Part shown: piece after piece, positions 1 to 62,434 of the stretch
Layout: the number at the start of each line of letters is the position of its first letter
How positions within the stretch are numbered: position 1 is the stretch's first letter
IMG/VR virus record: IMGVR_UViG_3300042429_000522
Coordinates: 1 to 62,434 of that record
Length of the DNA: 62,434 nt
From: a virus
Lineage: Duplodnaviria > Caudoviricetes
Direction: 5' to 3' (one strand)
Translations under genes and position numbers: made by a program
Notes under the pieces: generated by a model
Databases searched by the model: none
What the model was told of the DNA's origin: nothing
Seen by the model: only the letters and a program-made list of their open reading frames with translations

Positions 1-290
1 ATCATCGAGCCGTACTCATCCGCCATGTCAAGTTGAGCCTCATACCAAAGCCCGGTATCGTCCATCTTGATGTAGCCTGTACCGATGCTCTTCTTGCCAA
101 CCTGTGCATCCATACCGTGGTGATAGTAGACGTTCAGCGGTACGCGCTTGCCTTCAGACATCGGGAATCCGTAGTCGGTTGACTTAGTGAAATAATCACC
201 CTCAAGGTCAGCACTCTGGGTATCGCCAAAGCGCACCAGATAACCCTTCACGTAACCAAGCCGGTCGCTCTTGATGCAGTCTGCGGTAGA
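1..290 (+). repeat. Exact 290-bp direct repeat, copy 1
   Basis: Identical to 31175-31464; diverges after CTGCGGTAGA. Confidence 0.95.
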
Positions 291-305
291 AGTCAGCAAG
301 TCCAT
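1..305 (-). CDS. Prohead protease, N-terminal part (truncated by window edge)
   Basis: ATG at 305, MDLLTSTADCIKSDRLGY matches the 30529-31479 protein. Confidence 0.9.
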   Translation of the reverse strand, partial: MDLLTSTADCIKSDRLGYVKGYLVRFGDTQSADLEGDYFTKSTDYGFPMSEGKRVPLNVYYHHGMDAQVGKKSIGTGYIKMDDTGLWYEAQLDMADEYGSM

Positions 306-311
306 ACCCTC

Positions 312-322
312 ACTATCCCACA
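312..322 (-). promoter_or_regulatory. Late promoter motif TGTGGGATAGT, 6 nt before the protease ATG (leaderless)
   Basis: Same motif and spacing at six gene starts. Confidence 0.7.
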
Positions 323-331
323 GTGCATTTT

Positions 332-1474
332 TCATAGGTAGGTCGTTAGATCCGGTTGGTATCCCTCTAGGTCTCTAAGCGGTAATACCCGTGTGGTAGG
401 CCCCCAGTCAGCGTTAGGTACCACGGTTGCCATGTCACTGAGCGGTAGCCCTTCACTGTAAAGGTTGTAGCGGGCGGTGCCTAGTATCTGGTGGGCTTCA
501 ACCTGCGTAAGCCCATTTAGAATCTCTTCACCGGTTGCCACCTTTGGGCGGGTATCCGGGATGGAAGAATCGCCGGTAATCTCTGCCCATGAAAGCGTTT
601 CCGGTATCATCACGCATCTACAGTTAGGGTGGCTTGGCATGATGGTATCGGTGGCTTGCAAGGTGCCAGAGAGAGCCAAGCAGGCAAGGCACACCCGCGC
701 GTCTTGCGTAGCCTGCCGCCGGTATCCGGTCACTGCGCCATTCTCGGTGTATAGTTGCCGCTGTGCTTCCCGGCTTGCACGTATCATCTCGGTACGTGCT
801 ATTGTCTCTGCACGGCTTCTACCGATGTCAGCCGCCTTGCGTACCCGCCGTGCTACCGTGCGTGGGCCTTCACCTAACGAAATGCCTTGTACCAAAGCCA
901 TCTGCATAGCATCGGTGGTTACTTGTGGGATGGCATCGAATAGGACAGCCAAAGGCGAACCATCGCCTGCGAACCCGACAAAGGCCTGCAAGGCTTCGTC
1001 AGGTAGACTTGTCCATGAAGTACCAAGGGTAACGCCTGCGGGCTTGCGACCCGCTGCCGCTTCCACAAGGCGCGGCGTTGCCTCATTAGCAAGGATAGCG
1101 GCTTGTAGTTGCCCATCGGCTGTAATCACTGCCCCCTCTACCGAGAACTTTTTGAGGTTCTTTCCGAGCTGCTCAATGTTATCTATGATCCGCTGTCGCA
1201 TCCAAAGGATTGTCTCGGATGGCGGTTCCCCGTTAGCTTCACGCTCGGCTATCCGTCCCTCCAGCGCTTCAAGCTCATCGATGCTGGCCTTGGTTGCGGC
1301 TTTGTATGCGCGTTGCATACGGCTGATGGCTACACCTTCACGCTCTAGCAGGTCATTCCGGTACTTCTGGGATGCGGCATAGATTCTGCCCGTGCCGCTG
1401 TCTACTCGCTTGAGATTTCCTCCAGCGAATACCCGTAAAAAGGGTGCGACTTGTACACTACCCCCGGAGTGCAT
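332..1474 (-). CDS. MuF / SPP1 gp7-like head morphogenesis protein (possibly entered by -1 frameshift from portal)
   Basis: RAETIARTE, CxxC and HPNCRC motifs; follows portal. Confidence 0.85.
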   Translation of the reverse strand: MHSGGSVQVAPFLRVFAGGNLKRVDSGTGRIYAASQKYRNDLLEREGVAISRMQRAYKAATKASIDELEALEGRIAEREANGEPPSETILWMRQRIIDNIEQLGKNLKKFSVEGAVITADGQLQAAILANEATPRLVEAAAGRKPAGVTLGTSWTSLPDEALQAFVGFAGDGSPLAVLFDAIPQVTTDAMQMALVQGISLGEGPRTVARRVRKAADIGRSRAETIARTEMIRASREAQRQLYTENGAVTGYRRQATQDARVCLACLALSGTLQATDTIMPSHPNCRCVMIPETLSWAEITGDSSIPDTRPKVATGEEILNGLTQVEAHQILGTARYNLYSEGLPLSDMATVVPNADWGPTTRVLPLRDLEGYQPDLTTYL

Positions 1475-3255
1475 ACGTGGTCACCGTCAAGGCTCTTGCC
1501 GTCTGGCTGCATTGCGTCCCGCTTGGATGTAGACCAGCGGAACCCGGCATCACCGCCCCACAAGTCCCAGGCTACACGCCCCGGTGAAGGGAAACCTTCC
1601 TCGCCGCTGTTGAACCCTTCAGCCTTCTTGTCGACTTCATGCCGTGAAAAGAAAGAATACATCCGGAGGATGGTGTCTTCGGAAAGTTTCTCACCGTTGA
1701 CAATCTGGTTTGCTCGCGCAAGGCCTACCCGCGTCCCGCCATCGAATCCTTCTGCCTTCCAATCAAGCGCCCTTTGTGCTGCTTCAACCATGCCAGCGTT
1801 CGGTACAAACTTCATCTCGTACGCTTTGGCTTCATCCCGCAGGGTAACCGGTGCGGCTCCCGTGTGCTGTACTGGAAGGTTCAGGAAGTTGGTAACGCTA
1901 CCCGGGTCGTAGCCAGAGCGGATGAGGATACCTGCCGCGTTGGTTGTCTCTGCCAGCGATGCACCCGTGCCAGCCTGTACGCTGATGGCGGATGGATGCA
2001 GTACGCCGGTATCTTCCGGCACAGCTTCCAGCCCGGCTATGCGCTTGGCTTCAGCCCGATCAATGATGCCAGACTTGTACAGGCGCTCTGCCCGTGTGGC
2101 TTCCGCTTGCATATCATCGGCAAGCGCCCGCACGGTTTCAAGGTCGTACATTACATAATCACCCTGCTGTGTCTCAGGGTATTCCGGCAGCAGGTCAGCG
2201 GTGATGGCATCCGCCAAGGTACGGAGCAACGGCACCATGCCATCTTCCCATGCCGCCTGTTGCGCTCTCTCATAATTACTGTAGGTAGACCGCTCTAAGC
2301 CACTTCCAAGCCCTAAGACCATAGGGTTGATGCCAAGGGCTGAACAGATACGCTCCTCCGGTACACGCCTCACAGAATCCAAAGCAAGCTCGGAAGGAGT
2401 AAGGGATACCCTATCCATCTTGTACGCACCGGTCATAACCACGATACCGCCGCTACCGTCTCCGGTAAGGTCTTCATGCAGTTGCCGCTTGACCTGCCGA
2501 GCATCGTCCATGCTCATGTCTACCGATGTCTCTTTGGCATCAGGCCCGACAATCAATGACGGCATAGCCCCGTTAGCCAAGAGTCCATAAGCGGTAGTGC
2601 TTGCCGTGTTGTCGGTGGCAATCTCGCGCAGTACAGCGGTAAGCGGCGCACGGCCTATCCGGATATCGCTCGGGTCTCTGCCGTACCGGATGTGGATGAT
2701 GTCACTTACCGGGATGTCAAAGGAGCGCCCATCCGTGGTGTAGATGTAGTGGGTTAGCGGGTTTACGCCGTTACCTACCGGTCTGACCATGTCCTGCGGT
2801 AGAAACTGTAGAGCGGTCACCGTGCCACGGGTGGAAGAGCGAATCTTGCGGAGGTAGGTATTACCAAACAACTTATAGTCTTGGATGCACCAGCCCCAGA
2901 ATAAAGACCCCATTATCATCGGATCAGGTTGCGCCATGAGCTGAATAACCGGATGGTCTTCTACCGGCTCTGCCTGTTGAGAATCTATCGGTCGGTAGTA
3001 GCGTGGCGTGGCCTGTGGGTAGTTACGCACGTACCAGTCAATAGCACTAGCAACGACACCATTCAAGCCAAGGTCACCGGCAACTCTAGCCCAGTCCTTA
3101 GTACTTCCAGGGAGCGCCCGGCGCAGGAGTGTTTGCAGTTGACCAGAGCCGTAACCGGTTAGGTAGATGTCCCTAGACTGGCTAAGCGGCAATGGCAATG
3201 CCTGTGTCGGGTTGGCTGCGGCTTTACGGCCTAAGAAGCGGTCAAAGATACCCAT
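1402..3255 (-). CDS. Portal protein with C-terminal extension
   Basis: HK97-like portal motifs (LFGNTY, IIHIR, LG), downstream of terL; start MGIFDRF matches B. Confidence 0.9.
   Translation of the reverse strand: MGIFDRFLGRKAAANPTQALPLPLSQSRDIYLTGYGSGQLQTLLRRALPGSTKDWARVAGDLGLNGVVASAIDWYVRNYPQATPRYYRPIDSQQAEPVEDHPVIQLMAQPDPMIMGSLFWGWCIQDYKLFGNTYLRKIRSSTRGTVTALQFLPQDMVRPVGNGVNPLTHYIYTTDGRSFDIPVSDIIHIRYGRDPSDIRIGRAPLTAVLREIATDNTASTTAYGLLANGAMPSLIVGPDAKETSVDMSMDDARQVKRQLHEDLTGDGSGGIVVMTGAYKMDRVSLTPSELALDSVRRVPEERICSALGINPMVLGLGSGLERSTYSNYERAQQAAWEDGMVPLLRTLADAITADLLPEYPETQQGDYVMYDLETVRALADDMQAEATRAERLYKSGIIDRAEAKRIAGLEAVPEDTGVLHPSAISVQAGTGASLAETTNAAGILIRSGYDPGSVTNFLNLPVQHTGAAPVTLRDEAKAYEMKFVPNAGMVEAAQRALDWKAEGFDGGTRVGLARANQIVNGEKLSEDTILRMYSFFSRHEVDKKAEGFNSGEEGFPSPGRVAWDLWGGDAGFRWSTSKRDAMQPDGKSLDGDHVCTPGVVYKSHPFYGYSLEEISSE
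1438..1444 (-). other. Putative -1 slippery heptamer C-CCT-TTT (portal to MuF)
   Basis: X-XXY-YYZ in portal frame, conserved at 32612-32618; -1 frame is MuF. Confidence 0.6.
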
Positions 3256-3261
3256 GTCTTC

Positions 3262-3272
3262 AGTATCCCACA
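3262..3272 (-). promoter_or_regulatory. Late promoter motif TGTGGGATACT, 6 nt before the portal ATG
   Basis: Recurrent motif directly after a terminator. Confidence 0.7.
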
Positions 3273-3298
3273 AAAAGAAAAAGCCCCCTTGCGGGGGC
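3272..3298 (-). terminator. Rho-independent terminator
   Basis: GCCCCC-GCAA-GGGGGC followed by T-tract on minus strand. Confidence 0.8.
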
Positions 3299-3315
3299 CT
3301 GTGGCGGTTGGCGGT

Positions 3316-3552
3316 TTAGATTGTTTTCATCTCGTAGCGGTATGCGTCTCCGCTTACGATGTAGGTCTTGACGTTGCCGTCTTCGCTTGAGCCTTCGTAA
3401 TACCAAGATGTTTCAGTGTCTGCGTTCATCTTGATAAGCGACTCTGCCCATTCACCGGCACACTGCCAAGTACCAACCGGTGCTACATCAACAACCACGC
3501 CATCCTCAGTCAACACTTGGCGAATCTCTTTGTTTGCGGTCTTCAGTTTCAT
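3316..3552 (-). CDS. Moron-like hypothetical protein (MKLKTANKE...)
   Basis: SD GGGAGA before ATG 3552, own promoter and terminator; absent from B. Confidence 0.7.
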   Translation of the reverse strand: MKLKTANKEIRQVLTEDGVVVDVAPVGTWQCAGEWAESLIKMNADTETSWYYEGSSEDGNVKTYIVSGDAYRYEMKTI

Positions 3553-3579
3553 ATCTCTATCTCCCTGCTTGATGTCAAC

Positions 3580-3608
3580 AATATACACTGTAGGTATATA
3601 TACTGCAA
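3580..3608 (-). promoter_or_regulatory. Sigma-70-type promoter of the moron
   Basis: TTGCAG-N17-TATATT; equivalent in B at 35037-35065. Confidence 0.65.
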
Positions 3609-3627
3609 GGGTATAGAGGTATATATT

Positions 3628-4800
3628 TTAGACGGCTCCCCAAGAACGCTTTGATCCGCACACCTGCCAAGCATAGGCCAGGGCATCAACCACGTCATCA
3701 TGCCGCCCAACCGGGAAAGATAGCAACTCATCTTCAAAGTAAGCCGGGAGGCCTTGGCAGTGCATGACTTGGCTTTGCTCGTACCGGGCTTCGAGAGGCG
3801 CAAAGCGGGTCACTTTGTCACGGTCTGGCCGGATGCCCCGTATCGGCAACTTAGTACGCCGTAGGAGCTCCTGCACGACAGCGGCTTGGTATTGCACCTG
3901 CTCGATGCCGATCATGCTAGGATTCCACTTAGCCGCCATCATCTCGATGAACCGTAGCACGGAAGCAAAGTCCGCGCGGGTACGGTTGATGTCTCTAACG
4001 TAGATTGTCCCATCGTCACCACGGGAGACAACAGCAACCCCGGTGTAGTCGGCTTCACTCTTAGTGCTGATGGCAAGGTCAACCCCGATATAGGTGGGCA
4101 ACCCTTCAGGACAATCGCCATACCGCAACCACTCCCGCTTGATACGCGCTCCCGCCGCATCCACGAACTCCGCTAGATACTCCTGCCGGAAAGCAATCGA
4201 TGGCAAAGACTCACCCGCCTTGCCTACCTCCTCAGGATCTATCCAAGGGTTAGCCGTTGTAGGCATCTGCCAGCTCATCCAGTCAGCATCCGTAGCGGCC
4301 TGATTGTAGAGCGTCCTAAAATAGTTAGAGCCTTTAGGCGTACTGAGAAAGAACGCATCCCCCTTGTAATCGGTTAGCGTTGGGCGGATGGCTTCCGTCC
4401 AGGCTTGCTCTAAATGCCGTGCCATTGCCGCTTCGTCAATGATGACCCGCTTGTACTTTCTTCCACGGGCAACGGTGCTAGGATCATCCAAAGTCCAGTA
4501 GTCGATTGCTGCCCCGGTTATAAGCTCGATGCGCGGGGCTGGGCTTTGTACGGCTCGGCGGATAACCGGTGCATAGATACGCTTATGATCGGCGTATGCC
4601 TCTTCAAGCAAGCGGTAGGTAGGAGCGAACCACGCGCAGGGCAAGCCGTCAATCAATACTGGGTCAGATAAAAGGTTACCGCCTAGCGTTGTCTTACCAA
4701 AGCGTCTCCCGCAAGCAAGGACGTTGTACCGCTTGGCTTCCCGCAGGATGACCTGCTGGGCTTCATGCGGCCTTGGTAAGACTAATCGAATATCAGGCAA
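3628..4800 (-). CDS. terL: Terminase large subunit
   Basis: Walker A GRRFGKT, Walker B IIDEAA, nuclease GVD...HDDVVDA. Confidence 0.95.
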   Translation of the reverse strand: MPDIRLVLPRPHEAQQVILREAKRYNVLACGRRFGKTTLGGNLLSDPVLIDGLPCAWFAPTYRLLEEAYADHKRIYAPVIRRAVQSPAPRIELITGAAIDYWTLDDPSTVARGRKYKRVIIDEAAMARHLEQAWTEAIRPTLTDYKGDAFFLSTPKGSNYFRTLYNQAATDADWMSWQMPTTANPWIDPEEVGKAGESLPSIAFRQEYLAEFVDAAGARIKREWLRYGDCPEGLPTYIGVDLAISTKSEADYTGVAVVSRGDDGTIYVRDINRTRADFASVLRFIEMMAAKWNPSMIGIEQVQYQAAVVQELLRRTKLPIRGIRPDRDKVTRFAPLEARYEQSQVMHCQGLPAYFEDELLSFPVGRHDDVVDALAYAWQVCGSKRSWGAV

Positions 4801-5861
4801 GGCTGGTACGCTTTCTCAGCTGCAAGGATACGGGCTTTCGCTATCTCGATGTAGTCTGCATCCATCTCGCAACCGATGAACCGGAAGCCTTCAAGCACTG
4901 CACCCCGCCCGGTGCTACCTGATCCAGTGAATGGGTCAAGCACTACACCGCCGGTAGGTGTAACCATGCGGCACAAGTAGCGCATTAGGTCGGTAGGCTT
5001 TACGGTTGGGTGGTTGTTATCGCACCCATCGTTTCGGTCTTCACTACTTGATTTTGAACAATAGAAAAATCTAGAATCTTCACCTATTGTTCTAACAACG
5101 TCAGGGCTACCATCGTGCAACACGTTAGCAGGCCAACGGCCCGATGGTTTATATTCTGACAAATCTACTTGATGTTGAATTCCTTCAGATATGAATGTTC
5201 CACCCTTGTCATTTATGTTGGTTGAGACTGGCTTATCCCATGCCTTTTCAAATCCATCATCGCAAGGTATCCGGCAACCGTCTATGTTGATTGCGCCTGT
5301 ACCCCACTCCTGCACGTTCTGCGCTACCGTGGCTTTGAAGGGCTTCCGTGCCATCGTGATAGGCTCCATGGCTGGCTTTAGTGCTGTACCCCAGCCCTGC
5401 CATTGTTTAGCCGCATCCGTGGCAGGGGCTGGAGGCACATAACCTTTTGTAGGAATAGTCTTACTGATGTTTGCATTGTGACTTGACCCGGCTACAGTGA
5501 AGCCCTTGAATTCCGGTTTGAGAATCCCTGCCTCCCTGTCAAATCCTTTACTCACATTGTGAGACTTAGGGAACCCACTACCATACATCCACGCTAACAT
5601 ATCCCGAATCTCAAACCCGGCATCTTCAATGCGTACCGCCATCCGGTGTTGAGTCCTAGTACCGGCAAACGCCAGCAGGTAACCGCCTGGCTTTAGCACT
5701 CGCAAGCATTCTGCCCATATCTCGGTAGATGGAACGTCATAATCCCAACGCTTGCCCATGAAGGATAAGCCGTACGGCGGATCGGTTACAACAGCATCAA
5801 CCGAGCAATCCGGCATGGTTCGTAGGATGTCAAGACAGTTGCCGTGGTGAAGCTCATGCAC
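4782..5861 (-). CDS. DNA amino-methyltransferase (N6A/N4C, beta class)
   Basis: VTDPPY, HPTVKP and VLDPFTGSGSTG motifs; GTG start overlaps terS stop. Confidence 0.9.
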   Translation of the reverse strand: MHELHHGNCLDILRTMPDCSVDAVVTDPPYGLSFMGKRWDYDVPSTEIWAECLRVLKPGGYLLAFAGTRTQHRMAVRIEDAGFEIRDMLAWMYGSGFPKSHNVSKGFDREAGILKPEFKGFTVAGSSHNANISKTIPTKGYVPPAPATDAAKQWQGWGTALKPAMEPITMARKPFKATVAQNVQEWGTGAINIDGCRIPCDDGFEKAWDKPVSTNINDKGGTFISEGIQHQVDLSEYKPSGRWPANVLHDGSPDVVRTIGEDSRFFYCSKSSSEDRNDGCDNNHPTVKPTDLMRYLCRMVTPTGGVVLDPFTGSGSTGRGAVLEGFRFIGCEMDADYIEIAKARILAAEKAYQPCLIFD

Positions 5862-6225
5862 CGGGCTTATCCGCATACTCCACGATGACCTTGACCGGTG
5901 AACCGTCTGCGCCGGTCTGCTCTACTCTGCTAGACCAGTCGGCCTTGTGCTTGCGTTCAAGCCACCATGCGGCAGCTTGCCATGTCGTGCGGGTTGCATC
6001 TTGGATGACCTGAAGGTTGCGTAGCTCCGCTTCACCTTCTGCTTTTTCTACAGCGTATGAAAAATCTGAATATTCCTTGAGCCAGTTGGCAAGTGTAGTC
6101 TGATCAATACCAGCGGCAGCACAGGAAGCCCTGCGGGTGTTACCACCTCGCAGAGCGTCTGTGAGCTTGGCTACCGTTGCCGGTGTGTACTTGGTTGGTC
6201 TACCTGCTCCGGGTTGTGCTGCCAT
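5854..6225 (-). CDS. terS: Terminase small subunit
   Basis: GRPTKY...HTH...WQAAAWWLER; homolog directly precedes terL in B. Confidence 0.8.
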   Translation of the reverse strand: MAAQPGAGRPTKYTPATVAKLTDALRGGNTRRASCAAAGIDQTTLANWLKEYSDFSYAVEKAEGEAELRNLQVIQDATRTTWQAAAWWLERKHKADWSSRVEQTGADGSPVKVIVEYADKPGA

Positions 6226-6242
6226 CTTCGTACTCCTTTTCT

Positions 6243-6431
6243 CTACTCATCTAGATTCTTCCTGATTTCCGCGCTGGTAGCCCAGAGCATAGCAGCCCTC
6301 ATCTTTTCTTTGCTGATGCCTTGGGCTTTAGCCTGTTTCTTTACATCAGCATACAACCAGCGAATATACAGTTCGTTGTATACCGCCAAGCATCCAGCCC
6401 CAACCAAAGCACCAATGGCAAATGGAATCAT
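6243..6431 (-). CDS. Small membrane-anchored protein
   Basis: N-terminal hydrophobic stretch; near-identical to 40230-40418. Confidence 0.7.
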   Translation of the reverse strand: MIPFAIGALVGAGCLAVYNELYIRWLYADVKKQAKAQGISKEKMRAAMLWATSAEIRKNLDE

Positions 6432-6673
6432 TTGGTTTCTTCCCATATCGGCTCGCCGGTAACCGGATTGTACTTACCGATCATCCAGTCTTCGGCAAAA
6501 AGGTCACCAGCGGTAAGCCAGATGACGCTATTGTTTTCCTTCACCTCTGTACCCTCTGCAACGCTGAACACGTCCCAAAGTTCACTGAACCGGAAGTGTA
6601 GCCCATCAGGCCACAAAGCCCGGCGTATGGGCTTCTCTGCCAGCAAGGCATCAAGTGCCTGGTTGTACTTCAT
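6428..6673 (-). CDS. DUF2829/Tad2-like protein
   Basis: ALDALLAEKPIRRALW...DLFAEDW pattern. Confidence 0.65.
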   Translation of the reverse strand: MKYNQALDALLAEKPIRRALWPDGLHFRFSELWDVFSVAEGTEVKENNSVIWLTAGDLFAEDWMIGKYNPVTGEPIWEETK

Positions 6674-7299
6674 TTGATTACTCCCATTGTGATCGGCAGG
6701 TGTTCAGCCATCAGTGCCTTGATGCTGTCTGCTATCTCCCTATGCTCTAGTTGCGTATCTTCCTGCGTCCTGAGCTGCACGTAGTGAATCCAAGACCGTA
6801 TCGTGCCAGACATATACAAGGTGGTTGGACAGCAAAGCGGTAATACCATTCTTGCCGTTTCCGCAGCGATACCGGCCTTGATTAGTTTGTTGTATGTCCA
6901 GTAGCCACGGGATACGGAAAGCTCAGCGTCTAAAATGACTCCTTGCATCTCGGCATCCAACTCTTTCCATTCTGGCAACGGTTGGGAGCTTTGCCGGTTA
7001 GTTGTACCAGCAAGCCTCATATCCCCCAGAATAGGGTAATCGTGAACCTCTGCGTACCGTTGTGAGAACTCTTGGAAAGAGAAACTTCGATGCCTAAGAA
7101 TCTGCGGTGCGATAGCACGGGTGGTCTTGATTTCCACGCACATACTAGCCATCTCAAAGATTGACCAGTGGCCGTGCTTGATGCAGTACTTTAGTAGCCC
7201 TGCCACGTCTGGGTTGTCTTGGTTGGATGGGTTGCTGACCCTCGCGCAGTATCCGATGACCTGCTCCGCTTCCGGCGTGATCCAGATTAGTTTTGTCAT
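6670..7299 (-). CDS. thyX: Flavin-dependent thymidylate synthase
   Basis: HWSIFE and RHRSFSFQEFSQRY ThyX signature. Confidence 0.95.
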   Translation of the reverse strand: MTKLIWITPEAEQVIGYCARVSNPSNQDNPDVAGLLKYCIKHGHWSIFEMASMCVEIKTTRAIAPQILRHRSFSFQEFSQRYAEVHDYPILGDMRLAGTTNRQSSQPLPEWKELDAEMQGVILDAELSVSRGYWTYNKLIKAGIAAETARMVLPLCCPTTLYMSGTIRSWIHYVQLRTQEDTQLEHREIADSIKALMAEHLPITMGVIK

Positions 7300-7709
7300 C
7301 CGTTGTATATCTCCCAGTCGAAAGCCAGTACATCAGCACTACCAAATGATGCCACCCGGCTGTAGTGCCGGTTCCCAGCACCATCAATGAGATACAAGCA
7401 TATCTTGCCATCAACGATTTGAAGGAACCAAGCGGCAGCGTGTCGGCGTACCGTCATGCCAGCCCGCAAGCGTTCAAGGGCGGAAGGAAAGCCACCGCCG
7501 GAAAGGTTCATCCGATGGGCTTCAATGCTCTTCAGCTGTTCTTCAGTCCGTTCTTTCAGCCACCGATTGACGGTTGTGTGTTGGAATCCTACAGCCCTTG
7601 CCGCTTCGTGGCATTTCATACCTTCAGCTACGAGGGTCTCGTATCGATCTAAAAGATGCTGTCGCTTTGCGCGGTTAGCAATCACCGATTCGTTTGGTCT
7701 ACCTGCCAT
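7296..7709 (-). CDS. HTH-like domain fused to a DUF2829/Tad2-like domain
   Basis: N-terminal EAARAVGFQHTTVNRW; C-terminal ALERLRAGMTVRR...DVLAFDWE. Confidence 0.6.
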   Translation of the reverse strand: MAGRPNESVIANRAKRQHLLDRYETLVAEGMKCHEAARAVGFQHTTVNRWLKERTEEQLKSIEAHRMNLSGGGFPSALERLRAGMTVRRHAAAWFLQIVDGKICLYLIDGAGNRHYSRVASFGSADVLAFDWEIYNG

Positions 7710-7932
7710 TACTTATCTCCTTGGCATCATTTACTACCCGGTCGGCATACTCCCTGGAGCGTGTCACAAGGTAAGCGGCGTACCAGAGAACCTTTAGCCG
7801 GTCTTCTTCCGCCTGCCCTTTATGCTCCTGCCGCTGTAGGTATTTGAGAATAGAACCGCTGACGAAGTCGAGGTTCCAATCTTCGATTACCGCCAGCGCG
7901 TCAAGCTTGCCGACCGTGTAGTGGTTTCTCAC
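7699..7932 (-). CDS. DUF3310 family protein
   Basis: HY...IE...F..G..LKYL.R...KG..EDxxKxxWY pattern. Confidence 0.75.
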   Translation of the reverse strand: MRNHYTVGKLDALAVIEDWNLDFVSGSILKYLQRQEHKGQAEEDRLKVLWYAAYLVTRSREYADRVVNDAKEISNGR

Positions 7933-8421
7933 CTATTCGTCAAACGGATCCGCGATGTCATCCGTTACCGGTACGGCTTTGCGTAGGGGCTTCGGTGGTG
8001 CAACCTTCACTGGCTTCACCGTTTCAACCACGTTGGTAAGTTCGCCGTTCATCTTCTGGCGTGTACCAACCACTACCTGCCATGGCTTGGCTTTGAGTGC
8101 CGGGAGGTCAAGGTTGCGGTATGCGTCTTGAGTCATACGCCCGACCATGCCATCAAGCAAAAGTGTCAGCTTGGCTTTGTCGTTGCCATAACTGGTTTTT
8201 GTGTACTGAACAAACCGGAAGGGTTGCCCATCATCATCGCCTACTTCGGTGGTCTCGAATACCCACTTTAGGTTTGGCTCCAACACGTTTGGATCATCAA
8301 ACGATTTGCTTTGTACGGCTTCAACGTCTACCAATGCACAGGCGTAAATGCCTGCCTCAGCTGTACTAAACTTTTTGCCACTTCCTTCACTGAAGGTCGT
8401 GTGCTGTGCAAAGAATCCCAT
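7933..8421 (-). CDS. Single-stranded DNA-binding protein (phage type)
   Basis: GxY N-terminal strand, acidic DPF tail, next to helicase; conserved in B. Confidence 0.6.
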   Translation of the reverse strand: MGFFAQHTTFSEGSGKKFSTAEAGIYACALVDVEAVQSKSFDDPNVLEPNLKWVFETTEVGDDDGQPFRFVQYTKTSYGNDKAKLTLLLDGMVGRMTQDAYRNLDLPALKAKPWQVVVGTRQKMNGELTNVVETVKPVKVAPPKPLRKAVPVTDDIADPFDE

Positions 8422-8472
8422 TATCAAACTCCTTGGGCTACTGCCCGGTCGTTGGCACTATTGCCACACCAG

Positions 8473-8502
8473 TTATATACCCACTCAGTGGATATTGTCA
8501 AA
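8473..8502 (-). promoter_or_regulatory. Sigma-70-type promoter upstream of ssb
   Basis: TTGACA-N18-TATAAC; TTGCCA-N18-TATATT at the same place in B. Confidence 0.55.
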
Positions 8503-8515
8503 CACTTATTTTCAT

Positions 8516-8663
8516 CGGTACAAAGTTCCGACCCACTCCCTATAATGGGCATCAGTATGCCCGCCTAAGCGGGCGGTACTGATTGCCCATAGGGGGTTTT
8601 CAAAGGGGGATTTATCCTAACGGTACAAGAGTACAACTCTTAAGCGTACCGTTTTTTGTACCG
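8516..8663. other. Putative replication origin
   Basis: Long covarying hairpin plus direct and inverted CGGTACAA repeats right after the helicase; conserved in B. Confidence 0.55.
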
Positions 8664-8669
8664 ATAGAT

Positions 8670-10007
8670 TTAGCCCACTTTTACCCAAGGACTACGAGCA
8701 TAATCCGGGTCAATCTTTCGTATCAAACCCATATCCCGCATCGAGTCCAGGAACTTCAAAGCCACCTGTTTATTGTTGCCAATCACCGCAGCTAAGGCAT
8801 TGCCAGACATCTTGTCATTCTGATCCAATGCGTTCAAAACACGCTCGATATATTGCTGTTCCCGCTCTGCTTCAGCACCGCCAACGCAGGGCTGTAAAAC
8901 GATAGAGCCATCCTCACGGGTAACAATCTTATATGACACTTCTACAAAGTCTTCCTCACCAATATGGCGCTGCTTAGTTGTCTTCATGGTGTAGATGCCG
9001 TCTTTGTTTTCAACCGTGGCCACAAGGTCAGCCTGTGCCGCAATCTCCCCCGCACCGCGCATAGCCTCATGAGCCACAGGGCCGGCGTGTATGCCCTTCT
9101 TGTGATGGTGTAGGGCAACTATAGCCGCGCCTGATTCATTGATGCCTTTCATCTGATCGTAGAGTTTAGCCATGTCGGTGTTTGAGTTTTCATCGTAGCC
9201 ATGAACGCGCACAAAGGTATCAAGGACAACGATGGATATCTCATGCTCTTTCACGTATGCAACGATGTCGGCTAAGTGTTCCGGGTTGTCAAGTTTCACC
9301 ATTTGCTTTTGCATGATGTGAACATTCTCTGCACCGTTAGCGCAGAGCTGGAAGAATCGTTGCCAGAAGCGCCCGATACCCATTTCCTCATTGATGTATA
9401 AAACCTTGCACTTTGTCGCTGGTAGGCTTCCCATCCATAGTGAACCATCAGAGCAAGCCCGCACAAGGTCTACAGCAATCCAAGATTTGCCTCCTCCTGG
9501 CGGTGCGGTAATGAAGTGCATACCGCCACGGGTGATGAAGTTTTCAACCAACCATTGGGCATCATCAGCGAGTGCGGCAGCATCGCAAAACTGTTGCCAG
9601 TTCATGAACTCCAGTTTCCGCTTAGGTGGAATCTTTGCGGCGAGCTGCTCCCGGAGCATTGCCGGGGTTAGCGGTTCCCGGTCGGACTCTGGCCAGTCAG
9701 ACCAAGCCCGCCCGGCTTTGAAGGCTACGTCTGCCTCATCCATCGGCGGATCACACCACTGCAGATTCCAAGCAAGCGCCGCCGGGTACGCTGAATCATA
9801 ATCGATGCCGGTAGAGCGGAGGTATCCGATATAAGCCGTTAGAGCGTTATCCCGCCCACCGTAAGGGCCGCCGCCCTCTGGATGCCGCGTATAAAGTTTC
9901 GCCATCGTGCCATCACCGGACGGCTCACCCGGTTCCCGTTGCTTACGCTCCGGCTTAGGGTCGGGAAAGTCCGGGATGTCCCAGATAGATGTGATTTTAG
10001 GATCCAA
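8670..10007 (-). CDS. PriCT-like domain plus RecA-like (AAA_25) replicative helicase
   Basis: GGRDNAL...WN...CDPP, Walker A APPGGGKS, VVLD, ALHH; probable TTG start with GGAG SD. Confidence 0.85.
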   Translation of the reverse strand: MDPKITSIWDIPDFPDPKPERKQREPGEPSGDGTMAKLYTRHPEGGGPYGGRDNALTAYIGYLRSTGIDYDSAYPAALAWNLQWCDPPMDEADVAFKAGRAWSDWPESDREPLTPAMLREQLAAKIPPKRKLEFMNWQQFCDAAALADDAQWLVENFITRGGMHFITAPPGGGKSWIAVDLVRACSDGSLWMGSLPATKCKVLYINEEMGIGRFWQRFFQLCANGAENVHIMQKQMVKLDNPEHLADIVAYVKEHEISIVVLDTFVRVHGYDENSNTDMAKLYDQMKGINESGAAIVALHHHKKGIHAGPVAHEAMRGAGEIAAQADLVATVENKDGIYTMKTTKQRHIGEEDFVEVSYKIVTREDGSIVLQPCVGGAEAEREQQYIERVLNALDQNDKMSGNALAAVIGNNKQVALKFLDSMRDMGLIRKIDPDYARSPWVKVG

Positions 10008-10866
10008 AGTAATACTCCATAATTTCCGGCAGGTCGGCACGGACAATGTCTAATCGATATTCCCAAGCGGCGTTGCTTTCAAACGCTTGACAGGCTTCCT
10101 CAGCTTCAAGGAAGAACACATCCAGTAGGTCGGTTATCCTACCGCTTGCATGGCGGATGCGGGGTACCGCTCTGCCGAGCTGCCCTTGCTTTGCGGAAGC
10201 CAGCAGGGCATCTAACCTGCCATCTTTTAGGTGCCGAACAATCAAGGATTCCTTGTGGGTTGGACGCATAGCCCCGCCCTTGAGCAACGTTACCGCCTTG
10301 GGTTCATCGGGATTCTTCCAGTTCAACGTACCGGGGATACGCATGATGCGATCAACATTACCTACCGGGTCAGTGCCTAGAATAATGCTGTTTTGCCAAG
10401 AGCGTATCTTTGCCTCAATGGCTGTACGGTCTTTGGTGTTGCGGCAGTTGGCAACCGCAGGGAGCATGACGTACCCGTGCCACCCATTGCCGGTGTGAAT
10501 CACGATGTCGCAGCCGTCAAGTAAATCTTGACTACTGCCGGGTACCTTAGCATCAAGGTCAATCCAAACGGAACCGACCTGCTCGATGCTATCCTTACCG
10601 AGCTTACGCCCTGGACCCGGAGGTGCAATCCTTGGGCATACCCCGCAGTACACATCGTAACCACGCATTGCAAGGCTCATGATGTGCTGGGTTAGGGCTT
10701 GCCCTTCTTCACCCTTTAGGCAATGTGGCAGCCTGTAGGTGGTTCTGTTAGCGTGGGGCTTGACCTTAGATAAAGGTCTGATCTCAATGAAGCCGTCAGA
10801 GTACGGCTTGAATAGATGCCGGAGAAAGGCGATAGCCTGACCCGCATCCGTGGCAGGGAGTGCCAT
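9997..10866 (-). CDS. RepB-like / AEP-family DNA primase
   Basis: WIDLD, TGNGWHGY, RIMRIPGT motifs. Confidence 0.75.
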   Translation of the reverse strand: MALPATDAGQAIAFLRHLFKPYSDGFIEIRPLSKVKPHANRTTYRLPHCLKGEEGQALTQHIMSLAMRGYDVYCGVCPRIAPPGPGRKLGKDSIEQVGSVWIDLDAKVPGSSQDLLDGCDIVIHTGNGWHGYVMLPAVANCRNTKDRTAIEAKIRSWQNSIILGTDPVGNVDRIMRIPGTLNWKNPDEPKAVTLLKGGAMRPTHKESLIVRHLKDGRLDALLASAKQGQLGRAVPRIRHASGRITDLLDVFFLEAEEACQAFESNAAWEYRLDIVRADLPEIMEYYFGS

Positions 10867-10960
10867 GGGGTTACCTAATTTCCTGTGTATTACCTTCCGT
10901 GGAACCCTCGGTAGCTACTCCGAGGGTGGACAAAGTCCATAACCACAGGAAAGGTTACCC
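10867..10960 (-). ncRNA. Conserved multi-stem RNA in the primase 5' leader
   Basis: Outer stem plus two hairpins, covarying with 45446-45545; TATAAT just upstream. Confidence 0.65.
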
Positions 10961-10963
10961 ACA

Positions 10964-11323
10964 TTATACATCAAAAGGAAAACCAACATGATCGGCTATC
11001 GCCTTGGCGGCATCGTGCCAAGAGTAGGCAACCACAAAAGTGTAGCCGTGCGGCTGGAGCGCATCCCGGAAGGATACCTGCCCCGGTGTAAGCCGACCTT
11101 TACCGGCCTTCATTTCGATGAACAGACCGGGAGTGGGAACCGGTAGAAAGATATCCCACACGCCCGCCCGTACTCCCATGGCCTTGAACTTTGCAGCTGT
11201 ACGCGGGTCACGGTAGCCACCGTTAGGGCAATGGTAGATGGTAGCAAGCTCAGGATGTTTAGCCGACATTAGGCGCACCCAAGTTATCAGGGCTATCTGC
11301 TCGCGGTCTTCAAGGTGCTTCAA
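10964..11323 (-). CDS. VRR-NUC domain nuclease
   Basis: HxPNGG...GVxD...FIEMK...Q motif. Confidence 0.9.
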   Translation of the reverse strand: MKHLEDREQIALITWVRLMSAKHPELATIYHCPNGGYRDPRTAAKFKAMGVRAGVWDIFLPVPTPGLFIEMKAGKGRLTPGQVSFRDALQPHGYTFVVAYSWHDAAKAIADHVGFPFDV

Positions 11324-12153
11324 GTCAAATCCTCAACTTCGTACCGTCCCCGGATGGTTGCTAGGGCTGTCTCTATCTGCGCTTCAATGACGCTTACGGG
11401 AGTCTTGTACCGGCTGGCTATTGTCCGCAGGGTCTCCGGCTTACTACCATCCAAACCAAAGCGCCTCACAAGCAAATAGCGGGAATCGTCATCTAGGCTT
11501 AGCAAAGCATCACCAAGCCTATCTGCCCATGTATCTGCGATGTACGCCTCTTCGGGGCTTGTGGAGGCTCCTAGCACCCTGCAATCTTCATAGACTAACC
11601 CATCCGTGCCAGACACCGGGACATTGATACTAACCGGCTGTACTTGTTGGGAGTCCCTGGCGATGCCTATCATCGTAACCGATAGCCCGGTATAGATTGA
11701 TAGCTCCTCATCGGTTGGAGGTATGCCGTGCTGGTGGAGGTGTTGATCGTGTGCCTTGCGGATGCGTAGCCATTTGTAGATTGTGTGCTCGGATACCCGT
11801 ATGGTCTTGCTTTGGGTTGACTGATAACGGCGGTACTTTTGAATAATCCACTTCATTGCAAAGGTGCTGAATCTTAGCCCCCGGCTGGAATCCCACCGTT
11901 GTATGGCGATAATCAAGCCCTGAAGGCAAAACGCTACAGCATCTTCAAAGTCATCTTGCTTGTGTATCTGCTTGGCCATCTCTTTGCATAGGCCGGTGTT
12001 ACGGTGAACCATTTCCGCCATGCACTCTTTAGGCATGATGCCCGCTGCCCATGCTTGGTGTAGTAAGACCATCTCCTCGTGAGACAGTAAACGCTCCGGT
12101 GCCTTGGATAAAGCCCGGAGCGTCTGCCGTACAACGGATCTACTTGGTATCAA
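11320..12153 (-). CDS. Sigma-70 family RNA polymerase sigma factor (RpoD/RpoS-like)
   Basis: LLSxEE, GLxxAIxRWDxxRGLRFSTFAxxWI, TIRV, PTDEEL, RFGLDG..ETL. Confidence 0.9.
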   Translation of the reverse strand: MIPSRSVVRQTLRALSKAPERLLSHEEMVLLHQAWAAGIMPKECMAEMVHRNTGLCKEMAKQIHKQDDFEDAVAFCLQGLIIAIQRWDSSRGLRFSTFAMKWIIQKYRRYQSTQSKTIRVSEHTIYKWLRIRKAHDQHLHQHGIPPTDEELSIYTGLSVTMIGIARDSQQVQPVSINVPVSGTDGLVYEDCRVLGASTSPEEAYIADTWADRLGDALLSLDDDSRYLLVRRFGLDGSKPETLRTIASRYKTPVSVIEAQIETALATIRGRYEVEDLT

Positions 12154-12497
12154 CTAAAGTCCATTTGTAGCTGCACTTCAACAGTTTCCAAAATGGAAAC
12201 AGTTGAGGTTATGTCTTCGATTTTCTCTAGATAAAAACGCCCATCAATGCATTTACCATCGGCCAACATATACGAATGCCAAAATCGCGTATCCTGCGTA
12301 TGCTTGCCCCTGACTGGTTGGCATTCAATGTGGTAATGCTCCGGCAATGGTTTTACTCCCAGTTGATTGATCTGTGCCAAGATATGAGTACAGGTACAAG
12401 GCCCATCAATGTCCACGATAACACCGACTGGCCCATGCTTGTGTTTGTAGAAGTCATCCCAGCACTGGAATACCGCTCCAAGCTTCATCCACGTCAT
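12150..12497 (-). CDS. Hypothetical protein (A-specific)
   Basis: Coupled to neighbours by overlapping start/stop codons. Confidence 0.6.
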   Translation of the reverse strand: MTWMKLGAVFQCWDDFYKHKHGPVGVIVDIDGPCTCTHILAQINQLGVKPLPEHYHIECQPVRGKHTQDTRFWHSYMLADGKCIDGRFYLEKIEDITSTVSILETVEVQLQMDFS

Positions 12498-12937
12498 GCC
12501 ACCACCTCAAACTTCCACGTCTCGTAAGCTTTTTCAGGGATTGTAATCTCTGTTGTTTTGTACCAATCACCAGACGTAAGTTGCTTGCGATATTCCAGCA
12601 ACCTTCCACCTTCTAAGCGATACCGATAAAGCATGGAGCCTTGGGGACGAATCATACATCCCGCTACAAGTTTAGCCATTGCCTCGTTCCAATCAAAGCA
12701 TGGCAAGTCTGTACGGTTGCGCTCGTTGAGTAGCGGCCCATCATACGGATACGGTTCATCCATAATGATGTTCCATAGATCAGCATCCTTTTCAAGCCAC
12801 CGGCTAACGTTCTGCCAATACAACCCGGCTATGTCATAACAGGCATCGTACTTTGATTCACCGGCTTTGACTCGCTCAGCTACACGGCTTAGAATCTCAG
12901 CCTTTTCAGGCTTAGTTAGGAATCTACGCCGTTGCAT
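12494..12937 (-). CDS. HTH-like domain plus degenerate DUF2829-like domain
   Basis: N-terminal helical motif ending NVSRW; C-terminal WNEAMAKLVAGCMIR...WKFE. Confidence 0.45.
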   Translation of the reverse strand: MQRRRFLTKPEKAEILSRVAERVKAGESKYDACYDIAGLYWQNVSRWLEKDADLWNIIMDEPYPYDGPLLNERNRTDLPCFDWNEAMAKLVAGCMIRPQGSMLYRYRLEGGRLLEYRKQLTSGDWYKTTEITIPEKAYETWKFEVVA

Positions 12938-13245
12938 TACTTCACACCCTGCGCCTTAAGTGCCGCTGGCTTTGTCTGATACTCGTACCGCATGGCATCG
13001 CGGGTAGCAGATACCAGCGCAAGGAACAGCATAACGGCTACCGCAGTAATCACACCTGCACGGATGGAATCCCGCACGGCCCGCTTCCGTCCAAGGTATG
13101 CAGACCGGTTAGCCTCCAGCGCATAGTGCCGATCCCTGAGCTTCTGCGCTTGCTCCTGCTGGTCTTGCCACTCGGATACACGGCAAGCCGTACAGGTCTT
13201 GTCAAAATCGATTACTTCGCTTCCACACTCTATGCATCGTCGCAT
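12937..13245 (-). CDS. Zn-ribbon, coiled-coil and transmembrane protein
   Basis: CxxC-x9-CxxC, hydrophobic C-terminal segment; homolog at 46714-47022. Confidence 0.7.
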   Translation of the reverse strand: MRRCIECGSEVIDFDKTCTACRVSEWQDQQEQAQKLRDRHYALEANRSAYLGRKRAVRDSIRAGVITAVAVMLFLALVSATRDAMRYEYQTKPAALKAQGVK

Positions 13246-13264
13246 TTTCTTATCTCCCTAATCC

Positions 13265-13489
13265 TTATTCACCCGGTTGCTCTGGTGCTTCCGGTGCCTT
13301 GCCCTTGCGCAGGGTTCTACGCATCAATAACTGCTTGCTCAGTTCCGCAGGATCCATGTCCATCGCTTCAGCGAGAGCAATCAGGCTTGTATCTGATGGC
13401 GCTTTTTTACCGGTCATATAGTCACTGATGCGTGGCTGCTTGAAACCAGTACGCCGAGACAGTTCGTTTTGTGTCAATCCTCTAATCAT
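13265..13489 (-). CDS. XRE-family HTH regulator (Cro/CI-like)
   Basis: GLTQNELSRRTGFKQPRISDYMTGKKAP. Confidence 0.9.
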   Translation of the reverse strand: MIRGLTQNELSRRTGFKQPRISDYMTGKKAPSDTSLIALAEAMDMDPAELSKQLLMRRTLRKGKAPEAPEQPGE

Positions 13490-13592
13490 GCTCCATATAT
13501 ACCACAGGAATATATTATTGTGTCAAGGGTTTGACATATACACTTACTGGATATATTATTGATGTGTACCAAGGGGTACGGGAGATAAGACA
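13490..13592. promoter_or_regulatory. Divergent promoter region
   Basis: Back-to-back TTGACA boxes, TATATA/TATTAT boxes, conserved GTACC-AAGG-GGTAC hairpin before SD GGGAGA. Confidence 0.75.
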
Positions 13593-13826
13593 ATGGACAG
13601 ACAGTTTGAACTCAAGGGTTGGGTTGCAATTTATCGGCGATATCAGAGCTATGGTTTATACGAATCAGTTGATGATGCAATAAGTGCGGGCGTTCAACAG
13701 TTCAAAAACAATGGTGCTTCATTTGATGTATTTGAAGGATCTAACAAGATGGCTTCGGTGCGTTATCAAAGAGAAGTAGTCACGAGCCGGATTCCTGAAT
13801 GGATTCCTACTATAGTTCGGTTTTAA
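13593..13826 (+). CDS. Early hypothetical protein
   Basis: SD GGGAGATAA, first gene of rightward unit. Confidence 0.7.
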   Translation: MDRQFELKGWVAIYRRYQSYGLYESVDDAISAGVQQFKNNGASFDVFEGSNKMASVRYQREVVTSRIPEWIPTIVRF

Positions 13827-13863
13827 GTTGCAATGCCCCCGTAAGGGGGCAAGGAGATAAGAG

Positions 13864-14112
13864 ATGAAGACATCAGCAATCGCAACAGTCAAGTGGGCAA
13901 TCGAAGAAGGCATGGGCCTTCAGCTCAGCAGTCCTTCAGGCTTGCACGATATCGACCTTGACGAAGCCATTGACGCAATCAACGAGTGTGAAGACGAAGA
14001 TATCCGGGTAGAAGATGATGTGGTCATCTTTGGCATGGGCGATGTCTGCATCAAGATTGCAGATCCAGATGACTACAACGCTGATGCATCCAACCACGTA
14101 ACGGGAGAATAA
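13864..14112 (+). CDS. Acidic early hypothetical protein
   Basis: SD GGAGATAA; very Asp/Glu-rich. Confidence 0.7.
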   Translation: MKTSAIATVKWAIEEGMGLQLSSPSGLHDIDLDEAIDAINECEDEDIRVEDDVVIFGMGDVCIKIADPDDYNADASNHVTGE

Positions 14113-14114
14113 GA

Positions 14115-14339
14115 ATGACAAAGAAAGACGCATACATCATTCTGACGTTAGCACTCAATGAAGGTCTGACGTTTGAAGGTGGCACCTACAAGGGTAACGT
14201 CCCTGTTGTGTATCGACAAGACCCATACTGGGTACACACCATCAACGATGGTGCAGGCTTCAACATCGAATACAAGTATCAACGAAAGTTTGCATGGCTT
14301 GGCTCACCTGACGAGCTGCGGGAGATAAAGAATGACTAG
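14115..14339 (+). CDS. Early hypothetical protein
   Basis: SD GGGAGA. Confidence 0.7.
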   Translation: MTKKDAYIILTLALNEGLTFEGGTYKGNVPVVYRQDPYWVHTINDGAGFNIEYKYQRKFAWLGSPDELREIKND

Positions 14340-14823
14340 CAGCGAAACCATAGGGGCAATAGCCCCTTTCCTCATCAAGGCTCAAAGCCGTATGCAAGGC
14401 ATCAGCAAGGAAGGCAACAACCCTGCCTTCAAGTCCAAGTACGTCACCCTCGACAGCATCCTGGACGCTCTGCGCCCTATCCTTACAGCAAACGATTTGA
14501 TGCTAACCCAAGGCACCACGGAAACTCATGTCACAGATGGCAAGGTCACATCGATTACAGTAGAGAGCCGCATCATTCACGCTAGCGGTGAGTGGATCAG
14601 CACCACGGCAACCATCCCGGTAACCAAGCCTGATGCTCACGGGTTAGGCTCTGCTCTTACTTACGGCCGCCGGTATAGCGTGTCCGCTCTGCTGGCAATA
14701 AGTGCCGATGAAGACGATGATGCCAACGCATCGATAGCGCCCCGTGAGGACTTCCGTAGAGGCCCACAGGGCAACATTGTAATCGATGCCCCGCTGAAGG
14801 CTAGACCACTGGGAGGAAGATAA
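14332..14823 (+). CDS. ERF family ssDNA-annealing recombinase
   Basis: NPAFKSKY, HASGEWI, GSALTYGRRY...DDDA. Confidence 0.9.
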   Translation: MTSSETIGAIAPFLIKAQSRMQGISKEGNNPAFKSKYVTLDSILDALRPILTANDLMLTQGTTETHVTDGKVTSITVESRIIHASGEWISTTATIPVTKPDAHGLGSALTYGRRYSVSALLAISADEDDDANASIAPREDFRRGPQGNIVIDAPLKARPLGGR

Positions 14824-15362
14824 TGGGATTTGATGTAATCGATGGCGAGCTGTACGACGAGGAAACCGGCGAGTATGCCGGCCCTGCTTCTGGCTGGATA
14901 AAGGGCAACGAATCACCGGAAGACTTGGCGCTCCTGGTGATGCGGAAGCGCATGGATATCGAGGCAGCCATAGATGCCGAGACAGCAAAGATGCACGTCA
15001 TCTTAGCAAACTGTACAGCCATGATCAATAAGCACGCGGCACGGCTTGCGTGGTTAGAGCGCCAGTACAACGCCCAGCTGCAAGACTTTGCAATGTCGCA
15101 GTTGCCGCGCAAGGCAGACGGCACACTCAAGGTTAAGACTTGGACTTGCCCATTCGGTACGGTTTCTTTCCGAACCGTTGCCGAGCGGGTCAAAGTGGTT
15201 GAGGAAGAGGAAGCCGTTGCATGGCTGATGCATCACAACCCGGATGCAGTCAAGACAAAGCACACCGTCTTGGTTAGCAAGCTCAGCGACTTTGCACTTG
15301 ACCAAGCGCCAGGGCTTGATCTAATACCGGCTTCAGAATCGGTAACAATAAAAACAGTTTGA
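14823..15362 (+). CDS. Mu Gam-like host nuclease inhibitor
   Basis: Coiled coil then KTxxxPFGTVSFR motif; follows ERF. Confidence 0.7.
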   Translation: MGFDVIDGELYDEETGEYAGPASGWIKGNESPEDLALLVMRKRMDIEAAIDAETAKMHVILANCTAMINKHAARLAWLERQYNAQLQDFAMSQLPRKADGTLKVKTWTCPFGTVSFRTVAERVKVVEEEEAVAWLMHHNPDAVKTKHTVLVSKLSDFALDQAPGLDLIPASESVTIKTV

Positions 15363-15397
15363 CACTTATCCACATCCGGTGTATATTCCGGATGTGG
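15359..15397 (+). promoter_or_regulatory. Promoter with inverted repeat over the -10 box
   Basis: TTGACA-N17-TATATT; CCACATCCGG/CCGGATGTGG inverted repeat. Confidence 0.6.
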
Positions 15398-15421
15398 TTA
15401 TACACCGCAGGGAGATAAAGA

Positions 15422-15754
15422 ATGACAGTAGTAGATGAGGTTTACACGATGGAGCGGTTGGAGGAAGTGCTTAAGCGCGACCATACAACCTTTGAAACAA
15501 TCGAGCTTGACTTTAGCGCAATGTGGAATGAGGCGCGGGGAGCCTACCAGTATCAACGCTCTATCCGTGTTAGCATCCACAACCTTTCCCGGATGCTCTG
15601 GTTCACGACCTGCAAGGGTGAATTGTTGAATGTTGTCTACAGCTCCGGTGGAGTAGACATCAACATCAGCATAGAGCAGTTCACGATGGGCGCTCCTGAT
15701 GATTGGGGTGTACGCGCTTGGATTGCACAGATGGCAAAAGAGTTGATGCCGTAG
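15422..15754 (+). CDS. Moron-like hypothetical protein (A-specific)
   Basis: SD GGGAGATAA, own promoter. Confidence 0.7.
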   Translation: MTVVDEVYTMERLEEVLKRDHTTFETIELDFSAMWNEARGAYQYQRSIRVSIHNLSRMLWFTTCKGELLNVVYSSGGVDINISIEQFTMGAPDDWGVRAWIAQMAKELMP

Positions 15755-15767
15755 GGTAAACTGTAGG

Positions 15768-15848
15768 CACCCGCAAGGGAAACCAAAAACAACAACTGAT
15801 GCCGGAACTGATGGAAAGAGACCCGATCTAAACAATCGGGTCTTTTTT
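15768..15848 (+). ncRNA. Putative small RNA with intrinsic terminator
   Basis: TAAACT box 5 nt upstream, GCAA hairpin, terminator; conserved at 48971-49053. Confidence 0.55.
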
Positions 15849-15850
15849 CG

Positions 15851-16387
15851 TTACCAGTCGATGCTTACAAAACCGCCGTTACTGCCTAGCTCGCGCCATG
15901 CTCTAGCCTTACGGTAGACCCCGTCACCCTCGCGCTCTACCTTGTCTTCGTCTTCCATCTCTGGACTCGTGTTGCCCTCAACGGTCTTGACCCCCCAAGG
16001 AAATACACCTATCACAATGCCGATATGGGCAAGCCTGTTGAGCGGTGCAAACCAAAAGCAGCACAGGTCACCGATGCGTACTTTGGTAGGGTCGGCTTCG
16101 GCATCCTTGACGCTCAACCAGTTCTTTGTGCGCCGCGCCCAGTTGCCATGATCGGGACAGTAAGCCGAGCGTGGCCAGTCTAGGGGGATGCTTAGCGCCA
16201 AGTCATGAGCGGCATTCCTAAGCCGGTACACGACAAAGGCAGCACACCAAGGGCTACCGGGTGGCACAGGTGGAACCGTAGACGCTTGGTAGACTTCAAC
16301 CGCCTTGCCCCTGTTGTCCCCGGTCTCCTGAACACCAACATTGTCTAGGGCTTCTTTGGCTGCCCTTAAAGCGATAGGTCTACTCAT
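15851..16387 (-). CDS. CHAP-domain endolysin
   Basis: PWCAAFV, HIGIV, TVEGNTS catalytic motifs. Confidence 0.85.
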   Translation of the reverse strand: MSRPIALRAAKEALDNVGVQETGDNRGKAVEVYQASTVPPVPPGSPWCAAFVVYRLRNAAHDLALSIPLDWPRSAYCPDHGNWARRTKNWLSVKDAEADPTKVRIGDLCCFWFAPLNRLAHIGIVIGVFPWGVKTVEGNTSPEMEDEDKVEREGDGVYRKARAWRELGSNGGFVSIDW

Positions 16388-16483
16388 GGTGATATATTCC
16401 TTTTGTCGAACTTATCTCCCGACACGGTGGGCAGGCTAACTCCCAATGCTGTTTCCTCAAACTGCCCACCACCCCTTTTACCT
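16388..16483 (-). promoter_or_regulatory. Conserved structured endolysin leader
   Basis: GGTGGGCAG/CTGCCCACC and TGTCG/CGACA stems, conserved in B. Confidence 0.5.
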
Positions 16484-19375
16484 TTAGGCGTATGTTCTAC
16501 CGCCATCCACTGATCTAACAACCGTGATGCCATTATGCTGATGGTTGTACACAATATAAAGGTCATCCAGCCGTTCATAGATTGATATTGAGTCATTAGC
16601 CACATTACTAGTAACAACGGTCGTGGCGGCCATTACAACGGTTCCTGAAGCATCAAGAATCTTGCTTTGGATATCACTTCCCGATGTACGCCAGATGTAG
16701 ATTTCCAGCCCTTGATTATCAACAACCAACGCTGGGTGTGACCCGCTTGCATTTATAACAGTTGCCACGCTTACCGTTCCCCCATCGTTGCTTGTGTAGT
16801 ACCGTTTCAGCCCACCGGCTTCCTCGGTAAAGATAATCGTTCCAAGGTCAGCATCACGCCGGAGGCATCGAATCGCAAGGTCGGTGACCCCTGTAATGGT
16901 TGTAGGTGTCTCGGTGTAGTCTGTACCTAATGGCCCGTTTGCTCGCCATAAACTAACATCACCACTTTGTACCGTTGCATAGAAATGTTCGTAGACTGGA
17001 TTCCTATCAGCCGAGAAAACGTTTCCGGCTGGTGCTGGATTCTTGAATACAAAGCGGTAAGACTTGTTGACAAATAATGGGTCAGGGTCTCCACTGTTCT
17101 GTGCTAGGCATATAGTGTTGTGATTCTTTTGACCTAAGCCCATTGGCTGGGCAGTGTAATATCTGCCGTATACATCAGACACACCGGAGCCACGAACGGA
17201 ACCGTTAGAGTCTAGTATGAGCTGCACGGTCTCAGCTTCAAGCGGGTCTGCATCAGTTGCAAGTACCAAGCCAGCAGACCGACCACGTTGGTACGAGACA
17301 GCCCCAATAGAAAGCCACAAGCTCCCTGCATCGTCCTGCTCAAACACATCAAAGATATCCGGTACAAAGTTCCCATTGATAGAGCGGAAGTACGTCTGTG
17401 CTAACACATCCGCTTCTGGACCATCGTCGCTTTGATCGGTTTCTACCCAGTTCTTTATTTGAGCTGAACCACCTACAGTTTTGAAGGTAGTACCGCCAAG
17501 CCAGTAAGCATGGCCTGAAGTGCTATTAGCGTAACCGTTACGGATATAACTTGCGCTTGTGAGTGGTGTGCTTGCGCTTGCCGTATAGCCTTGATGGCGC
17601 TTCACGGTTCCATCTACCGCGTTCATTGCAGATACAAAGTTTGCTATGGTGCTGATAGTGTTAGTCGCTGGAGTATTTTGCCAAACCGCCCAACCTTCCT
17701 CAGTCATGCTGTTACCTTGACAGTCAGCAATGAAGTGTCGATTGGTTGTGTAGGTTACTCCAGCAAACGTTGTGAACTGTTGTTTATTCCATGCTCTGGC
17801 TGGCATCCAGTAGCCCTTGGTGTAATCGGAATCTGGCCCTTGGACGGCTAGTTTGATATCACCCATAATCAACCCAGTATGACCTAATGCAATCTGCGTT
17901 ATACGGGTCACTCCCCAATAATCGCCGTCTTCCATTTGGGCAGCATTGGTCGGATCTAATGGGTTCATCCTTGGATATGGATGGTCGGTTTCATCTAGTG
18001 TGCTGGTCTTGTTTTGAGGGCTGCATAGGTCAAGGTACACATCAATAAAAGTTGCACTGTTCGTGCTTACTTCCCATGACTTTGTATTGTTGCCGGGTTG
18101 ATAGGTCACGCTTATCGTGCCGTTGTGAGTGGTTCCGGATGGTGCTTTTATCTGCACCTTCATGTAACGGTAAGAGTTCAACCCAAAGCCGGGAGCCGTG
18201 AAACTTCGAGTGTCTGCAATCGATGCCGTTGAAACGTCTACCTCATCGGCTTGAACAACCGAGGCTCCGGGGAACGACCAGCCACGCATCATCATCGTCG
18301 TATTAGTACTGTCATCACCGAGCGCTGTTAGGCTTGATGCTTTGATGTCTGCATAGATCAATGATGGGGTTGTGTCTACCGTTGTGCTTTGGCTTTGTGA
18401 GGTTGTACTTGGAGATGTAAGCGTGTCCGATACGTTGTACTTGGCTGAAGACCCGTCTTCTTGAAACTGCCCAGCCGTTGCAATGATGTCGCGGTATCCA
18501 ACGGGCATATCAAACCCAGTAATACGAACATCAAGGTCATCGTAATAGTTTAGGTTATAGCTCCGAATGCGCCCTTTCAATCGAACCAAGCGCCTCAGCG
18601 TGTAGTTAGAAACAACCTCAGCAATAGCGTGTGGATCTAAAGGTGTCGTTCCTTGCACAATACTTTGTGTGGCTGTGGTTGATTGCCCTCCAAAGGAATG
18701 AGCGTAACCCGGTACGCTTGTTGCTAGACTTACACCGTTGACTGTCTGTCCACCAATCGTGAAGGTTTTAGCCACGCCGGTATTGTTCTTGTAGAACCAA
18801 GCCGTTCTAAGGTCATGCGTCATGGCTGATGCACTAGTGATAACCCCAGAGGCTGTTGCTGTTTGTCCTGCGATTACAACCCGTGCAAATGCAGTACCGC
18901 CTACGTTGGCAGTCTCATAGTTGTTGTATGTGATGTCAGGATAATCACTGCCAGCACCACCGAACGCAGGCTGTGTAATATCCCAATACACCGTTGACTG
19001 ATTGACTTCACCGGTATATGTAGCAAGCAATGCCCCAACGTTCACGCTGATGCCTACAGCCGCTTGTGCAGCTGTACCTGTGCCGCTTTGTAGTATCAAA
19101 CTAGTTGTGTTGGTTGTGCCAAACCCATTATTACAAACGCACACTGCTCGTACATCCCAAGACCAAGACGATGTACCTAAACTAGATGAACCACCAATAC
19201 CTAATATCGTGACGGTTACGCTTTGCTGGTTGCTTCCAAAGTTGAAATATTGCGGGTAGAACTCAGCCAGGGGGTCAGGGGTTGGGACATCATTCGGGAA
19301 TACGTGTACCCTACATTCAAACGATGCCGTAGCACCAACAGTGCTTGTTCTTGCTCGGTCAATATAGACTGCCAT
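16484..19375 (-). CDS. Large tail tip / adsorption protein
   Basis: 963 aa, Thr/Ser/Gly-rich, last tail gene; distant homolog at 49682-52618. Confidence 0.65.
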   Translation of the reverse strand: MAVYIDRARTSTVGATASFECRVHVFPNDVPTPDPLAEFYPQYFNFGSNQQSVTVTILGIGGSSSLGTSSWSWDVRAVCVCNNGFGTTNTTSLILQSGTGTAAQAAVGISVNVGALLATYTGEVNQSTVYWDITQPAFGGAGSDYPDITYNNYETANVGGTAFARVVIAGQTATASGVITSASAMTHDLRTAWFYKNNTGVAKTFTIGGQTVNGVSLATSVPGYAHSFGGQSTTATQSIVQGTTPLDPHAIAEVVSNYTLRRLVRLKGRIRSYNLNYYDDLDVRITGFDMPVGYRDIIATAGQFQEDGSSAKYNVSDTLTSPSTTSQSQSTTVDTTPSLIYADIKASSLTALGDDSTNTTMMMRGWSFPGASVVQADEVDVSTASIADTRSFTAPGFGLNSYRYMKVQIKAPSGTTHNGTISVTYQPGNNTKSWEVSTNSATFIDVYLDLCSPQNKTSTLDETDHPYPRMNPLDPTNAAQMEDGDYWGVTRITQIALGHTGLIMGDIKLAVQGPDSDYTKGYWMPARAWNKQQFTTFAGVTYTTNRHFIADCQGNSMTEEGWAVWQNTPATNTISTIANFVSAMNAVDGTVKRHQGYTASASTPLTSASYIRNGYANSTSGHAYWLGGTTFKTVGGSAQIKNWVETDQSDDGPEADVLAQTYFRSINGNFVPDIFDVFEQDDAGSLWLSIGAVSYQRGRSAGLVLATDADPLEAETVQLILDSNGSVRGSGVSDVYGRYYTAQPMGLGQKNHNTICLAQNSGDPDPLFVNKSYRFVFKNPAPAGNVFSADRNPVYEHFYATVQSGDVSLWRANGPLGTDYTETPTTITGVTDLAIRCLRRDADLGTIIFTEEAGGLKRYYTSNDGGTVSVATVINASGSHPALVVDNQGLEIYIWRTSGSDIQSKILDASGTVVMAATTVVTSNVANDSISIYERLDDLYIVYNHQHNGITVVRSVDGGRTYA

Positions 19376-21723
19376 TATCCACCCGGCCCCGGTACATAAG
19401 TGGTCACACCAGACTTGTATATGCCTTTATAGACACACTGCCGAATCGTAAAGGTGTTGTCTGTCACCTGCTCTTTTACAAACTGGATTTGAGGAATACT
19501 CACAACCTGATAAGTGCCGAGCGTTTCGGGAGGGTCAAGCGGGTTAGCAGGGTCTGACTCTTCTAGAATCTCAACCACGTCACCAATCCATACAATGTTT
19601 AGATGGTTGTTGACATCAAGATAAGTAAGCAGATCACTCTCCCACTCAATCAACTGCCGACCATTTACCAAGCGTTCACCTAGCAGCTCGGCAGCCTGAT
19701 CTACAGCCGCTTGACTTGTTAGGGATGGTTCACTTAGGATGTACTCTACCGGCCGTCCTCGCCAGTTCTGTGGCCTTGCAGAGGGTGCATAGGTTGGGTC
19801 TTGGCTGTTCACATCAACGTAAGTAAAGTTATAAAGTAATCGGTTCGTTTTAGGGTCTGCACCAATCACCGCAATCTGGTTTGCTTCCGGGCTTTCAAAG
19901 TACCGCTTCATGTTTCGTACGGTACGCTTTGCTCCCTGAGCTGCCGTATACCCACCGTAAGCAATGGCATCATAAGTAGACTGATAAAGCGTAACCGCAA
20001 TGGCAGTACCGACAGCGGTAGGGTCAGAGATAGCCAGCATATAACCGCCCACAGGTGTGCCGTTGGCTGTAGGCTTCCATCCCATAAACCAGTTCGCAAG
20101 GTAGGTATCACGGAAGCCTTGAAGGATACCGCCGGGATAATCACCACGCTTAGGTATCAAGGCATAACCAGCCTTTGATATCTCTGCGCTTTGTGGAATC
20201 GTAAAGGTGCTGCTGTGATTCTGCTGAAGATACACCGCAGGGTCATAACCTGCTAGCGGCATGATGTTGTAGAACACTTCGCCAATCGAATCACCATCAA
20301 GCGGTATTGATTCTTGACACATTGAAACGTCAAAGTCACCAAAGCGGTCTTCACCCGTAAACCTAAGCAAACTAAACTGCGGGCCACCCTCGCCGGGTTC
20401 ATAGATGATTTCTGGTGGGCTAAGTGTTCCACGGAACAAATCCACCCATACCTTAGTTGCATGGTTTGACTTGATCTGGATTGCTATTGGTCTATCACCG
20501 GTAATGGTTGGCTGAGAAACACCAAGGTCAATCAACCGCTTCACACGGGTAGTCATCTCAAGACTGGTTCTGCCATCTTCACCAAGCGAAAGGCTCAAAG
20601 ATTCAATGGCTGTTGTAATGTCTACATCATGATCTAAAGCCGTGCTGCTGTAGTCTGGATCCATCCAACCATCAGAGCAATACAAACCACTGTTTGTTCC
20701 GCCTGATGCAGCACTATAGGCAACCTTGATGCGTACATTCTTTCTTGTACCGTTAGGCACAAACGCAGGGTATCCAGCCACATCCTCAACGATAGAAGGC
20801 GTAATGGTTGGGTATGTAGCACCGTCACCAAAGTACTCGTGGTACGTCTGGAAGGTAGGTGTATTCCAATCACCTACAGTAGGGGCATAACGGAATAACT
20901 TAGGAGCGCCAAGGATGTAACCGGACTGTTCAAAGTAACATCTAGCAGCTTGGAAGGTTATCTTTCCGTTAGGCACTGTAACCGAAAACGTACCAGCCGG
21001 GATGATTGGTGCCGTTGCTATGTCGTTAGGGTAATCAAGATTCTCAAAGGTGTGGCTTAGACACGTCCCGTTATCAGTCCAAATCAGGAGCTCACGTCCA
21101 CGGAAGGGAATCAATAGTACATTGACGTACTTTTGTGCCGGGTTGAATATACTTGTATATGTTCGGGCGCTACTAAAGTTTGAACCAGACCGGTCGTATT
21201 CTTTTTGAAGCACTCCATTACGGAAGATGGCAATAGATCCGTTGTCTCTAAACTTCACCTGCACACTGAAGTTGTTAGGCGCTGAACCACCGGCGCCAAC
21301 GTTGTAGCCAAGCACCAAGAAAGTATCATCGCCTGATTCCTGAACACTGTTCCGGTAATACTTAAAGTACATCGGACAGTTAGCCGGTAGTGCTGTTGTT
21401 AGGTTGATAGGCAAAGTCGATGTAGACAGTTGCTTCAAGCCTTTATCATTGACACTTTTTGAGATTGACAGTTGATGCCACTTGGCAATGTCTGTGCCTG
21501 TGAAGTCACTGATGCCGTATCTGGCGTAGTTACCAGTAAAGGTTGACTTCCATGCGGTTGTAAGCGGTAAAGGCTTCAGCATGACCGTAGAAGTACACGG
21601 GTCAATCCATACGTTTTCAGACTTAGTAAAGTCCCAGGTGCTACCGTCAGCACCGACAGCAAGCCTGCCCTTGTATGGGCGTGGCTCGCTGATGTCCATG
21701 ATTACCCGCATCTGTCCAGCCAT
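19375..21723 (-). CDS. Minor tail / baseplate hub protein
   Basis: Follows tape measure; homolog at 52618-54828 shares NWRGRPV. Confidence 0.65.
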   Translation of the reverse strand: MAGQMRVIMDISEPRPYKGRLAVGADGSTWDFTKSENVWIDPCTSTVMLKPLPLTTAWKSTFTGNYARYGISDFTGTDIAKWHQLSISKSVNDKGLKQLSTSTLPINLTTALPANCPMYFKYYRNSVQESGDDTFLVLGYNVGAGGSAPNNFSVQVKFRDNGSIAIFRNGVLQKEYDRSGSNFSSARTYTSIFNPAQKYVNVLLIPFRGRELLIWTDNGTCLSHTFENLDYPNDIATAPIIPAGTFSVTVPNGKITFQAARCYFEQSGYILGAPKLFRYAPTVGDWNTPTFQTYHEYFGDGATYPTITPSIVEDVAGYPAFVPNGTRKNVRIKVAYSAASGGTNSGLYCSDGWMDPDYSSTALDHDVDITTAIESLSLSLGEDGRTSLEMTTRVKRLIDLGVSQPTITGDRPIAIQIKSNHATKVWVDLFRGTLSPPEIIYEPGEGGPQFSLLRFTGEDRFGDFDVSMCQESIPLDGDSIGEVFYNIMPLAGYDPAVYLQQNHSSTFTIPQSAEISKAGYALIPKRGDYPGGILQGFRDTYLANWFMGWKPTANGTPVGGYMLAISDPTAVGTAIAVTLYQSTYDAIAYGGYTAAQGAKRTVRNMKRYFESPEANQIAVIGADPKTNRLLYNFTYVDVNSQDPTYAPSARPQNWRGRPVEYILSEPSLTSQAAVDQAAELLGERLVNGRQLIEWESDLLTYLDVNNHLNIVWIGDVVEILEESDPANPLDPPETLGTYQVVSIPQIQFVKEQVTDNTFTIRQCVYKGIYKSGVTTYVPGPGG

Positions 21724-23321
21724 TAGCGCACCGGCATTCCCTGTCCACCATTGACGGCAAACAGAATATTATTTTGAATCATGTCTTTAATGCCACGGGT
21801 AACCATAGTGTCACCACGGATAGGCTTCACCTTAGTTATCTCACTACGGTAGTTCATACCCATACCTGCAAGTTCAGCACCCGTGATGCCGAGTCTGCCC
21901 ATCTCACCACCACCCAGCGTCTGCCGTCTAAGGTCAAGTAGATCCGCTGATTTCTTGGTATTGGATTCAATCTTTCCCAGAGTGGTTTTTACATCCTTTG
22001 TATCTTTTGGTTGTTTGATATCACCACCAGCACCAAACGGATCTTTTTTCTTTTTGTCATCTTCCTTAGCTTGGTTTAGTTTTGATTCAAGAGCATATCT
22101 AAACCCATAAAAGTCAGACATAACATTGCCTGTATCGCCCGTGGTTTTACCAGTTGGGTCAAACATTCTTGGCAGTGCCGTCAGTAGGGTCATGCTCCTT
22201 GAGCCAATGCGCTGAAGACTACCTAAGAATGTTTGGTCCTTGCTTACGTTCTCCCATTCTTTGATGATGTAAGAAAGGTTTCGTGGCAATATGTTTGCCA
22301 TAGATGCAAGCACCGCAACAATGTCCAAGAATACGGACTTGACATCAAGACCAACACCGACAATGGCTTCTAGTGGTTTCATCATCTGCTCGGCAAATAT
22401 CTGTGGAAATTGACTAGATGCAATTTCGCCAGCAATACCACCGATAGCCTTATAGAAAGGTTTCAAGGCGTTGTTTGTAACTTCACCAAACTTACGCTCA
22501 ATCATTTGCAGAGAATCTAGCGTTGTTGCCTTCAAAGCTTTAGTCGTATCGGCTGAACGCTTCAATGCACCGCTGTACTTTTCATCAATGATTTTTTCAA
22601 GTGCAACCATTGCTTCTTCGGCTGAACTTAGCAATGATCCACCAGCATCAAACTTGACACCCTTGGCAGCCATGTCTTTTTTGCTGATACCCATCGCGCC
22701 CATCACTTCAGCATCTGGCATCTGCCCCTGCTTAAGCATATTCATTGCACGGGTATACATCATCAGGCGTTCTTGGTCGGCTCCCATAGCCTGACCAAGT
22801 TTGGTAATCATTGGCAGAACGCGTTCTACATTCTGTCCAAAGGCAGCAAGGCTAACTGTAGATTGTTCAAGTTGTTGGGTAGTAAACTCTGACGGTCCGG
22901 CTTCCTTAGCAGCCAACGCCATGAGTTCTTGAGCCCGTCTAGCAGACCCGGTCAATCCTTCAAGCCGTGCCTTCATGGCTTCAAACTCTTCACCAGCCGC
23001 ACGGCTGTCAAACATCATCTTGTATGAAGCGGCAGATAAGCCAAACATAGCTGCAGTAAAACCAGCAACTGCGACGGCTCCAGCCCCAGCAGTACCAATA
23101 AAAACAGCCATGCGAGGTGTGATTGAGGCGTATGCTTTACCGACATTGGCTAGAGCATTGGCTACATTGACTCCAGCAATCTCTAAACCATCAAACGGCT
23201 TCTTTGTTTCATCGGCAGCCTTGGCTGTTTTCTTTAGGTCTTTCTCGGTCTCATTGAGTTTCCGCTTGACCTCGTCCCCACCTTGAGCGGAAAGTTTTAC
23301 TACAAGTTCTGCGACTGTCAT
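21723..23321 (-). CDS. Tape measure protein
   Basis: Ala/Gly-rich helical protein after the frameshifted chaperone. Confidence 0.85.
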   Translation of the reverse strand: MTVAELVVKLSAQGGDEVKRKLNETEKDLKKTAKAADETKKPFDGLEIAGVNVANALANVGKAYASITPRMAVFIGTAGAGAVAVAGFTAAMFGLSAASYKMMFDSRAAGEEFEAMKARLEGLTGSARRAQELMALAAKEAGPSEFTTQQLEQSTVSLAAFGQNVERVLPMITKLGQAMGADQERLMMYTRAMNMLKQGQMPDAEVMGAMGISKKDMAAKGVKFDAGGSLLSSAEEAMVALEKIIDEKYSGALKRSADTTKALKATTLDSLQMIERKFGEVTNNALKPFYKAIGGIAGEIASSQFPQIFAEQMMKPLEAIVGVGLDVKSVFLDIVAVLASMANILPRNLSYIIKEWENVSKDQTFLGSLQRIGSRSMTLLTALPRMFDPTGKTTGDTGNVMSDFYGFRYALESKLNQAKEDDKKKKDPFGAGGDIKQPKDTKDVKTTLGKIESNTKKSADLLDLRRQTLGGGEMGRLGITGAELAGMGMNYRSEITKVKPIRGDTMVTRGIKDMIQNNILFAVNGGQGMPVR

Positions 23322-23505
23322 AGCACCCTACCTTGAAGACTTTTGATGAGGGCTTCCCACCGTGCATCTTCCATCTTGTCTTGATGCCTTCCAGCCCATA
23401 CAACCTCGTACACCTGCCCCATAGATAAATCAAGCTCGGAAGGATGCCGACCTAACCGGTTCACGGAGTAGTAGAGAAATTCTCCGGCTACTCCGTACAG
23501 GCGTT
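23318..23505 (-). CDS. -1 frameshift extension of the chaperone (gpGT-like)
   Basis: Open -1 frame KRLYGVAGEFLYYSVNRLGRHPSE... ends on the tape measure ATG; homologous in B. Confidence 0.8.
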
Positions 23506-23874
23506 TTTTACTTCGATTACCTCTTCATCTACTGTGCCACGCTGGAAGTATTCCCAGTGCTTGGCAAAGATGAAAAGAAACACATCACGATGGTTACGGG
23601 CAAGACTACCAAAAGACCGGATAGGCGATACCTCAGTATCGGTGTCATCCTTTATGTAGGTCTTGCCAAGTAAACACACTTGATCCAACATCAGCGCCGG
23701 AAACTCAGGGAATGCAATCTTGATTTCTTGCTTGAGTTCCGGATTAGGGAAAAGGTCAGCAGCCCTTGGTTCTCGAAACCGGATGATGTCATGCTCCCCG
23801 GTTACTTCAAACAGATCGATTACAAGGGCTGTTTTTTCTTCCCGCTTCAGCGCATCAATGCGGGCTAATCCCAT
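23488..23874 (-). CDS. Tail assembly chaperone (gpG-like)
   Basis: Between major tail and tape measure; A-AAA-AAC at 23503-23509. Confidence 0.8.
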   Translation of the reverse strand: MGLARIDALKREEKTALVIDLFEVTGEHDIIRFREPRAADLFPNPELKQEIKIAFPEFPALMLDQVCLLGKTYIKDDTDTEVSPIRSFGSLARNHRDVFLFIFAKHWEYFQRGTVDEEVIEVKNACTE

Positions 23875-24320
23875 TAACTAACCACCGTCGTGAAGCCGAA
23901 TCCACCAAGGGTGATTGTTGCGGTCTCTGTGCTGACTTCACCGGGTGTAAGGTTGATAGTTGCATCTGTAACCAAACCATTGTAAACCTTGGTCATTGAT
24001 GCGACAGTACCAGCACCGTCAAGGTCAATCTCAACCTTGCACAAGTAACCAACCTTGTCACGGAAGATAGGCCCGGTTGTCTTGTCTACATAAAGCTCGA
24101 TTTCAAGCGTACCGGTTTTACGGGTTTCAAGTGTTTCGATCACAGTAGAACACAAGGTAGATAGGTCAATCGTGCTTGACTGGATTGAAGCCCGGACGCT
24201 CTTTGATTGACAGGTGTAAGCGGTTGAAGGAGATGCAGGTGTAGGCGATGCGCCAAGCTGCGCGTCAGTACCAAACGATACTTCAACGGTTGCATTGCTG
24301 ACTAGAATAGGTGCTGGCAT
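23874..24320 (-). CDS. Major tail protein
   Basis: Position, size, IDLSTLC motif. Confidence 0.75.
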   Translation of the reverse strand: MPAPILVSNATVEVSFGTDAQLGASPTPASPSTAYTCQSKSVRASIQSSTIDLSTLCSTVIETLETRKTGTLEIELYVDKTTGPIFRDKVGYLCKVEIDLDGAGTVASMTKVYNGLVTDATINLTPGEVSTETATITLGGFGFTTVVS

Positions 24321-24323
24321 AAG

Positions 24324-24800
24324 TTACTCCACAGACTGAATGATGTACGTGGCGGTTACGGCAACATCAGTCCGACCACCTTCCGATAAAACAAAGGATT
24401 GCCCAGCAACGTCACGGGTACAAAACAGGTTAGGCGTGGTGGTTGTTACCTTCTGCCCATCGAGCAGAGTATCAATCCTTGCCATTATTGTTTGCGCTCT
24501 TGCCATGCTTAAGGCTCCACTTGCAGTATCCCACACGGTGATTCTGTACCCGCTATCGGTCAAGAACCGACCATTACAAAGGCTACGCTCAAGCACGGCT
24601 TGTGATGCAGACGTGAAGACCACGTAAGGCACCTGTACTGGTCTGCGGCTGATAGGGTCTACCTGTGGCGCAACGGCGTTGTAGATGCCCATCTGATAAC
24701 CGTTTGGCTCGTTGTTAGGAGCAAGTAAACCAAGCAGGGTAGCGTCACCGGTTAGGGTTTCGTAAATCCACTGGTCTATAGTTGGCAGTTCGTATGACAT
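24324..24800 (-). CDS. Tail terminator / completion protein (DUF3168-like)
   Basis: LTGDATL, PYVVF, ITVWD; upstream of major tail. Confidence 0.75.
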   Translation of the reverse strand: MSYELPTIDQWIYETLTGDATLLGLLAPNNEPNGYQMGIYNAVAPQVDPISRRPVQVPYVVFTSASQAVLERSLCNGRFLTDSGYRITVWDTASGALSMARAQTIMARIDTLLDGQKVTTTTPNLFCTRDVAGQSFVLSEGGRTDVAVTATYIIQSVE

Positions 24801-25243
24801 TACTGGCCTCGTAAAACACTTCTAAGCGCACGAACAAAGATAGGCCGGATTGCCATAAGAGCCGGTTCCATAAACGGGCGAGCTGGTACGGTGTTGCCAC
24901 CCTTTGAAGTCCATCCAAGTTCAAGCGGTACTGCGTACTTTGCATCGGCTTTGATCGTTGCAGATACGCCCTTACTTCGATCTAGTTGCATTGCATGGTT
25001 TATGCTGTTCGCAAGAAAGCCGGTATCACTGTTAGGTGGTGAACCCGGAGGGCTTGACCAATGAACAATGTCATTGTCCTTGCCACTCCTGTATTCTCTA
25101 TAGTGTCCGCTGTTTGTAGTAATACTGGTTTTGGCGTTGGCTTCAACGTCTGCCGCAGCTTTACCTACAATCATGGTTATCTTGCCTAGATTCGCCTTGT
25201 ACGCATCTAGGGCAGTGGTCTTCAAGGACACAGTTACATTCAC
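24800..25243 (-). CDS. HK97 gp10-like neck protein
   Basis: SxPGxPP..DTG.L..SI, LELG, PARPF. Confidence 0.8.
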   Translation of the reverse strand: MNVTVSLKTTALDAYKANLGKITMIVGKAAADVEANAKTSITTNSGHYREYRSGKDNDIVHWSSPPGSPPNSDTGFLANSINHAMQLDRSKGVSATIKADAKYAVPLELGWTSKGGNTVPARPFMEPALMAIRPIFVRALRSVLRGQ

Positions 25244-25593
25244 GGAGCCAGCACCTGTATCTGTAAAGGGCCAAAGCGGCGCACCGTGGTTGACACCGTG
25301 AAGGATATCGTTAGCCTGATATCTGCCGCTGTACCGTAAGCCGCAGGGTTCAACACCGACAAGATGCCTTGTGCGCTGTACTGCTTGGTTAGCGTAACGC
25401 TACCGGACGGGAATGTATACGTCGAGCCGGTCTGGATGTTGGTAAAGGTTGCACCGAGTGTACCGGTAGTGATGTCTACCGGGCTTCCCAGTTCATCCAC
25501 CAGACGCACCACATAACTGTGCCAGTCACCGACCCATGCGGAGACTTGCACGACCTGCTGAGGGTCTTCAGTAAGGTCAAAGATTAGTGCCAT
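25240..25593 (-). CDS. BppU-like virion protein
   Basis: PVDITTG...FGPL; resembles C-terminal domain of the upstream gene. Confidence 0.55.
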   Translation of the reverse strand: MALIFDLTEDPQQVVQVSAWVGDWHSYVVRLVDELGSPVDITTGTLGATFTNIQTGSTYTFPSGSVTLTKQYSAQGILSVLNPAAYGTAADIRLTISFTVSTTVRRFGPLQIQVLAP

Positions 25594-27608
25594 TAGATGT
25601 CCCTCACATAGATGCGGAGTGGGCCGAAAACTTGCGTGTCGTTTGCCGTTGTTGACCTTGTGATCGTAGCGGTGTAAGTCCCTGGCGTGTTCGTTACGGT
25701 GGTGTCAATCGTAAAGGTTGCCCTGCCATCAGCTGCATACGTTGCTGTACAGGAGTAAGTGTCTACCAAGGTTGCACCAGAGTTGTAGACCTTAGCCGTA
25801 ACCGTTGCTGAGGTAATGTCTATCCCTGCGCCGTTGTTGTCTACACACTGGATGTCTACTCCGTGCTGTGCGCCCTTCTGAATGTCTAGCGGATCAGATG
25901 CCCCAAGGCCGTCAGCCCTTACTTCAAAAGGCCCCATGCGAACCAGAGCGGCAGAGGTTACCGGGGTAACCAACTCAGCATTCACATACTGCCCAAAGGT
26001 ACCGGCAGTGACATGATTGGTTCTAAGCTCATCCCAAACATTACCCGCAACATCACCGACCTCTTGATCAATGCTGTTAGTAAGTTGGTTAGTTTCGTTG
26101 AGTACTCCACCGAATGTCGTAGCCGTTGCATAGCCAGCAGGACTCTCACCCCACACCGCTGCGGCTGTCTGCGCTGCCGTCAATCCACCACTTGAAAGTG
26201 TAACGGTCAAGACTGCTCCATTCGTGCCGCTTGCACCACGCACCACGATCGTGACATCAGATGCGCCAGCGGCGAAAGCGGCGTTAGGAACATCTAAACG
26301 ATACACGCCCGGCACTAGGGAGGACGATATTTCTGCAAAGCCACCAGATGACCACGCGCCTGTGGGTGTCTGCGTGACCAGCGTGATAGCCACCGGAGCG
26401 GCTTGGTTGCGGACGTAGTATGCCGCTAGACCGGATGTTGCAAAGGTTAGCCCTGTAGCACCGAGGTAGAGTTCGATGCTTTGTGATGTTGAACCGGGAG
26501 CGATGGTGATGGTTGATGCATTGCGCTCGGTTGGAGCATAGTAGCCTACCCCACCAATGTTGCGGAATGTGGCAGAACCTGCATCAGGACTTGTACCAGA
26601 CCAAGCAATACCATACAGGTCGGTTGCTGGCGCACCTGTTGCACTTCCAAAGTTCGTATTAGGGCTGCCATTATATGAACCAAAAAACTGCACAGGGTTC
26701 ATGCCGGTTAATAGTGTATATCCGGTTTCAAATCCCGGTAAACCAACTGCGGTACTTGATACCGATGATGGAACATTTGTAAAAGTAGTACCACAGGCAA
26801 TGTACCGGCAGTTTGTCTGTGTCCCACTTGATGAGTTTGTAAAGGACGCACCTGTTACACAACCATAAAAAAGATTGTTTTGTATGGTTAATTGCTGTGT
26901 ACCAGATTGACCAATACCCTGAAGATTTTGATTTATAAAATGGCAGTTAGTAACAGACAATGTCAAGTTGGTAGGAAGAACTCCAACGCTAAGCCCGATA
27001 AATAAACAGTCAGTAACCGAAGATGTATCTGTAACAACATTTTGACCTGTTGAAACGAAATGAGACCCAAGCGCTACTGTTGTCCCTATAAAAATACAAC
27101 TTTTTACTGTAAAGTCAAGTGCGGTAGATGTCGCAGCCGTCATGTTCATCAGCCAAACAGTATTTTGTGCACTTAGTTGGAATACACATTTATCAAATGT
27201 GTTGTATCGACCAGTCAAAAGATTGATACCCGGAACTGCCGTTGTGCAGTTTAGTACAAACTCCAAGTTATTGAAATACAGATAACTTTTACTTGTCCCT
27301 GATATGGTGGTGCCTGCGTAAATACTTGCACCTGATACGGTTGTGAACGCACCAATCTGAACACGTCCAGCATTTACACCGGGGAACTGCGCCGCTGTAG
27401 GGTCACCTGTGATATAGGTGGTTGCGCTGTATGTGCCTCCGATTGTCACCTGCTCACCGTATAAACCGGGAGCGATGTAAACCGTATCACCTGAGCCTAT
27501 ACCAGTGGCTCCCAGTGCTTTTTGTATGGTCTGCCACGCTAGACCGACCGTAGAGCCTAAACCAGTATTACTGTTGTTACCGTCTGGTCTAACATAGTAA
27601 GTTGCCAT
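25593..27608 (-). CDS. Virion appendage with N-terminal beta-helix (pectin-lyase-like) and conserved C-terminal domains
   Basis: YYVRPDGNNSNTG...WQTIQKA...GDTVYIAPGLY beta-helix start; CxF repeats. Confidence 0.7.
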   Translation of the reverse strand: MATYYVRPDGNNSNTGLGSTVGLAWQTIQKALGATGIGSGDTVYIAPGLYGEQVTIGGTYSATTYITGDPTAAQFPGVNAGRVQIGAFTTVSGASIYAGTTISGTSKSYLYFNNLEFVLNCTTAVPGINLLTGRYNTFDKCVFQLSAQNTVWLMNMTAATSTALDFTVKSCIFIGTTVALGSHFVSTGQNVVTDTSSVTDCLFIGLSVGVLPTNLTLSVTNCHFINQNLQGIGQSGTQQLTIQNNLFYGCVTGASFTNSSSGTQTNCRYIACGTTFTNVPSSVSSTAVGLPGFETGYTLLTGMNPVQFFGSYNGSPNTNFGSATGAPATDLYGIAWSGTSPDAGSATFRNIGGVGYYAPTERNASTITIAPGSTSQSIELYLGATGLTFATSGLAAYYVRNQAAPVAITLVTQTPTGAWSSGGFAEISSSLVPGVYRLDVPNAAFAAGASDVTIVVRGASGTNGAVLTVTLSSGGLTAAQTAAAVWGESPAGYATATTFGGVLNETNQLTNSIDQEVGDVAGNVWDELRTNHVTAGTFGQYVNAELVTPVTSAALVRMGPFEVRADGLGASDPLDIQKGAQHGVDIQCVDNNGAGIDITSATVTAKVYNSGATLVDTYSCTATYAADGRATFTIDTTVTNTPGTYTATITRSTTANDTQVFGPLRIYVRDI

Positions 27609-27835
27609 TATTCAGCGGTTCCATTTACGATTTCTTGAGCCATAACAACTGCGAACTGATTGGAATAGTTCAACTGAAACTGAGCATCCTGAGTAACCCA
27701 CCAACCGAAAACGCTCGTACCATTCTCACCAAACGTGCCGAGTAGGTTGCCATCATTATCATAGATATCACCAAAGACAATCCAGTCACCGGGGCTCAAT
27801 GGATTAGGCTCCAGCCGATAGTTTTGCAGGTTCAT
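27608..27835 (-). CDS. Hypothetical virion-associated protein
   Basis: Homolog at 60791-61018. Confidence 0.7.
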   Translation of the reverse strand: MNLQNYRLEPNPLSPGDWIVFGDIYDNDGNLLGTFGENGTSVFGWWVTQDAQFQLNYSNQFAVVMAQEIVNGTAE

Positions 27836-28083
27836 TTGCCCACCTTCAGGCTGTTCGCTTGCACACCCTTGAAAGGCATCGTGAGGAACGCCAGCACACT
27901 GCTCACCGCAGCGGAGACACCCGCCGCTACCGCCTTCGAGCCGTAGAGTGCTAGCACTGCGCCCAGTTCAGAAATATCTTTGGCTTCAGCGGTGCGTACG
28001 CCATCGCCGAAGACGCTGGTGAATGCAGCTACGAAAGCCACGATCACAACGACCACCAACCTTTTGATGCTGATACTGTTCAT
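27832..28083 (-). CDS. Holin-like membrane protein
   Basis: Two hydrophobic segments, basic C-terminus. Confidence 0.6.
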   Translation of the reverse strand: MNSISIKRLVVVVIVAFVAAFTSVFGDGVRTAEAKDISELGAVLALYGSKAVAAGVSAAVSSVLAFLTMPFKGVQANSLKVGK

Positions 28084-28307
28084 CTTTGTATGATCGCCTC
28101 CAGCGCGGAAACCTTGTTCTCGAGTTTACCGAGTCTTTGTTCTATGCGGCGCACTTCCTGCTGCTGCCCGTCTAAGGTGTTGATGATGTGCGCCACCTGA
28201 GTCTCCAGGCGCGTCAACCTGACTTGTAGTGCGACCCAAGCGGCACCGATTGACATAGTCGTAATAAAGGCTTGTATGCCAATCTGAACCCACATCTCTG
28301 CCGTCAT
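28080..28307 (-). CDS. TM plus coiled-coil protein (lysis-associated)
   Basis: N-terminal TM helix followed by heptads. Confidence 0.55.
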   Translation of the reverse strand: MTAEMWVQIGIQAFITTMSIGAAWVALQVRLTRLETQVAHIINTLDGQQQEVRRIEQRLGKLENKVSALEAIIQR

Positions 28308-28669
28308 GATGTCCGCTCCACTAATCCTACGTGCTGTACTAAAAGTTCGGTCTGTCCAAAGTCTGACCCGATCACATCGTAATACTTTGAGTCATCACCA
28401 ACCCGGTAGACCCTGTCCTGCGGCATCACGTCAGCACCGACAGCAATTATCAGCGTCCACTGTGCAGATGACTGGATGCCACCGCCTACGATAGATTCTG
28501 TGTCGCTCTGGTTGGTTAGCCTAGCGTTGTACTCGGCAACCTTACGCCACGTTTCTGTAGCACCGCCCCTGCCGTCTTCGGTAAGCGTGAAGCGGTGTAT
28601 TTCTACTCGGTCTTGGCACAGGTTGCGTACCATGCCAGCTTGAAGCGTTGCGCGTAGAATCGGACTCAT
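28304..28669 (-). CDS. Head closure / head-tail joining protein
   Basis: EDGRGG..ETW motif after the adaptor gene. Confidence 0.8.
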   Translation of the reverse strand: MSPILRATLQAGMVRNLCQDRVEIHRFTLTEDGRGGATETWRKVAEYNARLTNQSDTESIVGGGIQSSAQWTLIIAVGADVMPQDRVYRVGDDSKYYDVIGSDFGQTELLVQHVGLVERTS

Positions 28670-29163
28670 GCGAACACCAAGGGACGATATCGTTCAGCCA
28701 TCGAAAGGCAGTGCGCTTTGAGTTGGGAAAGCTTCACATCGCTGGTGCCTTCTTTAGCATCGATGTCTGAAGCACACCGTGATGCTTTTATAAGCCAGCC
28801 CTGCCGGGTGGCTGTCCTGACATCGTAGCGCTCGATGTTAGCAGGCCCCATGTCTACCCATGTAAGCCGTGGATTAGATGCGCCATCCTCAATACTGAAG
28901 CCTTGAAACTGGTAAGCAGGGTACACGGGGTAATCGGGTTGTGTCGTGCCTGATGTTCCAGCAACACGGCACTCGTAAACCCTGCCGTTAGGCGTTGTAG
29001 GCACTACACGGTCACCGACAGAGTAAGCCGTGCTTACAGCCCAAGTGGTGAACCGGGAGAAGGAATCAAGGATGCTCCCTATGTCGGTGGTGGACATCTG
29101 CGGATAGGACTGGGCATCCACAAAAAGGGAAACCTGCGCTATCGCTTCGGCTCGTGTCATCAT
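28666..29163 (-). CDS. Head-tail adaptor with inserted carbohydrate-binding-like module
   Basis: First gene after capsid; WxxxTxYxVGDxV...GRVYECxVAGTSG insert. Confidence 0.7.
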   Translation of the reverse strand: MMTRAEAIAQVSLFVDAQSYPQMSTTDIGSILDSFSRFTTWAVSTAYSVGDRVVPTTPNGRVYECRVAGTSGTTQPDYPVYPAYQFQGFSIEDGASNPRLTWVDMGPANIERYDVRTATRQGWLIKASRCASDIDAKEGTSDVKLSQLKAHCLSMAERYRPLVFA

Positions 29164-29169
29164 GGTTTC

Positions 29170-29180
29170 AGTATCCCACA
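29170..29180 (-). promoter_or_regulatory. Late promoter motif TGTGGGATACT, 6 nt before the adaptor ATG
   Basis: Recurrent motif after the capsid terminator. Confidence 0.7.
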
Positions 29181-29186
29181 CAAAGG

Positions 29187-29216
29187 AAAAGCCCCCGGCA
29201 CGTCTGCCGAGGGCTT
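29187..29216 (-). terminator. Terminator after the capsid gene
   Basis: GC-rich stem plus T-tract; same sequence at 62354-62383. Confidence 0.75.
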
Positions 29217-29233
29217 GAGTAGAACCGAGCCGC

Positions 29234-30532
29234 TTAGGAAGCGGTTGTGGTTGCGAGAACGATAAGCGAACCAGGCACCTTAGATGCAGCGGAAGCGTTG
29301 ACGTTTCCAACATCGTGAGCGTTGAAAGCAAACCGCTCTGTAGCCTTGTAGGTAAGAGCGTCTTCGACAAACTTCACCTGATCGGAAACCTCAACCGTCA
29401 TTGCGCGACGGTCACCGAATGCTACACCCTTAGTAAGGTCACCAAGGATTGCAACAGGGATTGTTGCAGCTGGTGCCTTTGGCATATTCTGTACCCACTC
29501 GATCGGATAGCCGAACAGCGTAGGTGCTTGGGTGTATGCGTTCTGAATGTCGAGGATTGCGTTACCGCCAAGAGCGATAAGTTTGTCCGCAACACCGTTA
29601 AAGAACAGGTCTTTATGCATATACCACTTGGCATTGTCCGCATACGTTGGCAACTTTGCAACCATGGCTTGGAAGTTAGCCAGTGTGAAGTTGCTGAATG
29701 CAGCACCGGAAAGTGCAGCACCAAGAACAACACCAGCGATGTTAGCCTTGGTCGCGTTCAAGCCGTAGACAGCATTGAGGATACCAGTGATGCTTCCATA
29801 AGTGGATGTACCGTCACCGTTGAAACAAGCGTTATCTTCTTCCTTAGCGATTGCATATGCCATGTCACGGGCAAGGGCTGCGCCAAGGTCGATGACCGTA
29901 TCTTCGCCAAGTTCCTTGGATGCAATCGTAAGAACAGCAAGCTTCTTTGCGCTCAGGGAAACCTGCGCGAAAGTCAGCTGCGAATCGGTAATTGCTGTCG
30001 CTTCGGATGCGTAGTAGACCGTTGTGCTACCGGTTGCACTTGGAACCAAAAGGGTATCCGATGACATAGGGTAGATGCGGCTGTTGCGGCGAGCAACGCC
30101 GTACATTTCACGGAGGTAGATAAGGTCGCTGGACACGATGTTAGGAACCGTAAAACCACCGGCAGTGTCTGTGCCTTCGTTCTGTGCCTTCATGTGTCCG
30201 TTGGACTGGAGCCACTTTGTAGCGGACTTGACACCGGCAAGGTGGCGAGCGAACTGCCCAAAGGTGTAAGCCTTCAGGTTCTTCTCATCAGCGGATCCGT
30301 TGAACGGGTTACGCTGAACGTTGATGCCGCCCTTCCAAGGCTGAGGGTCAACCGCAGGTGTTACGACAGGAGCGGAAGCGCCGAGGCTCTTGATTGTCTC
30401 TACACGCTCTTCAATGTTCTTTGCTTCGGCCATGATGGACTTAACCTGTGCGAGGTCACCATCGCCGGAAGCCAGCTCACGGGCTGTAGCCAGAAGCGTT
30501 TCACGCTTGGCTGTCAGTTGTTCGATATTCAT
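29234..30532 (-). CDS. HK97-family major capsid protein
   Basis: N-terminal coiled-coil delta domain, GGFTVP, FNGDG, LFGYP, ILGD. Confidence 0.92.
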   Translation of the reverse strand: MNIEQLTAKRETLLATARELASGDGDLAQVKSIMAEAKNIEERVETIKSLGASAPVVTPAVDPQPWKGGINVQRNPFNGSADEKNLKAYTFGQFARHLAGVKSATKWLQSNGHMKAQNEGTDTAGGFTVPNIVSSDLIYLREMYGVARRNSRIYPMSSDTLLVPSATGSTTVYYASEATAITDSQLTFAQVSLSAKKLAVLTIASKELGEDTVIDLGAALARDMAYAIAKEEDNACFNGDGTSTYGSITGILNAVYGLNATKANIAGVVLGAALSGAAFSNFTLANFQAMVAKLPTYADNAKWYMHKDLFFNGVADKLIALGGNAILDIQNAYTQAPTLFGYPIEWVQNMPKAPAATIPVAILGDLTKGVAFGDRRAMTVEVSDQVKFVEDALTYKATERFAFNAHDVGNVNASAASKVPGSLIVLATTTAS

Positions 30533-31479
30533 AGTTGTGTTAGCAACTCCAGACGTGCCAGCAGTTCCTGGCGCTCGTCATTGTCGTGGGCTTTCGCCTC
30601 TACTACGAGTTCCGGTTGCACTTCTGGCTGGTCTGCGTCCCGCAGTGAATCCCAGACTACAGGTGCTAAGCGCTTGGCGCTCGCCCGGCTAAGACCGACT
30701 GCATCCCGCAGTCGACGTTCTACACCCCGCAGGGATGCGGGTTGTACGCTCTTCATGCCGTGCATGGCGTATAGCCCCTTAGCACGTCGAGCAAATTCAT
30801 CAATGATGGCATCCGCCATGCTCTGATCGGATACGACTTCAATGGCTCCACAAAGCGCATCGTAGTAGGCTTCCAATCCTTCGTGGATAAGGTCACCTTC
30901 GGACTCATCGTATACCGACATAGCGTACTCTTCCGGGGACTGTTCAGGCATTGGAGCCATGACCATCTCTTCTTCTTCCATCATAGGCTCCATGCCGTAG
31001 TACTCCTTGAGGGTTTTGACGCTGTTACGATATTCGGCTGGTGTCGGGGTAATCGATGCCTCGGCGATAGGCCAGCGTGTGATTTCAGCGGCACCGCCCA
31101 TGCTCTTGCGCTCTACCAGATGACCGGCAGCACCGGAGGAAAAGCCCATCTTGCCTTGCTTGCAGAGCTTCGCGATCATCGAGCCGTACTCATCCGCCAT
31201 GTCAAGTTGAGCCTCATACCAAAGCCCGGTATCGTCCATCTTGATGTAGCCTGTACCGATGCTCTTCTTGCCAACCTGTGCATCCATACCGTGGTGATAG
31301 TAGACGTTCAGCGGTACGCGCTTGCCTTCAGACATCGGGAATCCGTAGTCGGTTGACTTAGTGAAATAATCACCCTCAAGGTCAGCACTCTGGGTATCGC
31401 CAAAGCGCACCAGATAACCCTTCACGTAACCAAGCCGGTCGCTCTTGATGCAGTCTGCGGTAGATGTCAGCACGTCCAT
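30529..31479 (-). CDS. HK97-type prohead protease (spans A/B junction)
   Basis: DLEGDYF, YYHHG, GFSSG, EASITPTPAE. Confidence 0.88.
   Translation of the reverse strand: MDVLTSTADCIKSDRLGYVKGYLVRFGDTQSADLEGDYFTKSTDYGFPMSEGKRVPLNVYYHHGMDAQVGKKSIGTGYIKMDDTGLWYEAQLDMADEYGSMIAKLCKQGKMGFSSGAAGHLVERKSMGGAAEITRWPIAEASITPTPAEYRNSVKTLKEYYGMEPMMEEEEMVMAPMPEQSPEEYAMSVYDESEGDLIHEGLEAYYDALCGAIEVVSDQSMADAIIDEFARRAKGLYAMHGMKSVQPASLRGVERRLRDAVGLSRASAKRLAPVVWDSLRDADQPEVQPELVVEAKAHDNDERQELLARLELLTQL
31175..31464 (+). repeat. Exact 290-bp direct repeat, copy 2 (A/B junction)
   Basis: Identical to 1-290. Confidence 0.95.
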
Positions 31480-31485
31480 GGTGTA

Positions 31486-31496
31486 AGTATCCCACA
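31486..31496 (-). promoter_or_regulatory. Late promoter motif TGTGGGATACT, 6 nt before the protease ATG
   Basis: Recurrent motif. Confidence 0.7.
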
Positions 31497-31505
31497 CGGT
31501 ATCTT

Positions 31506-32651
31506 TTATTCGAATGTCGTTAGATCTGGTTCGTAACCCTCTAGGTCTCTAAGCGGTAGCACCCGTGTAGTAGGACCCCAGTCGGCATTCTGAACCACGG
31601 TTGCCATGTCACTGAGAGGCAACCCTTCTGCGTAAAGGGCGTACCGTGATTTGCCTAGGATTTGTTGAGCCTCCATAGCGGTTAGCCCACGCAAGATATC
31701 TTCACCGGTAACCGGCTTAGGTCGTGTATCAGGGATGCTACTATCCCCGGTTATCTCTGCCCAGCTCAAGGTTACCGGAATCATCACGCACCGACAGTTC
31801 GGATGGCTTGGCATAATCTCATCGGTGGTTGATAGCGTACCAGACAAAGCCAAACACGCAAGGCAAACCCTGCTGTCCTGCGTTGCTTGGCGTCGGTACC
31901 CTGTCACCGCTGGGTTCTGCGTGTAAAGTTGCCGTTGTGCTTCACGGGCACTTCGGATCATCTCAGTACGTGCTATCGTCTCTGCTCGGTAGCGTCCAAT
32001 GTCTGCAGCTTTGCGTACCCGACGTGCTACGGTTCGTGGACCTTCACCAAGGGAAATACCCTGTACAAGTGCCATCTGCATGGCATCCGTGGTTACCTGC
32101 GGTATGGTCGCAAATAACTCACCCAAAGGGCTTCCATCACCCGCCATGCCGACAAAGGCTTGGAGCTGTTCGTCTGGTAGGTTTGTCCATGAACTTCCGA
32201 GGCTAACACCCGCCGGTTTACGACCTGCCGCCGCTTCAACCATGCCGACGCTCGCCTCATTCGCAAGGACTGCTGATTCAAGTTGTCCATCAGCCGTTAT
32301 CGTAGCCCCCTCGATGCTAAACTTTTTGAGATTCCTACCTAACTCTTCAATGTTATCGATGATGCGTTGACGCATCCAGAGTATGGTGTCGGACGGGTGT
32401 TCACCGTTATCTAGCCGTTCTTGGATACGACCCTCTAGTGCTTCCAGTTCATCGATGCTTGCCTTTGTGGCTGCCCTGTATGCCCGTTGCATCCGGCTGA
32501 TGGCTACACCTTCACGTTCCAAAAGTTCATTACGAAACTTTTGACTGGCTGCATAGAGTCGAGCACTGTCGTTGTTTACTCTTTTGAGATGCTTTCCATC
32601 TCGTACCCGTAAAAAGGGTGAGACTTGTACACTACCCCCGGAGTGCAGCAA
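31506..32651 (-). CDS. MuF / gp7-like head morphogenesis protein (B)
   Basis: Close homolog of 332-1474; no conserved start codon. Confidence 0.85.
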   Translation of the reverse strand: MLHSGGSVQVSPFLRVRDGKHLKRVNNDSARLYAASQKFRNELLEREGVAISRMQRAYRAATKASIDELEALEGRIQERLDNGEHPSDTILWMRQRIIDNIEELGRNLKKFSIEGATITADGQLESAVLANEASVGMVEAAAGRKPAGVSLGSSWTNLPDEQLQAFVGMAGDGSPLGELFATIPQVTTDAMQMALVQGISLGEGPRTVARRVRKAADIGRYRAETIARTEMIRSAREAQRQLYTQNPAVTGYRRQATQDSRVCLACLALSGTLSTTDEIMPSHPNCRCVMIPVTLSWAEITGDSSIPDTRPKPVTGEDILRGLTAMEAQQILGKSRYALYAEGLPLSDMATVVQNADWGPTTRVLPLRDLEGYEPDLTTFE

Positions 32652-34420
32652 TCAACGCTCTTGCCGTCAGGTTGCATAGCGTTACGTTTGGATGTTGACC
32701 ACCGGAAACCTGCATCGCCGCCCCATAAGTCCCAAGCAACACGCCCCGGACTAGGGAAACCGTCTTCGCCACTGTTGAAGCCTTCAGCCTTCTTGTCTAC
32801 CTCATGTCGGCTAAAGAAACTGTACATCCTAAGTATCGTGTCATCGGATAGATTCTCACGGTTGACAATCTGGTTAGCCCTTGCCAAACCTATTCGCGTG
32901 CCACCGCTGAACCCTTCAGCCTTCCAATCAAGCGCACGCTGTGCAGCTGAAACCATGCCGTCGTTTGGTACAGCCTTGACATCGTAGCTCTTGGCTTCAT
33001 CACGCAAGGTAACCGGTGCGGCTCCTGTGTGCTGTACTGGGAGGTTGAGGAAGTTAGTAACACTGCCCGGATCGTAACCGGAACGAATCAAGATACCTGC
33101 CGCGTTGGTTGTCTCTGCTAGGGATGCACCGGTGCCAGCCTGAACACTGATTGCGGATGGATGCAATACCCCGGTATCTTCCGGCACTGCTTCAAGACCG
33201 GCTATGCGCTTGGCTTCAGCACGATCAATAATGCCAGCCTTGTACAACCGCTCTGCACGTTCCGCTTCAGCAGCAAGGTCATCAGCCAATGCACGTACGG
33301 TTTCAAGGTCGTACTGTATGAAGTCACCCTCTTGTGTTTCTGGGTACTCCGGCAGGAGGTCAGCAGTGATTGCATCGGCAAGGGTGCGGAGCAGAGGAAC
33401 CATGCCATCTTCCCACGCCGCTTGTTGAGCGCGCTCGTAATTACTGTAGGTAGACCTTTCAAGACCTGAGCCAAGACCTAGCACCATCGGGTTGATACCA
33501 AGGGCTGAACAGATACGCTCCTCTGGTACACGCCTAACCGAATCCAAAGCAAGCTCGGACGGTGTAAGGCTAACACGATCAAGTTTATACGCACCGGTCA
33601 TCACCACGATGCCACCTGAACCGTCCCCGGTAAGGTCTTCATGTAGTTGGCGCTTGACCTGCCGGGCATCATCGATGCTAATGTCTACGGTCTGGTCTTT
33701 GGCATCAGGACCAACGATAAGCGATGGCATAGCGCCGTTAGCAAGCAAACCATAAGCAGTTGTACTGGCTGTATTGTCGGTAGCAATCTCACGCAGTACA
33801 GCCATAACAGGAGACCTACCCAAGCGGATATCTTGCGGGTCCCGGTTGTACCTTATGTGGATGATGTCAGAAACGGGGATGTCAAAGGAGCGACCATCAG
33901 TGGTGTAAACGTAATGGGTTAGCGGGTTTACACCGTTACCGACAGGTCTAACCATGTCCTGCGGAAGGAACTGTAAAGCAGTCACCACGCCACGGGTTGT
34001 AGATCTAATCTTGCGTAGGTAGGTGTTGCCAAACAATTTATAATCTTGTATGACCCAGCCCCAAAATAAGCTGCCCATAATCATTGGATCAGGTTGAGCC
34101 ATGAGCTGTAGCACCGGGTGGTCTTCTACCGGCTCTGCCTGTTGGCTGTCTACCGGTCGGTAGTACTTTGGTGTGGCTTGGGGATAGTTCCGGACATACC
34201 AATCAATGGCAGATGCCACGATGCCGTTCAAGCCAAGGTCACCGGCTATGCGGGACCAGTCTTTGGTTGATCCGGGCAATGCACGGCGCAGCAAGTTCTG
34301 CAGCTGACCTGAGCCGTACCCAGTAAGGTAAATGTCCCGTGACTGGCTGAGTGGCAACGGCAATGCTTGTGTCGGGTTGGCTACGGCTTTACGTCCTAGG
34401 AAGCGGTCAAATATACCCAT
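32576..34420 (-). CDS. Portal protein (B)
   Basis: Close homolog of 1402-3255. Confidence 0.9.
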   Translation of the reverse strand: MGIFDRFLGRKAVANPTQALPLPLSQSRDIYLTGYGSGQLQNLLRRALPGSTKDWSRIAGDLGLNGIVASAIDWYVRNYPQATPKYYRPVDSQQAEPVEDHPVLQLMAQPDPMIMGSLFWGWVIQDYKLFGNTYLRKIRSTTRGVVTALQFLPQDMVRPVGNGVNPLTHYVYTTDGRSFDIPVSDIIHIRYNRDPQDIRLGRSPVMAVLREIATDNTASTTAYGLLANGAMPSLIVGPDAKDQTVDISIDDARQVKRQLHEDLTGDGSGGIVVMTGAYKLDRVSLTPSELALDSVRRVPEERICSALGINPMVLGLGSGLERSTYSNYERAQQAAWEDGMVPLLRTLADAITADLLPEYPETQEGDFIQYDLETVRALADDLAAEAERAERLYKAGIIDRAEAKRIAGLEAVPEDTGVLHPSAISVQAGTGASLAETTNAAGILIRSGYDPGSVTNFLNLPVQHTGAAPVTLRDEAKSYDVKAVPNDGMVSAAQRALDWKAEGFSGGTRIGLARANQIVNRENLSDDTILRMYSFFSRHEVDKKAEGFNSGEDGFPSPGRVAWDLWGGDAGFRWSTSKRNAMQPDGKSVDCCTPGVVYKSHPFYGYEMESISKE

Positions 34421-34425
34421 GCCCT

Positions 34426-34436
34426 AGTATCCCACA
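34426..34436 (-). promoter_or_regulatory. Late promoter motif TGTGGGATACT, 5 nt before the portal ATG
   Basis: Recurrent motif. Confidence 0.7.
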
Positions 34437-34441
34437 GAAAC

Positions 34442-34462
34442 AAAAAGCCCCCTTACGGGGGC
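34442..34462 (-). terminator. Rho-independent terminator
   Basis: GCCCCC-GTAA-GGGGGC plus T-tract. Confidence 0.8.
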
Positions 34463-34480
34463 GTGTGGTGGTTTGTAGGT

Positions 34481-34765
34481 TTAGATGGTTGATATCGCTA
34501 TGCGTGCCATCTTAGCAAACTCGGTTTCAAGGTCTGTAACAACTTCACCGGTAGTTACATCCACATACAACTTTGCGTTGATGATGCGTCCAGCCTTGCT
34601 GTTGCTGATTCTCTCACCGTTCAATGTAACGTTGCGTAGTGATCCGGATTTGTAACATTCAACCTCAAGACCCAGAATGTTTTGTGGTTTGAAGTAAACC
34701 CGGTGGTTAACACCACCCGTCCACTCCTTGCCTCCTGCCTGTACCAACCGTGTAATAAGTTCCAT
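34481..34765 (-). CDS. Moron-like hypothetical protein (B)
   Basis: SD GGGAGATA. Confidence 0.7.
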   Translation of the reverse strand: MELITRLVQAGGKEWTGGVNHRVYFKPQNILGLEVECYKSGSLRNVTLNGERISNSKAGRIINAKLYVDVTTGEVVTDLETEFAKMARIAISTI

Positions 34766-34767
34766 TG

Positions 34768-35016
34768 TTATATCTCCCTGTTGTTGATTCTATTTACGGT
34801 AGTTGAGATGTATTCCCAATCTACTTGATAAGGGTAATGTAGCGATTCTGATAGAAAGTCGTAAACACCGGGTTCATTATCTATCAAGTCCGCGATAATC
34901 TCAAAGCACACTATTTCTGCTATGCCTGCACTCATTGGATCACCATAATTGTCGTACGTTACAAGTGTGTCCGTACAATGTTCAAGCATGTTTTGAGTTT
35001 CGTTGTTTGTCTTCAT
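34768..35016 (-). CDS. Acidic moron-like hypothetical protein (B)
   Basis: Follows TTGTCG-N17-TATATT promoter. Confidence 0.65.
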   Translation of the reverse strand: MKTNNETQNMLEHCTDTLVTYDNYGDPMSAGIAEIVCFEIIADLIDNEPGVYDFLSESLHYPYQVDWEYISTTVNRINNREI

Positions 35017-35084
35017 AGCAATCCCCTTGGACTACTAATATACACTTTAGGTATATATACGACAAGACGACAAGTATATATATT

Positions 35085-36257
35085 TTAGACGGCACCCCAG
35101 CCCTTGCGTTGTCCGATCACCTGCCAAGCATAAGCCATTGCGTCTACAACGTCATCATGCCTGCCAACTGGGAACGACAATAGTTCATCCTGCCAGTATG
35201 GTGGCAACCCTTCAGCGTGTACGACTTGCCCTTGCTCGTACCGGGCTTCCAATGGTCCAAAGCGGGTCACTTTGTCACGGTCTGGTCTGATGCCCCGGAT
35301 AGGCAGTTTAGTCCGCCTCATGAGCTCTTGAACGACAGCGGCTTGGTACTGAACCTGCTCGATGCCAATCATCGTAGGTTTCCACTTTTCAGCCATCATC
35401 TCGATGAACCTTAGCACGGATGCAAAGTCGGCACGGGTACGGTTGACATCCAATACATAAATAGTCCCGTCATCACCACGTGATAAAGCAACCACGGCTG
35501 TGTAGTCTGCTTCAGCCTTGGTACTGATAGCAAGGTCAACACCAAGGTAGACGGGCAAGCCTTCAGGTGCATCACCAAAACGCAACCACTCTCGCTTGAT
35601 ACGGGCACCAGCTGCATCAACGAACTCTGCTAAGTACTCTTGTCGAAAGGCTATGCTAGGCAATGATTCACCAGCCTTGGCTACCTCAGCTGCATCTATC
35701 CAAGGGTTCGCCGTGGTTGGCATCTGCCAGCTCATCCAGTCTGGATCTAAAGCAGCCATGCTGTGCAGGGTCTTGAAGTAGTTGCTACCCTTGGGAGTGC
35801 TTAGGAAGAAAGCATCTCCCCGGTAGTCGGTAAGCGTTGGGCGGATAGCCTCCGTCCACGCTTGTTCCAAGTGCCTTGCCATGGCGGCTTCATCAATGAT
35901 AACCCGCTTGTACTTTCGTCCACGGGCTACCGTAGACGGGTCATCAAGCGTCCAATAATCGATTGCCGCCCCGGTTATCAGTTCAATCCTTGGGGCTGGT
36001 GTTTGTACAGCCCTTCGGATGACAGGCGCATATATCCTTTTATGGTCGTTATATGCCTCTTCTAGAAGCCGGTAGGTAGGTGCGAACCAAGCACACGGCA
36101 AGCCGTGCTGGAGTACCGGATCCGATAGCAGATTCCCACCAAGCGTTGTTTTACCGAAACGTCTGCCACAGGCAAGAACATTGAACCGCTTGGCTTCTCG
36201 CAAGATTACCTGCTGGGCTTCGTGTGGCTTAGGAAGCACCAGCCTGATATCAGCCAT
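35085..36257 (-). CDS. terL: Terminase large subunit (B)
   Basis: GRRFGKT, IIDEAA, HDDVVDA. Confidence 0.95.
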   Translation of the reverse strand: MADIRLVLPKPHEAQQVILREAKRFNVLACGRRFGKTTLGGNLLSDPVLQHGLPCAWFAPTYRLLEEAYNDHKRIYAPVIRRAVQTPAPRIELITGAAIDYWTLDDPSTVARGRKYKRVIIDEAAMARHLEQAWTEAIRPTLTDYRGDAFFLSTPKGSNYFKTLHSMAALDPDWMSWQMPTTANPWIDAAEVAKAGESLPSIAFRQEYLAEFVDAAGARIKREWLRFGDAPEGLPVYLGVDLAISTKAEADYTAVVALSRGDDGTIYVLDVNRTRADFASVLRFIEMMAEKWKPTMIGIEQVQYQAAVVQELMRRTKLPIRGIRPDRDKVTRFGPLEARYEQGQVVHAEGLPPYWQDELLSFPVGRHDDVVDAMAYAWQVIGQRKGWGAV

Positions 36258-36606
36258 TGGGTTTATCTGCGTACTCTACGATCACCTTCACCGGTGAGCC
36301 GTCTGCCCCGGTTTGCTCTACCCTACTTGACCACTCAACCTTATGCTTACGTTCTAGCCACCATGCTGCAGCTTGCCACGTGGTGTCAGCTGCACGTTGG
36401 ATGATAGCAACGTTCCGCACCTCAGCATCACACTCTGCCTTTTTTATTGCATCCGCGAAATCCGCGTTGGTTTTGAGCCAAGCAGCCAGCGTGTCTTCTG
36501 AGATACCGGCGTAACCACATGATGCCCGGCGGGTATTACCCGACCGTAAGGCTTGTGTGATGCGTTGTACAACCTCTTCATTGTACTTAGTTGGTCTACC
36601 TGCCAT
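36250..36606 (-). CDS. terS: Terminase small subunit (B)
   Basis: GRPTKY...WQAAAWWLER, overlaps terL start. Confidence 0.8.
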   Translation of the reverse strand: MAGRPTKYNEEVVQRITQALRSGNTRRASCGYAGISEDTLAAWLKTNADFADAIKKAECDAEVRNVAIIQRAADTTWQAAAWWLERKHKVEWSSRVEQTGADGSPVKVIVEYADKPNG

Positions 36607-36607
36607 A

Positions 36608-37162
36608 TCAAGTCACCAAAGCCATAAACTCAGCACGTGCAGCCGTGTTGTATCTAAATGCTCCAATGGTTGCCGACGTAACCATCTCGGCGTTTGGTTG
36701 CTTTACACCACGGCAACCCATACACAAGTGCTTGGCTTTTATCACGACACCAACGCCCACCGGGTTTAGATGCTCCATCATTGCATTAGCAATCTCTTGT
36801 GTTAGGCGTTCCTGTACCTGCAACCGTTTAGCAAAACACTCAACCAACCTTGGTATCTTAGACAAGCCAACAACCCGGTCTGTTGGAATGTAAGCAACCG
36901 ATGCCTCACCAATAAACGGTAGCAGATGATGTTCGCAGGTGCTGTAAAAAGTAATGCCGCGAACAATAATCATTTCGTCGCATGGCACATCAAATGTACG
37001 GCTTAGAATCTTAGCCGGGTCTTCGTGATATCCAGCGGTGATTTCCGTCCAAGCTCGTAATACTCGGTCAGGTGTATCTATCAAACCTTCACGGGTATCG
37101 TCTTCCCCAATGTGTGCAAGTAATGTTTTTACTGCATCAATGGCATCGTCTTTAGTAACCAT
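36608..37162 (-). CDS. folE: GTP cyclohydrolase I
   Basis: REGLxDTP, CEHHLLPF, GLSK, RLQVQERLT, HLCMxxRG. Confidence 0.95.
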   Translation of the reverse strand: MVTKDDAIDAVKTLLAHIGEDDTREGLIDTPDRVLRAWTEITAGYHEDPAKILSRTFDVPCDEMIIVRGITFYSTCEHHLLPFIGEASVAYIPTDRVVGLSKIPRLVECFAKRLQVQERLTQEIANAMMEHLNPVGVGVVIKAKHLCMGCRGVKQPNAEMVTSATIGAFRYNTAARAEFMALVT

Positions 37163-37853
37163 TTTTTATGTTCCCTCCCAGTGGTATCAAACGCTTGTCG
37201 GCATGTTGGTCGTATAGATCTGCCTTGTACATTTTATGTATTTGGTATCCTGCTCTGAATGGTTCACCGTGTGTTTTTACATAATTTACTATCAGCTGCT
37301 TTACAGTATCGTCGTTATGTTTAGACCACTCTGGATGTAACCAAACCGGGGCATCAGGTTGCCGTGCTTGTATCACTGCTAACCCATCAATTATTGATGC
37401 TTCATTCTCAACAATGATTTTGAACTCGTTAGCCTTGGCTACATTTTCAATCAATGGTGCTGTAGCGAAAGGTTTAGGGGACAATGTAATCCAAGCGTCC
37501 ACGTTGCCTATTGATCGATGACCCGCTGTTTCAATATGCACTGGTCGTTTTGTATGGTTGATTATCTCGGTAATGAGTGGTTCCAAGTTATACATTGCCG
37601 GTTCCCCACCGGTAATCACCGTGTATGCAAATCTAGCATCTGTTGGTATCAAGGCAACTAAATCTGCAGCTGTATACCGTGTTATGTAATCCGGTTTCCA
37701 ATCCTTATGCCACGTACCAGCAGAGTCACAGAAGTGGCACTTTTGGTCACAACCGTACAACCTGAGAAAGTAGGCTGCTTGCCCAGCATAAACACCTTCA
37801 CCTTGGAACGATAAGAACCGCTCTTGTAGTGCGTATATTGGATTGTTACTCAT
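37152..37853 (-). CDS. queE: 7-carboxy-7-deazaguanine synthase (radical SAM)
   Basis: SFQGEG, CxxxCxxCD, ITGGEP, IETxG, LSPK, QxHK. Confidence 0.92.
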   Translation of the reverse strand: MSNNPIYALQERFLSFQGEGVYAGQAAYFLRLYGCDQKCHFCDSAGTWHKDWKPDYITRYTAADLVALIPTDARFAYTVITGGEPAMYNLEPLITEIINHTKRPVHIETAGHRSIGNVDAWITLSPKPFATAPLIENVAKANEFKIIVENEASIIDGLAVIQARQPDAPVWLHPEWSKHNDDTVKQLIVNYVKTHGEPFRAGYQIHKMYKADLYDQHADKRLIPLGGNIKNGY

Positions 37854-38220
37854 GGCAATACGCTGCGTAGGTCTTCCAGTCTCCTGCACGCTCAGTTACA
37901 CGCACCTCACGCAATACAACCCCATCCGGTAACTTTAGCAGGTTATTAGCCACGACCCATAAGTGTTGGGCAAGTAACTCGGATGACGGGTTGAAATCAA
38001 GAACCACATTTAGGTCTTGGTGATCTAGTGATTGAATGGTTGGTTTGATTGCGTTGCGTATTTCATCAAACGATATCAACCATCCACGATGGTCTAAGGT
38101 GGTTCCTTGTATAAAAAACTGCGCCTCCCAGTTATGTCCATGATTTTTTGAGCATGGTCCATCATCTTTTGGATTATGGTGTGCAGCACAAAACTCAAAC
38201 GATTTTGTTATTGTAAACAT
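37846..38220 (-). CDS. queD: 6-carboxy-5,6,7,8-tetrahydropterin synthase
   Basis: FxAAH, CxxxHGH, LDHxxLN, PSxE. Confidence 0.92.
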   Translation of the reverse strand: MFTITKSFEFCAAHHNPKDDGPCSKNHGHNWEAQFFIQGTTLDHRGWLISFDEIRNAIKPTIQSLDHQDLNVVLDFNPSSELLAQHLWVVANNLLKLPDGVVLREVRVTERAGDWKTYAAYCHE

Positions 38221-38232
38221 CGCGTCCCCTTG

Positions 38233-38814
38233 TTACTTTATCCACCAAGCGCATAGCGTTTCATCATGTATGGATTTACCCATGACCCCAAACCGTTCAA
38301 CATAGAAATCAGGTTGTACTGTGTAATCAATTTTATATAACCTCTTTATGTTGTTTTTGTTGGTGTCGTATAAAAGCTCTAACACTTGATCTAGCGTCCG
38401 AAAGTTTTTGTGTTCTTCGTTTGTGGTTTGTGCCTGTTTTGCCTTGATGTCTTTATTCGTAAACTGAATAAGCAAGATAGGAACGGTCACACGGTTTATC
38501 AATGCTTTGATTTCATCGTCGGTTAGATAATGTAATACGTGTCGCATCAAAACCATTGATGCATCAGGTGGTACCTGATAGGTGTTTATGTTGCTACAAA
38601 TATCCGGCTCCATATCCGGATTGTTATCAACCGTAACAACTTCATTGTTATCAAACCAACGTTTCGATAATCCGTTACCACCACCCAAATCATAAACAAT
38701 GCCTGATGGTATTTCATTACTGATGCAATCAGTGGCTATTGATAAAGAGTAAAAGTAAAGCAACTTTGATGTGGCGCTTTTACCTTTACCAAACGTGTTC
38801 GCGTGATCCATCAT
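38233..38814 (-). CDS. Class I SAM-dependent methyltransferase, O-methyltransferase-like
   Basis: VYDLGGGNG motif I and MRHVLHYLTDDE. Confidence 0.75.
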   Translation of the reverse strand: MMDHANTFGKGKSATSKLLYFYSLSIATDCISNEIPSGIVYDLGGGNGLSKRWFDNNEVVTVDNNPDMEPDICSNINTYQVPPDASMVLMRHVLHYLTDDEIKALINRVTVPILLIQFTNKDIKAKQAQTTNEEHKNFRTLDQVLELLYDTNKNNIKRLYKIDYTVQPDFYVERFGVMGKSIHDETLCAWWIK

Positions 38815-39659
38815 CTGCTTGTTACCTTTAGAGCTTGCTCACGGTCGAATGCTTCCAAGACAATATGTAAAGCCTTAGTGGTTGTAAGAGACAAAACGAT
38901 TTTAGTATTGAATAACCGTTGACAATCCGCAGCAAACCTAAGTGTTGACTGAGCACCAAGGAATCTAGACATGCTCTGTCCACCATGCCAAGATTCTTCC
39001 GAACGAGCATCCTTCAGTGTGTACCCGTAACTTTTTATAGCATCGGCTTGCTCATCGGTGATTTTGGTTTTTAGATCTGTCCGTGCGATTACTACAGTTT
39101 TGCCTTTACCAACATACAAAGGTAAGTGACCCATACGGGCACCATACTCCCATGTTGACGCATCCGCACTGTACGGTTTGTACTTAGCAATCAATGATTT
39201 ATTCAAGCTGCCCAACAGGTGTACCGGTTTTTTATTTGTTTCCAATACGTGTTTAGCCCAACCCAAACCACCACCGCCAGCCCCTTTGTTTGTGTTGATA
39301 CCACCAACAGCAACCAAGTCCGAGTGTTCATACATGCTGGCAATCTCGTATGGTTTAGCCCCCGGTGTAGCAATAGGTATCGTGTCGATACCTTGGCTGC
39401 AGAGATACCGATAGTTCTCTTCTGTTTTGATTGGGTCACCAATGACATCAAGTGTGAAGATACGGTCTGGCTTGATAGGAAATGTTTTTACAAAGTTAGC
39501 AAATTCGTCTACAGGTGTAGCTGCTTTGTTTGCTTTGTATGTCGTAAAAGCACCTGAGTCCATCCAGAACTTATGACCCTTTGATGCAGCATCAGCGCAG
39601 GCTTGTATCAAGCCCACATCCAAGTATGGGTATGCAACAAGAAAGTTGAAATGATCCAC
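38811..39659 (-). CDS. dpdA: DpdA-like (TGT-fold) DNA 7-deazaguanine transglycosylase
   Basis: MDSGAF, LDVIGD, AVGG, VHLLG, SADASTW; adjacent to que genes. Confidence 0.8.
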   Translation of the reverse strand: MDHFNFLVAYPYLDVGLIQACADAASKGHKFWMDSGAFTTYKANKAATPVDEFANFVKTFPIKPDRIFTLDVIGDPIKTEENYRYLCSQGIDTIPIATPGAKPYEIASMYEHSDLVAVGGINTNKGAGGGGLGWAKHVLETNKKPVHLLGSLNKSLIAKYKPYSADASTWEYGARMGHLPLYVGKGKTVVIARTDLKTKITDEQADAIKSYGYTLKDARSEESWHGGQSMSRFLGAQSTLRFAADCQRLFNTKIVLSLTTTKALHIVLEAFDREQALKVTSR

Positions 39660-40237
39660 TAATTTTCTATCCTTGCGTCATCAATAATTGATATTGCCTG
39701 AGCAACGACATTGGTTAGTTGATCAGCATCAGATTGTGAACATGAGACGGTTAGCGTAAACCGTAATGGCCCATCATTGGGTTCCAACGTGTTTGCTTTA
39801 TCCGCAATATTGTTATCCCAAACACCGGCAATCTCGTTTATAAGTTCGTTTAGATCATCGGTTGAGTATCCGGTACCATCCAAGCCAATAGGTGTATTAG
39901 CAAGTTCAGCAAGGATGTCGGTAATCTTGGTCGTGTCATCTTGCCCGATACGGGTAGTCCTGTTATCAACCACAAGGATACGCAGCTCTTCTTCCGGTGT
40001 AACGTCAACCCATTGAACAGGTACGGTTTCCCAGCCTAGCGCCTTGGCAGCCATCACCCGATGATTTCCCGCTAGGATGTGCTTAGTACTCGTGTTGACA
40101 ACCACAGAGCCGTACCAACCATTGACAGCTAGACTGGTTTTGATGGCTTCTATATCACCGTGGTTGGCGTTGCGTGGGTGGTGCTTGAGCAGATCTATCG
40201 CAACCTGCTCAATACCTTTGTTTATTACTCTACTCAT
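39659..40237 (-). CDS. ParB-like N-terminal domain protein
   Basis: HPRN, ILAGNHRxxAAKALG, DNR. Confidence 0.85.
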   Translation of the reverse strand: MSRVINKGIEQVAIDLLKHHPRNANHGDIEAIKTSLAVNGWYGSVVVNTSTKHILAGNHRVMAAKALGWETVPVQWVDVTPEEELRILVVDNRTTRIGQDDTTKITDILAELANTPIGLDGTGYSTDDLNELINEIAGVWDNNIADKANTLEPNDGPLRFTLTVSCSQSDADQLTNVVAQAISIIDDARIEN

Positions 40238-40418
40238 CTAGATTCTTCCGTATCTCGGCACTGGTAGCCCAAAGCATAGCCGCCCGCATCTTTTCTTTGC
40301 TGATGCCCTGAGCCTTAGCCTTTTTTTTCACATCGTTATACAACCAACGGTTATACAGCTCGTTGTACACGGCTAGGCACCCAGCCCCCACCAAAGCACC
40401 AATGGCAAAAGGTATCAT
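40230..40418 (-). CDS. Small membrane-anchored protein (B)
   Basis: Near-identical to 6243-6431. Confidence 0.7.
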   Translation of the reverse strand: MIPFAIGALVGAGCLAVYNELYNRWLYNDVKKKAKAQGISKEKMRAAMLWATSAEIRKNLDE

Positions 40419-40714
40419 CTTGGGTCTGCCTCATGTCCTTTGTCTCCAACGATGTTGTTCCAGTCAACACCCCAACCATTTCTACGATTTGGTTGTCCAC
40501 ACTCCCAATCAGTAGCACATATCCATTCAGTTGATAACCGTGTTCCTGAATATTCAACGCCACCTTGACCGACCAAACGCATCAAGCAAACATCGCCAAC
40601 TAATGAACTTTCATCTTTAGTACTTTGATCAAGAGCAAACCAACCGGTTGGAGCACTTTTCCTGCGTATTGCCTTACCATTCAATAAAGCACGCATCGCT
40701 CTATCTATCATCAT
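40415..40714 (-). CDS. DUF2829/Tad2-like protein
   Basis: AMRALLNGKAIRRK...ICATDWE. Confidence 0.55.
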   Translation of the reverse strand: MMIDRAMRALLNGKAIRRKSAPTGWFALDQSTKDESSLVGDVCLMRLVGQGGVEYSGTRLSTEWICATDWECGQPNRRNGWGVDWNNIVGDKGHEADPR

Positions 40715-40950
40715 TTGGCAACCTCCCCGGTTCGCGGATCAAGTACAACTACTGCCCAGTCGTTAGCAAACAAATCACCGGGTGACAATGTAAGCTCTTC
40801 CATCTGCCGTACCGCTTCACCGGTTGTGTGGACTTCAAAAGCATTCCAAAGCTCGCTATACCTGATGAAGACATGTCCGTCCCAATCTTGCCGCCATACA
40901 GCGTTGCCACCACCAGCCATCAAGGCTTGTATTACATCTCCAAATCTCAT
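40711..40950 (-). CDS. DUF2829/Tad2-like protein
   Basis: MRFGDVIQAL...VWRQDW...DLFANDW; ortholog of 6428-6673. Confidence 0.65.
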   Translation of the reverse strand: MRFGDVIQALMAGGGNAVWRQDWDGHVFIRYSELWNAFEVHTTGEAVRQMEELTLSPGDLFANDWAVVVLDPRTGEVAK

Positions 40951-41378
40951 TTGACTATCACCCAATCAGTAGCCATTACATCAGCACCACGGAAGTAAGC
41001 AGGTCCTGCATGGTGCCGGTTACCTGCACCGTCTAATTTGAACATCACAAGTTGACCATGCTGGATAGCGTAGTGTAACCTTGCTCCGTCTCGGCAAATG
41101 TATCGGTCTTCCTTCATGTGAACGATGGCACCGCTAAAACTCATGTGGCATTGTGGATGGCGTGTAGTTGGTGCAAAGGTTGCTACTTGATCAGTACATA
41201 ACGGCTGGTAACCAAGGCTTGTAGCGTAGGTCAGTAGTTCGGGATTCCGTACCCACTTCTCGACGCTTTGTCGCGTGGTCATGTTTTTGGCTGTCGGCCA
41301 GCTGCCCGTCTCGTTATAGATTTCCATTGCTTGGCGGATGCGCTCTTTTTTTTCATCAACACTAAATGCTAACGCCAT
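40947..41378 (-). CDS. HTH-like domain fused to a DUF2829/Tad2-like domain (B)
   Basis: MSFSGAI...LDGAGNRH...DVMATDW; ortholog of 7296-7709. Confidence 0.6.
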   Translation of the reverse strand: MALAFSVDEKKERIRQAMEIYNETGSWPTAKNMTTRQSVEKWVRNPELLTYATSLGYQPLCTDQVATFAPTTRHPQCHMSFSGAIVHMKEDRYICRDGARLHYAIQHGQLVMFKLDGAGNRHHAGPAYFRGADVMATDWVIVK

Positions 41379-41643
41379 ACAAATCCTCCGCTCTCAATAA
41401 ACGGGTGTATTGTTTGCTACCCCTGCGTGTAAAGATTCTGCCATCGTTGGCAAGCTTAGCCAATGCCCTAGTGTATGTTGCCGTTGCAAACCCATACTCA
41501 GACATGATTTGCTTACAATCTCTGGTGGACAACAAACCTTTATTCTTCTTCAGCTCAAAAACAATAATGCTTGAGCATTGATCCAACCGTGTATCGAACT
41601 CTGACGTTACTGCTAACGCATACGCCTCATTTAGTTTGCTCAT
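41362..41643 (-). CDS. Putative winged-helix protein
   Basis: TYTRALAKLANDGRI pattern. Confidence 0.45.
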   Translation of the reverse strand: MSKLNEAYALAVTSEFDTRLDQCSSIIVFELKKNKGLLSTRDCKQIMSEYGFATATYTRALAKLANDGRIFTRRGSKQYTRLLRAEDLYGVSI

Positions 41644-41881
41644 TTATCTCCTCGGCTTCCTTGGCTATTCGGTCAGCAAAGGTCGTGTCCTTGGTGGCTG
41701 TGTAAGCCATATACCAAAGCGCCTTGATGCTGTCAGCGTTAGCCGTACCTTTGTGTGGACAACGCTGTAGGTACTTGATAACGTTCCCAGCTGCAAAGTC
41801 TAACCCCCAGTCGTCGATGACGCTGAGGGCTTGTATTTTTGTAGTCCGGTAATGCCCGGTCAATATTCTAGAATCTCCCAT
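41627..41881 (-). CDS. DUF3310 family protein (B)
   Basis: HY...GNVIKYL.R...KG...KALWY. Confidence 0.75.
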   Translation of the reverse strand: MGDSRILTGHYRTTKIQALSVIDDWGLDFAAGNVIKYLQRCPHKGTANADSIKALWYMAYTATKDTTFADRIAKEAEEINEQTK

Positions 41882-42069
41882 CCATCACACAAAACGAAAT
41901 CCTGAAGAATGCTGTTTTGTGTAAGGATGTGTGCTTCTTTGTCGTTCAGAGTAATCTTGTCGGCTACCACTTCGATGTAGCGTCCTTCAGCCCAAACAAC
42001 GCATCGAACCTTGCTCCCAAGGCGTAGTGCCTTGAGAGCTTCAGTTGCTGTGCATGGTGTTGCTGTCAT
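41860..42069 (-). CDS. DUF2829/Tad2-like protein
   Basis: EALKALRLGSKVR..W..G...DGWEI. Confidence 0.55.
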   Translation of the reverse strand: MTATPCTATEALKALRLGSKVRCVVWAEGRYIEVVADKITLNDKEAHILTQNSILQDFVLCDGWEILEY

Positions 42070-42404
42070 ACGGTTACCGGTTCCGTTTGCTTGTGCATCA
42101 TCCGGTCAATGTTGTATGCAACTGCCCAGATATCTGCAATAACGTCTGCTACCTTCAGGTCGTTTACCCAGTAAGGATTCTGGATACATTCACCGTGCCA
42201 GTTTTTGCAATCCCAAATGCCAGCATCTGTGCCGATAGAAATCATCAAGTGCAGCTCACCTTTGTGCATATGCACTTCGCTATGATCGGAGCTAACCTGA
42301 ATCAGTAGCGGGCTATCGATAACTGCAAACGGCTCATGCTTGTTGATGGTCTTTTGTGCCAAGTCTGTAAGGACTTCGGCTATGGTCTTCATTGTTTCTG
42401 TCAT
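42066..42404 (-). CDS. Hypothetical protein (B-specific)
   Basis: SD GGGAGATAA; preceded by hairpin at 42423-42444. Confidence 0.65.
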   Translation of the reverse strand: MTETMKTIAEVLTDLAQKTINKHEPFAVIDSPLLIQVSSDHSEVHMHKGELHLMISIGTDAGIWDCKNWHGECIQNPYWVNDLKVADVIADIWAVAYNIDRMMHKQTEPVTV

Positions 42405-42463
42405 TGTTTATCTCCCAAAGTTGGGAGGGATTGTAGTCCCTCCCGTATACAAGTTACCCGTAT

Positions 42464-42952
42464 TTACTCCCCTTCAAACGGGTCTTCGATGTCATCAACC
42501 GGTACGGCTTTGCGCAGTGGTTTTGTAGCTGCAACCTTTACCGGCTTGACGGTTTCGATAACGTTGGTCATCTCACCGTTCATCTTCTGGCGGGTACCTA
42601 CAACAACTTGCCATTGCTTGGATTTGAGAACATCCATATCAAGGTCTTGGAACTGTTGGCTGGTCATCCGTCCAACCATGCCATCAAGCAATATTGTCAG
42701 CTTAGCCTTGTCGTTGCCGTAGTAGGTCTTGGTGTACTGAGCAAACCGAAAAGGTTGGCCGTCTTCGTCTCCAACTTCGGTGCTTTCGAAAATCCATTTG
42801 AAGTTCGGTTCGAGTACGTTAGGGTCATCAAAACTCTTGCCCTGTACCGCTTCACAATCGATCAAAGCACAGATGTAGATACCCTGCTCGGCCACACTGT
42901 ACTTCTTCCCGCCACCTTCCGAGAACTTCCCGTGTTGTGCAAAAAATCCCAT
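42464..42952 (-). CDS. Single-stranded DNA-binding protein (B)
   Basis: Homolog of 7933-8421. Confidence 0.6.
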   Translation of the reverse strand: MGFFAQHGKFSEGGGKKYSVAEQGIYICALIDCEAVQGKSFDDPNVLEPNFKWIFESTEVGDEDGQPFRFAQYTKTYYGNDKAKLTILLDGMVGRMTSQQFQDLDMDVLKSKQWQVVVGTRQKMNGEMTNVIETVKPVKVAATKPLRKAVPVDDIEDPFEGE

Positions 42953-43104
42953 TACAACTCCTTGAGCCACTGGCTCTTTGATATGTCGATGATGAAAAGG
43001 TCTTTACCGGAACCACTGGGGCCGCCCTTGCGAGCATTTTCACATCCATCACCGACACATCAATATATACCCAACCGATATACACTGGCAAACATTATTT
43101 CGGT

Positions 43105-43251
43105 GGTACAAACTTACGACCTCTACCGGATAATGGGCATCAGTATGCCCTCCTTATGAGGGCGGTACTGATTGCCCATAGGGGGATTCAAAGGGGGATT
43201 TATCCTAACGGTACAAAAGTACAACACTTAACTGTACCGTTTTTTGTACCG
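43105..43251. other. Putative replication origin (B)
   Basis: Homolog of 8516-8663 with a compensatory stem change. Confidence 0.55.
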
Positions 43252-43257
43252 TTGTTT

Positions 43258-44586
43258 TTAGCCCGCTTTGATCCAAGGACTACGAGCAAATTCAGGGTCA
43301 ATCTTGCGTATCAAACCCTGCTCCTTCAGTGATTCCAACAGTGCTAGTGCAACCTGTTTATTGCCACCTATGATGCCAGCTAAACTGTTGCCGGACATCT
43401 TTTCGTTCTGATCTAAAGCATTCATAACCCGCTCGGTTAGTTGCTGTTCCTTGGTTGCTTCAGCCCCACCAACGCAGTGTTGTAAACGCATACCACCGGC
43501 TTCATCAGTAACGATTTGATACGACAACTCAACAAAGTCCTCTTCGCCTATATGGCGTTGCTTTGTGGTCTTTAGGGTATAGATGCCATCTTTGTTCTCA
43601 ACCGTGGCTACAAGGTCAGCCTGTGCCGCAATCTCACCTGCACCACGCATCGCCTCGTGAGCCACTGGACCAGCGTGTATGCCCTTTTTATGATGGTGTA
43701 GTGCTATTATCGCTGCCCCTGATTCGTTGATGCCCTTCATGCGATCATAGAGCTTAGCCATGTCAGTGTTGCTGTTCTCGTCGTATCCATGAACACGAAC
43801 AAAGGTGTCAAGAATAACAATGGCTATCTGATGCTCCTTCACGTACGCGACAATGTCTGCCATGTGTTCTGGGTTATCTAGTTTGACCATTTGCTTTTGC
43901 ATGACGTGAACGTTCTCACAAGCTGCAGGACACAACTTATAAAAGCGTTGAAAGAACCTACCTATGCCCATCTCTTCGTTTATGTACAAGACGTTGCACT
44001 GCGTAACCGGTAGGCAACCCATCCAAAGTGAACCATCAGAACACGCCCGGACAAGGTCCACGGCAATCCACGATTTACCACCACCCGGCGGTGCCGTGAT
44101 GAAGTGCATACCGCCACGGGTTATAAGATTCTCAACCAACCACTGAGCATCGTCGGCTAATGCTGCAGCATCACAGAATGCTTGCCAGTTGAGGAACTCT
44201 AGTTTGCGTTTAGGTTGAACCTTTACTTTTAGTTCATCCCTAAGCATTGCCGGTGTAAGTGGTGGCAAATCTGAGTCTTTCCAATCAGACCAAGCCCTGC
44301 CAATCTTTTCATAGACTTCCCACTCTTCCATTGGTGGGTCACAAAACCGTTTATTCCAATCAAGGATTGCCGGTGCTGCGAAGTCAATGTGCGTACGTGT
44401 GGATCTCATGTAGCCAACACAAGCGGTTAGAGCATTATCCCTACCACCGTATGGTCCGCCACCTTCAGGATGCCGTTGTCTAAGTTTGGCTAATGTTCCA
44501 TCATCGGTATATTCGCCGGGTTGCCGCTCTTCCCGTGGCTTGCGCTTTGGTGTCGGGTCAAGTTCATCAAACCATTCATCTGCCAA
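43258..44586 (-). CDS. PriCT-like plus RecA-like helicase (B)
   Basis: Homolog of 8670-10007. Confidence 0.85.
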   Translation of the reverse strand: MADEWFDELDPTPKRKPREERQPGEYTDDGTLAKLRQRHPEGGGPYGGRDNALTACVGYMRSTRTHIDFAAPAILDWNKRFCDPPMEEWEVYEKIGRAWSDWKDSDLPPLTPAMLRDELKVKVQPKRKLEFLNWQAFCDAAALADDAQWLVENLITRGGMHFITAPPGGGKSWIAVDLVRACSDGSLWMGCLPVTQCNVLYINEEMGIGRFFQRFYKLCPAACENVHVMQKQMVKLDNPEHMADIVAYVKEHQIAIVILDTFVRVHGYDENSNTDMAKLYDRMKGINESGAAIIALHHHKKGIHAGPVAHEAMRGAGEIAAQADLVATVENKDGIYTLKTTKQRHIGEEDFVELSYQIVTDEAGGMRLQHCVGGAEATKEQQLTERVMNALDQNEKMSGNSLAGIIGGNKQVALALLESLKEQGLIRKIDPEFARSPWIKAG

Positions 44587-45445
44587 AGTAGTACTCCATG
44601 ATCTCCGGCAGGTCTGCTCGGACAATGTCTAGTAAGAACGACCATCCTGCATCAACTTTTGATTTTATGCAAGCCTGTTCAACCTCTAGGAAAAAGGTAT
44701 CAAGGCAACCGGTGTAGCGTCCTGAAGCGTGGTGTATCATCGGGCTTGCGTGTCCCAGCTCGCCAGCCTTAGCGGATGCCAGCAGGGCATCAAGCCGTGC
44801 ATCACCCAGAATCTCAACTACCAAGGATTCCTTGTAAGTTGGTTTCATCCCTCCACCCTTGAGCAAAGTTACCGGCTTGGGTTCATCAGGATTCTTCCAG
44901 TTCAGTGTGCCGGGGATACGCAGGATGCGGTCAAGATTAGACACGTTATCAGTACCGGGTAAAACCTTGTCTGCAAAGTCTCGTATGCGACCTTCCATCG
45001 CTGACCGTTCTCGTGTGGATCCACAAGCCTTGGCTGATGACAGCACCTTGTACCCGTGCCAACCATTGCCCGTGTGAACCACTATGTCACAGGTATCAAG
45101 TAATCCTTGACTGCTGCCGGGTACCTTTGAATCTAAATCTATCCACACTGCACCGACCTGTTCAATGGAATCCTTGCCGAGCTTACGTCCCGGTCCTTCA
45201 GGTGCAGCACGTGGACATACCCCGCAGTAGACATCGTAACCACGAATGGCTAGACTGATGATGTGCTGGGTAAGTGCTTGTCCTTCATCACCCCGCAAAC
45301 AATGGGGGAGTCTGTAGGTGGTTCTGTTAGCATGGGGCTTGACCTTAGATAAAGGTCTGATTTCGATAAAGCCGTCTTGATACGGTTTGAAAAGATGCCG
45401 CAGGAAAGCAATTGCCATCCCGGCATCCGTGGCTGGTATAGCCAT
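44576..45445 (-). CDS. RepB-like / AEP primase (B)
   Basis: Homolog of 9997-10866. Confidence 0.75.
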   Translation of the reverse strand: MAIPATDAGMAIAFLRHLFKPYQDGFIEIRPLSKVKPHANRTTYRLPHCLRGDEGQALTQHIISLAIRGYDVYCGVCPRAAPEGPGRKLGKDSIEQVGAVWIDLDSKVPGSSQGLLDTCDIVVHTGNGWHGYKVLSSAKACGSTRERSAMEGRIRDFADKVLPGTDNVSNLDRILRIPGTLNWKNPDEPKPVTLLKGGGMKPTYKESLVVEILGDARLDALLASAKAGELGHASPMIHHASGRYTGCLDTFFLEVEQACIKSKVDAGWSFLLDIVRADLPEIMEYYFGR

Positions 45446-45545
45446 GGGTGTAACCTGTTGTCCTTAGAGATACCTGCTACTGGTACCCCTCCGGTAGCTA
45501 CTCCGGAGGGTGGACAAAGTCCATAACCAGAAGGACAGGTTCACC
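45446..45545 (-). ncRNA. Conserved multi-stem RNA in the primase leader (B)
   Basis: Covaries with 10867-10960. Confidence 0.65.
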
Positions 45546-45549
45546 AACA

Positions 45550-45909
45550 TTATACATTGAATGTAAAGCCCACATGATCCGCTATAGCCCGTGCTGCATC
45601 GTGCCACGTGTAAGCCACCACAAACGAATACCCGTGTGGTTGTAAGGCATCACGAAAGGATACTTGCCCCGGTGTCAACCTACCCTTACCGGCTTTCATC
45701 TCGATAAAAAGACCCGGTGATGGAGCAGGGAGAAAGATATCCCAGACACCCGGTTTGACTCCCATGGCTTTGAACTTTGCAGCTGTCCTTGGATCTCTAT
45801 AGCCACCGTTAGGACAATGGTATATGGTGGCAAGCTCAGGATGCTGGTTAGTCATCAAGCGTACCCAAGTAATCAGCGCTATCTGCTCCCGGTCTTCAAG
45901 ATGTTTCAT
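45550..45909 (-). CDS. VRR-NUC nuclease (B)
   Basis: Homolog of 10964-11323. Confidence 0.9.
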   Translation of the reverse strand: MKHLEDREQIALITWVRLMTNQHPELATIYHCPNGGYRDPRTAAKFKAMGVKPGVWDIFLPAPSPGLFIEMKAGKGRLTPGQVSFRDALQPHGYSFVVAYTWHDAARAIADHVGFTFNV

Positions 45910-46717
45910 GTATGGTTCTCAGTTGATCAAACGCCTTGTAAATGCGCTCTTTGACTACTGATGGCGGTATACGGTACCGACTGGCTACCATGTGGATGCT
46001 TTGGGGTACACGCCCATCAAGCCCAAGATGTAGGGCTATCATCTGCCGGGTCTCATCATCAAGTGCGCCTAAGGCTGTCATCAGAGTACCTCCCTCAGCG
46101 TCAGAAAAATACTCATCCTCGGCAGATGCTGTAGATCCAAAGATAGCAGTATCGCCAAGCACGAGCTGGGAACCCTGTACCGGGGTCTCAATGGATAGTG
46201 GTTCGATGCCTGATGCCGTGCGGCATATCTCGATGGTTTCAATGGTCATACCGCTACGTTCTGATAACTCTTCATCGGTCGGTGGTCTACGCAGCTCCAG
46301 TTCCAAGATGACGTAAAAGCGTTTGAGTTTATGCCACTTCACTAGTGCGTGTTCGGCTATCCGGATGGTTCGGTATTGGTTAGATTGATATCGTCTAAGT
46401 TTCTGGTAAAGCCAAGGATGAGCGTAAGTGCTAAACCTTAGACCACGCTCAGGCTCCCACTTTTCGATGGCACGAATCAAGCCCTCAACGCAGTACTGGC
46501 AAGCATCCACAAAGTGTTCTTTGTGCTTGATAACCTTACAGACTTCACGAACGAAAGCAAAGTTATGGCGAATCATAGCCTCAAAGCAATCATCTTTATG
46601 GATGTCGTTAGCCCAACCGTAGTGGAGTAAAACCATCTCGTCGTGAGACAACAAACGCTCCGGCGCCTTATGTAAAGCCCGGAGCGTCTGCCGAATAATA
46701 CTTGGTCTTGGTGTCAA
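45896..46717 (-). CDS. Sigma-70 family sigma factor (B)
   Basis: GLIRAIEKWEPERGLRFSTYA, RTIRI, PTDEEL; TTG start aligned to A. Confidence 0.9.
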   Translation of the reverse strand: MTPRPSIIRQTLRALHKAPERLLSHDEMVLLHYGWANDIHKDDCFEAMIRHNFAFVREVCKVIKHKEHFVDACQYCVEGLIRAIEKWEPERGLRFSTYAHPWLYQKLRRYQSNQYRTIRIAEHALVKWHKLKRFYVILELELRRPPTDEELSERSGMTIETIEICRTASGIEPLSIETPVQGSQLVLGDTAIFGSTASAEDEYFSDAEGGTLMTALGALDDETRQMIALHLGLDGRVPQSIHMVASRYRIPPSVVKERIYKAFDQLRTIHETS

Positions 46718-47022
46718 CGCACTCCTTGCGCTCGTAGCAGTGCTGGTTTGGTTTCCCATTCGTATCGTAAAGCGTCCTTAGCTGCAGAGATCATGCCAAG
46801 TAAAAGTAGCACACTTACCGCACAAATAACACCTGCACGAATAGAATCCCTAACAGCACGGTTACGGCTGAGGTAGGCTGTTCTGTGTGCTTCCAATGCA
46901 TAAGCCTTCTCACGAGCCTGTCGGGTTTGCTCCTGTTGGTCTTGCCATTCTGCCATCCGGCAAGCCATACAAATCGAATCGTCATCCATCACGTTATGCG
47001 CACAGTCGTTGCATCGTTGCAT
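46714..47022 (-). CDS. Zn-ribbon / TM protein (B)
   Basis: Homolog of 12937-13245. Confidence 0.7.
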   Translation of the reverse strand: MQRCNDCAHNVMDDDSICMACRMAEWQDQQEQTRQAREKAYALEAHRTAYLSRNRAVRDSIRAGVICAVSVLLLLGMISAAKDALRYEWETKPALLRAQGVR

Positions 47023-47041
47023 CGTCTTTTCTCCCTAACCT

Positions 47042-47263
47042 TTAGTTGTCAAACGTCTCTGTCTCAATGGTCGGCTTGATCCGACTCTTACGGCGAATAG
47101 CCAACAGCCTTACCAAGTCTTCCTCTGGCATGTTCATGGCTTCAGCAAGCTTAGTAAGGTTGCTTGCTTGTGGTATCTTTTTTCCTTGCATCCAGTCGGA
47201 TACTTGGGGCTGAGATGCACCAATACGTCTTGCTAACTCTAGTTGTGATAATCCTCTAATCAT
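47042..47263 (-). CDS. XRE-family HTH regulator (B)
   Basis: GLSQLELARRIGASQPQVSDW. Confidence 0.9.
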   Translation of the reverse strand: MIRGLSQLELARRIGASQPQVSDWMQGKKIPQASNLTKLAEAMNMPEEDLVRLLAIRRKSRIKPTIETETFDN

Positions 47264-47366
47264 GTTCCATATATACCATATGTATATATTATTGTGTCAA
47301 GGCTTGCAATATATATACTTTTTTTGTATATTGTTTATGTACCAAGGGGTACGGGAGATAAAGACA
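47264..47366. promoter_or_regulatory. Divergent promoter region (B)
   Basis: TTGCAA-N17-TATATT rightward, TTGACA leftward, same hairpin and SD as A. Confidence 0.75.
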
Positions 47367-47609
47367 ATGGGACTTATACTTACAAGCGCAAACGGTTCAT
47401 CAGGAAACAAAGTAGCAAAGTACATTGAAGCAGTACATCCAGAAATGAAAATGAGTACTGGCATTGCAATGAGAATTGCAAACGACATGATGGATAAAAC
47501 AGAGCGTAAGCAGTTATCGCCACTAGGCAAACGAGAGTTTGCACGAATCATTGAAGAAGTATTGAGCGAAAACACTTACATCAATGAGTGGCCATACAAA
47601 GTTAGGTAA
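47367..47609 (+). CDS. Early hypothetical protein (B)
   Basis: SD GGGAGATAA before ATG 47367. Confidence 0.7.
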   Translation: MGLILTSANGSSGNKVAKYIEAVHPEMKMSTGIAMRIANDMMDKTERKQLSPLGKREFARIIEEVLSENTYINEWPYKVR

Positions 47610-47646
47610 ATGAGATAGCCCCCGAAAGGGGGCAGGGAGATAAAAG

Positions 47647-47916
47647 ATGACAGTATATGCAGATGACTGGCTAGAGGTCTACATACCTAGAGACCTACTC
47701 GATGAGGTTGAGTATTACTCTGATGGTGGACACGGTTACAAGTGCGGTTCAGTCTTTGCCATGAAGCACGAAGAGACCGCAGACTACATTATGAGCAACC
47801 GCGACAGTCAGCTTGCAAAACACTTTGTGGATGATGGCGGTATTGATCTAGACAACCGGGTTGAAGTAATCAAGCACATTGATTACATAAATAGACGGAT
47901 GGGAGAAGAGATTTGA
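47647..47916 (+). CDS. Early hypothetical protein (B)
   Basis: SD GGGAGATAA. Confidence 0.7.
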   Translation: MTVYADDWLEVYIPRDLLDEVEYYSDGGHGYKCGSVFAMKHEETADYIMSNRDSQLAKHFVDDGGIDLDNRVEVIKHIDYINRRMGEEI

Positions 47917-48398
47917 CAAGCAGCGAAACTATAGGGGCAATAGCCCCTGCACTCATCAAGGCACAAAGCCAAATGCAAGGCATCAGTAAGGAGGGTAAAA
48001 ACCCAGCCTTCAAATCCAAGTACGTAACCTTAGATTCCATCTTGGACACCTTACGCCCTATCCTTACATCAAACGGCTTGATGCTTACACAGGGTAGCCA
48101 GCAACCTGAGACCATGCAGTCAGTTACCGTAGAATCCCGCATCATCCATACAAGCGGTGAATGGATCAGTACGACGGTAACCATCCCGGTAACCAAACCG
48201 GATGCTCACGGCTTAGGTTCAGCTCTTACTTATGGACGCCGGTATTCGGTCTCCGCTCTGCTGGCAATAAGTGCTGATGAAGACGATGATGCCAACGGAG
48301 CGATAGCACCCCGTGAAGATTACCGTAATGTTATAAAAGGCAACATTGTATCTATGACACCAATCAAGACAGCAAGACCACTGGAAGGAAATAGATAA
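47913..48398 (+). CDS. ERF recombinase (B)
   Basis: GSALTYGRRY. Confidence 0.9.
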   Translation: MTSSETIGAIAPALIKAQSQMQGISKEGKNPAFKSKYVTLDSILDTLRPILTSNGLMLTQGSQQPETMQSVTVESRIIHTSGEWISTTVTIPVTKPDAHGLGSALTYGRRYSVSALLAISADEDDDANGAIAPREDYRNVIKGNIVSMTPIKTARPLEGNR

Positions 48399-48964
48399 TG
48401 GCTTTTGACATCATAGATGGTGAGCTGTACGACGATGAGACCGGCGAATATGCCGGTCCTGCGTCCGGCTGGATAACAGGCAACGAATCACCGGAAGACC
48501 TTGCCTTGTTGGTCATGCGTAAACGGATGGACATAGAGGCAGCCATTGATGCCGAGACGGCTAAGATGCATACCATCTTGGCAAACTGTACGAACATCAT
48601 CGGCAAGCAGACCGCAAGGCTTGAGTGGTTACAATCCAAGTACGATGCCGAGCTGCAAAACTACGCAATGAGCCAACTACCGCGCAAGGCTGACGGATCA
48701 CTGAAAGCCAAGACGTGGACGTGCCCTTACGGTACGGTTGCTTTTCGTACACTACTCCCCAAGGTTGCCGTAGTGGATGAGGATGTTGCTTTGGCATGGG
48801 TACGCAAGAACTGTCCTGCAGCCATCAAAATCAAAGAATCCATCTTGGTGAGTCAACTACCTGAGCCAATCAAGAGCGCCATGCTTGAGAATCCAGCGGA
48901 TGCTAAGAAGGCTGGGTTTGTGGTTCACCCTGAAGCACAAGCAGTTACCATCAAAACGGTATAA
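48398..48964 (+). CDS. Mu Gam-like protein (B)
   Basis: Homolog of 14823-15362. Confidence 0.7.
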   Translation: MAFDIIDGELYDDETGEYAGPASGWITGNESPEDLALLVMRKRMDIEAAIDAETAKMHTILANCTNIIGKQTARLEWLQSKYDAELQNYAMSQLPRKADGSLKAKTWTCPYGTVAFRTLLPKVAVVDEDVALAWVRKNCPAAIKIKESILVSQLPEPIKSAMLENPADAKKAGFVVHPEAQAVTIKTV

Positions 48965-48970
48965 TGCTAA

Positions 48971-49053
48971 CACCCGCAAGGGAAACCAAAAAAAAAACAA
49001 CTGATGCCGGAACTGATGAGGAAAGACCCGATCTAAAAAGTCGGGTCTTTTTT
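48971..49053 (+). ncRNA. Putative small RNA (B)
   Basis: TATAAT 5 nt upstream; homolog of 15768-15848. Confidence 0.55.
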
Positions 49054-49055
49054 CG

Positions 49056-49592
49056 TTACCAATCGATGCTTACAAAGCCGCCGTTGCTTCCAAGCTCGCG
49101 CCATGCTCTAGCCTTGCGGTAGACACCGTCCCCTTCACGCTCTGGCTTGTCTTCGTCTTCCATTTCTGGGCTTGTATTACCCTCTACGGTTTTGACACCC
49201 CAAGGGAAAACACCTGTCACGATTCCGATATGAGCCAACCGGTTGAGCGGTGCAAACCAAAAGCATATCAAGTCACCGATACGCACCTTGGTAGGGTCTG
49301 CTTCAGCATCCTTCACCGATACCCAGTTCTTGGTACTTCTTGCCCAGTTGCCATGATCGGGACAGTAAGCCGAGCGTGGCCAGTCTAGGGGGATGCTTAG
49401 GGCTAGGTCATGAGCTGCATTCCGTAGCCGATAGACCACAAAGGCGGCACACCAAGGGCTACCGGGGGGGACAGGTGGAACTGTAGACGCTTGGTAGGTC
49501 TCAACCGCCTTGCCGCGATTGTCCCCGGTCTCCTGAACCCCGACATTATCTAGCGCTTCCTTAGCTGCACGTAAAGCGATTGGTCGTAGCAT
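49056..49592 (-). CDS. CHAP endolysin (B)
   Basis: Near-identical protein to A. Confidence 0.85.
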   Translation of the reverse strand: MLRPIALRAAKEALDNVGVQETGDNRGKAVETYQASTVPPVPPGSPWCAAFVVYRLRNAAHDLALSIPLDWPRSAYCPDHGNWARSTKNWVSVKDAEADPTKVRIGDLICFWFAPLNRLAHIGIVTGVFPWGVKTVEGNTSPEMEDEDKPEREGDGVYRKARAWRELGSNGGFVSIDW

Positions 49593-49681
49593 GATATATT
49601 CCTTTTGTCGACTTTATCTCCCGACACGGTGGGCAGTACTCCCGGTTGCTGTTTCCTCAACCTGCCCACCACCCCTTTCCT

Positions 49682-52618
49682 TTAGGCGAATGTCTCGCCA
49701 TCATCCACACTAACCAACTGCGTGATACCTGCCGATGTGCTGTGGTAGTAAAGGTACCAGTTACCTAACCGCCAAGATATAGCCGTCTGGTCGTTCTGTA
49801 CCCCGCTGGCTACCACCGCAGATGATGCCGTGATGATGTTTCCTTGCGGATCATAGATAACCCGGTGGAGGTCGTTGCCTGTATGCCGGAAGCAAACGAT
49901 ACGCTTACCCATGGGGTTGATTCCCACGCTTACGTGTGTCCCTGCTGCACTAACTACTGTTGCCACGGATACCGTCCCTCCCTCATTGTCTGTGTAGTAG
50001 GAATCAATCCCACCACCTGATTGCTTCTCAACCAAGATATACAACCTGCCGGATGCGCTCGTAGGGTCGTAGGCAATGGCCACGCAGTCAACCGCCGTAA
50101 TGCTGGTGGTTACTTCGACAAAGTTGGTAGCGTTCGGGCCATCGGCAAAGTGAAGTACCACGGTATGTGATTCAACATTAGCATAGCAAAGTCGTTGGTT
50201 TGGGGCTACATCAACTGACAGACAACCACCTGCAGCCGTCAACGCACGGAACCAAGAACGGAACCGGTGGCTGGTATGTAGCGGATCTATACCGATATTG
50301 TTAGTGCCTTGTACGGCATCATGGTTGCTTTCACCTAAGCCCCAAGGTGTTGACGTGTAATATCGTCCTTGAGCATCCAGCGTGCTATCGGTTCCACGGT
50401 TCGCGCTAGTTGATGTAAGCAAGAGGTCAACTGTACCGGTGGTCTCAGGGTCTCCTGCGCTATCTAAGATAGCACCGTGAGCAATACCCCTGAGCAAGGA
50501 ACCACCCGCTAAGTACAGCCCGGCTTCAGTGCCACCGTTGACATCAAACGGGTCATTTAGATCCGGTGGAAAGTTGCCATTGATACGGTCAAAGAGCGTC
50601 TGGGCTACGATGGTACCCTGCGCAAGCTGATGCCCGTAAGCAAAGTCTGTACCGGTTGTAGCGTGTGGTGTGGCAAGGATACCGCCACCCCTTAGCCAAG
50701 TGCTGTAGCCGGTAACTCCGTTGAGGAAACAATCCCGCAAGGGTGGTTGTGATGCCGAGCAGGTAGCACCAGCCGGGTATGCTACCGAGTTCGTTGCCAC
50801 CCAGCCGGGATGCCGAACGATGCTATTATCCGATGCGTTGATCTGGTCGCATAGCTCGCTGATGGTTACCGGGTCAACGCTGTACGATGTAACCCCGGTA
50901 GCACCACCGACCGTCATCTGCCAGTAAACATCGCTTTCTTCTTCAGTCCTACCATCGCGGTCTTGTTGCCAAAATCGTCTACCGTAGTAGTACGTGGTGG
51001 TTTCTACCTCTGCAACGATTGCCGGTGTGATGCGCTCAAACGCCGCCGTGAAAGTATCCGGTACATAAGTGCTGTCCGTGTTGGTGTAGGTTAGGGTTGT
51101 TGTACCAATGTCAATAGATCCACTAGACACCCGTAACCGTTGACATGAAGTAATACCCCAGTAAGCCGAGTCTACAGACTCACTACCGGCAAAGCTGCTT
51201 GATGCAACATTTTTCCTTGGGTACGGGTTGTCCTTGTCATCCGTTGCCGGTAAGGCACCAAGGCTCCAAATGTCAGGGCTGCATAGGTCAAGGGTAACCG
51301 TGCTGTATGAGGTCGTAGGCGCCACAACCTGCCATCTTTTCGTGTTGCCGTGGTAATCAGTCAGTTCGATGTAGCCGGTTTGGTTGGTGCCGCTTTGTGC
51401 TTTTATTTGTATGGCAAGATACCGGTATCCGCTGGTGCCTTGGTAAGGCGTGTATGTCCTGTCGTTGCCTGTGCCGGGGATAGAACGGTTGTTTGTCTCA
51501 GCGATAGCCCAACCGTTGAAGCGGAAACCACGGAACAGCACACGGTTGTCGTTATCCGAATCACCGTTGGTTGTTAGTCCGGTGGTAGACAATGCAGCTG
51601 ATATCCACTCTGGTACATCATTCAGCGATGTTGATAGGCTTGCGGTACCAACTACTGGGTCTGTAAGGCTAGTGTTTGCGCTGTAGTCGTTGAAGGTATC
51701 CTGCCCACCGTATGACCCGCCTGAGCTTAGAATCGTACGGGTGCCACCGTCATAACCGGTTACAAATACATTTAGGTTGTCGGGGTACGCACCCTCCCAA
51801 GCCCGTATCCTTCCGACAATAGAGACAGCACGAGCAAGGCATACCGTGGTGCTGATGGTTCCAGACCCTGACTGGTATATTCCAAACGCATCAACTTCAC
51901 CTTCAAGCGATAATGACCACTCAGTAGCAGACTGCATCCCCTTAGTTTGTGCGTGTGTGATATCCGGTACGGTGGTTCCGTTTACCTTGATGTTAGTGAC
52001 ACCAAAGTTGTGTGTTTGTGGACCGGTGCAGAATCCGGAAGCACTTAGTGATGCTTTGTAGTTTGCTGTTTGCCTTGTGGCGCTTACGGTATTTGTAGCC
52101 GTGACTGTTGACCCGCCGACAGACAGACTACAGGTGGCGGTACTTCCAACCGTGCTACGTTCATACCAAGTATAAGACGTAAGGCTTGGAAACTGAGTTG
52201 GTGCGCTGGATGAAGAAAACGCAGCTTCGGCAACGTCCCAAAGTTTATCGGTTCCTACGCTTGCGCTGAATGCTCCGGCATACGTTGCTGAACCATAAGC
52301 AAAGTAAGCGGTAGATGTTCCTGATGCAATCGTTACCGTTGTTACTTGCGTGGCACCGTGGCCGTTGTTTACTGTAACAACCGCCTGTATATCCCATCCC
52401 CAAGTTGTCGAGTTGATGCCATAACTAACACCATCAACAGCTATTGAACCGGAAAAGCCTAAGTGATTACTGAATGTAAAGTCGGTGTGCTTATCTAGGT
52501 ACTGGTCTTCCCAAGTTGGCGGAATCGCAATACCGATAGGGTTGATAAAAGTAATGGTTACGTCTTGCGTGTGATCCATTGCAAGCGTGGATGTACGGGT
52601 ACCGTCAAGGTATGGCAT
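49682..52618 (-). CDS. Large tail tip / adsorption protein (B)
   Basis: Shares LDLCSP, PYPR, YWG, INGNF with A. Confidence 0.65.
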   Translation of the reverse strand: MPYLDGTRTSTLAMDHTQDVTITFINPIGIAIPPTWEDQYLDKHTDFTFSNHLGFSGSIAVDGVSYGINSTTWGWDIQAVVTVNNGHGATQVTTVTIASGTSTAYFAYGSATYAGAFSASVGTDKLWDVAEAAFSSSSAPTQFPSLTSYTWYERSTVGSTATCSLSVGGSTVTATNTVSATRQTANYKASLSASGFCTGPQTHNFGVTNIKVNGTTVPDITHAQTKGMQSATEWSLSLEGEVDAFGIYQSGSGTISTTVCLARAVSIVGRIRAWEGAYPDNLNVFVTGYDGGTRTILSSGGSYGGQDTFNDYSANTSLTDPVVGTASLSTSLNDVPEWISAALSTTGLTTNGDSDNDNRVLFRGFRFNGWAIAETNNRSIPGTGNDRTYTPYQGTSGYRYLAIQIKAQSGTNQTGYIELTDYHGNTKRWQVVAPTTSYSTVTLDLCSPDIWSLGALPATDDKDNPYPRKNVASSSFAGSESVDSAYWGITSCQRLRVSSGSIDIGTTTLTYTNTDSTYVPDTFTAAFERITPAIVAEVETTTYYYGRRFWQQDRDGRTEEESDVYWQMTVGGATGVTSYSVDPVTISELCDQINASDNSIVRHPGWVATNSVAYPAGATCSASQPPLRDCFLNGVTGYSTWLRGGGILATPHATTGTDFAYGHQLAQGTIVAQTLFDRINGNFPPDLNDPFDVNGGTEAGLYLAGGSLLRGIAHGAILDSAGDPETTGTVDLLLTSTSANRGTDSTLDAQGRYYTSTPWGLGESNHDAVQGTNNIGIDPLHTSHRFRSWFRALTAAGGCLSVDVAPNQRLCYANVESHTVVLHFADGPNATNFVEVTTSITAVDCVAIAYDPTSASGRLYILVEKQSGGGIDSYYTDNEGGTVSVATVVSAAGTHVSVGINPMGKRIVCFRHTGNDLHRVIYDPQGNIITASSAVVASGVQNDQTAISWRLGNWYLYYHSTSAGITQLVSVDDGETFA

Positions 52619-54828
52619 TAGATTTTCTGCCCACGGTAAACGGCTTTGCGTACGCTAAACCCGGATGTCTGCTCGGTAACAAAGTCAATCGATGGGATAC
52701 CGATAATGCGGTAATCACCCTTTGTAGTTGTTCCGTCCGGCTCCATGATACGCACCACATCACCAAGCCATAAAGGACGGTTGTTGGATGACAAGACCAG
52801 TAGATCCGATTCCCACTCAATCAAGATTCTTCCCGTAGTCAACCGGCTGTATAGGATGTCGCAAGCAGCATCAACAGCATCCTGTGTAGTTAGGGTTGGG
52901 TCTCTTAGTTGATACGGAACAGGACGCCCACGCCAGTTGTAGGGTCTACTTGCAGGTGCCGTGCTTGCAGTCTCTGCTGCACCGTCTACCAGTGACTTTG
53001 TAATAAACAAGCCGGTTGCTGGGTCTTGCCCTACAACCTGCACCTGTGTTGCCTCTGGTGTTTCGTAGTGGCTTGACATAGCCCGTACAACACGCTTAGG
53101 GCGTAGTACTTCAGTAACACCTGCAGTGGTTGCAGCTGCGATGCTTTGGTATAGCGTTATGGCTGGAGTGGTTGTAGCCAGTGCCGGGTCAATCCAGTAA
53201 TACAAATATCCGGATGTAGTAGGCATCCAGCCGGTGATGTAGTTAGCAGCGTAGTCGTTCTTGAGCTTGTCTATGTAACCACCGACCGTGTCGAAAAAGT
53301 CAGGAGCCAAAGCATATTGACCCTTTGAAATGTTAGGGCTGTACGGCAAGTCGATAGATGGAAAGTCACCACCAAGGTAAGGTCCTGAGCCATCTGGATA
53401 ACCTGCTATATCTAGCAAGTCCAATAAAGCACTACTAAAAAGCAAACCATCATAAGGGTAAGACTCAACGATGTAAGCGAGGTCAAAGTCACGGCTACGA
53501 TCTTGCCCGGCATAGACAAACACCGACCAGTCCCTCGTCGTATCGCCTTGCTCGTATGTAATCTCTGGTGGTGTAAGGGTGCCACGGAATACGTCTATGT
53601 ATGTTGGTGAGACTGCCCCATCGCTTAGGGCAATCCGGATTGGTCGGTCTGAAGTAATCTGCGGTTGGTCGACTCCCGCATCCGTGATGGGCTTCCTGCG
53701 GGTTGTTAGGCTACACGTAGCCCTTCCGTCATCGTCAACACTGATACTCACCCGCTCAACATCACAGGTGATGTCTACCGGATCATTAGCGGTTGAACCG
53801 GCAGCAGGCTGGTAAACCATATCAACTTCGTAGAATCCATACGTTGCCGCACCGGTTGCACTTGTAAGGCTTACCTTTGCCCGTACGTTAGTGATGACAC
53901 CGTTAGGTGTGTATGCTGTTAGGTCATCCTTAACCACGCTATACGAGGCGGATGCAGTGCCGGTGCCTATCTGGTCATACGCAAAGGTATCAGTAAAGGT
54001 TGCACCGGTGGGAGGTGCATACCGTAACTTCTTCACCGGGCTGACGGCATAACCTGACGTAGCAAATTGCAGCTTTGCCAGCTGAACGGATGCTTGCCCA
54101 GCAGGTACCAACCAAGAGAACGCGGCGGCAGGTGTGATCGTATTACTCGTCAATGCAGACAGGTCACCAAAGACATGGCTAAAAGCCAAGCCATTAGATG
54201 CAACCACGACAAGCTCACGCCGTCGGCAGGGAATCATCATAATGGTGATGAACTGGGAGTTTACCGAGGATAGAAAAGCAACGTTAGCAGTTGGTGCGAT
54301 GTTGGAATCATTCTTTTGATAACTACCAACTAGCACTCCAGACTTGTACACCTGTGCGCTTCCGTTAGCCCCAAACCAGACCTCTACGGAACCAGCCGAA
54401 CCAACGCCCCACCCTGCCTTAAGAATCGTGCTATCGTCCGAATCCTTTAGCCCCGGTACATAGAGGGACAGATAGGCTGATTGGTTAGCACTCCATGCCG
54501 TGGTAAGCGTAGCCCGCTCGGTAACATTCAAGGACTGTAGGTAATAATCTCCGGATGCTTTTATCTGCATCTGCTTCCATGATGCCGCAGTTGGTAAGGT
54601 GTAGTCGGTCTTTTGAAATCGGGCGTAGTTACCAGCAAAGGTTGTACGCCATGCAGCCGTAGTCGGTAGAGGAGCAAGCATCAAGGTTAGGGTAGTAGGG
54701 TCAAGCCATACACCGCTGCTCTTGGCTAAGTCCCATGTAGTACCGTCAGCTGCAACAACCAACCGCCCCTTCTGTGGGCGTGGTTCCGGGCAGTCGACTT
54801 CGATCAATAAAGGCCAAGCGTTCGCCAT
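52618..54828 (-). CDS. Minor tail / hub protein (B)
   Basis: Homolog of 19375-21723. Confidence 0.65.
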   Translation of the reverse strand: MANAWPLLIEVDCPEPRPQKGRLVVAADGTTWDLAKSSGVWLDPTTLTLMLAPLPTTAAWRTTFAGNYARFQKTDYTLPTAASWKQMQIKASGDYYLQSLNVTERATLTTAWSANQSAYLSLYVPGLKDSDDSTILKAGWGVGSAGSVEVWFGANGSAQVYKSGVLVGSYQKNDSNIAPTANVAFLSSVNSQFITIMMIPCRRRELVVVASNGLAFSHVFGDLSALTSNTITPAAAFSWLVPAGQASVQLAKLQFATSGYAVSPVKKLRYAPPTGATFTDTFAYDQIGTGTASASYSVVKDDLTAYTPNGVITNVRAKVSLTSATGAATYGFYEVDMVYQPAAGSTANDPVDITCDVERVSISVDDDGRATCSLTTRRKPITDAGVDQPQITSDRPIRIALSDGAVSPTYIDVFRGTLTPPEITYEQGDTTRDWSVFVYAGQDRSRDFDLAYIVESYPYDGLLFSSALLDLLDIAGYPDGSGPYLGGDFPSIDLPYSPNISKGQYALAPDFFDTVGGYIDKLKNDYAANYITGWMPTTSGYLYYWIDPALATTTPAITLYQSIAAATTAGVTEVLRPKRVVRAMSSHYETPEATQVQVVGQDPATGLFITKSLVDGAAETASTAPASRPYNWRGRPVPYQLRDPTLTTQDAVDAACDILYSRLTTGRILIEWESDLLVLSSNNRPLWLGDVVRIMEPDGTTTKGDYRIIGIPSIDFVTEQTSGFSVRKAVYRGQKI

Positions 54829-56540
54829 CAGAACCTCTTCATAATTCCGGGCGTACCGTTGCGCCTTGCTTCATCACGGATAACAGATCGAACTGCTCGT
54901 TCCAACTCAGTACCGGCAGGTATCAAGCCACGGTTACCACCGCCCATGAAATCACCCATCCGGATACCACCACCACCGCCTACAGCCATCTCGGCAGCCG
55001 TAACGCCCATCTGTCCAAGTTGCCCACCACCAAGCGTCTCACGGCGTAGGGTAAGAGCATCAGCCGCTGTTTTCGTATTGTCTGCAATCCTGCCAATGTT
55101 GTCAGCGATTGACGGTCCACCTAAACCACCACCGGTGCCTTGGGCACCACCGTAAATCATGCCACCCGGTAAACCTTGCGGGCTGAGGTTACCCATGATT
55201 GCGCGTTGATATTGCTCTGCTATTGCGTTTGCATTTGCAGCTACACCCGGAAGCATAAAGTAAGGCGAACTTGGAGCCATTTTAGGTGGTTCTAAATTCT
55301 GTGTAGGTATTGGTATTTGCCCTGCATTTGGAGCTAGTATTCCGCTACCTTTAAACGGCTTTACCCCCGGCAAGTTCACCATTCCAAGAGTAAGTATTTG
55401 AATGGCTATTTTTATTCCATCAAGGATAGGTTGAAAGAACTCAGCAAAAGAAGTGCCAAAGTCTTTTATACCGGTTTGCATTGTAGACATAAACTCATTC
55501 CACTTACCGGCAGCCCATGTATATGCTTCACCAAAATAATAAATGATTGAGTCTTTTACGAACACAAAACCAACGCCAATATCGTGTATCAGTGCGTTCC
55601 AGAAGTTAGGTATCTGGCTCATGTAAGCCATGATGTTTGCGATTGCGCCGATCATAAACTCTTGAAAGTTAGCAACACCTGTACCACTTAGCATCTTTGC
55701 AAAGACATCCTGAACCACACCGGACTTACCAACAGCCGAGAACACCTCACCTATCTGCTTGCCAATGTTAGTAATCAAATCAATAAGGCGCATGGTGCCA
55801 CCTTCAGCACTACTGAAGATATCAAGGATGCCACGACCAATCGGAAGGAAGGCTTGCTCTAGCGCATCCTGTAGATTCTCAAACGTAGTCAAGGCAGAGG
55901 TGGTTGCCTTGGGTAATTGCTCAAGCCCTGCAATAATCTTGCCGATGGCAACGTCTGCTGACATCCCCATCTTCTGAATGGCTTCAGTGGATGCCGTGCC
56001 AAAAGCAGATACCAAGACCTGTCGGATCTGTGGGACGCGCTCGGCTATCTGGTTGATTTCTTCAGCTGATATTGCTCCCTTGCTGGCTATCTGACCAAGG
56101 GCAAGGATGACCCCGTCCAGTTCTGATTTGCCTTTGCCAACCAATGCAAGCGCATTGCCAAAAGCCATCAATGCCCGTTCGGATGTTTGAGCAGATAACC
56201 CTGCGGCTTCAAGGTTAAGAACACCTGCACGAACCTCTGTAAGCCCCAATCCGGGGAGTTTTGCTATCTCCTGTAGCCTTGCCAGTTGGGCTTGCAGTTC
56301 CTGTGCATTCTTCGCATATGCAGCCAAGCCACGAACCTGTGAGTCGTAAGCCATTGCAGCTTGTACCCCGGTTACAGAAGCGAAAGAGTTTTGTGCTATC
56401 TCGAATAGCCGGGTGGCATCTGCCGCAGTGCGGATTGCTTCACCTACACTTTTAGCCGACTGACCTACCCGGCTCAAAGCACGAACAGCAGCGGCTTCAC
56501 CAACTACAGAAATCTTAGCCGTCAGTTCCGCTACTGTCAT
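54828..56540 (-). CDS. Tape measure protein (B)
   Basis: ALGQIASKGAISAEEINQIAE tape-measure motif. Confidence 0.88.
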   Translation of the reverse strand: MTVAELTAKISVVGEAAAVRALSRVGQSAKSVGEAIRTAADATRLFEIAQNSFASVTGVQAAMAYDSQVRGLAAYAKNAQELQAQLARLQEIAKLPGLGLTEVRAGVLNLEAAGLSAQTSERALMAFGNALALVGKGKSELDGVILALGQIASKGAISAEEINQIAERVPQIRQVLVSAFGTASTEAIQKMGMSADVAIGKIIAGLEQLPKATTSALTTFENLQDALEQAFLPIGRGILDIFSSAEGGTMRLIDLITNIGKQIGEVFSAVGKSGVVQDVFAKMLSGTGVANFQEFMIGAIANIMAYMSQIPNFWNALIHDIGVGFVFVKDSIIYYFGEAYTWAAGKWNEFMSTMQTGIKDFGTSFAEFFQPILDGIKIAIQILTLGMVNLPGVKPFKGSGILAPNAGQIPIPTQNLEPPKMAPSSPYFMLPGVAANANAIAEQYQRAIMGNLSPQGLPGGMIYGGAQGTGGGLGGPSIADNIGRIADNTKTAADALTLRRETLGGGQLGQMGVTAAEMAVGGGGGIRMGDFMGGGNRGLIPAGTELERAVRSVIRDEARRNGTPGIMKRF

Positions 56541-56712
56541 TACCTGCCTCCGAACAATGCACCCAGCATCTCGACCTGTTGCTTTTCTATCTCTTGTCCA
56601 ATCATAGCCACCTCGGCTATTTGGTCAAGGGTTAGGTCGGTCTCTGATGGGTGCCGGTTGAGATACTTCACGGTGTAGTAAGCAACCTGACTTGCTACAC
56701 CTCTAAGGCGTT
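56540..56712 (-). CDS. -1 frameshift extension of the chaperone (B)
   Basis: A-AAA-AAC at 56710-56716; KRLRGVASQVAYYTVKYLNRHPSE... Confidence 0.8.
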
Positions 56713-57087
56713 TTTTGCTTCTTTTACCCGACCCTGTAGGTCATCGGTCGGGTACCAAGAGATGAACTCCCCAAGGATTCTAAAGAACGTTTGTTTACTA
56801 GTACGTGCCAGATTACCAAAAGCCCGTAGTGGTGATTCTTCTGAGCTATCAGTAGGGTCTGCTACATAGCAACGACCAAGCAAGTAAATCTGATAAAGCA
56901 TCGCTTCGGGAAACTCAGCAAAGGCTACACGCAGTGATCCAAGTTCTTTAGCATCAGGGAAGAGGTCTGCCGCCTTCGGTTCACGGAAGCGGAGTTCTGC
57001 GCCGTCACCAGCGACATCGGACAGGTCTACGGTAAGTAGACCCTTGTCCGTGTCTTTAGGTATTTGTTTTAGGGATTGAAGTGCCAT
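56695..57087 (-). CDS. Tail assembly chaperone (B)
   Basis: FREPxAADLFP shared with A; TACACT-N5-ATG upstream. Confidence 0.8.
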   Translation of the reverse strand: MALQSLKQIPKDTDKGLLTVDLSDVAGDGAELRFREPKAADLFPDAKELGSLRVAFAEFPEAMLYQIYLLGRCYVADPTDSSEESPLRAFGNLARTSKQTFFRILGEFISWYPTDDLQGRVKEAKNALEV

Positions 57088-57098
57088 GGCTTAGTGTA

Positions 57099-57533
57099 CT
57101 ACGACCAAGCAGTAGTCACGCCATTCGCTCCAAGGGTAATGGTTGCCGACTCGGTCAAAGCCTCTTCGTTTGCGATGTTGAGACCAGTACCGGTTACAAC
57201 GCCTACAAAGGTCTTAGCGGTAAGGGTTCCGGGTGTAACTACAATCTGGCAGTAGTAACCGTCTTTGCCAAAGAAGATAGGGTTTACAACGGAATCGACC
57301 AAGAACTCGACCTCAACGGATCCGTTAGCCTTGGTGACCTGAGCCTTGTTTTGAGCATCACAAAGTGCGCTAACATCCACGGTATTGACCGATGAACTAA
57401 AGCGTACCGAGCGAGCAATACAGGTATAAGTCTCAGCCGTGAAGGCTGAAGGCGTACCGTCTTGGTAGCCACCGAAAGCGACCGTGACAACACAATTCTC
57501 ACCGATAAGCGCACTTGTTCTTGTAAAAGGCAT
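57099..57533 (-). CDS. Major tail protein (B)
   Basis: Position; VDVSALC. Confidence 0.75.
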   Translation of the reverse strand: MPFTRTSALIGENCVVTVAFGGYQDGTPSAFTAETYTCIARSVRFSSSVNTVDVSALCDAQNKAQVTKANGSVEVEFLVDSVVNPIFFGKDGYYCQIVVTPGTLTAKTFVGVVTGTGLNIANEEALTESATITLGANGVTTAWS

Positions 57534-57542
57534 AATTTACTC

Positions 57543-58022
57543 CTACTGTTGCGTGACGAATCGGTACACCGCTGTCACTCCAAAATCTGTACGACCACCA
57601 CTTTCCAAGCCGAACGTTTGAGCAGTTGATTCCCGCCTAACATAAAACCTTGGCGTGGTACTCGAAACGTGAATATTGTCTAGTAGTGTGTCAATGCGGG
57701 ACATGATGGTAGCCGAGCTTGACATCGATACCGCACCTGTAGCAGTATCCCACACGGTGATTCTATAGGTTGGGTAGGTGAAGACCCGGCTACCGCATAG
57801 CGTGTCTTGGTCTTGCCCAGCACTGCCAGCACGGTCAAAGACCACGTAAGGTGTAACCGGTTGCTTGCGTGATATCGGGTCTATCTGTGGAGCAATGGTG
57901 TTATAGATTGACATCTGGAAACCGTTGGGCTTGTTATCAGGTGCAAGCAAACCCATCAAGGTAGCATCACCTGTCAGGGTGTCGTAGATCCACTGCTCAA
58001 TCACCGCTGGTTCAAATGCCAT
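57543..58022 (-). CDS. Tail terminator (B)
   Basis: Homolog of 24324-24800. Confidence 0.75.
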   Translation of the reverse strand: MAFEPAVIEQWIYDTLTGDATLMGLLAPDNKPNGFQMSIYNTIAPQIDPISRKQPVTPYVVFDRAGSAGQDQDTLCGSRVFTYPTYRITVWDTATGAVSMSSSATIMSRIDTLLDNIHVSSTTPRFYVRRESTAQTFGLESGGRTDFGVTAVYRFVTQQ

Positions 58023-58453
58023 TACTTGTTACCCTTCAGTATAACTTTTACCGCAGCTTGAAAAGCCGGGGCTTCCTTTTCAACTGCCGGACGCAGGAAC
58101 GGTCGAGCCGGTACGTGGTTACCAGACTTTGACATCCAACCAAGTTCCAGCGGTATGCCGTACTTTGCACCAACTGAAACCTCTGCTGATGTCTTGCCGG
58201 TCATCTTGCTTTGGATGCTGTTTGCCAGTTCACCTAAATCATTATTCGGTGGAGTGCCGGGAGGGCTTGACCAGTGCGGATGTTCTTTGCGTCCGGGATA
58301 CTTTTTGTATTGCCCGTTTGACATCTCGATGCTTTGTTTTGCGTTGCCTTCGATGTTAGCTGCAGCAGTACCTACAGCAACAGAAAGTTGGCGTAGATTC
58401 TTTTGATAAGAATCTAGCCGTACTTTCTTTAGGCTTACCGACATCTTTATCAC
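58022..58453 (-). CDS. HK97 gp10-like neck protein (B)
   Basis: PARPFLRPA. Confidence 0.8.
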   Translation of the reverse strand: MIKMSVSLKKVRLDSYQKNLRQLSVAVGTAAANIEGNAKQSIEMSNGQYKKYPGRKEHPHWSSPPGTPPNNDLGELANSIQSKMTGKTSAEVSVGAKYGIPLELGWMSKSGNHVPARPFLRPAVEKEAPAFQAAVKVILKGNK

Positions 58454-58803
58454 GGAGCAAGAACCTCAATCTCAAGCGGACCGAAACGTCTTACCGTGGT
58501 ACTGACCGTGAAGGATACGGTTATCCGAATCATCGCTGCAGTAGGATATGCAGCCGGGTTTAGGATGCTTAGAATACCTTGTGCGCTGTACTGCTTCGTA
58601 AGGGTCACGGATCCAGATGGAAACGTATACGTGGACCCCGTAGCAATGTTGGTAAAGGTTACGCCGAGAGTGCCAGTGGTAATGTCAACAGGGCTACCCA
58701 ACTCATCCACCAAGCGCACCACGTAACTGTGCCAATCACCTACCCACGCACTGGCTTGTATGACCTGCTGAGGGTCTTCGGTCAAATCATAAATCAATGC
58801 CAT
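58450..58803 (-). CDS. BppU-like virion protein (B)
   Basis: Near-identical to 25240-25593. Confidence 0.55.
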   Translation of the reverse strand: MALIYDLTEDPQQVIQASAWVGDWHSYVVRLVDELGSPVDITTGTLGVTFTNIATGSTYTFPSGSVTLTKQYSAQGILSILNPAAYPTAAMIRITVSFTVSTTVRRFGPLEIEVLAP

Positions 58804-60791
58804 TAGATGTCCCTCACATAGATGCGCAAAGGTCCGAACACCTGCGTATCAGATGCACCTGTTGTGCGTGTAATCGTTGCCGTGTAGGTACCCGGAGTGT
58901 TGGTTACCGTGGTGTCAATGGTAAACGTAGCCCTGCCATCAGCTGCATAGGTTGCCGTACAAGCGTACGTGTCTACCAAGGTTGCACCGGAGTTGTAGAC
59001 CTTAGCCGTTACCGTTGCGCTCGTGATGTCAATCCCGGCGCCGTTGTTGTCTACACACTGAATGTCTACGCCGTGCTGTGCGCCCTTCTGGATGTCCAGT
59101 GGATCACTTGCTCCTAACCCGTCAGCCTTGACCTCATAAGGCCCCATCCGTACCAGAGCGGCAGAGGTGATAGGCGTTAGTAAGTCTGCGCTGATGTAGT
59201 CTGTACCGTTGTGCAGTAGTGCGCCTTCAAGCTCATCTGCCGCCGCAGTACTACCGCTGATAGATGCCACGTTACTATTCTGGATAGCATAACCAATCGA
59301 GCCAGCGGTTGCATAGGATGTGCCAACTGCATCAAGAACAGCCGATGCAGTCTGTGCAGATGTCAATCCACCAGAGGATAACTTGACTGTCATTACCGCG
59401 CCGTTAGTACCGCTTGCACCACGCACCACGATAGTCACGTCATCAGCACCAGCAGCCAGTGCAGCGTCAGGAATGTCGAGTCTGTACACGCCCGGCATAT
59501 TGGTAGCGTCTACCTCCGCAAAGCCGCCAGAAGTCCACGCCTGAGCGATGGTACGGGCTACCAGCGGGATTGATACAGATGCTGTGCGTGTCCGGTTGTA
59601 GCGAGCTGATAGACCAGCGGTGGATGCTGTTAGACCTGTAGCACCAAGGTAGAGTTCGATGGATTGTGATGTGCTACCGGGGGCTATTGTGATGCTGTTC
59701 GTATCAGATGGATTGAAGAATCGAATCACATTGTTCCGACCTGCAAATGTGTAACTTGCTCTGTCTGGTGTTGTTTGATACCAAGGTACACCATCGATAT
59801 CGGTTGCAGGTGCGCCAGATACAACACCGCTCGCGATTGCACGACTACCTAAATAAGGTCCGAAGAATGAAGGTGAAGGAATACCGGCAAGTGCGGAGTA
59901 TCCGTAGTCAAGACCAATCGTGCCACCCCGAATGGTGTTAGCACCAACAGCCATATTAAAGTAATCACCAAATACAACATTGTAATCTTCGTCGCAGGAG
60001 CCGATTACTCCGCCCTGTATATAACCGTTGAATGCCATCAATATGGAGTTTCTCACAACAGATGGAGTGGCGGTGTTAGAACTGTACAACGCCAAACTAA
60101 TGCCACCCCCCAAAGCAGTGCAGTTATAAATAACAACATTTCCACCATTTGTATTACTAGAACCAGATGGTGTTGTTGCCATATTTATAAGTGTGCCGAT
60201 ACAAAAACAATCCGTTATCGTCAATCCCACGTTATAGTTACCGCTATGTGTTGGCACACCAAACGCAATAGCGATTGATGCCAACGGTGCAAAAGTACAT
60301 TTTGAAAATGAAGCGTTTACCGCTACACCCGCTGATGTTGTCATGCTAACAGATGGTTGACGTAGATTAGAAAATGTGCATTTTGTAAAACTAAAGTCTG
60401 AACACGTTGTCAGGTTTAAAGCAGCCTGACTGACTGTCGTTCCGTAGCCTTCAAAATAGATGCCGTCAAAACTCCAGTAACTGCGACTGGTAGCGGTTAG
60501 CATCGTAGCGTTAGTCGGGTTTGCTGTGTCACTTAAAATGTTCGTGATGCGTACAATACCGGGTGCGATGCCGCTGATGTTTTGAGTTGAGCCAGCGTCT
60601 CCGATGAACTGGATAGTGTTTCCTGCTGTGCCAGATACACCAAGTGTATACGTGCCACGATAAGTGCCGGGAGCGATATAGACAATGTCACCTGCTCCAG
60701 CAGTTGAGAACGCTATAGCCAACGATGTAGGAGCATTGACAGTGCCGGGATAGGCGGCAGAGCCAGATGAACTAACGTATGCGGTTGCCAT
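58803..60791 (-). CDS. Beta-helix virion appendage (B)
   Basis: GDIVYIAPGTY; C-terminus near-identical to A. Confidence 0.7.
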   Translation of the reverse strand: MATAYVSSSGSAAYPGTVNAPTSLAIAFSTAGAGDIVYIAPGTYRGTYTLGVSGTAGNTIQFIGDAGSTQNISGIAPGIVRITNILSDTANPTNATMLTATSRSYWSFDGIYFEGYGTTVSQAALNLTTCSDFSFTKCTFSNLRQPSVSMTTSAGVAVNASFSKCTFAPLASIAIAFGVPTHSGNYNVGLTITDCFCIGTLINMATTPSGSSNTNGGNVVIYNCTALGGGISLALYSSNTATPSVVRNSILMAFNGYIQGGVIGSCDEDYNVVFGDYFNMAVGANTIRGGTIGLDYGYSALAGIPSPSFFGPYLGSRAIASGVVSGAPATDIDGVPWYQTTPDRASYTFAGRNNVIRFFNPSDTNSITIAPGSTSQSIELYLGATGLTASTAGLSARYNRTRTASVSIPLVARTIAQAWTSGGFAEVDATNMPGVYRLDIPDAALAAGADDVTIVVRGASGTNGAVMTVKLSSGGLTSAQTASAVLDAVGTSYATAGSIGYAIQNSNVASISGSTAAADELEGALLHNGTDYISADLLTPITSAALVRMGPYEVKADGLGASDPLDIQKGAQHGVDIQCVDNNGAGIDITSATVTAKVYNSGATLVDTYACTATYAADGRATFTIDTTVTNTPGTYTATITRTTGASDTQVFGPLRIYVRDI

Positions 60792-61018
60792 TATTCAGCC
60801 GTTCCATTCACAATCTCTGCACCCATCAACGGTACAAAACGCATGACAAGGTCGTATTGAAATTGGTAGTCCTGCTGTGGAAACCACTGGAATACACTTG
60901 TCCCATTAGGCCCAAAGTCAGCAACGAACACGCCATCATCGGTGTAGATTTCACCGAACACCAGCCAGTCATAATTTGGTGTTAACTGCTGTTCGATGCG
61001 TACATTTTGATAGACCAT
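60791..61018 (-). CDS. Hypothetical protein (B)
   Basis: Homolog of 27608-27835. Confidence 0.7.
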   Translation of the reverse strand: MVYQNVRIEQQLTPNYDWLVFGEIYTDDGVFVADFGPNGTSVFQWFPQQDYQFQYDLVMRFVPLMGAEIVNGTAE

Positions 61019-61269
61019 TACTTGCCCACCTTCAGCGAGTTCGCCTGCACACCCTTGAAAGGCATCGTGAGGAAGCCCAGCGCAGCAGACATCGCAGCAG
61101 TAAGACCAGCCGCTACAGCCTTGCTCCCGTACAGTGCCATCACTGCGCCAAGCTCGGCAATGTCCTTGGCTTCTGCCGTACGTACGCCATCACCAAAGAC
61201 CGTGCTGAAGGACGCGACGAATGCGATCAAGACAACCACCAGTAACCTGCCAATGCTTATGCTACCCAT
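61018..61269 (-). CDS. Holin-like protein (B)
   Basis: Homolog of 27832-28083. Confidence 0.6.
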   Translation of the reverse strand: MGSISIGRLLVVVLIAFVASFSTVFGDGVRTAEAKDIAELGAVMALYGSKAVAAGLTAAMSAALGFLTMPFKGVQANSLKVGK

Positions 61270-61474
61270 GCCGTGCCTCCAGTGCCGCTACTCGCTCGCT
61301 CAGTCGCGCTATCGCTTTTTTGATAATGACCAAGTCTGCCTCGGTCTGCTTTGCATCGTGAACCAAGATGCGGATGTCGCTCTTGATATCAAAAAGCATT
61401 TTGTATAAGCCGCTGATACTTGCTATCAAGGGAATCACAATCACGGCTCCAAGCTGCATCCATTCTGCCATCAC
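61262..61474 (-). CDS. TM plus coiled-coil protein (B)
   Basis: Same position and architecture as 28080-28307. Confidence 0.55.
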   Translation of the reverse strand: MMAEWMQLGAVIVIPLIASISGLYKMLFDIKSDIRILVHDAKQTEADLVIIKKAIARLSERVAALEARHG

Positions 61475-61836
61475 GCTACACGCTCCACCAGCCCACAGTG
61501 CTGTACTAAAAGTTCGGTCTGTCCAAAGTCTGATCCGACAACATCGTAATACTTGGAATCATCACCTACCCGGTACACCCTATCCTGTGGCATCACATCA
61601 GCCCCTACAGCAATGATTAGCGTCCACTGGGCAGATGATGCAATCGAGCCACCTACAATCGATTCTGTGTCACTCTGGTTGGTTAGGCGTGCGTTATACT
61701 CTGCAACCTTGCGCCATGTCTCAGTGACTCCACCACGGCCATCTTCGGTCAAGGTGAAGCGGTGAATCTCTACGCGGTCTTGGCACAAGTTGCGTACCAT
61801 GCCGGCTTGGATGGTTGAGCGGAGGATAGGACTCAT
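61471..61836 (-). CDS. Head closure protein (B)
   Basis: Near-identical to A. Confidence 0.8.
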   Translation of the reverse strand: MSPILRSTIQAGMVRNLCQDRVEIHRFTLTEDGRGGVTETWRKVAEYNARLTNQSDTESIVGGSIASSAQWTLIIAVGADVMPQDRVYRVGDDSKYYDVVGSDFGQTELLVQHCGLVERVA

Positions 61837-62330
61837 GCGAACACCACCGGTCTAAACTTGTCTGCCATGGTCAAGCAGTTCTGCATCAACTGGCTAAGCT
61901 TGACATCGCTTGTGCCTTCCTTAGCATCGATGTCTGCCGCTACTCTCGATGCCTTGATAAGCCACGCTTGCCGGGTTGCCATGCGTACGTCGTAGCGCTC
62001 TACGTTGATCGGGCCAGCATCAACCCAAGTTAGGTTAGGGTCGCTTGTGCCTTCGTCTACTTCCCAGCCTTTGAACTGATACGGCGGATAGGCAGGGAAC
62101 TCTGGTTGTGTAGCCCCTGAGGTACCGGCTACCCTGCACTCGTATACCCGTCCGTTGGGCGTTGTAGGAACCACACGGTCACCGACGGCGTAAGTGGTTG
62201 CCGCTGTCCAAGTGGTGAAGCGGGAAAAGGAATCAAGGATGGAGCCGATGTCCGTAGTAGACATCTGCGGGTAACTTTGAGCGGACACAAATAGTGATAC
62301 TTGTGCGATTGCCTCGGCTCTGGTCATCAT
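61833..62330 (-). CDS. Head-tail adaptor (B)
   Basis: Homolog of 28666-29163. Confidence 0.7.
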   Translation of the reverse strand: MMTRAEAIAQVSLFVSAQSYPQMSTTDIGSILDSFSRFTTWTAATTYAVGDRVVPTTPNGRVYECRVAGTSGATQPEFPAYPPYQFKGWEVDEGTSDPNLTWVDAGPINVERYDVRMATRQAWLIKASRVAADIDAKEGTSDVKLSQLMQNCLTMADKFRPVVFA

Positions 62331-62336
62331 GGTTTC

Positions 62337-62347
62337 AGTATCCCACA
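62337..62347 (-). promoter_or_regulatory. Late promoter motif TGTGGGATACT, 6 nt before ATG
   Basis: Recurrent motif. Confidence 0.7.
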
Positions 62348-62353
62348 CAAAGG

Positions 62354-62383
62354 AAAAGCCCCCGGCACGTCTGCCGAGGGCTT
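62354..62383 (-). terminator. Terminator after the capsid gene (B)
   Basis: Same as 29187-29216. Confidence 0.75.
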
Positions 62384-62402
62384 GAGATAAGAACCGCTAG
62401 GC

Positions 62403-62434
62403 TTATGTAGCTGCGGATGCTCCGACGATAAGGC
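62403..62434 (-). CDS. Major capsid protein, C-terminal fragment (B)
   Basis: LIVGASAAT* versus LIVLATTTAS* in A, same downstream context. Confidence 0.7.
   Translation of the reverse strand, partial: LIVGASAAT

Follow-up and report, generated by a model that had tools for sequence, protein, structure and literature searches.

A Putative Programmed −1 Ribosomal Frameshift for the Production of a Portal-MuF Fusion in a Group of Lake-Water Phages

Introduction

In a group of lake-water phages the minor head protein MuF appears, judging from sequence comparison, to be made only through a −1 slip of the ribosome shortly before the portal gene ends, which would yield a portal-MuF fusion. Among the structural genes of phages, programmed frameshifts are textbook knowledge for the tail chaperones and for a few capsid genes; to our knowledge, this is not so for the portal. 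The kind of event, a −1 frameshift, is known, and recoding in the portal/MuF gene pair appears to be previously undescribed. No description of a frameshift between portal and MuF turned up in the literature searched. The passages on predicted programmed frameshifts in PMC7302621, PMC7911831, PMC3483164, PMC5506516, and PMC6316719 concern tail genes, and those in PMC10299305 concern tail genes plus one hydrolase region.

Results

Portal and MuF Are Encoded in Overlapping Reading Frames

The window, which is the whole stretch of 62,434 nt analyzed here (IMG/VR record IMGVR_UViG_3300042429_000522, Caudoviricetes), holds two phage copies, A and B, and all features described below lie on its minus strand. 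The ORF of portal A (1402–3273) runs from TTG 3273 to the stop codon TAG at 1404–1402. The start codon is likely ATG 3255, the counterpart of the MGIFDRF start of copy B. The MuF A ORF (332–1474) was annotated up to ATG 1474. In copy B the portal (32576–34420) showed 91% identity to portal A over the best tblastn segment, and the MuF ORF (31506–32651), annotated up to TTG 32651, showed 83% identity to MuF A. The initial annotation had described an overlap of about 70 nt in both phages and had placed MuF in the −1 frame, and this was confirmed: portal and MuF overlap by 73 nt in A and by 76 nt in B. The overlap contains the proposed −1 slip site, the slippery heptamer C CCT TTT, which, read in the portal frame, has the form X XXY YYZ and lies at 1438–1444 in copy A and at 32612–32618 in copy B. 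At junction A the portal frame reads ...TCG CAC CCT TTT TAC GGG..., the MuF codons begin one base upstream (the −1 frame), and the portal stop is reached 12 codons past the heptamer. If entered at the heptamer, the MuF-frame coding region would comprise 332–1444 in copy A, with about 370 codons and the Phage_Mu_F domain, and 31506–32618 in copy B. The −1 product would read ...SHPF/LRV..., the same junction peptide as predicted initially.

Portal A was identified as a member of the HK97-family portals by a match of residues 74–412 to PF04860 (E 6.2e-52, 177.2 bits versus a cut-off of 39.1), and portals in the PDB (e.g., 6tba) matched residues 95–415 (E 2.5e-13). Past the HK97-family core, the protein continues for about 195 aa toward the C-terminus; residues 430–623 had no match in Pfam and matched phrog_2859. 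MuF A (protein P0002) matched the family of Phage Mu F/SPP1 gp7 minor head proteins, PF04233, with residues 192–292 (E 2.1e-14, 54.7 bits versus a cut-off of 29.6), and a sequence search with MuF in the PDB gave no match.

Relatives span, by their sequences, single-ORF portal-MuF fusions, junctions of the putative frameshift type, and separate genes. PF04860 and PF04233 were present in one ORF in 7/7 full-length homologs tested, which were those with a C-terminal MuF match. Single-ORF fusions include P0136 and P0140, and the MuF parts of such fusions were among the closest homologs of MuF A (35–45% identity). The phrog_2662 profile covers both genes and matches the portal as well as the MuF half. 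Fused portal-MuF genes are also listed for the Microbacterium phage subclusters EA3, EA5, and EA8 and for cluster EB in the part of PMC7302621 that treats these phages. Since single-ORF fusions exist in homologs, in phrog_2662, and in Microbacterium phages, a portal-MuF fusion is viable. The pair in the window is not a single-ORF fusion of the phrog_2662 type, with the portal and MuF domains being encoded in different frames. At the other end of the range, the P0137-type lineage has a separate MuF gene, whose start overlaps the portal stop as TAATG (4 loci, L237–L239 and L316, which give 3 distinct junctions), and the MuF gene is also separate in the L295 lineage. Because the MuF protein of a separate-gene lineage begins with MYYGKPYLRV, the sequence P(F/Y)LRV can be assigned to MuF.

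Several searches contributed little. A protein search with the portal listed 120 close relatives, all portal-only (348–618 aa) and with no fused forms, and was uninformative at that depth. A nucleotide search of the named-phage collection returned only one irrelevant match of 119 nt, a scan of genome contigs returned only 6 distant loci in which the junction anchor was missing, and scans using P0131 and P0133 as queries returned no loci.

The Slippery Heptamer Is Conserved in Related Phages

Contigs of related phages provided 293 loci with both genes, which correspond to 180 distinct junctions of 250 nt. A MuF gene in the −1 frame together with an in-frame C CCT TT(T/C) was found in 172/180 distinct junctions, a count that does not represent independent events, since the sequences are related. 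In the first set of loci with both genes, MuF was in the −1 frame at 227 of 228. The codon preceding the heptamer and the heptamer together read CAC CCT TTT in 163 of the 172 junctions and CAC CCT TTC in 6; TCC CCT TTT, AAC CCT TTT, and ATC CCT TTT occurred once each. The residue before the proline thus varies (His, Ser, Asn, or Ile), and the final base of its codon is always C. The heptamer was retained in lineages with only 38–50% MuF identity, even with altered flanking amino acids. In a GC-rich clade, CCT was present at the site in 16/16 sequences, though it makes up 6.6% of the Pro codons in these portal genes, and TTT was present in 11/16, though it makes up 17.9% of the Phe codons.

The presence of a single heptamer inside the overlap is unremarkable by itself, since portal A (624 codons) contains 4 in-frame XXXYYYZ heptamers and portal B contains 3, and codon shuffles gave similar numbers (about 2.8 and 2.6). 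The pair of copies A and B alone, with about 80% nucleotide identity, has little power. The excess over chance is, at the level of sequence, the conservation across relatives. This comparison of the junction across related phages was in favor of the −1 frameshift, as was the frame-switched codon signal described below.

A run of five T at the site raises the question of whether the frame is changed at the RNA level, by slippage of the polymerase, or whether a homopolymer error in sequencing has disrupted what is truly a single fused ORF. We consider this exceedingly improbable. The runs known to support transcriptional slippage are far longer than five T. The two-frame arrangement is kept in all 172 distinct junctions, which stem from many assemblies. 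In two RNA libraries and two DNA runs, the contigs, which drop rare variants, span the site without insertions or deletions. A sequencing artefact is ruled against because the T5 run is present in all these contigs and the RNA and DNA contigs cross it without indels.

Many Relatives Lack a Start Codon for MuF

The ribosomal frameshift would provide access to the MuF frame independently of a start codon. As had been pointed out in the initial annotation, the annotated MuF starts differ between the two copies (ATG 1474 in A and TTG 32651, directly past a TGA, in B). In 80/172 junctions the MuF frame contained no ATG, GTG, or TTG from its last stop ahead of the heptamer up to the heptamer, nor at positions +3 to +56. 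In 60/172 junctions the portal-synonymous change TAC>TAT makes a stop in the MuF frame at −9 to −7, three codons ahead of the heptamer. Among the first 80 loci, this change created a TAA in 55, and in 3 more the ATG was lost through portal-synonymous changes. A GTG or ATG that may act as a start was present in the MuF frame between +3 and +56 in 14/172 junctions, at +12 in the GC-rich clade.

In an alternative explanation, the two genes simply overlap in the usual manner. MuF would have its own initiation site, ATG 1474 in A and TTG 32651 in B, perhaps with coupling to the translation of portal, and the heptamer would be kept only for the portal residues His-Pro-Phe. An upstream MuF-frame start is present in 78/172 relatives and in both window copies, where it stands directly past a MuF-frame stop, and copy A has GGTGA 6 nt before the ATG. 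The separate MuF genes of the P0137 and L295 lineages also fit this explanation. However, in the 80 start-less relatives, whose MuF is still under purifying selection, portal-synonymous changes have either removed the start or put a stop between it and MuF, and GGTGA is lost in variants with GAC ACC GAC. Furthermore, the residues before Pro-Phe are free to vary in the MuF frame (VQVA or V*EP) but are constant Ser-His in the portal frame, CCT is retained against codon bias, and the base preceding it stays C despite amino acid changes. Independent initiation is therefore very unlikely as a general explanation, though it may occur in the two window genomes, each of which has a possible start. The ATG that opens the annotated MuF A ORF (1472–1474) was judged fortuitous, because relatives lose it by the portal-synonymous changes GTA>GTC or CAC>CAT, or a TAA (TAC>TAT) cuts it off.

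Loss of the heptamer together with an independent MuF start, the pattern which the initial annotation had set against its own prediction, was seen only in the P0137-type lineage with its 3 distinct junctions. As far as sequences tell, MuF functions there as a protein of its own, but this lineage leaves the start-less close relatives unexplained.

Other ways of initiating MuF were considered and dropped. For reinitiation past the portal stop, the MuF frame offers no start-like codon nearby. As a ribosome-binding site, the GGAGG at +21 to +25 is followed by no start codon and is not kept in copy B. As a start, the codon at +12 fails in the close clade, where it is GTA, ATA, TTA, or CTA.

Codon Constraint Switches Frame at the Heptamer

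Third-position variation follows the portal frame ahead of the heptamer and the MuF frame past it. Between −300 and −31, variable columns were found at 80/90 portal third positions, compared to 25/90 and 10/90 at the other positions. Between +43 and +125, they were found at 24/28 MuF third positions, compared to 7/27 and 7/28. Switches between the Ser codons TCN and AGC, which are silent in the portal frame only, occur just 5' of the heptamer. The codon-position signal across relatives agrees with the frame switch that had been claimed from copies A and B, and the A/B substitutions were as described: TCG/TCT encodes Ser in the portal frame, and AAG CGA/AAA AGA encodes Lys-Arg in the MuF frame, with a change from Ser to Lys in the portal frame. 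Around the junction itself (−27 to +11), only 2/13 portal third positions were variable, compared to 80/90 upstream (Fisher p = 1.1e-7).

The first canonical start past the heptamer in the MuF frame is the ATG at 1316–1318, which encodes Met55 of P0002 and lies at +126 in most loci. The called proteins P0125, P0129, P0135, P0163, and P0267 begin at this position, as would be the case if MuF started at Met55 and the stretch from the portal stop to this ATG were untranslated. This is highly improbable considering the variation between +43 and +125: this stretch precedes the ATG, its variable columns are concentrated at MuF third positions, and the MuF-frame constraint hence begins well before Met55. 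The stretch also encodes the N-terminal MuF motif IYAAxxxYR (IYAAxxxYRxxLxxRE), which is common to stand-alone and fused homologs.

Hairpins Flank the Heptamer on Both Sides

Upstream of the heptamer, a 5' hairpin was found at 1454–1473 in copy A, composed of TGCACT, the loop CCGGGGGT, and AGTGTA, and ending 9 nt before the heptamer. The hairpin of copy B (32628–32647) is identical in sequence. The GGGGG run noticed in the initial annotation does end 16 nt before the heptamer, and its role can be refined, since it sits in the loop of this conserved hairpin as part of a Shine-Dalgarno-like GGGGGT (1465–1460). Across the alignment, 94.8% of the cells were paired, whereas slid controls did not exceed 61.5%. 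Both-sided (compensatory) changes were seen in 3 of the 6 pairs. RNAalifold independently predicted the hairpin, and portal synonymous sites were invariant across this stretch. By energy alone the hairpin was not significant (z −0.83). A comparable 5' hairpin was also present in L242, L271, and L317. The loop sequence G(G/A)GGT at −20 to −16 was kept in 45/45 distinct sequences of alignment A2 and is located 15 nt from the heptamer; the optimal Shine-Dalgarno spacing for stimulation of the dnaX type is shorter (10–14 nt). A search of Rfam gave no match within 1300–1600.

Downstream, the 3' hairpin of copy A (1403–1431) has an 11-bp stem with one mismatch and begins 6 nt past the heptamer. Its folding energy was −14.5 kcal/mol (z −4.63), and 0/200 shuffles folded as well. 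The 3' hairpin of copy B (32586–32602; GAGATG/GAAAG/CATCTC) begins 9 nt past the heptamer and folded with −8.7 kcal/mol (z −3.92; again 0/200 shuffles). Relative to the GAGCTGG/CCAGCTC type, one pair of the copy B stem is changed from C:G to A:U (CG 47, AU 9). A 3' hairpin was present in most close relatives; family-wide, 73% of the cells were paired, with one compensatory pair. Over 61 distinct downstream segments, the mean z was −0.95 and the median rank 0.14. The hairpin was absent in the L105-type sequences, which account for 2 of the 61 segments (7 junctions; −5.0 and −3.7 kcal/mol), and in the GC-rich clade it was not above local background.

Discussion

The −1 frameshift predicted in the initial annotation was supported by the heptamer in 172/180 distinct junctions, by the 80/172 start-less junctions and the stop codon before the heptamer in 60/172, and by the frame switch. 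On the strength of these comparisons, we consider it very probable that a programmed −1 frameshift on C CCU UUU yields a portal-MuF fusion beside the plain portal. A fraction of the ribosomes on the portal mRNA would slip back by one base at C CCU UUU, 12 codons before the portal stop, with the P-site tRNA-Pro re-pairing from CCU to CCC and the A-site tRNA-Phe re-pairing from UUU to UUU. The slipped ribosomes would continue in the MuF frame and produce a fusion of about 975–980 aa (about 107 kDa) with the junction ...VVYKSHPF/LRV..., and those that do not slip would produce the plain portal. That the slip occurs we infer from the features of the junction. It may be tuned by the two hairpins, of which the upstream one presents the Shine-Dalgarno-like loop. 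The fusion would be built into the dodecamer together with plain portal, and the portal vertex would thereby carry a limited number of MuF domains on the inner side of the head. As proposed in the initial annotation, a minority of portal subunits carrying MuF would set the MuF copy number.

The −1 frameshift of the tail assembly chaperone genes of tailed phages (lambda gpG/gpGT), which Xu, Hendrix, and Duda are said to have described in 2004, is reportedly position-conserved across divergent phages. The predicted portal-MuF frameshift resembles it in a −1 slip on X XXY YYZ near the end of the upstream ORF, which would give, at a fixed ratio, a shorter protein and a fusion that is extended at its C-terminus, in an arrangement that is position-conserved across divergent phages, and in a downstream ORF without its own start. 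It differs in that portal and MuF belong to the head module, in that both products are presumably virion components, and in that the same heptamer sequence is found across lineages together with a covarying 5' hairpin. The −1 frameshift of E. coli dnaX combines an upstream Shine-Dalgarno sequence, A AAA AAG, and a downstream stem-loop. In the window, the portal-MuF junction has the same three-part layout, with an upstream Shine-Dalgarno-like element, the heptamer, and a predicted stem-loop 6–9 nt downstream. Unlike in dnaX, the heptamer reads C CCU UUU, the Shine-Dalgarno-like bases lie 15 nt away from it in a hairpin loop, and the shift would extend the protein by about 370 aa, whereas it truncates the dnaX product.

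The single-ORF fusions of Microbacterium phages, phrog_2662, P0136, and P0140 also contain portal followed by MuF in one polypeptide. They carry MuF on every portal subunit and require no recoding, whereas the two frames of the present arrangement would allow plain portal to be made as well. According to the part of PMC6316719 dealing with SPP1, the portal gp6 and gp7 of the MuF family form a non-covalent pair of separate proteins. As in that description of SPP1 gp6/gp7, MuF would enter the procapsid through the portal and in few copies. Unlike in SPP1, as described there with two proteins that bind each other, the proposed link is covalent and would be set by the ribosome, and the covalent fusion would replace non-covalent portal-MuF binding of this type.

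We tentatively suggest, as a possibility that we regard as less likely than not, that the junction forms a self-contained cassette for recoding that is of ancient origin. It would consist of the 5' hairpin with its Shine-Dalgarno-like loop, C CCU UUY, and a replaceable 3' hairpin, and it may set the ratio of portal to portal-MuF and hence how many MuF domains each head receives. Its 5' hairpin might then be a new kind of upstream modulator, whose stem is swapped by compensatory changes with position and loop kept, down to 38% MuF identity, and the arrangement might stand midway in evolution between split and fused genes.

If the frameshift takes place as predicted, it would be a translational answer to the problem of loading internal head proteins in a low and fixed number at the unique portal vertex. 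Separate, frameshift-linked, and fully fused genes would form a natural series on the interchange of covalent and non-covalent linkage, and a compact 5' element supported by covariation would become available to frameshift studies. MuF would also be mis-annotated in hundreds of public contigs of this abundant lake-water phage group, being either cut short at Met55 or assigned a fortuitous start; in the start-less relatives, gene callers choose the Met55 ATG.

Organization of the Portal/MuF Junction

The window, 62,434 nt long, corresponds to a single complete IMG/VR virus record and consists of two related genomes of ~31 kb in head-to-tail order (copies A and B) with ~70–85% nucleotide identity in alignable blocks. 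Positions 27-29266 match 31201-62432 in collinear blocks of 69–85% identity, each genome having ~31.2 kb (window 1-62434). Possible origins of this layout are a tandem pair, a concatemer formed from two strains, and a chimeric assembly. Both copies carry the head module on the minus strand, in the order large terminase, small ORF, portal, MuF, weakly protease-like ORF, major head protein. In copy A, the portal gene (1402-3273, minus strand) matched PF04860 (E 6.2e-52) and the MuF ORF (332-1474, minus strand) matched PF04233 (E 2.1e-14). The copy B counterparts are at 32576-34420 and 31506-32651 (both minus strand). A DNA methyltransferase gene (window 4782-5876, minus strand; phrog_67, E 1.2e-76) adjoins the large terminase upstream with an overlap of 19 nt.

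Solved HK97-family portals resemble the portal core (residues 95-428). The C-terminal extension of ~195 aa (residues 430-623, window 1405-1986, minus strand) gave no family in a Pfam search and matched phrog_2859, which has no known function. It contains a conserved stretch, PGRVAWDLWGGDAG, also present in the portal of the P0137 lineage of relatives. The candidate frameshift site is located at the far end of the extension.

The MuF ORF is in the -1 frame relative to the portal, and the overlap comprises 73 nt in copy A and 76 nt in copy B. The portal gene of copy A ends with GTG TAC AAG TCG CAC CCT TTT TAC GGG TAT TCG CTG GAG GAA ATC TCA AGC GAG TAG. The heptamer C CCT TTT, read here in the portal frame (1444-1438 in copy A, 32618-32612 in copy B, minus strand), follows the pattern X XXY YYZ. 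A -1 slip would place CCC in the P-site and TTT in the A-site, so that both tRNAs would be able to re-pair, and the product would read ...SHPF|LRV.... The initial annotation had proposed such a frameshift. On re-reading the minus strand, its coordinates, the ATG in copy A and TTG in copy B, the GGGGG run located 16 nt 5' of the heptamer, and the TCG/TCT and AAG CGA/AAA AGA differences between the copies were all correct. In-frame XXXYYYZ heptamers are not rare (4 in portal A versus ~2.8 in codon shuffles), and the case for frameshifting therefore rests on the comparison with relatives.

Conservation of the Heptamer and Loss of the MuF Start Codon

Viral contigs were scanned with the two MuF proteins of the window, which gave 370 and 369 relatives, and the best 80 from each were kept. 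The first set comprised 88 sequences (86 loci plus copies A and B), 80 of which included the junction; two of the others were cut short and six were distant genome hits. All 80 junctions had the heptamer, and in all 80 the portal stop followed 40 nt downstream. GTG TAC AAG was replaced by GTG TAT AAG in 55 of the 80. This change is silent in the portal (Tyr), yet it introduces a MuF-frame TAA three codons ahead of the heptamer. In three more junctions the ATG was lost by the portal-silent change CAC GTA to CAT GTC, and a start was kept in only 22 of the 80. ATG to CTG variants (GTA to GTC) were added by the second set.

The comparison was widened by using more distant MuF proteins as queries and by searching metagenome contigs with a profile. 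Candidates lacking a portal match (10 of 238 in the first set, 18 of 85 in the second) or a MuF match (2 in the second) were excluded. The resulting 293 loci with both genes represented 180 distinct 250-nt junctions. The alignment across related phages that the initial annotation had called for bore out the conservation: 172 of the 180 combined a -1-frame MuF with an in-frame C CCT TT(T/C). Portal and MuF shared one frame (fused) in three, and MuF was in the +1 frame in two. Among the 172 heptamer junctions, 80 had no ATG, GTG or TTG in the interval from the closest MuF-frame stop on the 5' side up to the heptamer, nor within the next 18 codons; 78 had an upstream start only, and 14 had a GTG or ATG at +3 to +56 relative to the heptamer. 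A MuF-frame stop three codons 5' of the heptamer was present in 60. This pattern indicates that among the relatives the MuF start codon is dispensable and the heptamer is not.

Constraint on the heptamer was also visible at the nucleotide level. At -27 to +11, variation was limited to 2 of 13 portal third positions, compared to 80 of 90 farther upstream (Fisher p = 1.1e-7). In a GC-rich sister clade (MuF ~50%, portal ~65% identical to the window), CCT was present at the heptamer in 16 of 16 sequences, although it makes up 6.6% of Pro codons in the portal genes of this clade. TTT was present in 11 of 16, although it accounts for 17.9% of Phe codons, and the remaining five had TTC, by which X XXY YYZ is still satisfied. 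Three further lineages retained C CCT TTT despite changed flanking residues: L242 (TCC CCT TTT TCC; MuF identity 50%), L271 (AAC CCT TTT TCC; 48%) and L317 (ATC CCT TTT CGC; 38%). The base 5' of CCT was always C while the encoded amino acid was His, Ser, Asn or Ile, matching the requirement for re-pairing to CCC. In another lineage (L156 and L286) the portal stop follows the heptamer at a distance of just 22 nt, a TAA is located at -9, a start codon is lacking, and the hairpin downstream of the heptamer is a different, GC-rich one.

Selection Switches Frame at the Heptamer

Frame analysis was performed on 79 gap-free aligned sequences; seven with indels were set aside for two segments upstream of -30. 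As the initial annotation had suspected from copies A and B, third-position variation moved from the portal frame to the MuF frame. At -300 to -31, variable columns numbered 80 of 90 for portal position 3 (MuF position 1), 25 of 90 for portal position 1 (MuF position 2) and 10 of 90 for portal position 2 (MuF position 3). The corresponding values at +43 to +125 were 7 of 27, 7 of 28 and 24 of 28. Since the latter segment lies between the portal stop and the first downstream ATG (+126), its variation pattern argues that MuF-frame translation starts upstream of the portal stop. The codon just 5' of the heptamer varied between TCG, TCT, TCC and AGC, which is Ser throughout in the portal frame and Val-Ala or Glu-Pro in the MuF frame. 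Changes at +32, +35 and +36, just ahead of the portal stop, were MuF-silent and replaced the portal residue. Ribosomes would thus enter the MuF frame between -6 and about +30, an interval in which the heptamer is the sole slippery site.

The motif IYAAxxxYRxxLxxRE is encoded in the segment past the portal stop. It is found 10-20 residues from the N-terminus in stand-alone MuF proteins and right behind the portal part in fused portal-MuF proteins. The annotation of start-less relatives (P0125, P0129, P0135 and others) by gene callers from Met55, the ATG at +126, removes it.

Predicted RNA Structures Flanking the Heptamer

A 5' hairpin was predicted at window 1473-1454 (minus strand, -29 to -10), with TGCACT and AGTGTA enclosing the 8-nt loop CCGGGGGT. 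By energy alone it was unremarkable in the window (-6.5 kcal/mol, z -0.83). Over 45 distinct sequences, 94.8% of cells were paired versus at most 61.5% with slid partners, and three of six pairs showed two-sided changes. RNAalifold independently predicted the stem. In the close clade, nine sequences had C:G in place of a T:A pair, and no intermediates with a single changed base were seen. At these positions the GC-rich clade has ACGGC / TCCGAGGT / GCCGT and L156 has TGCGCG / CCGGGGGT / CGTGTA. The loop contained a Shine-Dalgarno-like G(G/A)GGT in every case; L317 has a hairpin of different sequence with a GGGAGG loop, 2-3 nt nearer the heptamer.

Downstream hairpins were strong in the window, and the family-wide picture was mixed. 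Copy A gave -14.5 kcal/mol (z -4.63) with a 6-nt spacer after the heptamer, copy B -8.7 kcal/mol (z -3.92) with a 9-nt spacer, and none of 200 shuffles folded as well in either case. Most close relatives have the 3' hairpin in one of two alternative registers, with one pair changed from C:G (47) to A:U (9). It was absent from L105-type sequences (2 of 61 distinct downstream segments, corresponding to seven junctions), and folding in the GC-rich clade was no better than the local background. The mean z over the 61 segments was -0.95. An Rfam search of the junction region gave no family match.

Separate and Fused Portal/MuF Genes

The closest MuF homologs outside the group (35–45% identity) include many proteins of ~790-920 aa with MuF at the C-terminus. 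All seven full-length proteins tested combined portal and MuF domains in one ORF; an eighth was a fragment. L311 and L312 are single-ORF portal-MuF fusions, and phrog_2662 covers both halves. Fused portal/MuF genes have been described for Microbacterium phages (PMC7302621). In the P0137 lineage, the related portal ends with TAATG and MuF has its own ATG; its N-terminus, MYYGKPYLRV, identifies P(F/Y)LRV as MuF sequence. A separate MuF ATG is also present in L295. Loss of the heptamer together with an independent MuF start, the pattern set against frameshifting in the initial annotation, was confined to the separate P0137-type lineage, with -1-frame junctions of the TAATG type (3 of 180). As both fused and separate genes occur among the relatives, separate, frameshift-linked and fused forms coexist. 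This fits a cooperation of portal and MuF at the portal vertex. In SPP1, binding to portal gp6 brings a few copies of gp7 into the procapsid (PMC6316719).

Some MuF loci had further features. In L306, a distant relative (MuF 42% identical), the conserved MuF N-terminal motif at ~1100-1300 is in frame +1 relative to the portal, this frame has no ATG, GTG or TTG upstream of the motif, and the portal ends with GGT GGG TAG GTT TCG AAG GTA A; a +1 frameshift and a non-canonical start are both possible explanations. An intein (PF14890) is inserted in MuF of some close relatives (P0125; L054, L056, L063, L069, L073, L074) at the conserved motif HPNC|RCVM, resulting in MuF-frame ORFs of 686-780 codons. 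The homologs P0129 and P0137 have a ~330-aa C-terminal extension with an HExxH-like motif recognized by eye (HEFTH / HEYGH). This extension is a possible cargo domain, comparable to the toxins fused to MuF in published work.

Independent Assemblies and Distribution

The two-frame arrangement was repeated across all independent assemblies compared. No letters are inserted or missing in the contigs, drawn from two RNA libraries and two DNA runs, that span the site; contigs cannot exclude rare variants, and DNA may be present in an RNA library. From the comparative sequence data, we consider it very probable that ribosomes undergo a programmed -1 frameshift at C CCU UUU, which would yield a portal-MuF fusion, possibly cleaved later, in addition to plain portal. 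The ATG of copy A and the TTG of copy B may contribute as well. No portal-MuF frameshift was described in the literature we searched.

At least half of the sampled words of window 1100-1800 were present in runs from 18 lake-water metagenome studies, and the same region was partly present in freshwater metatranscriptome assemblies. This suggests a wide occurrence of the phage group in lakes.
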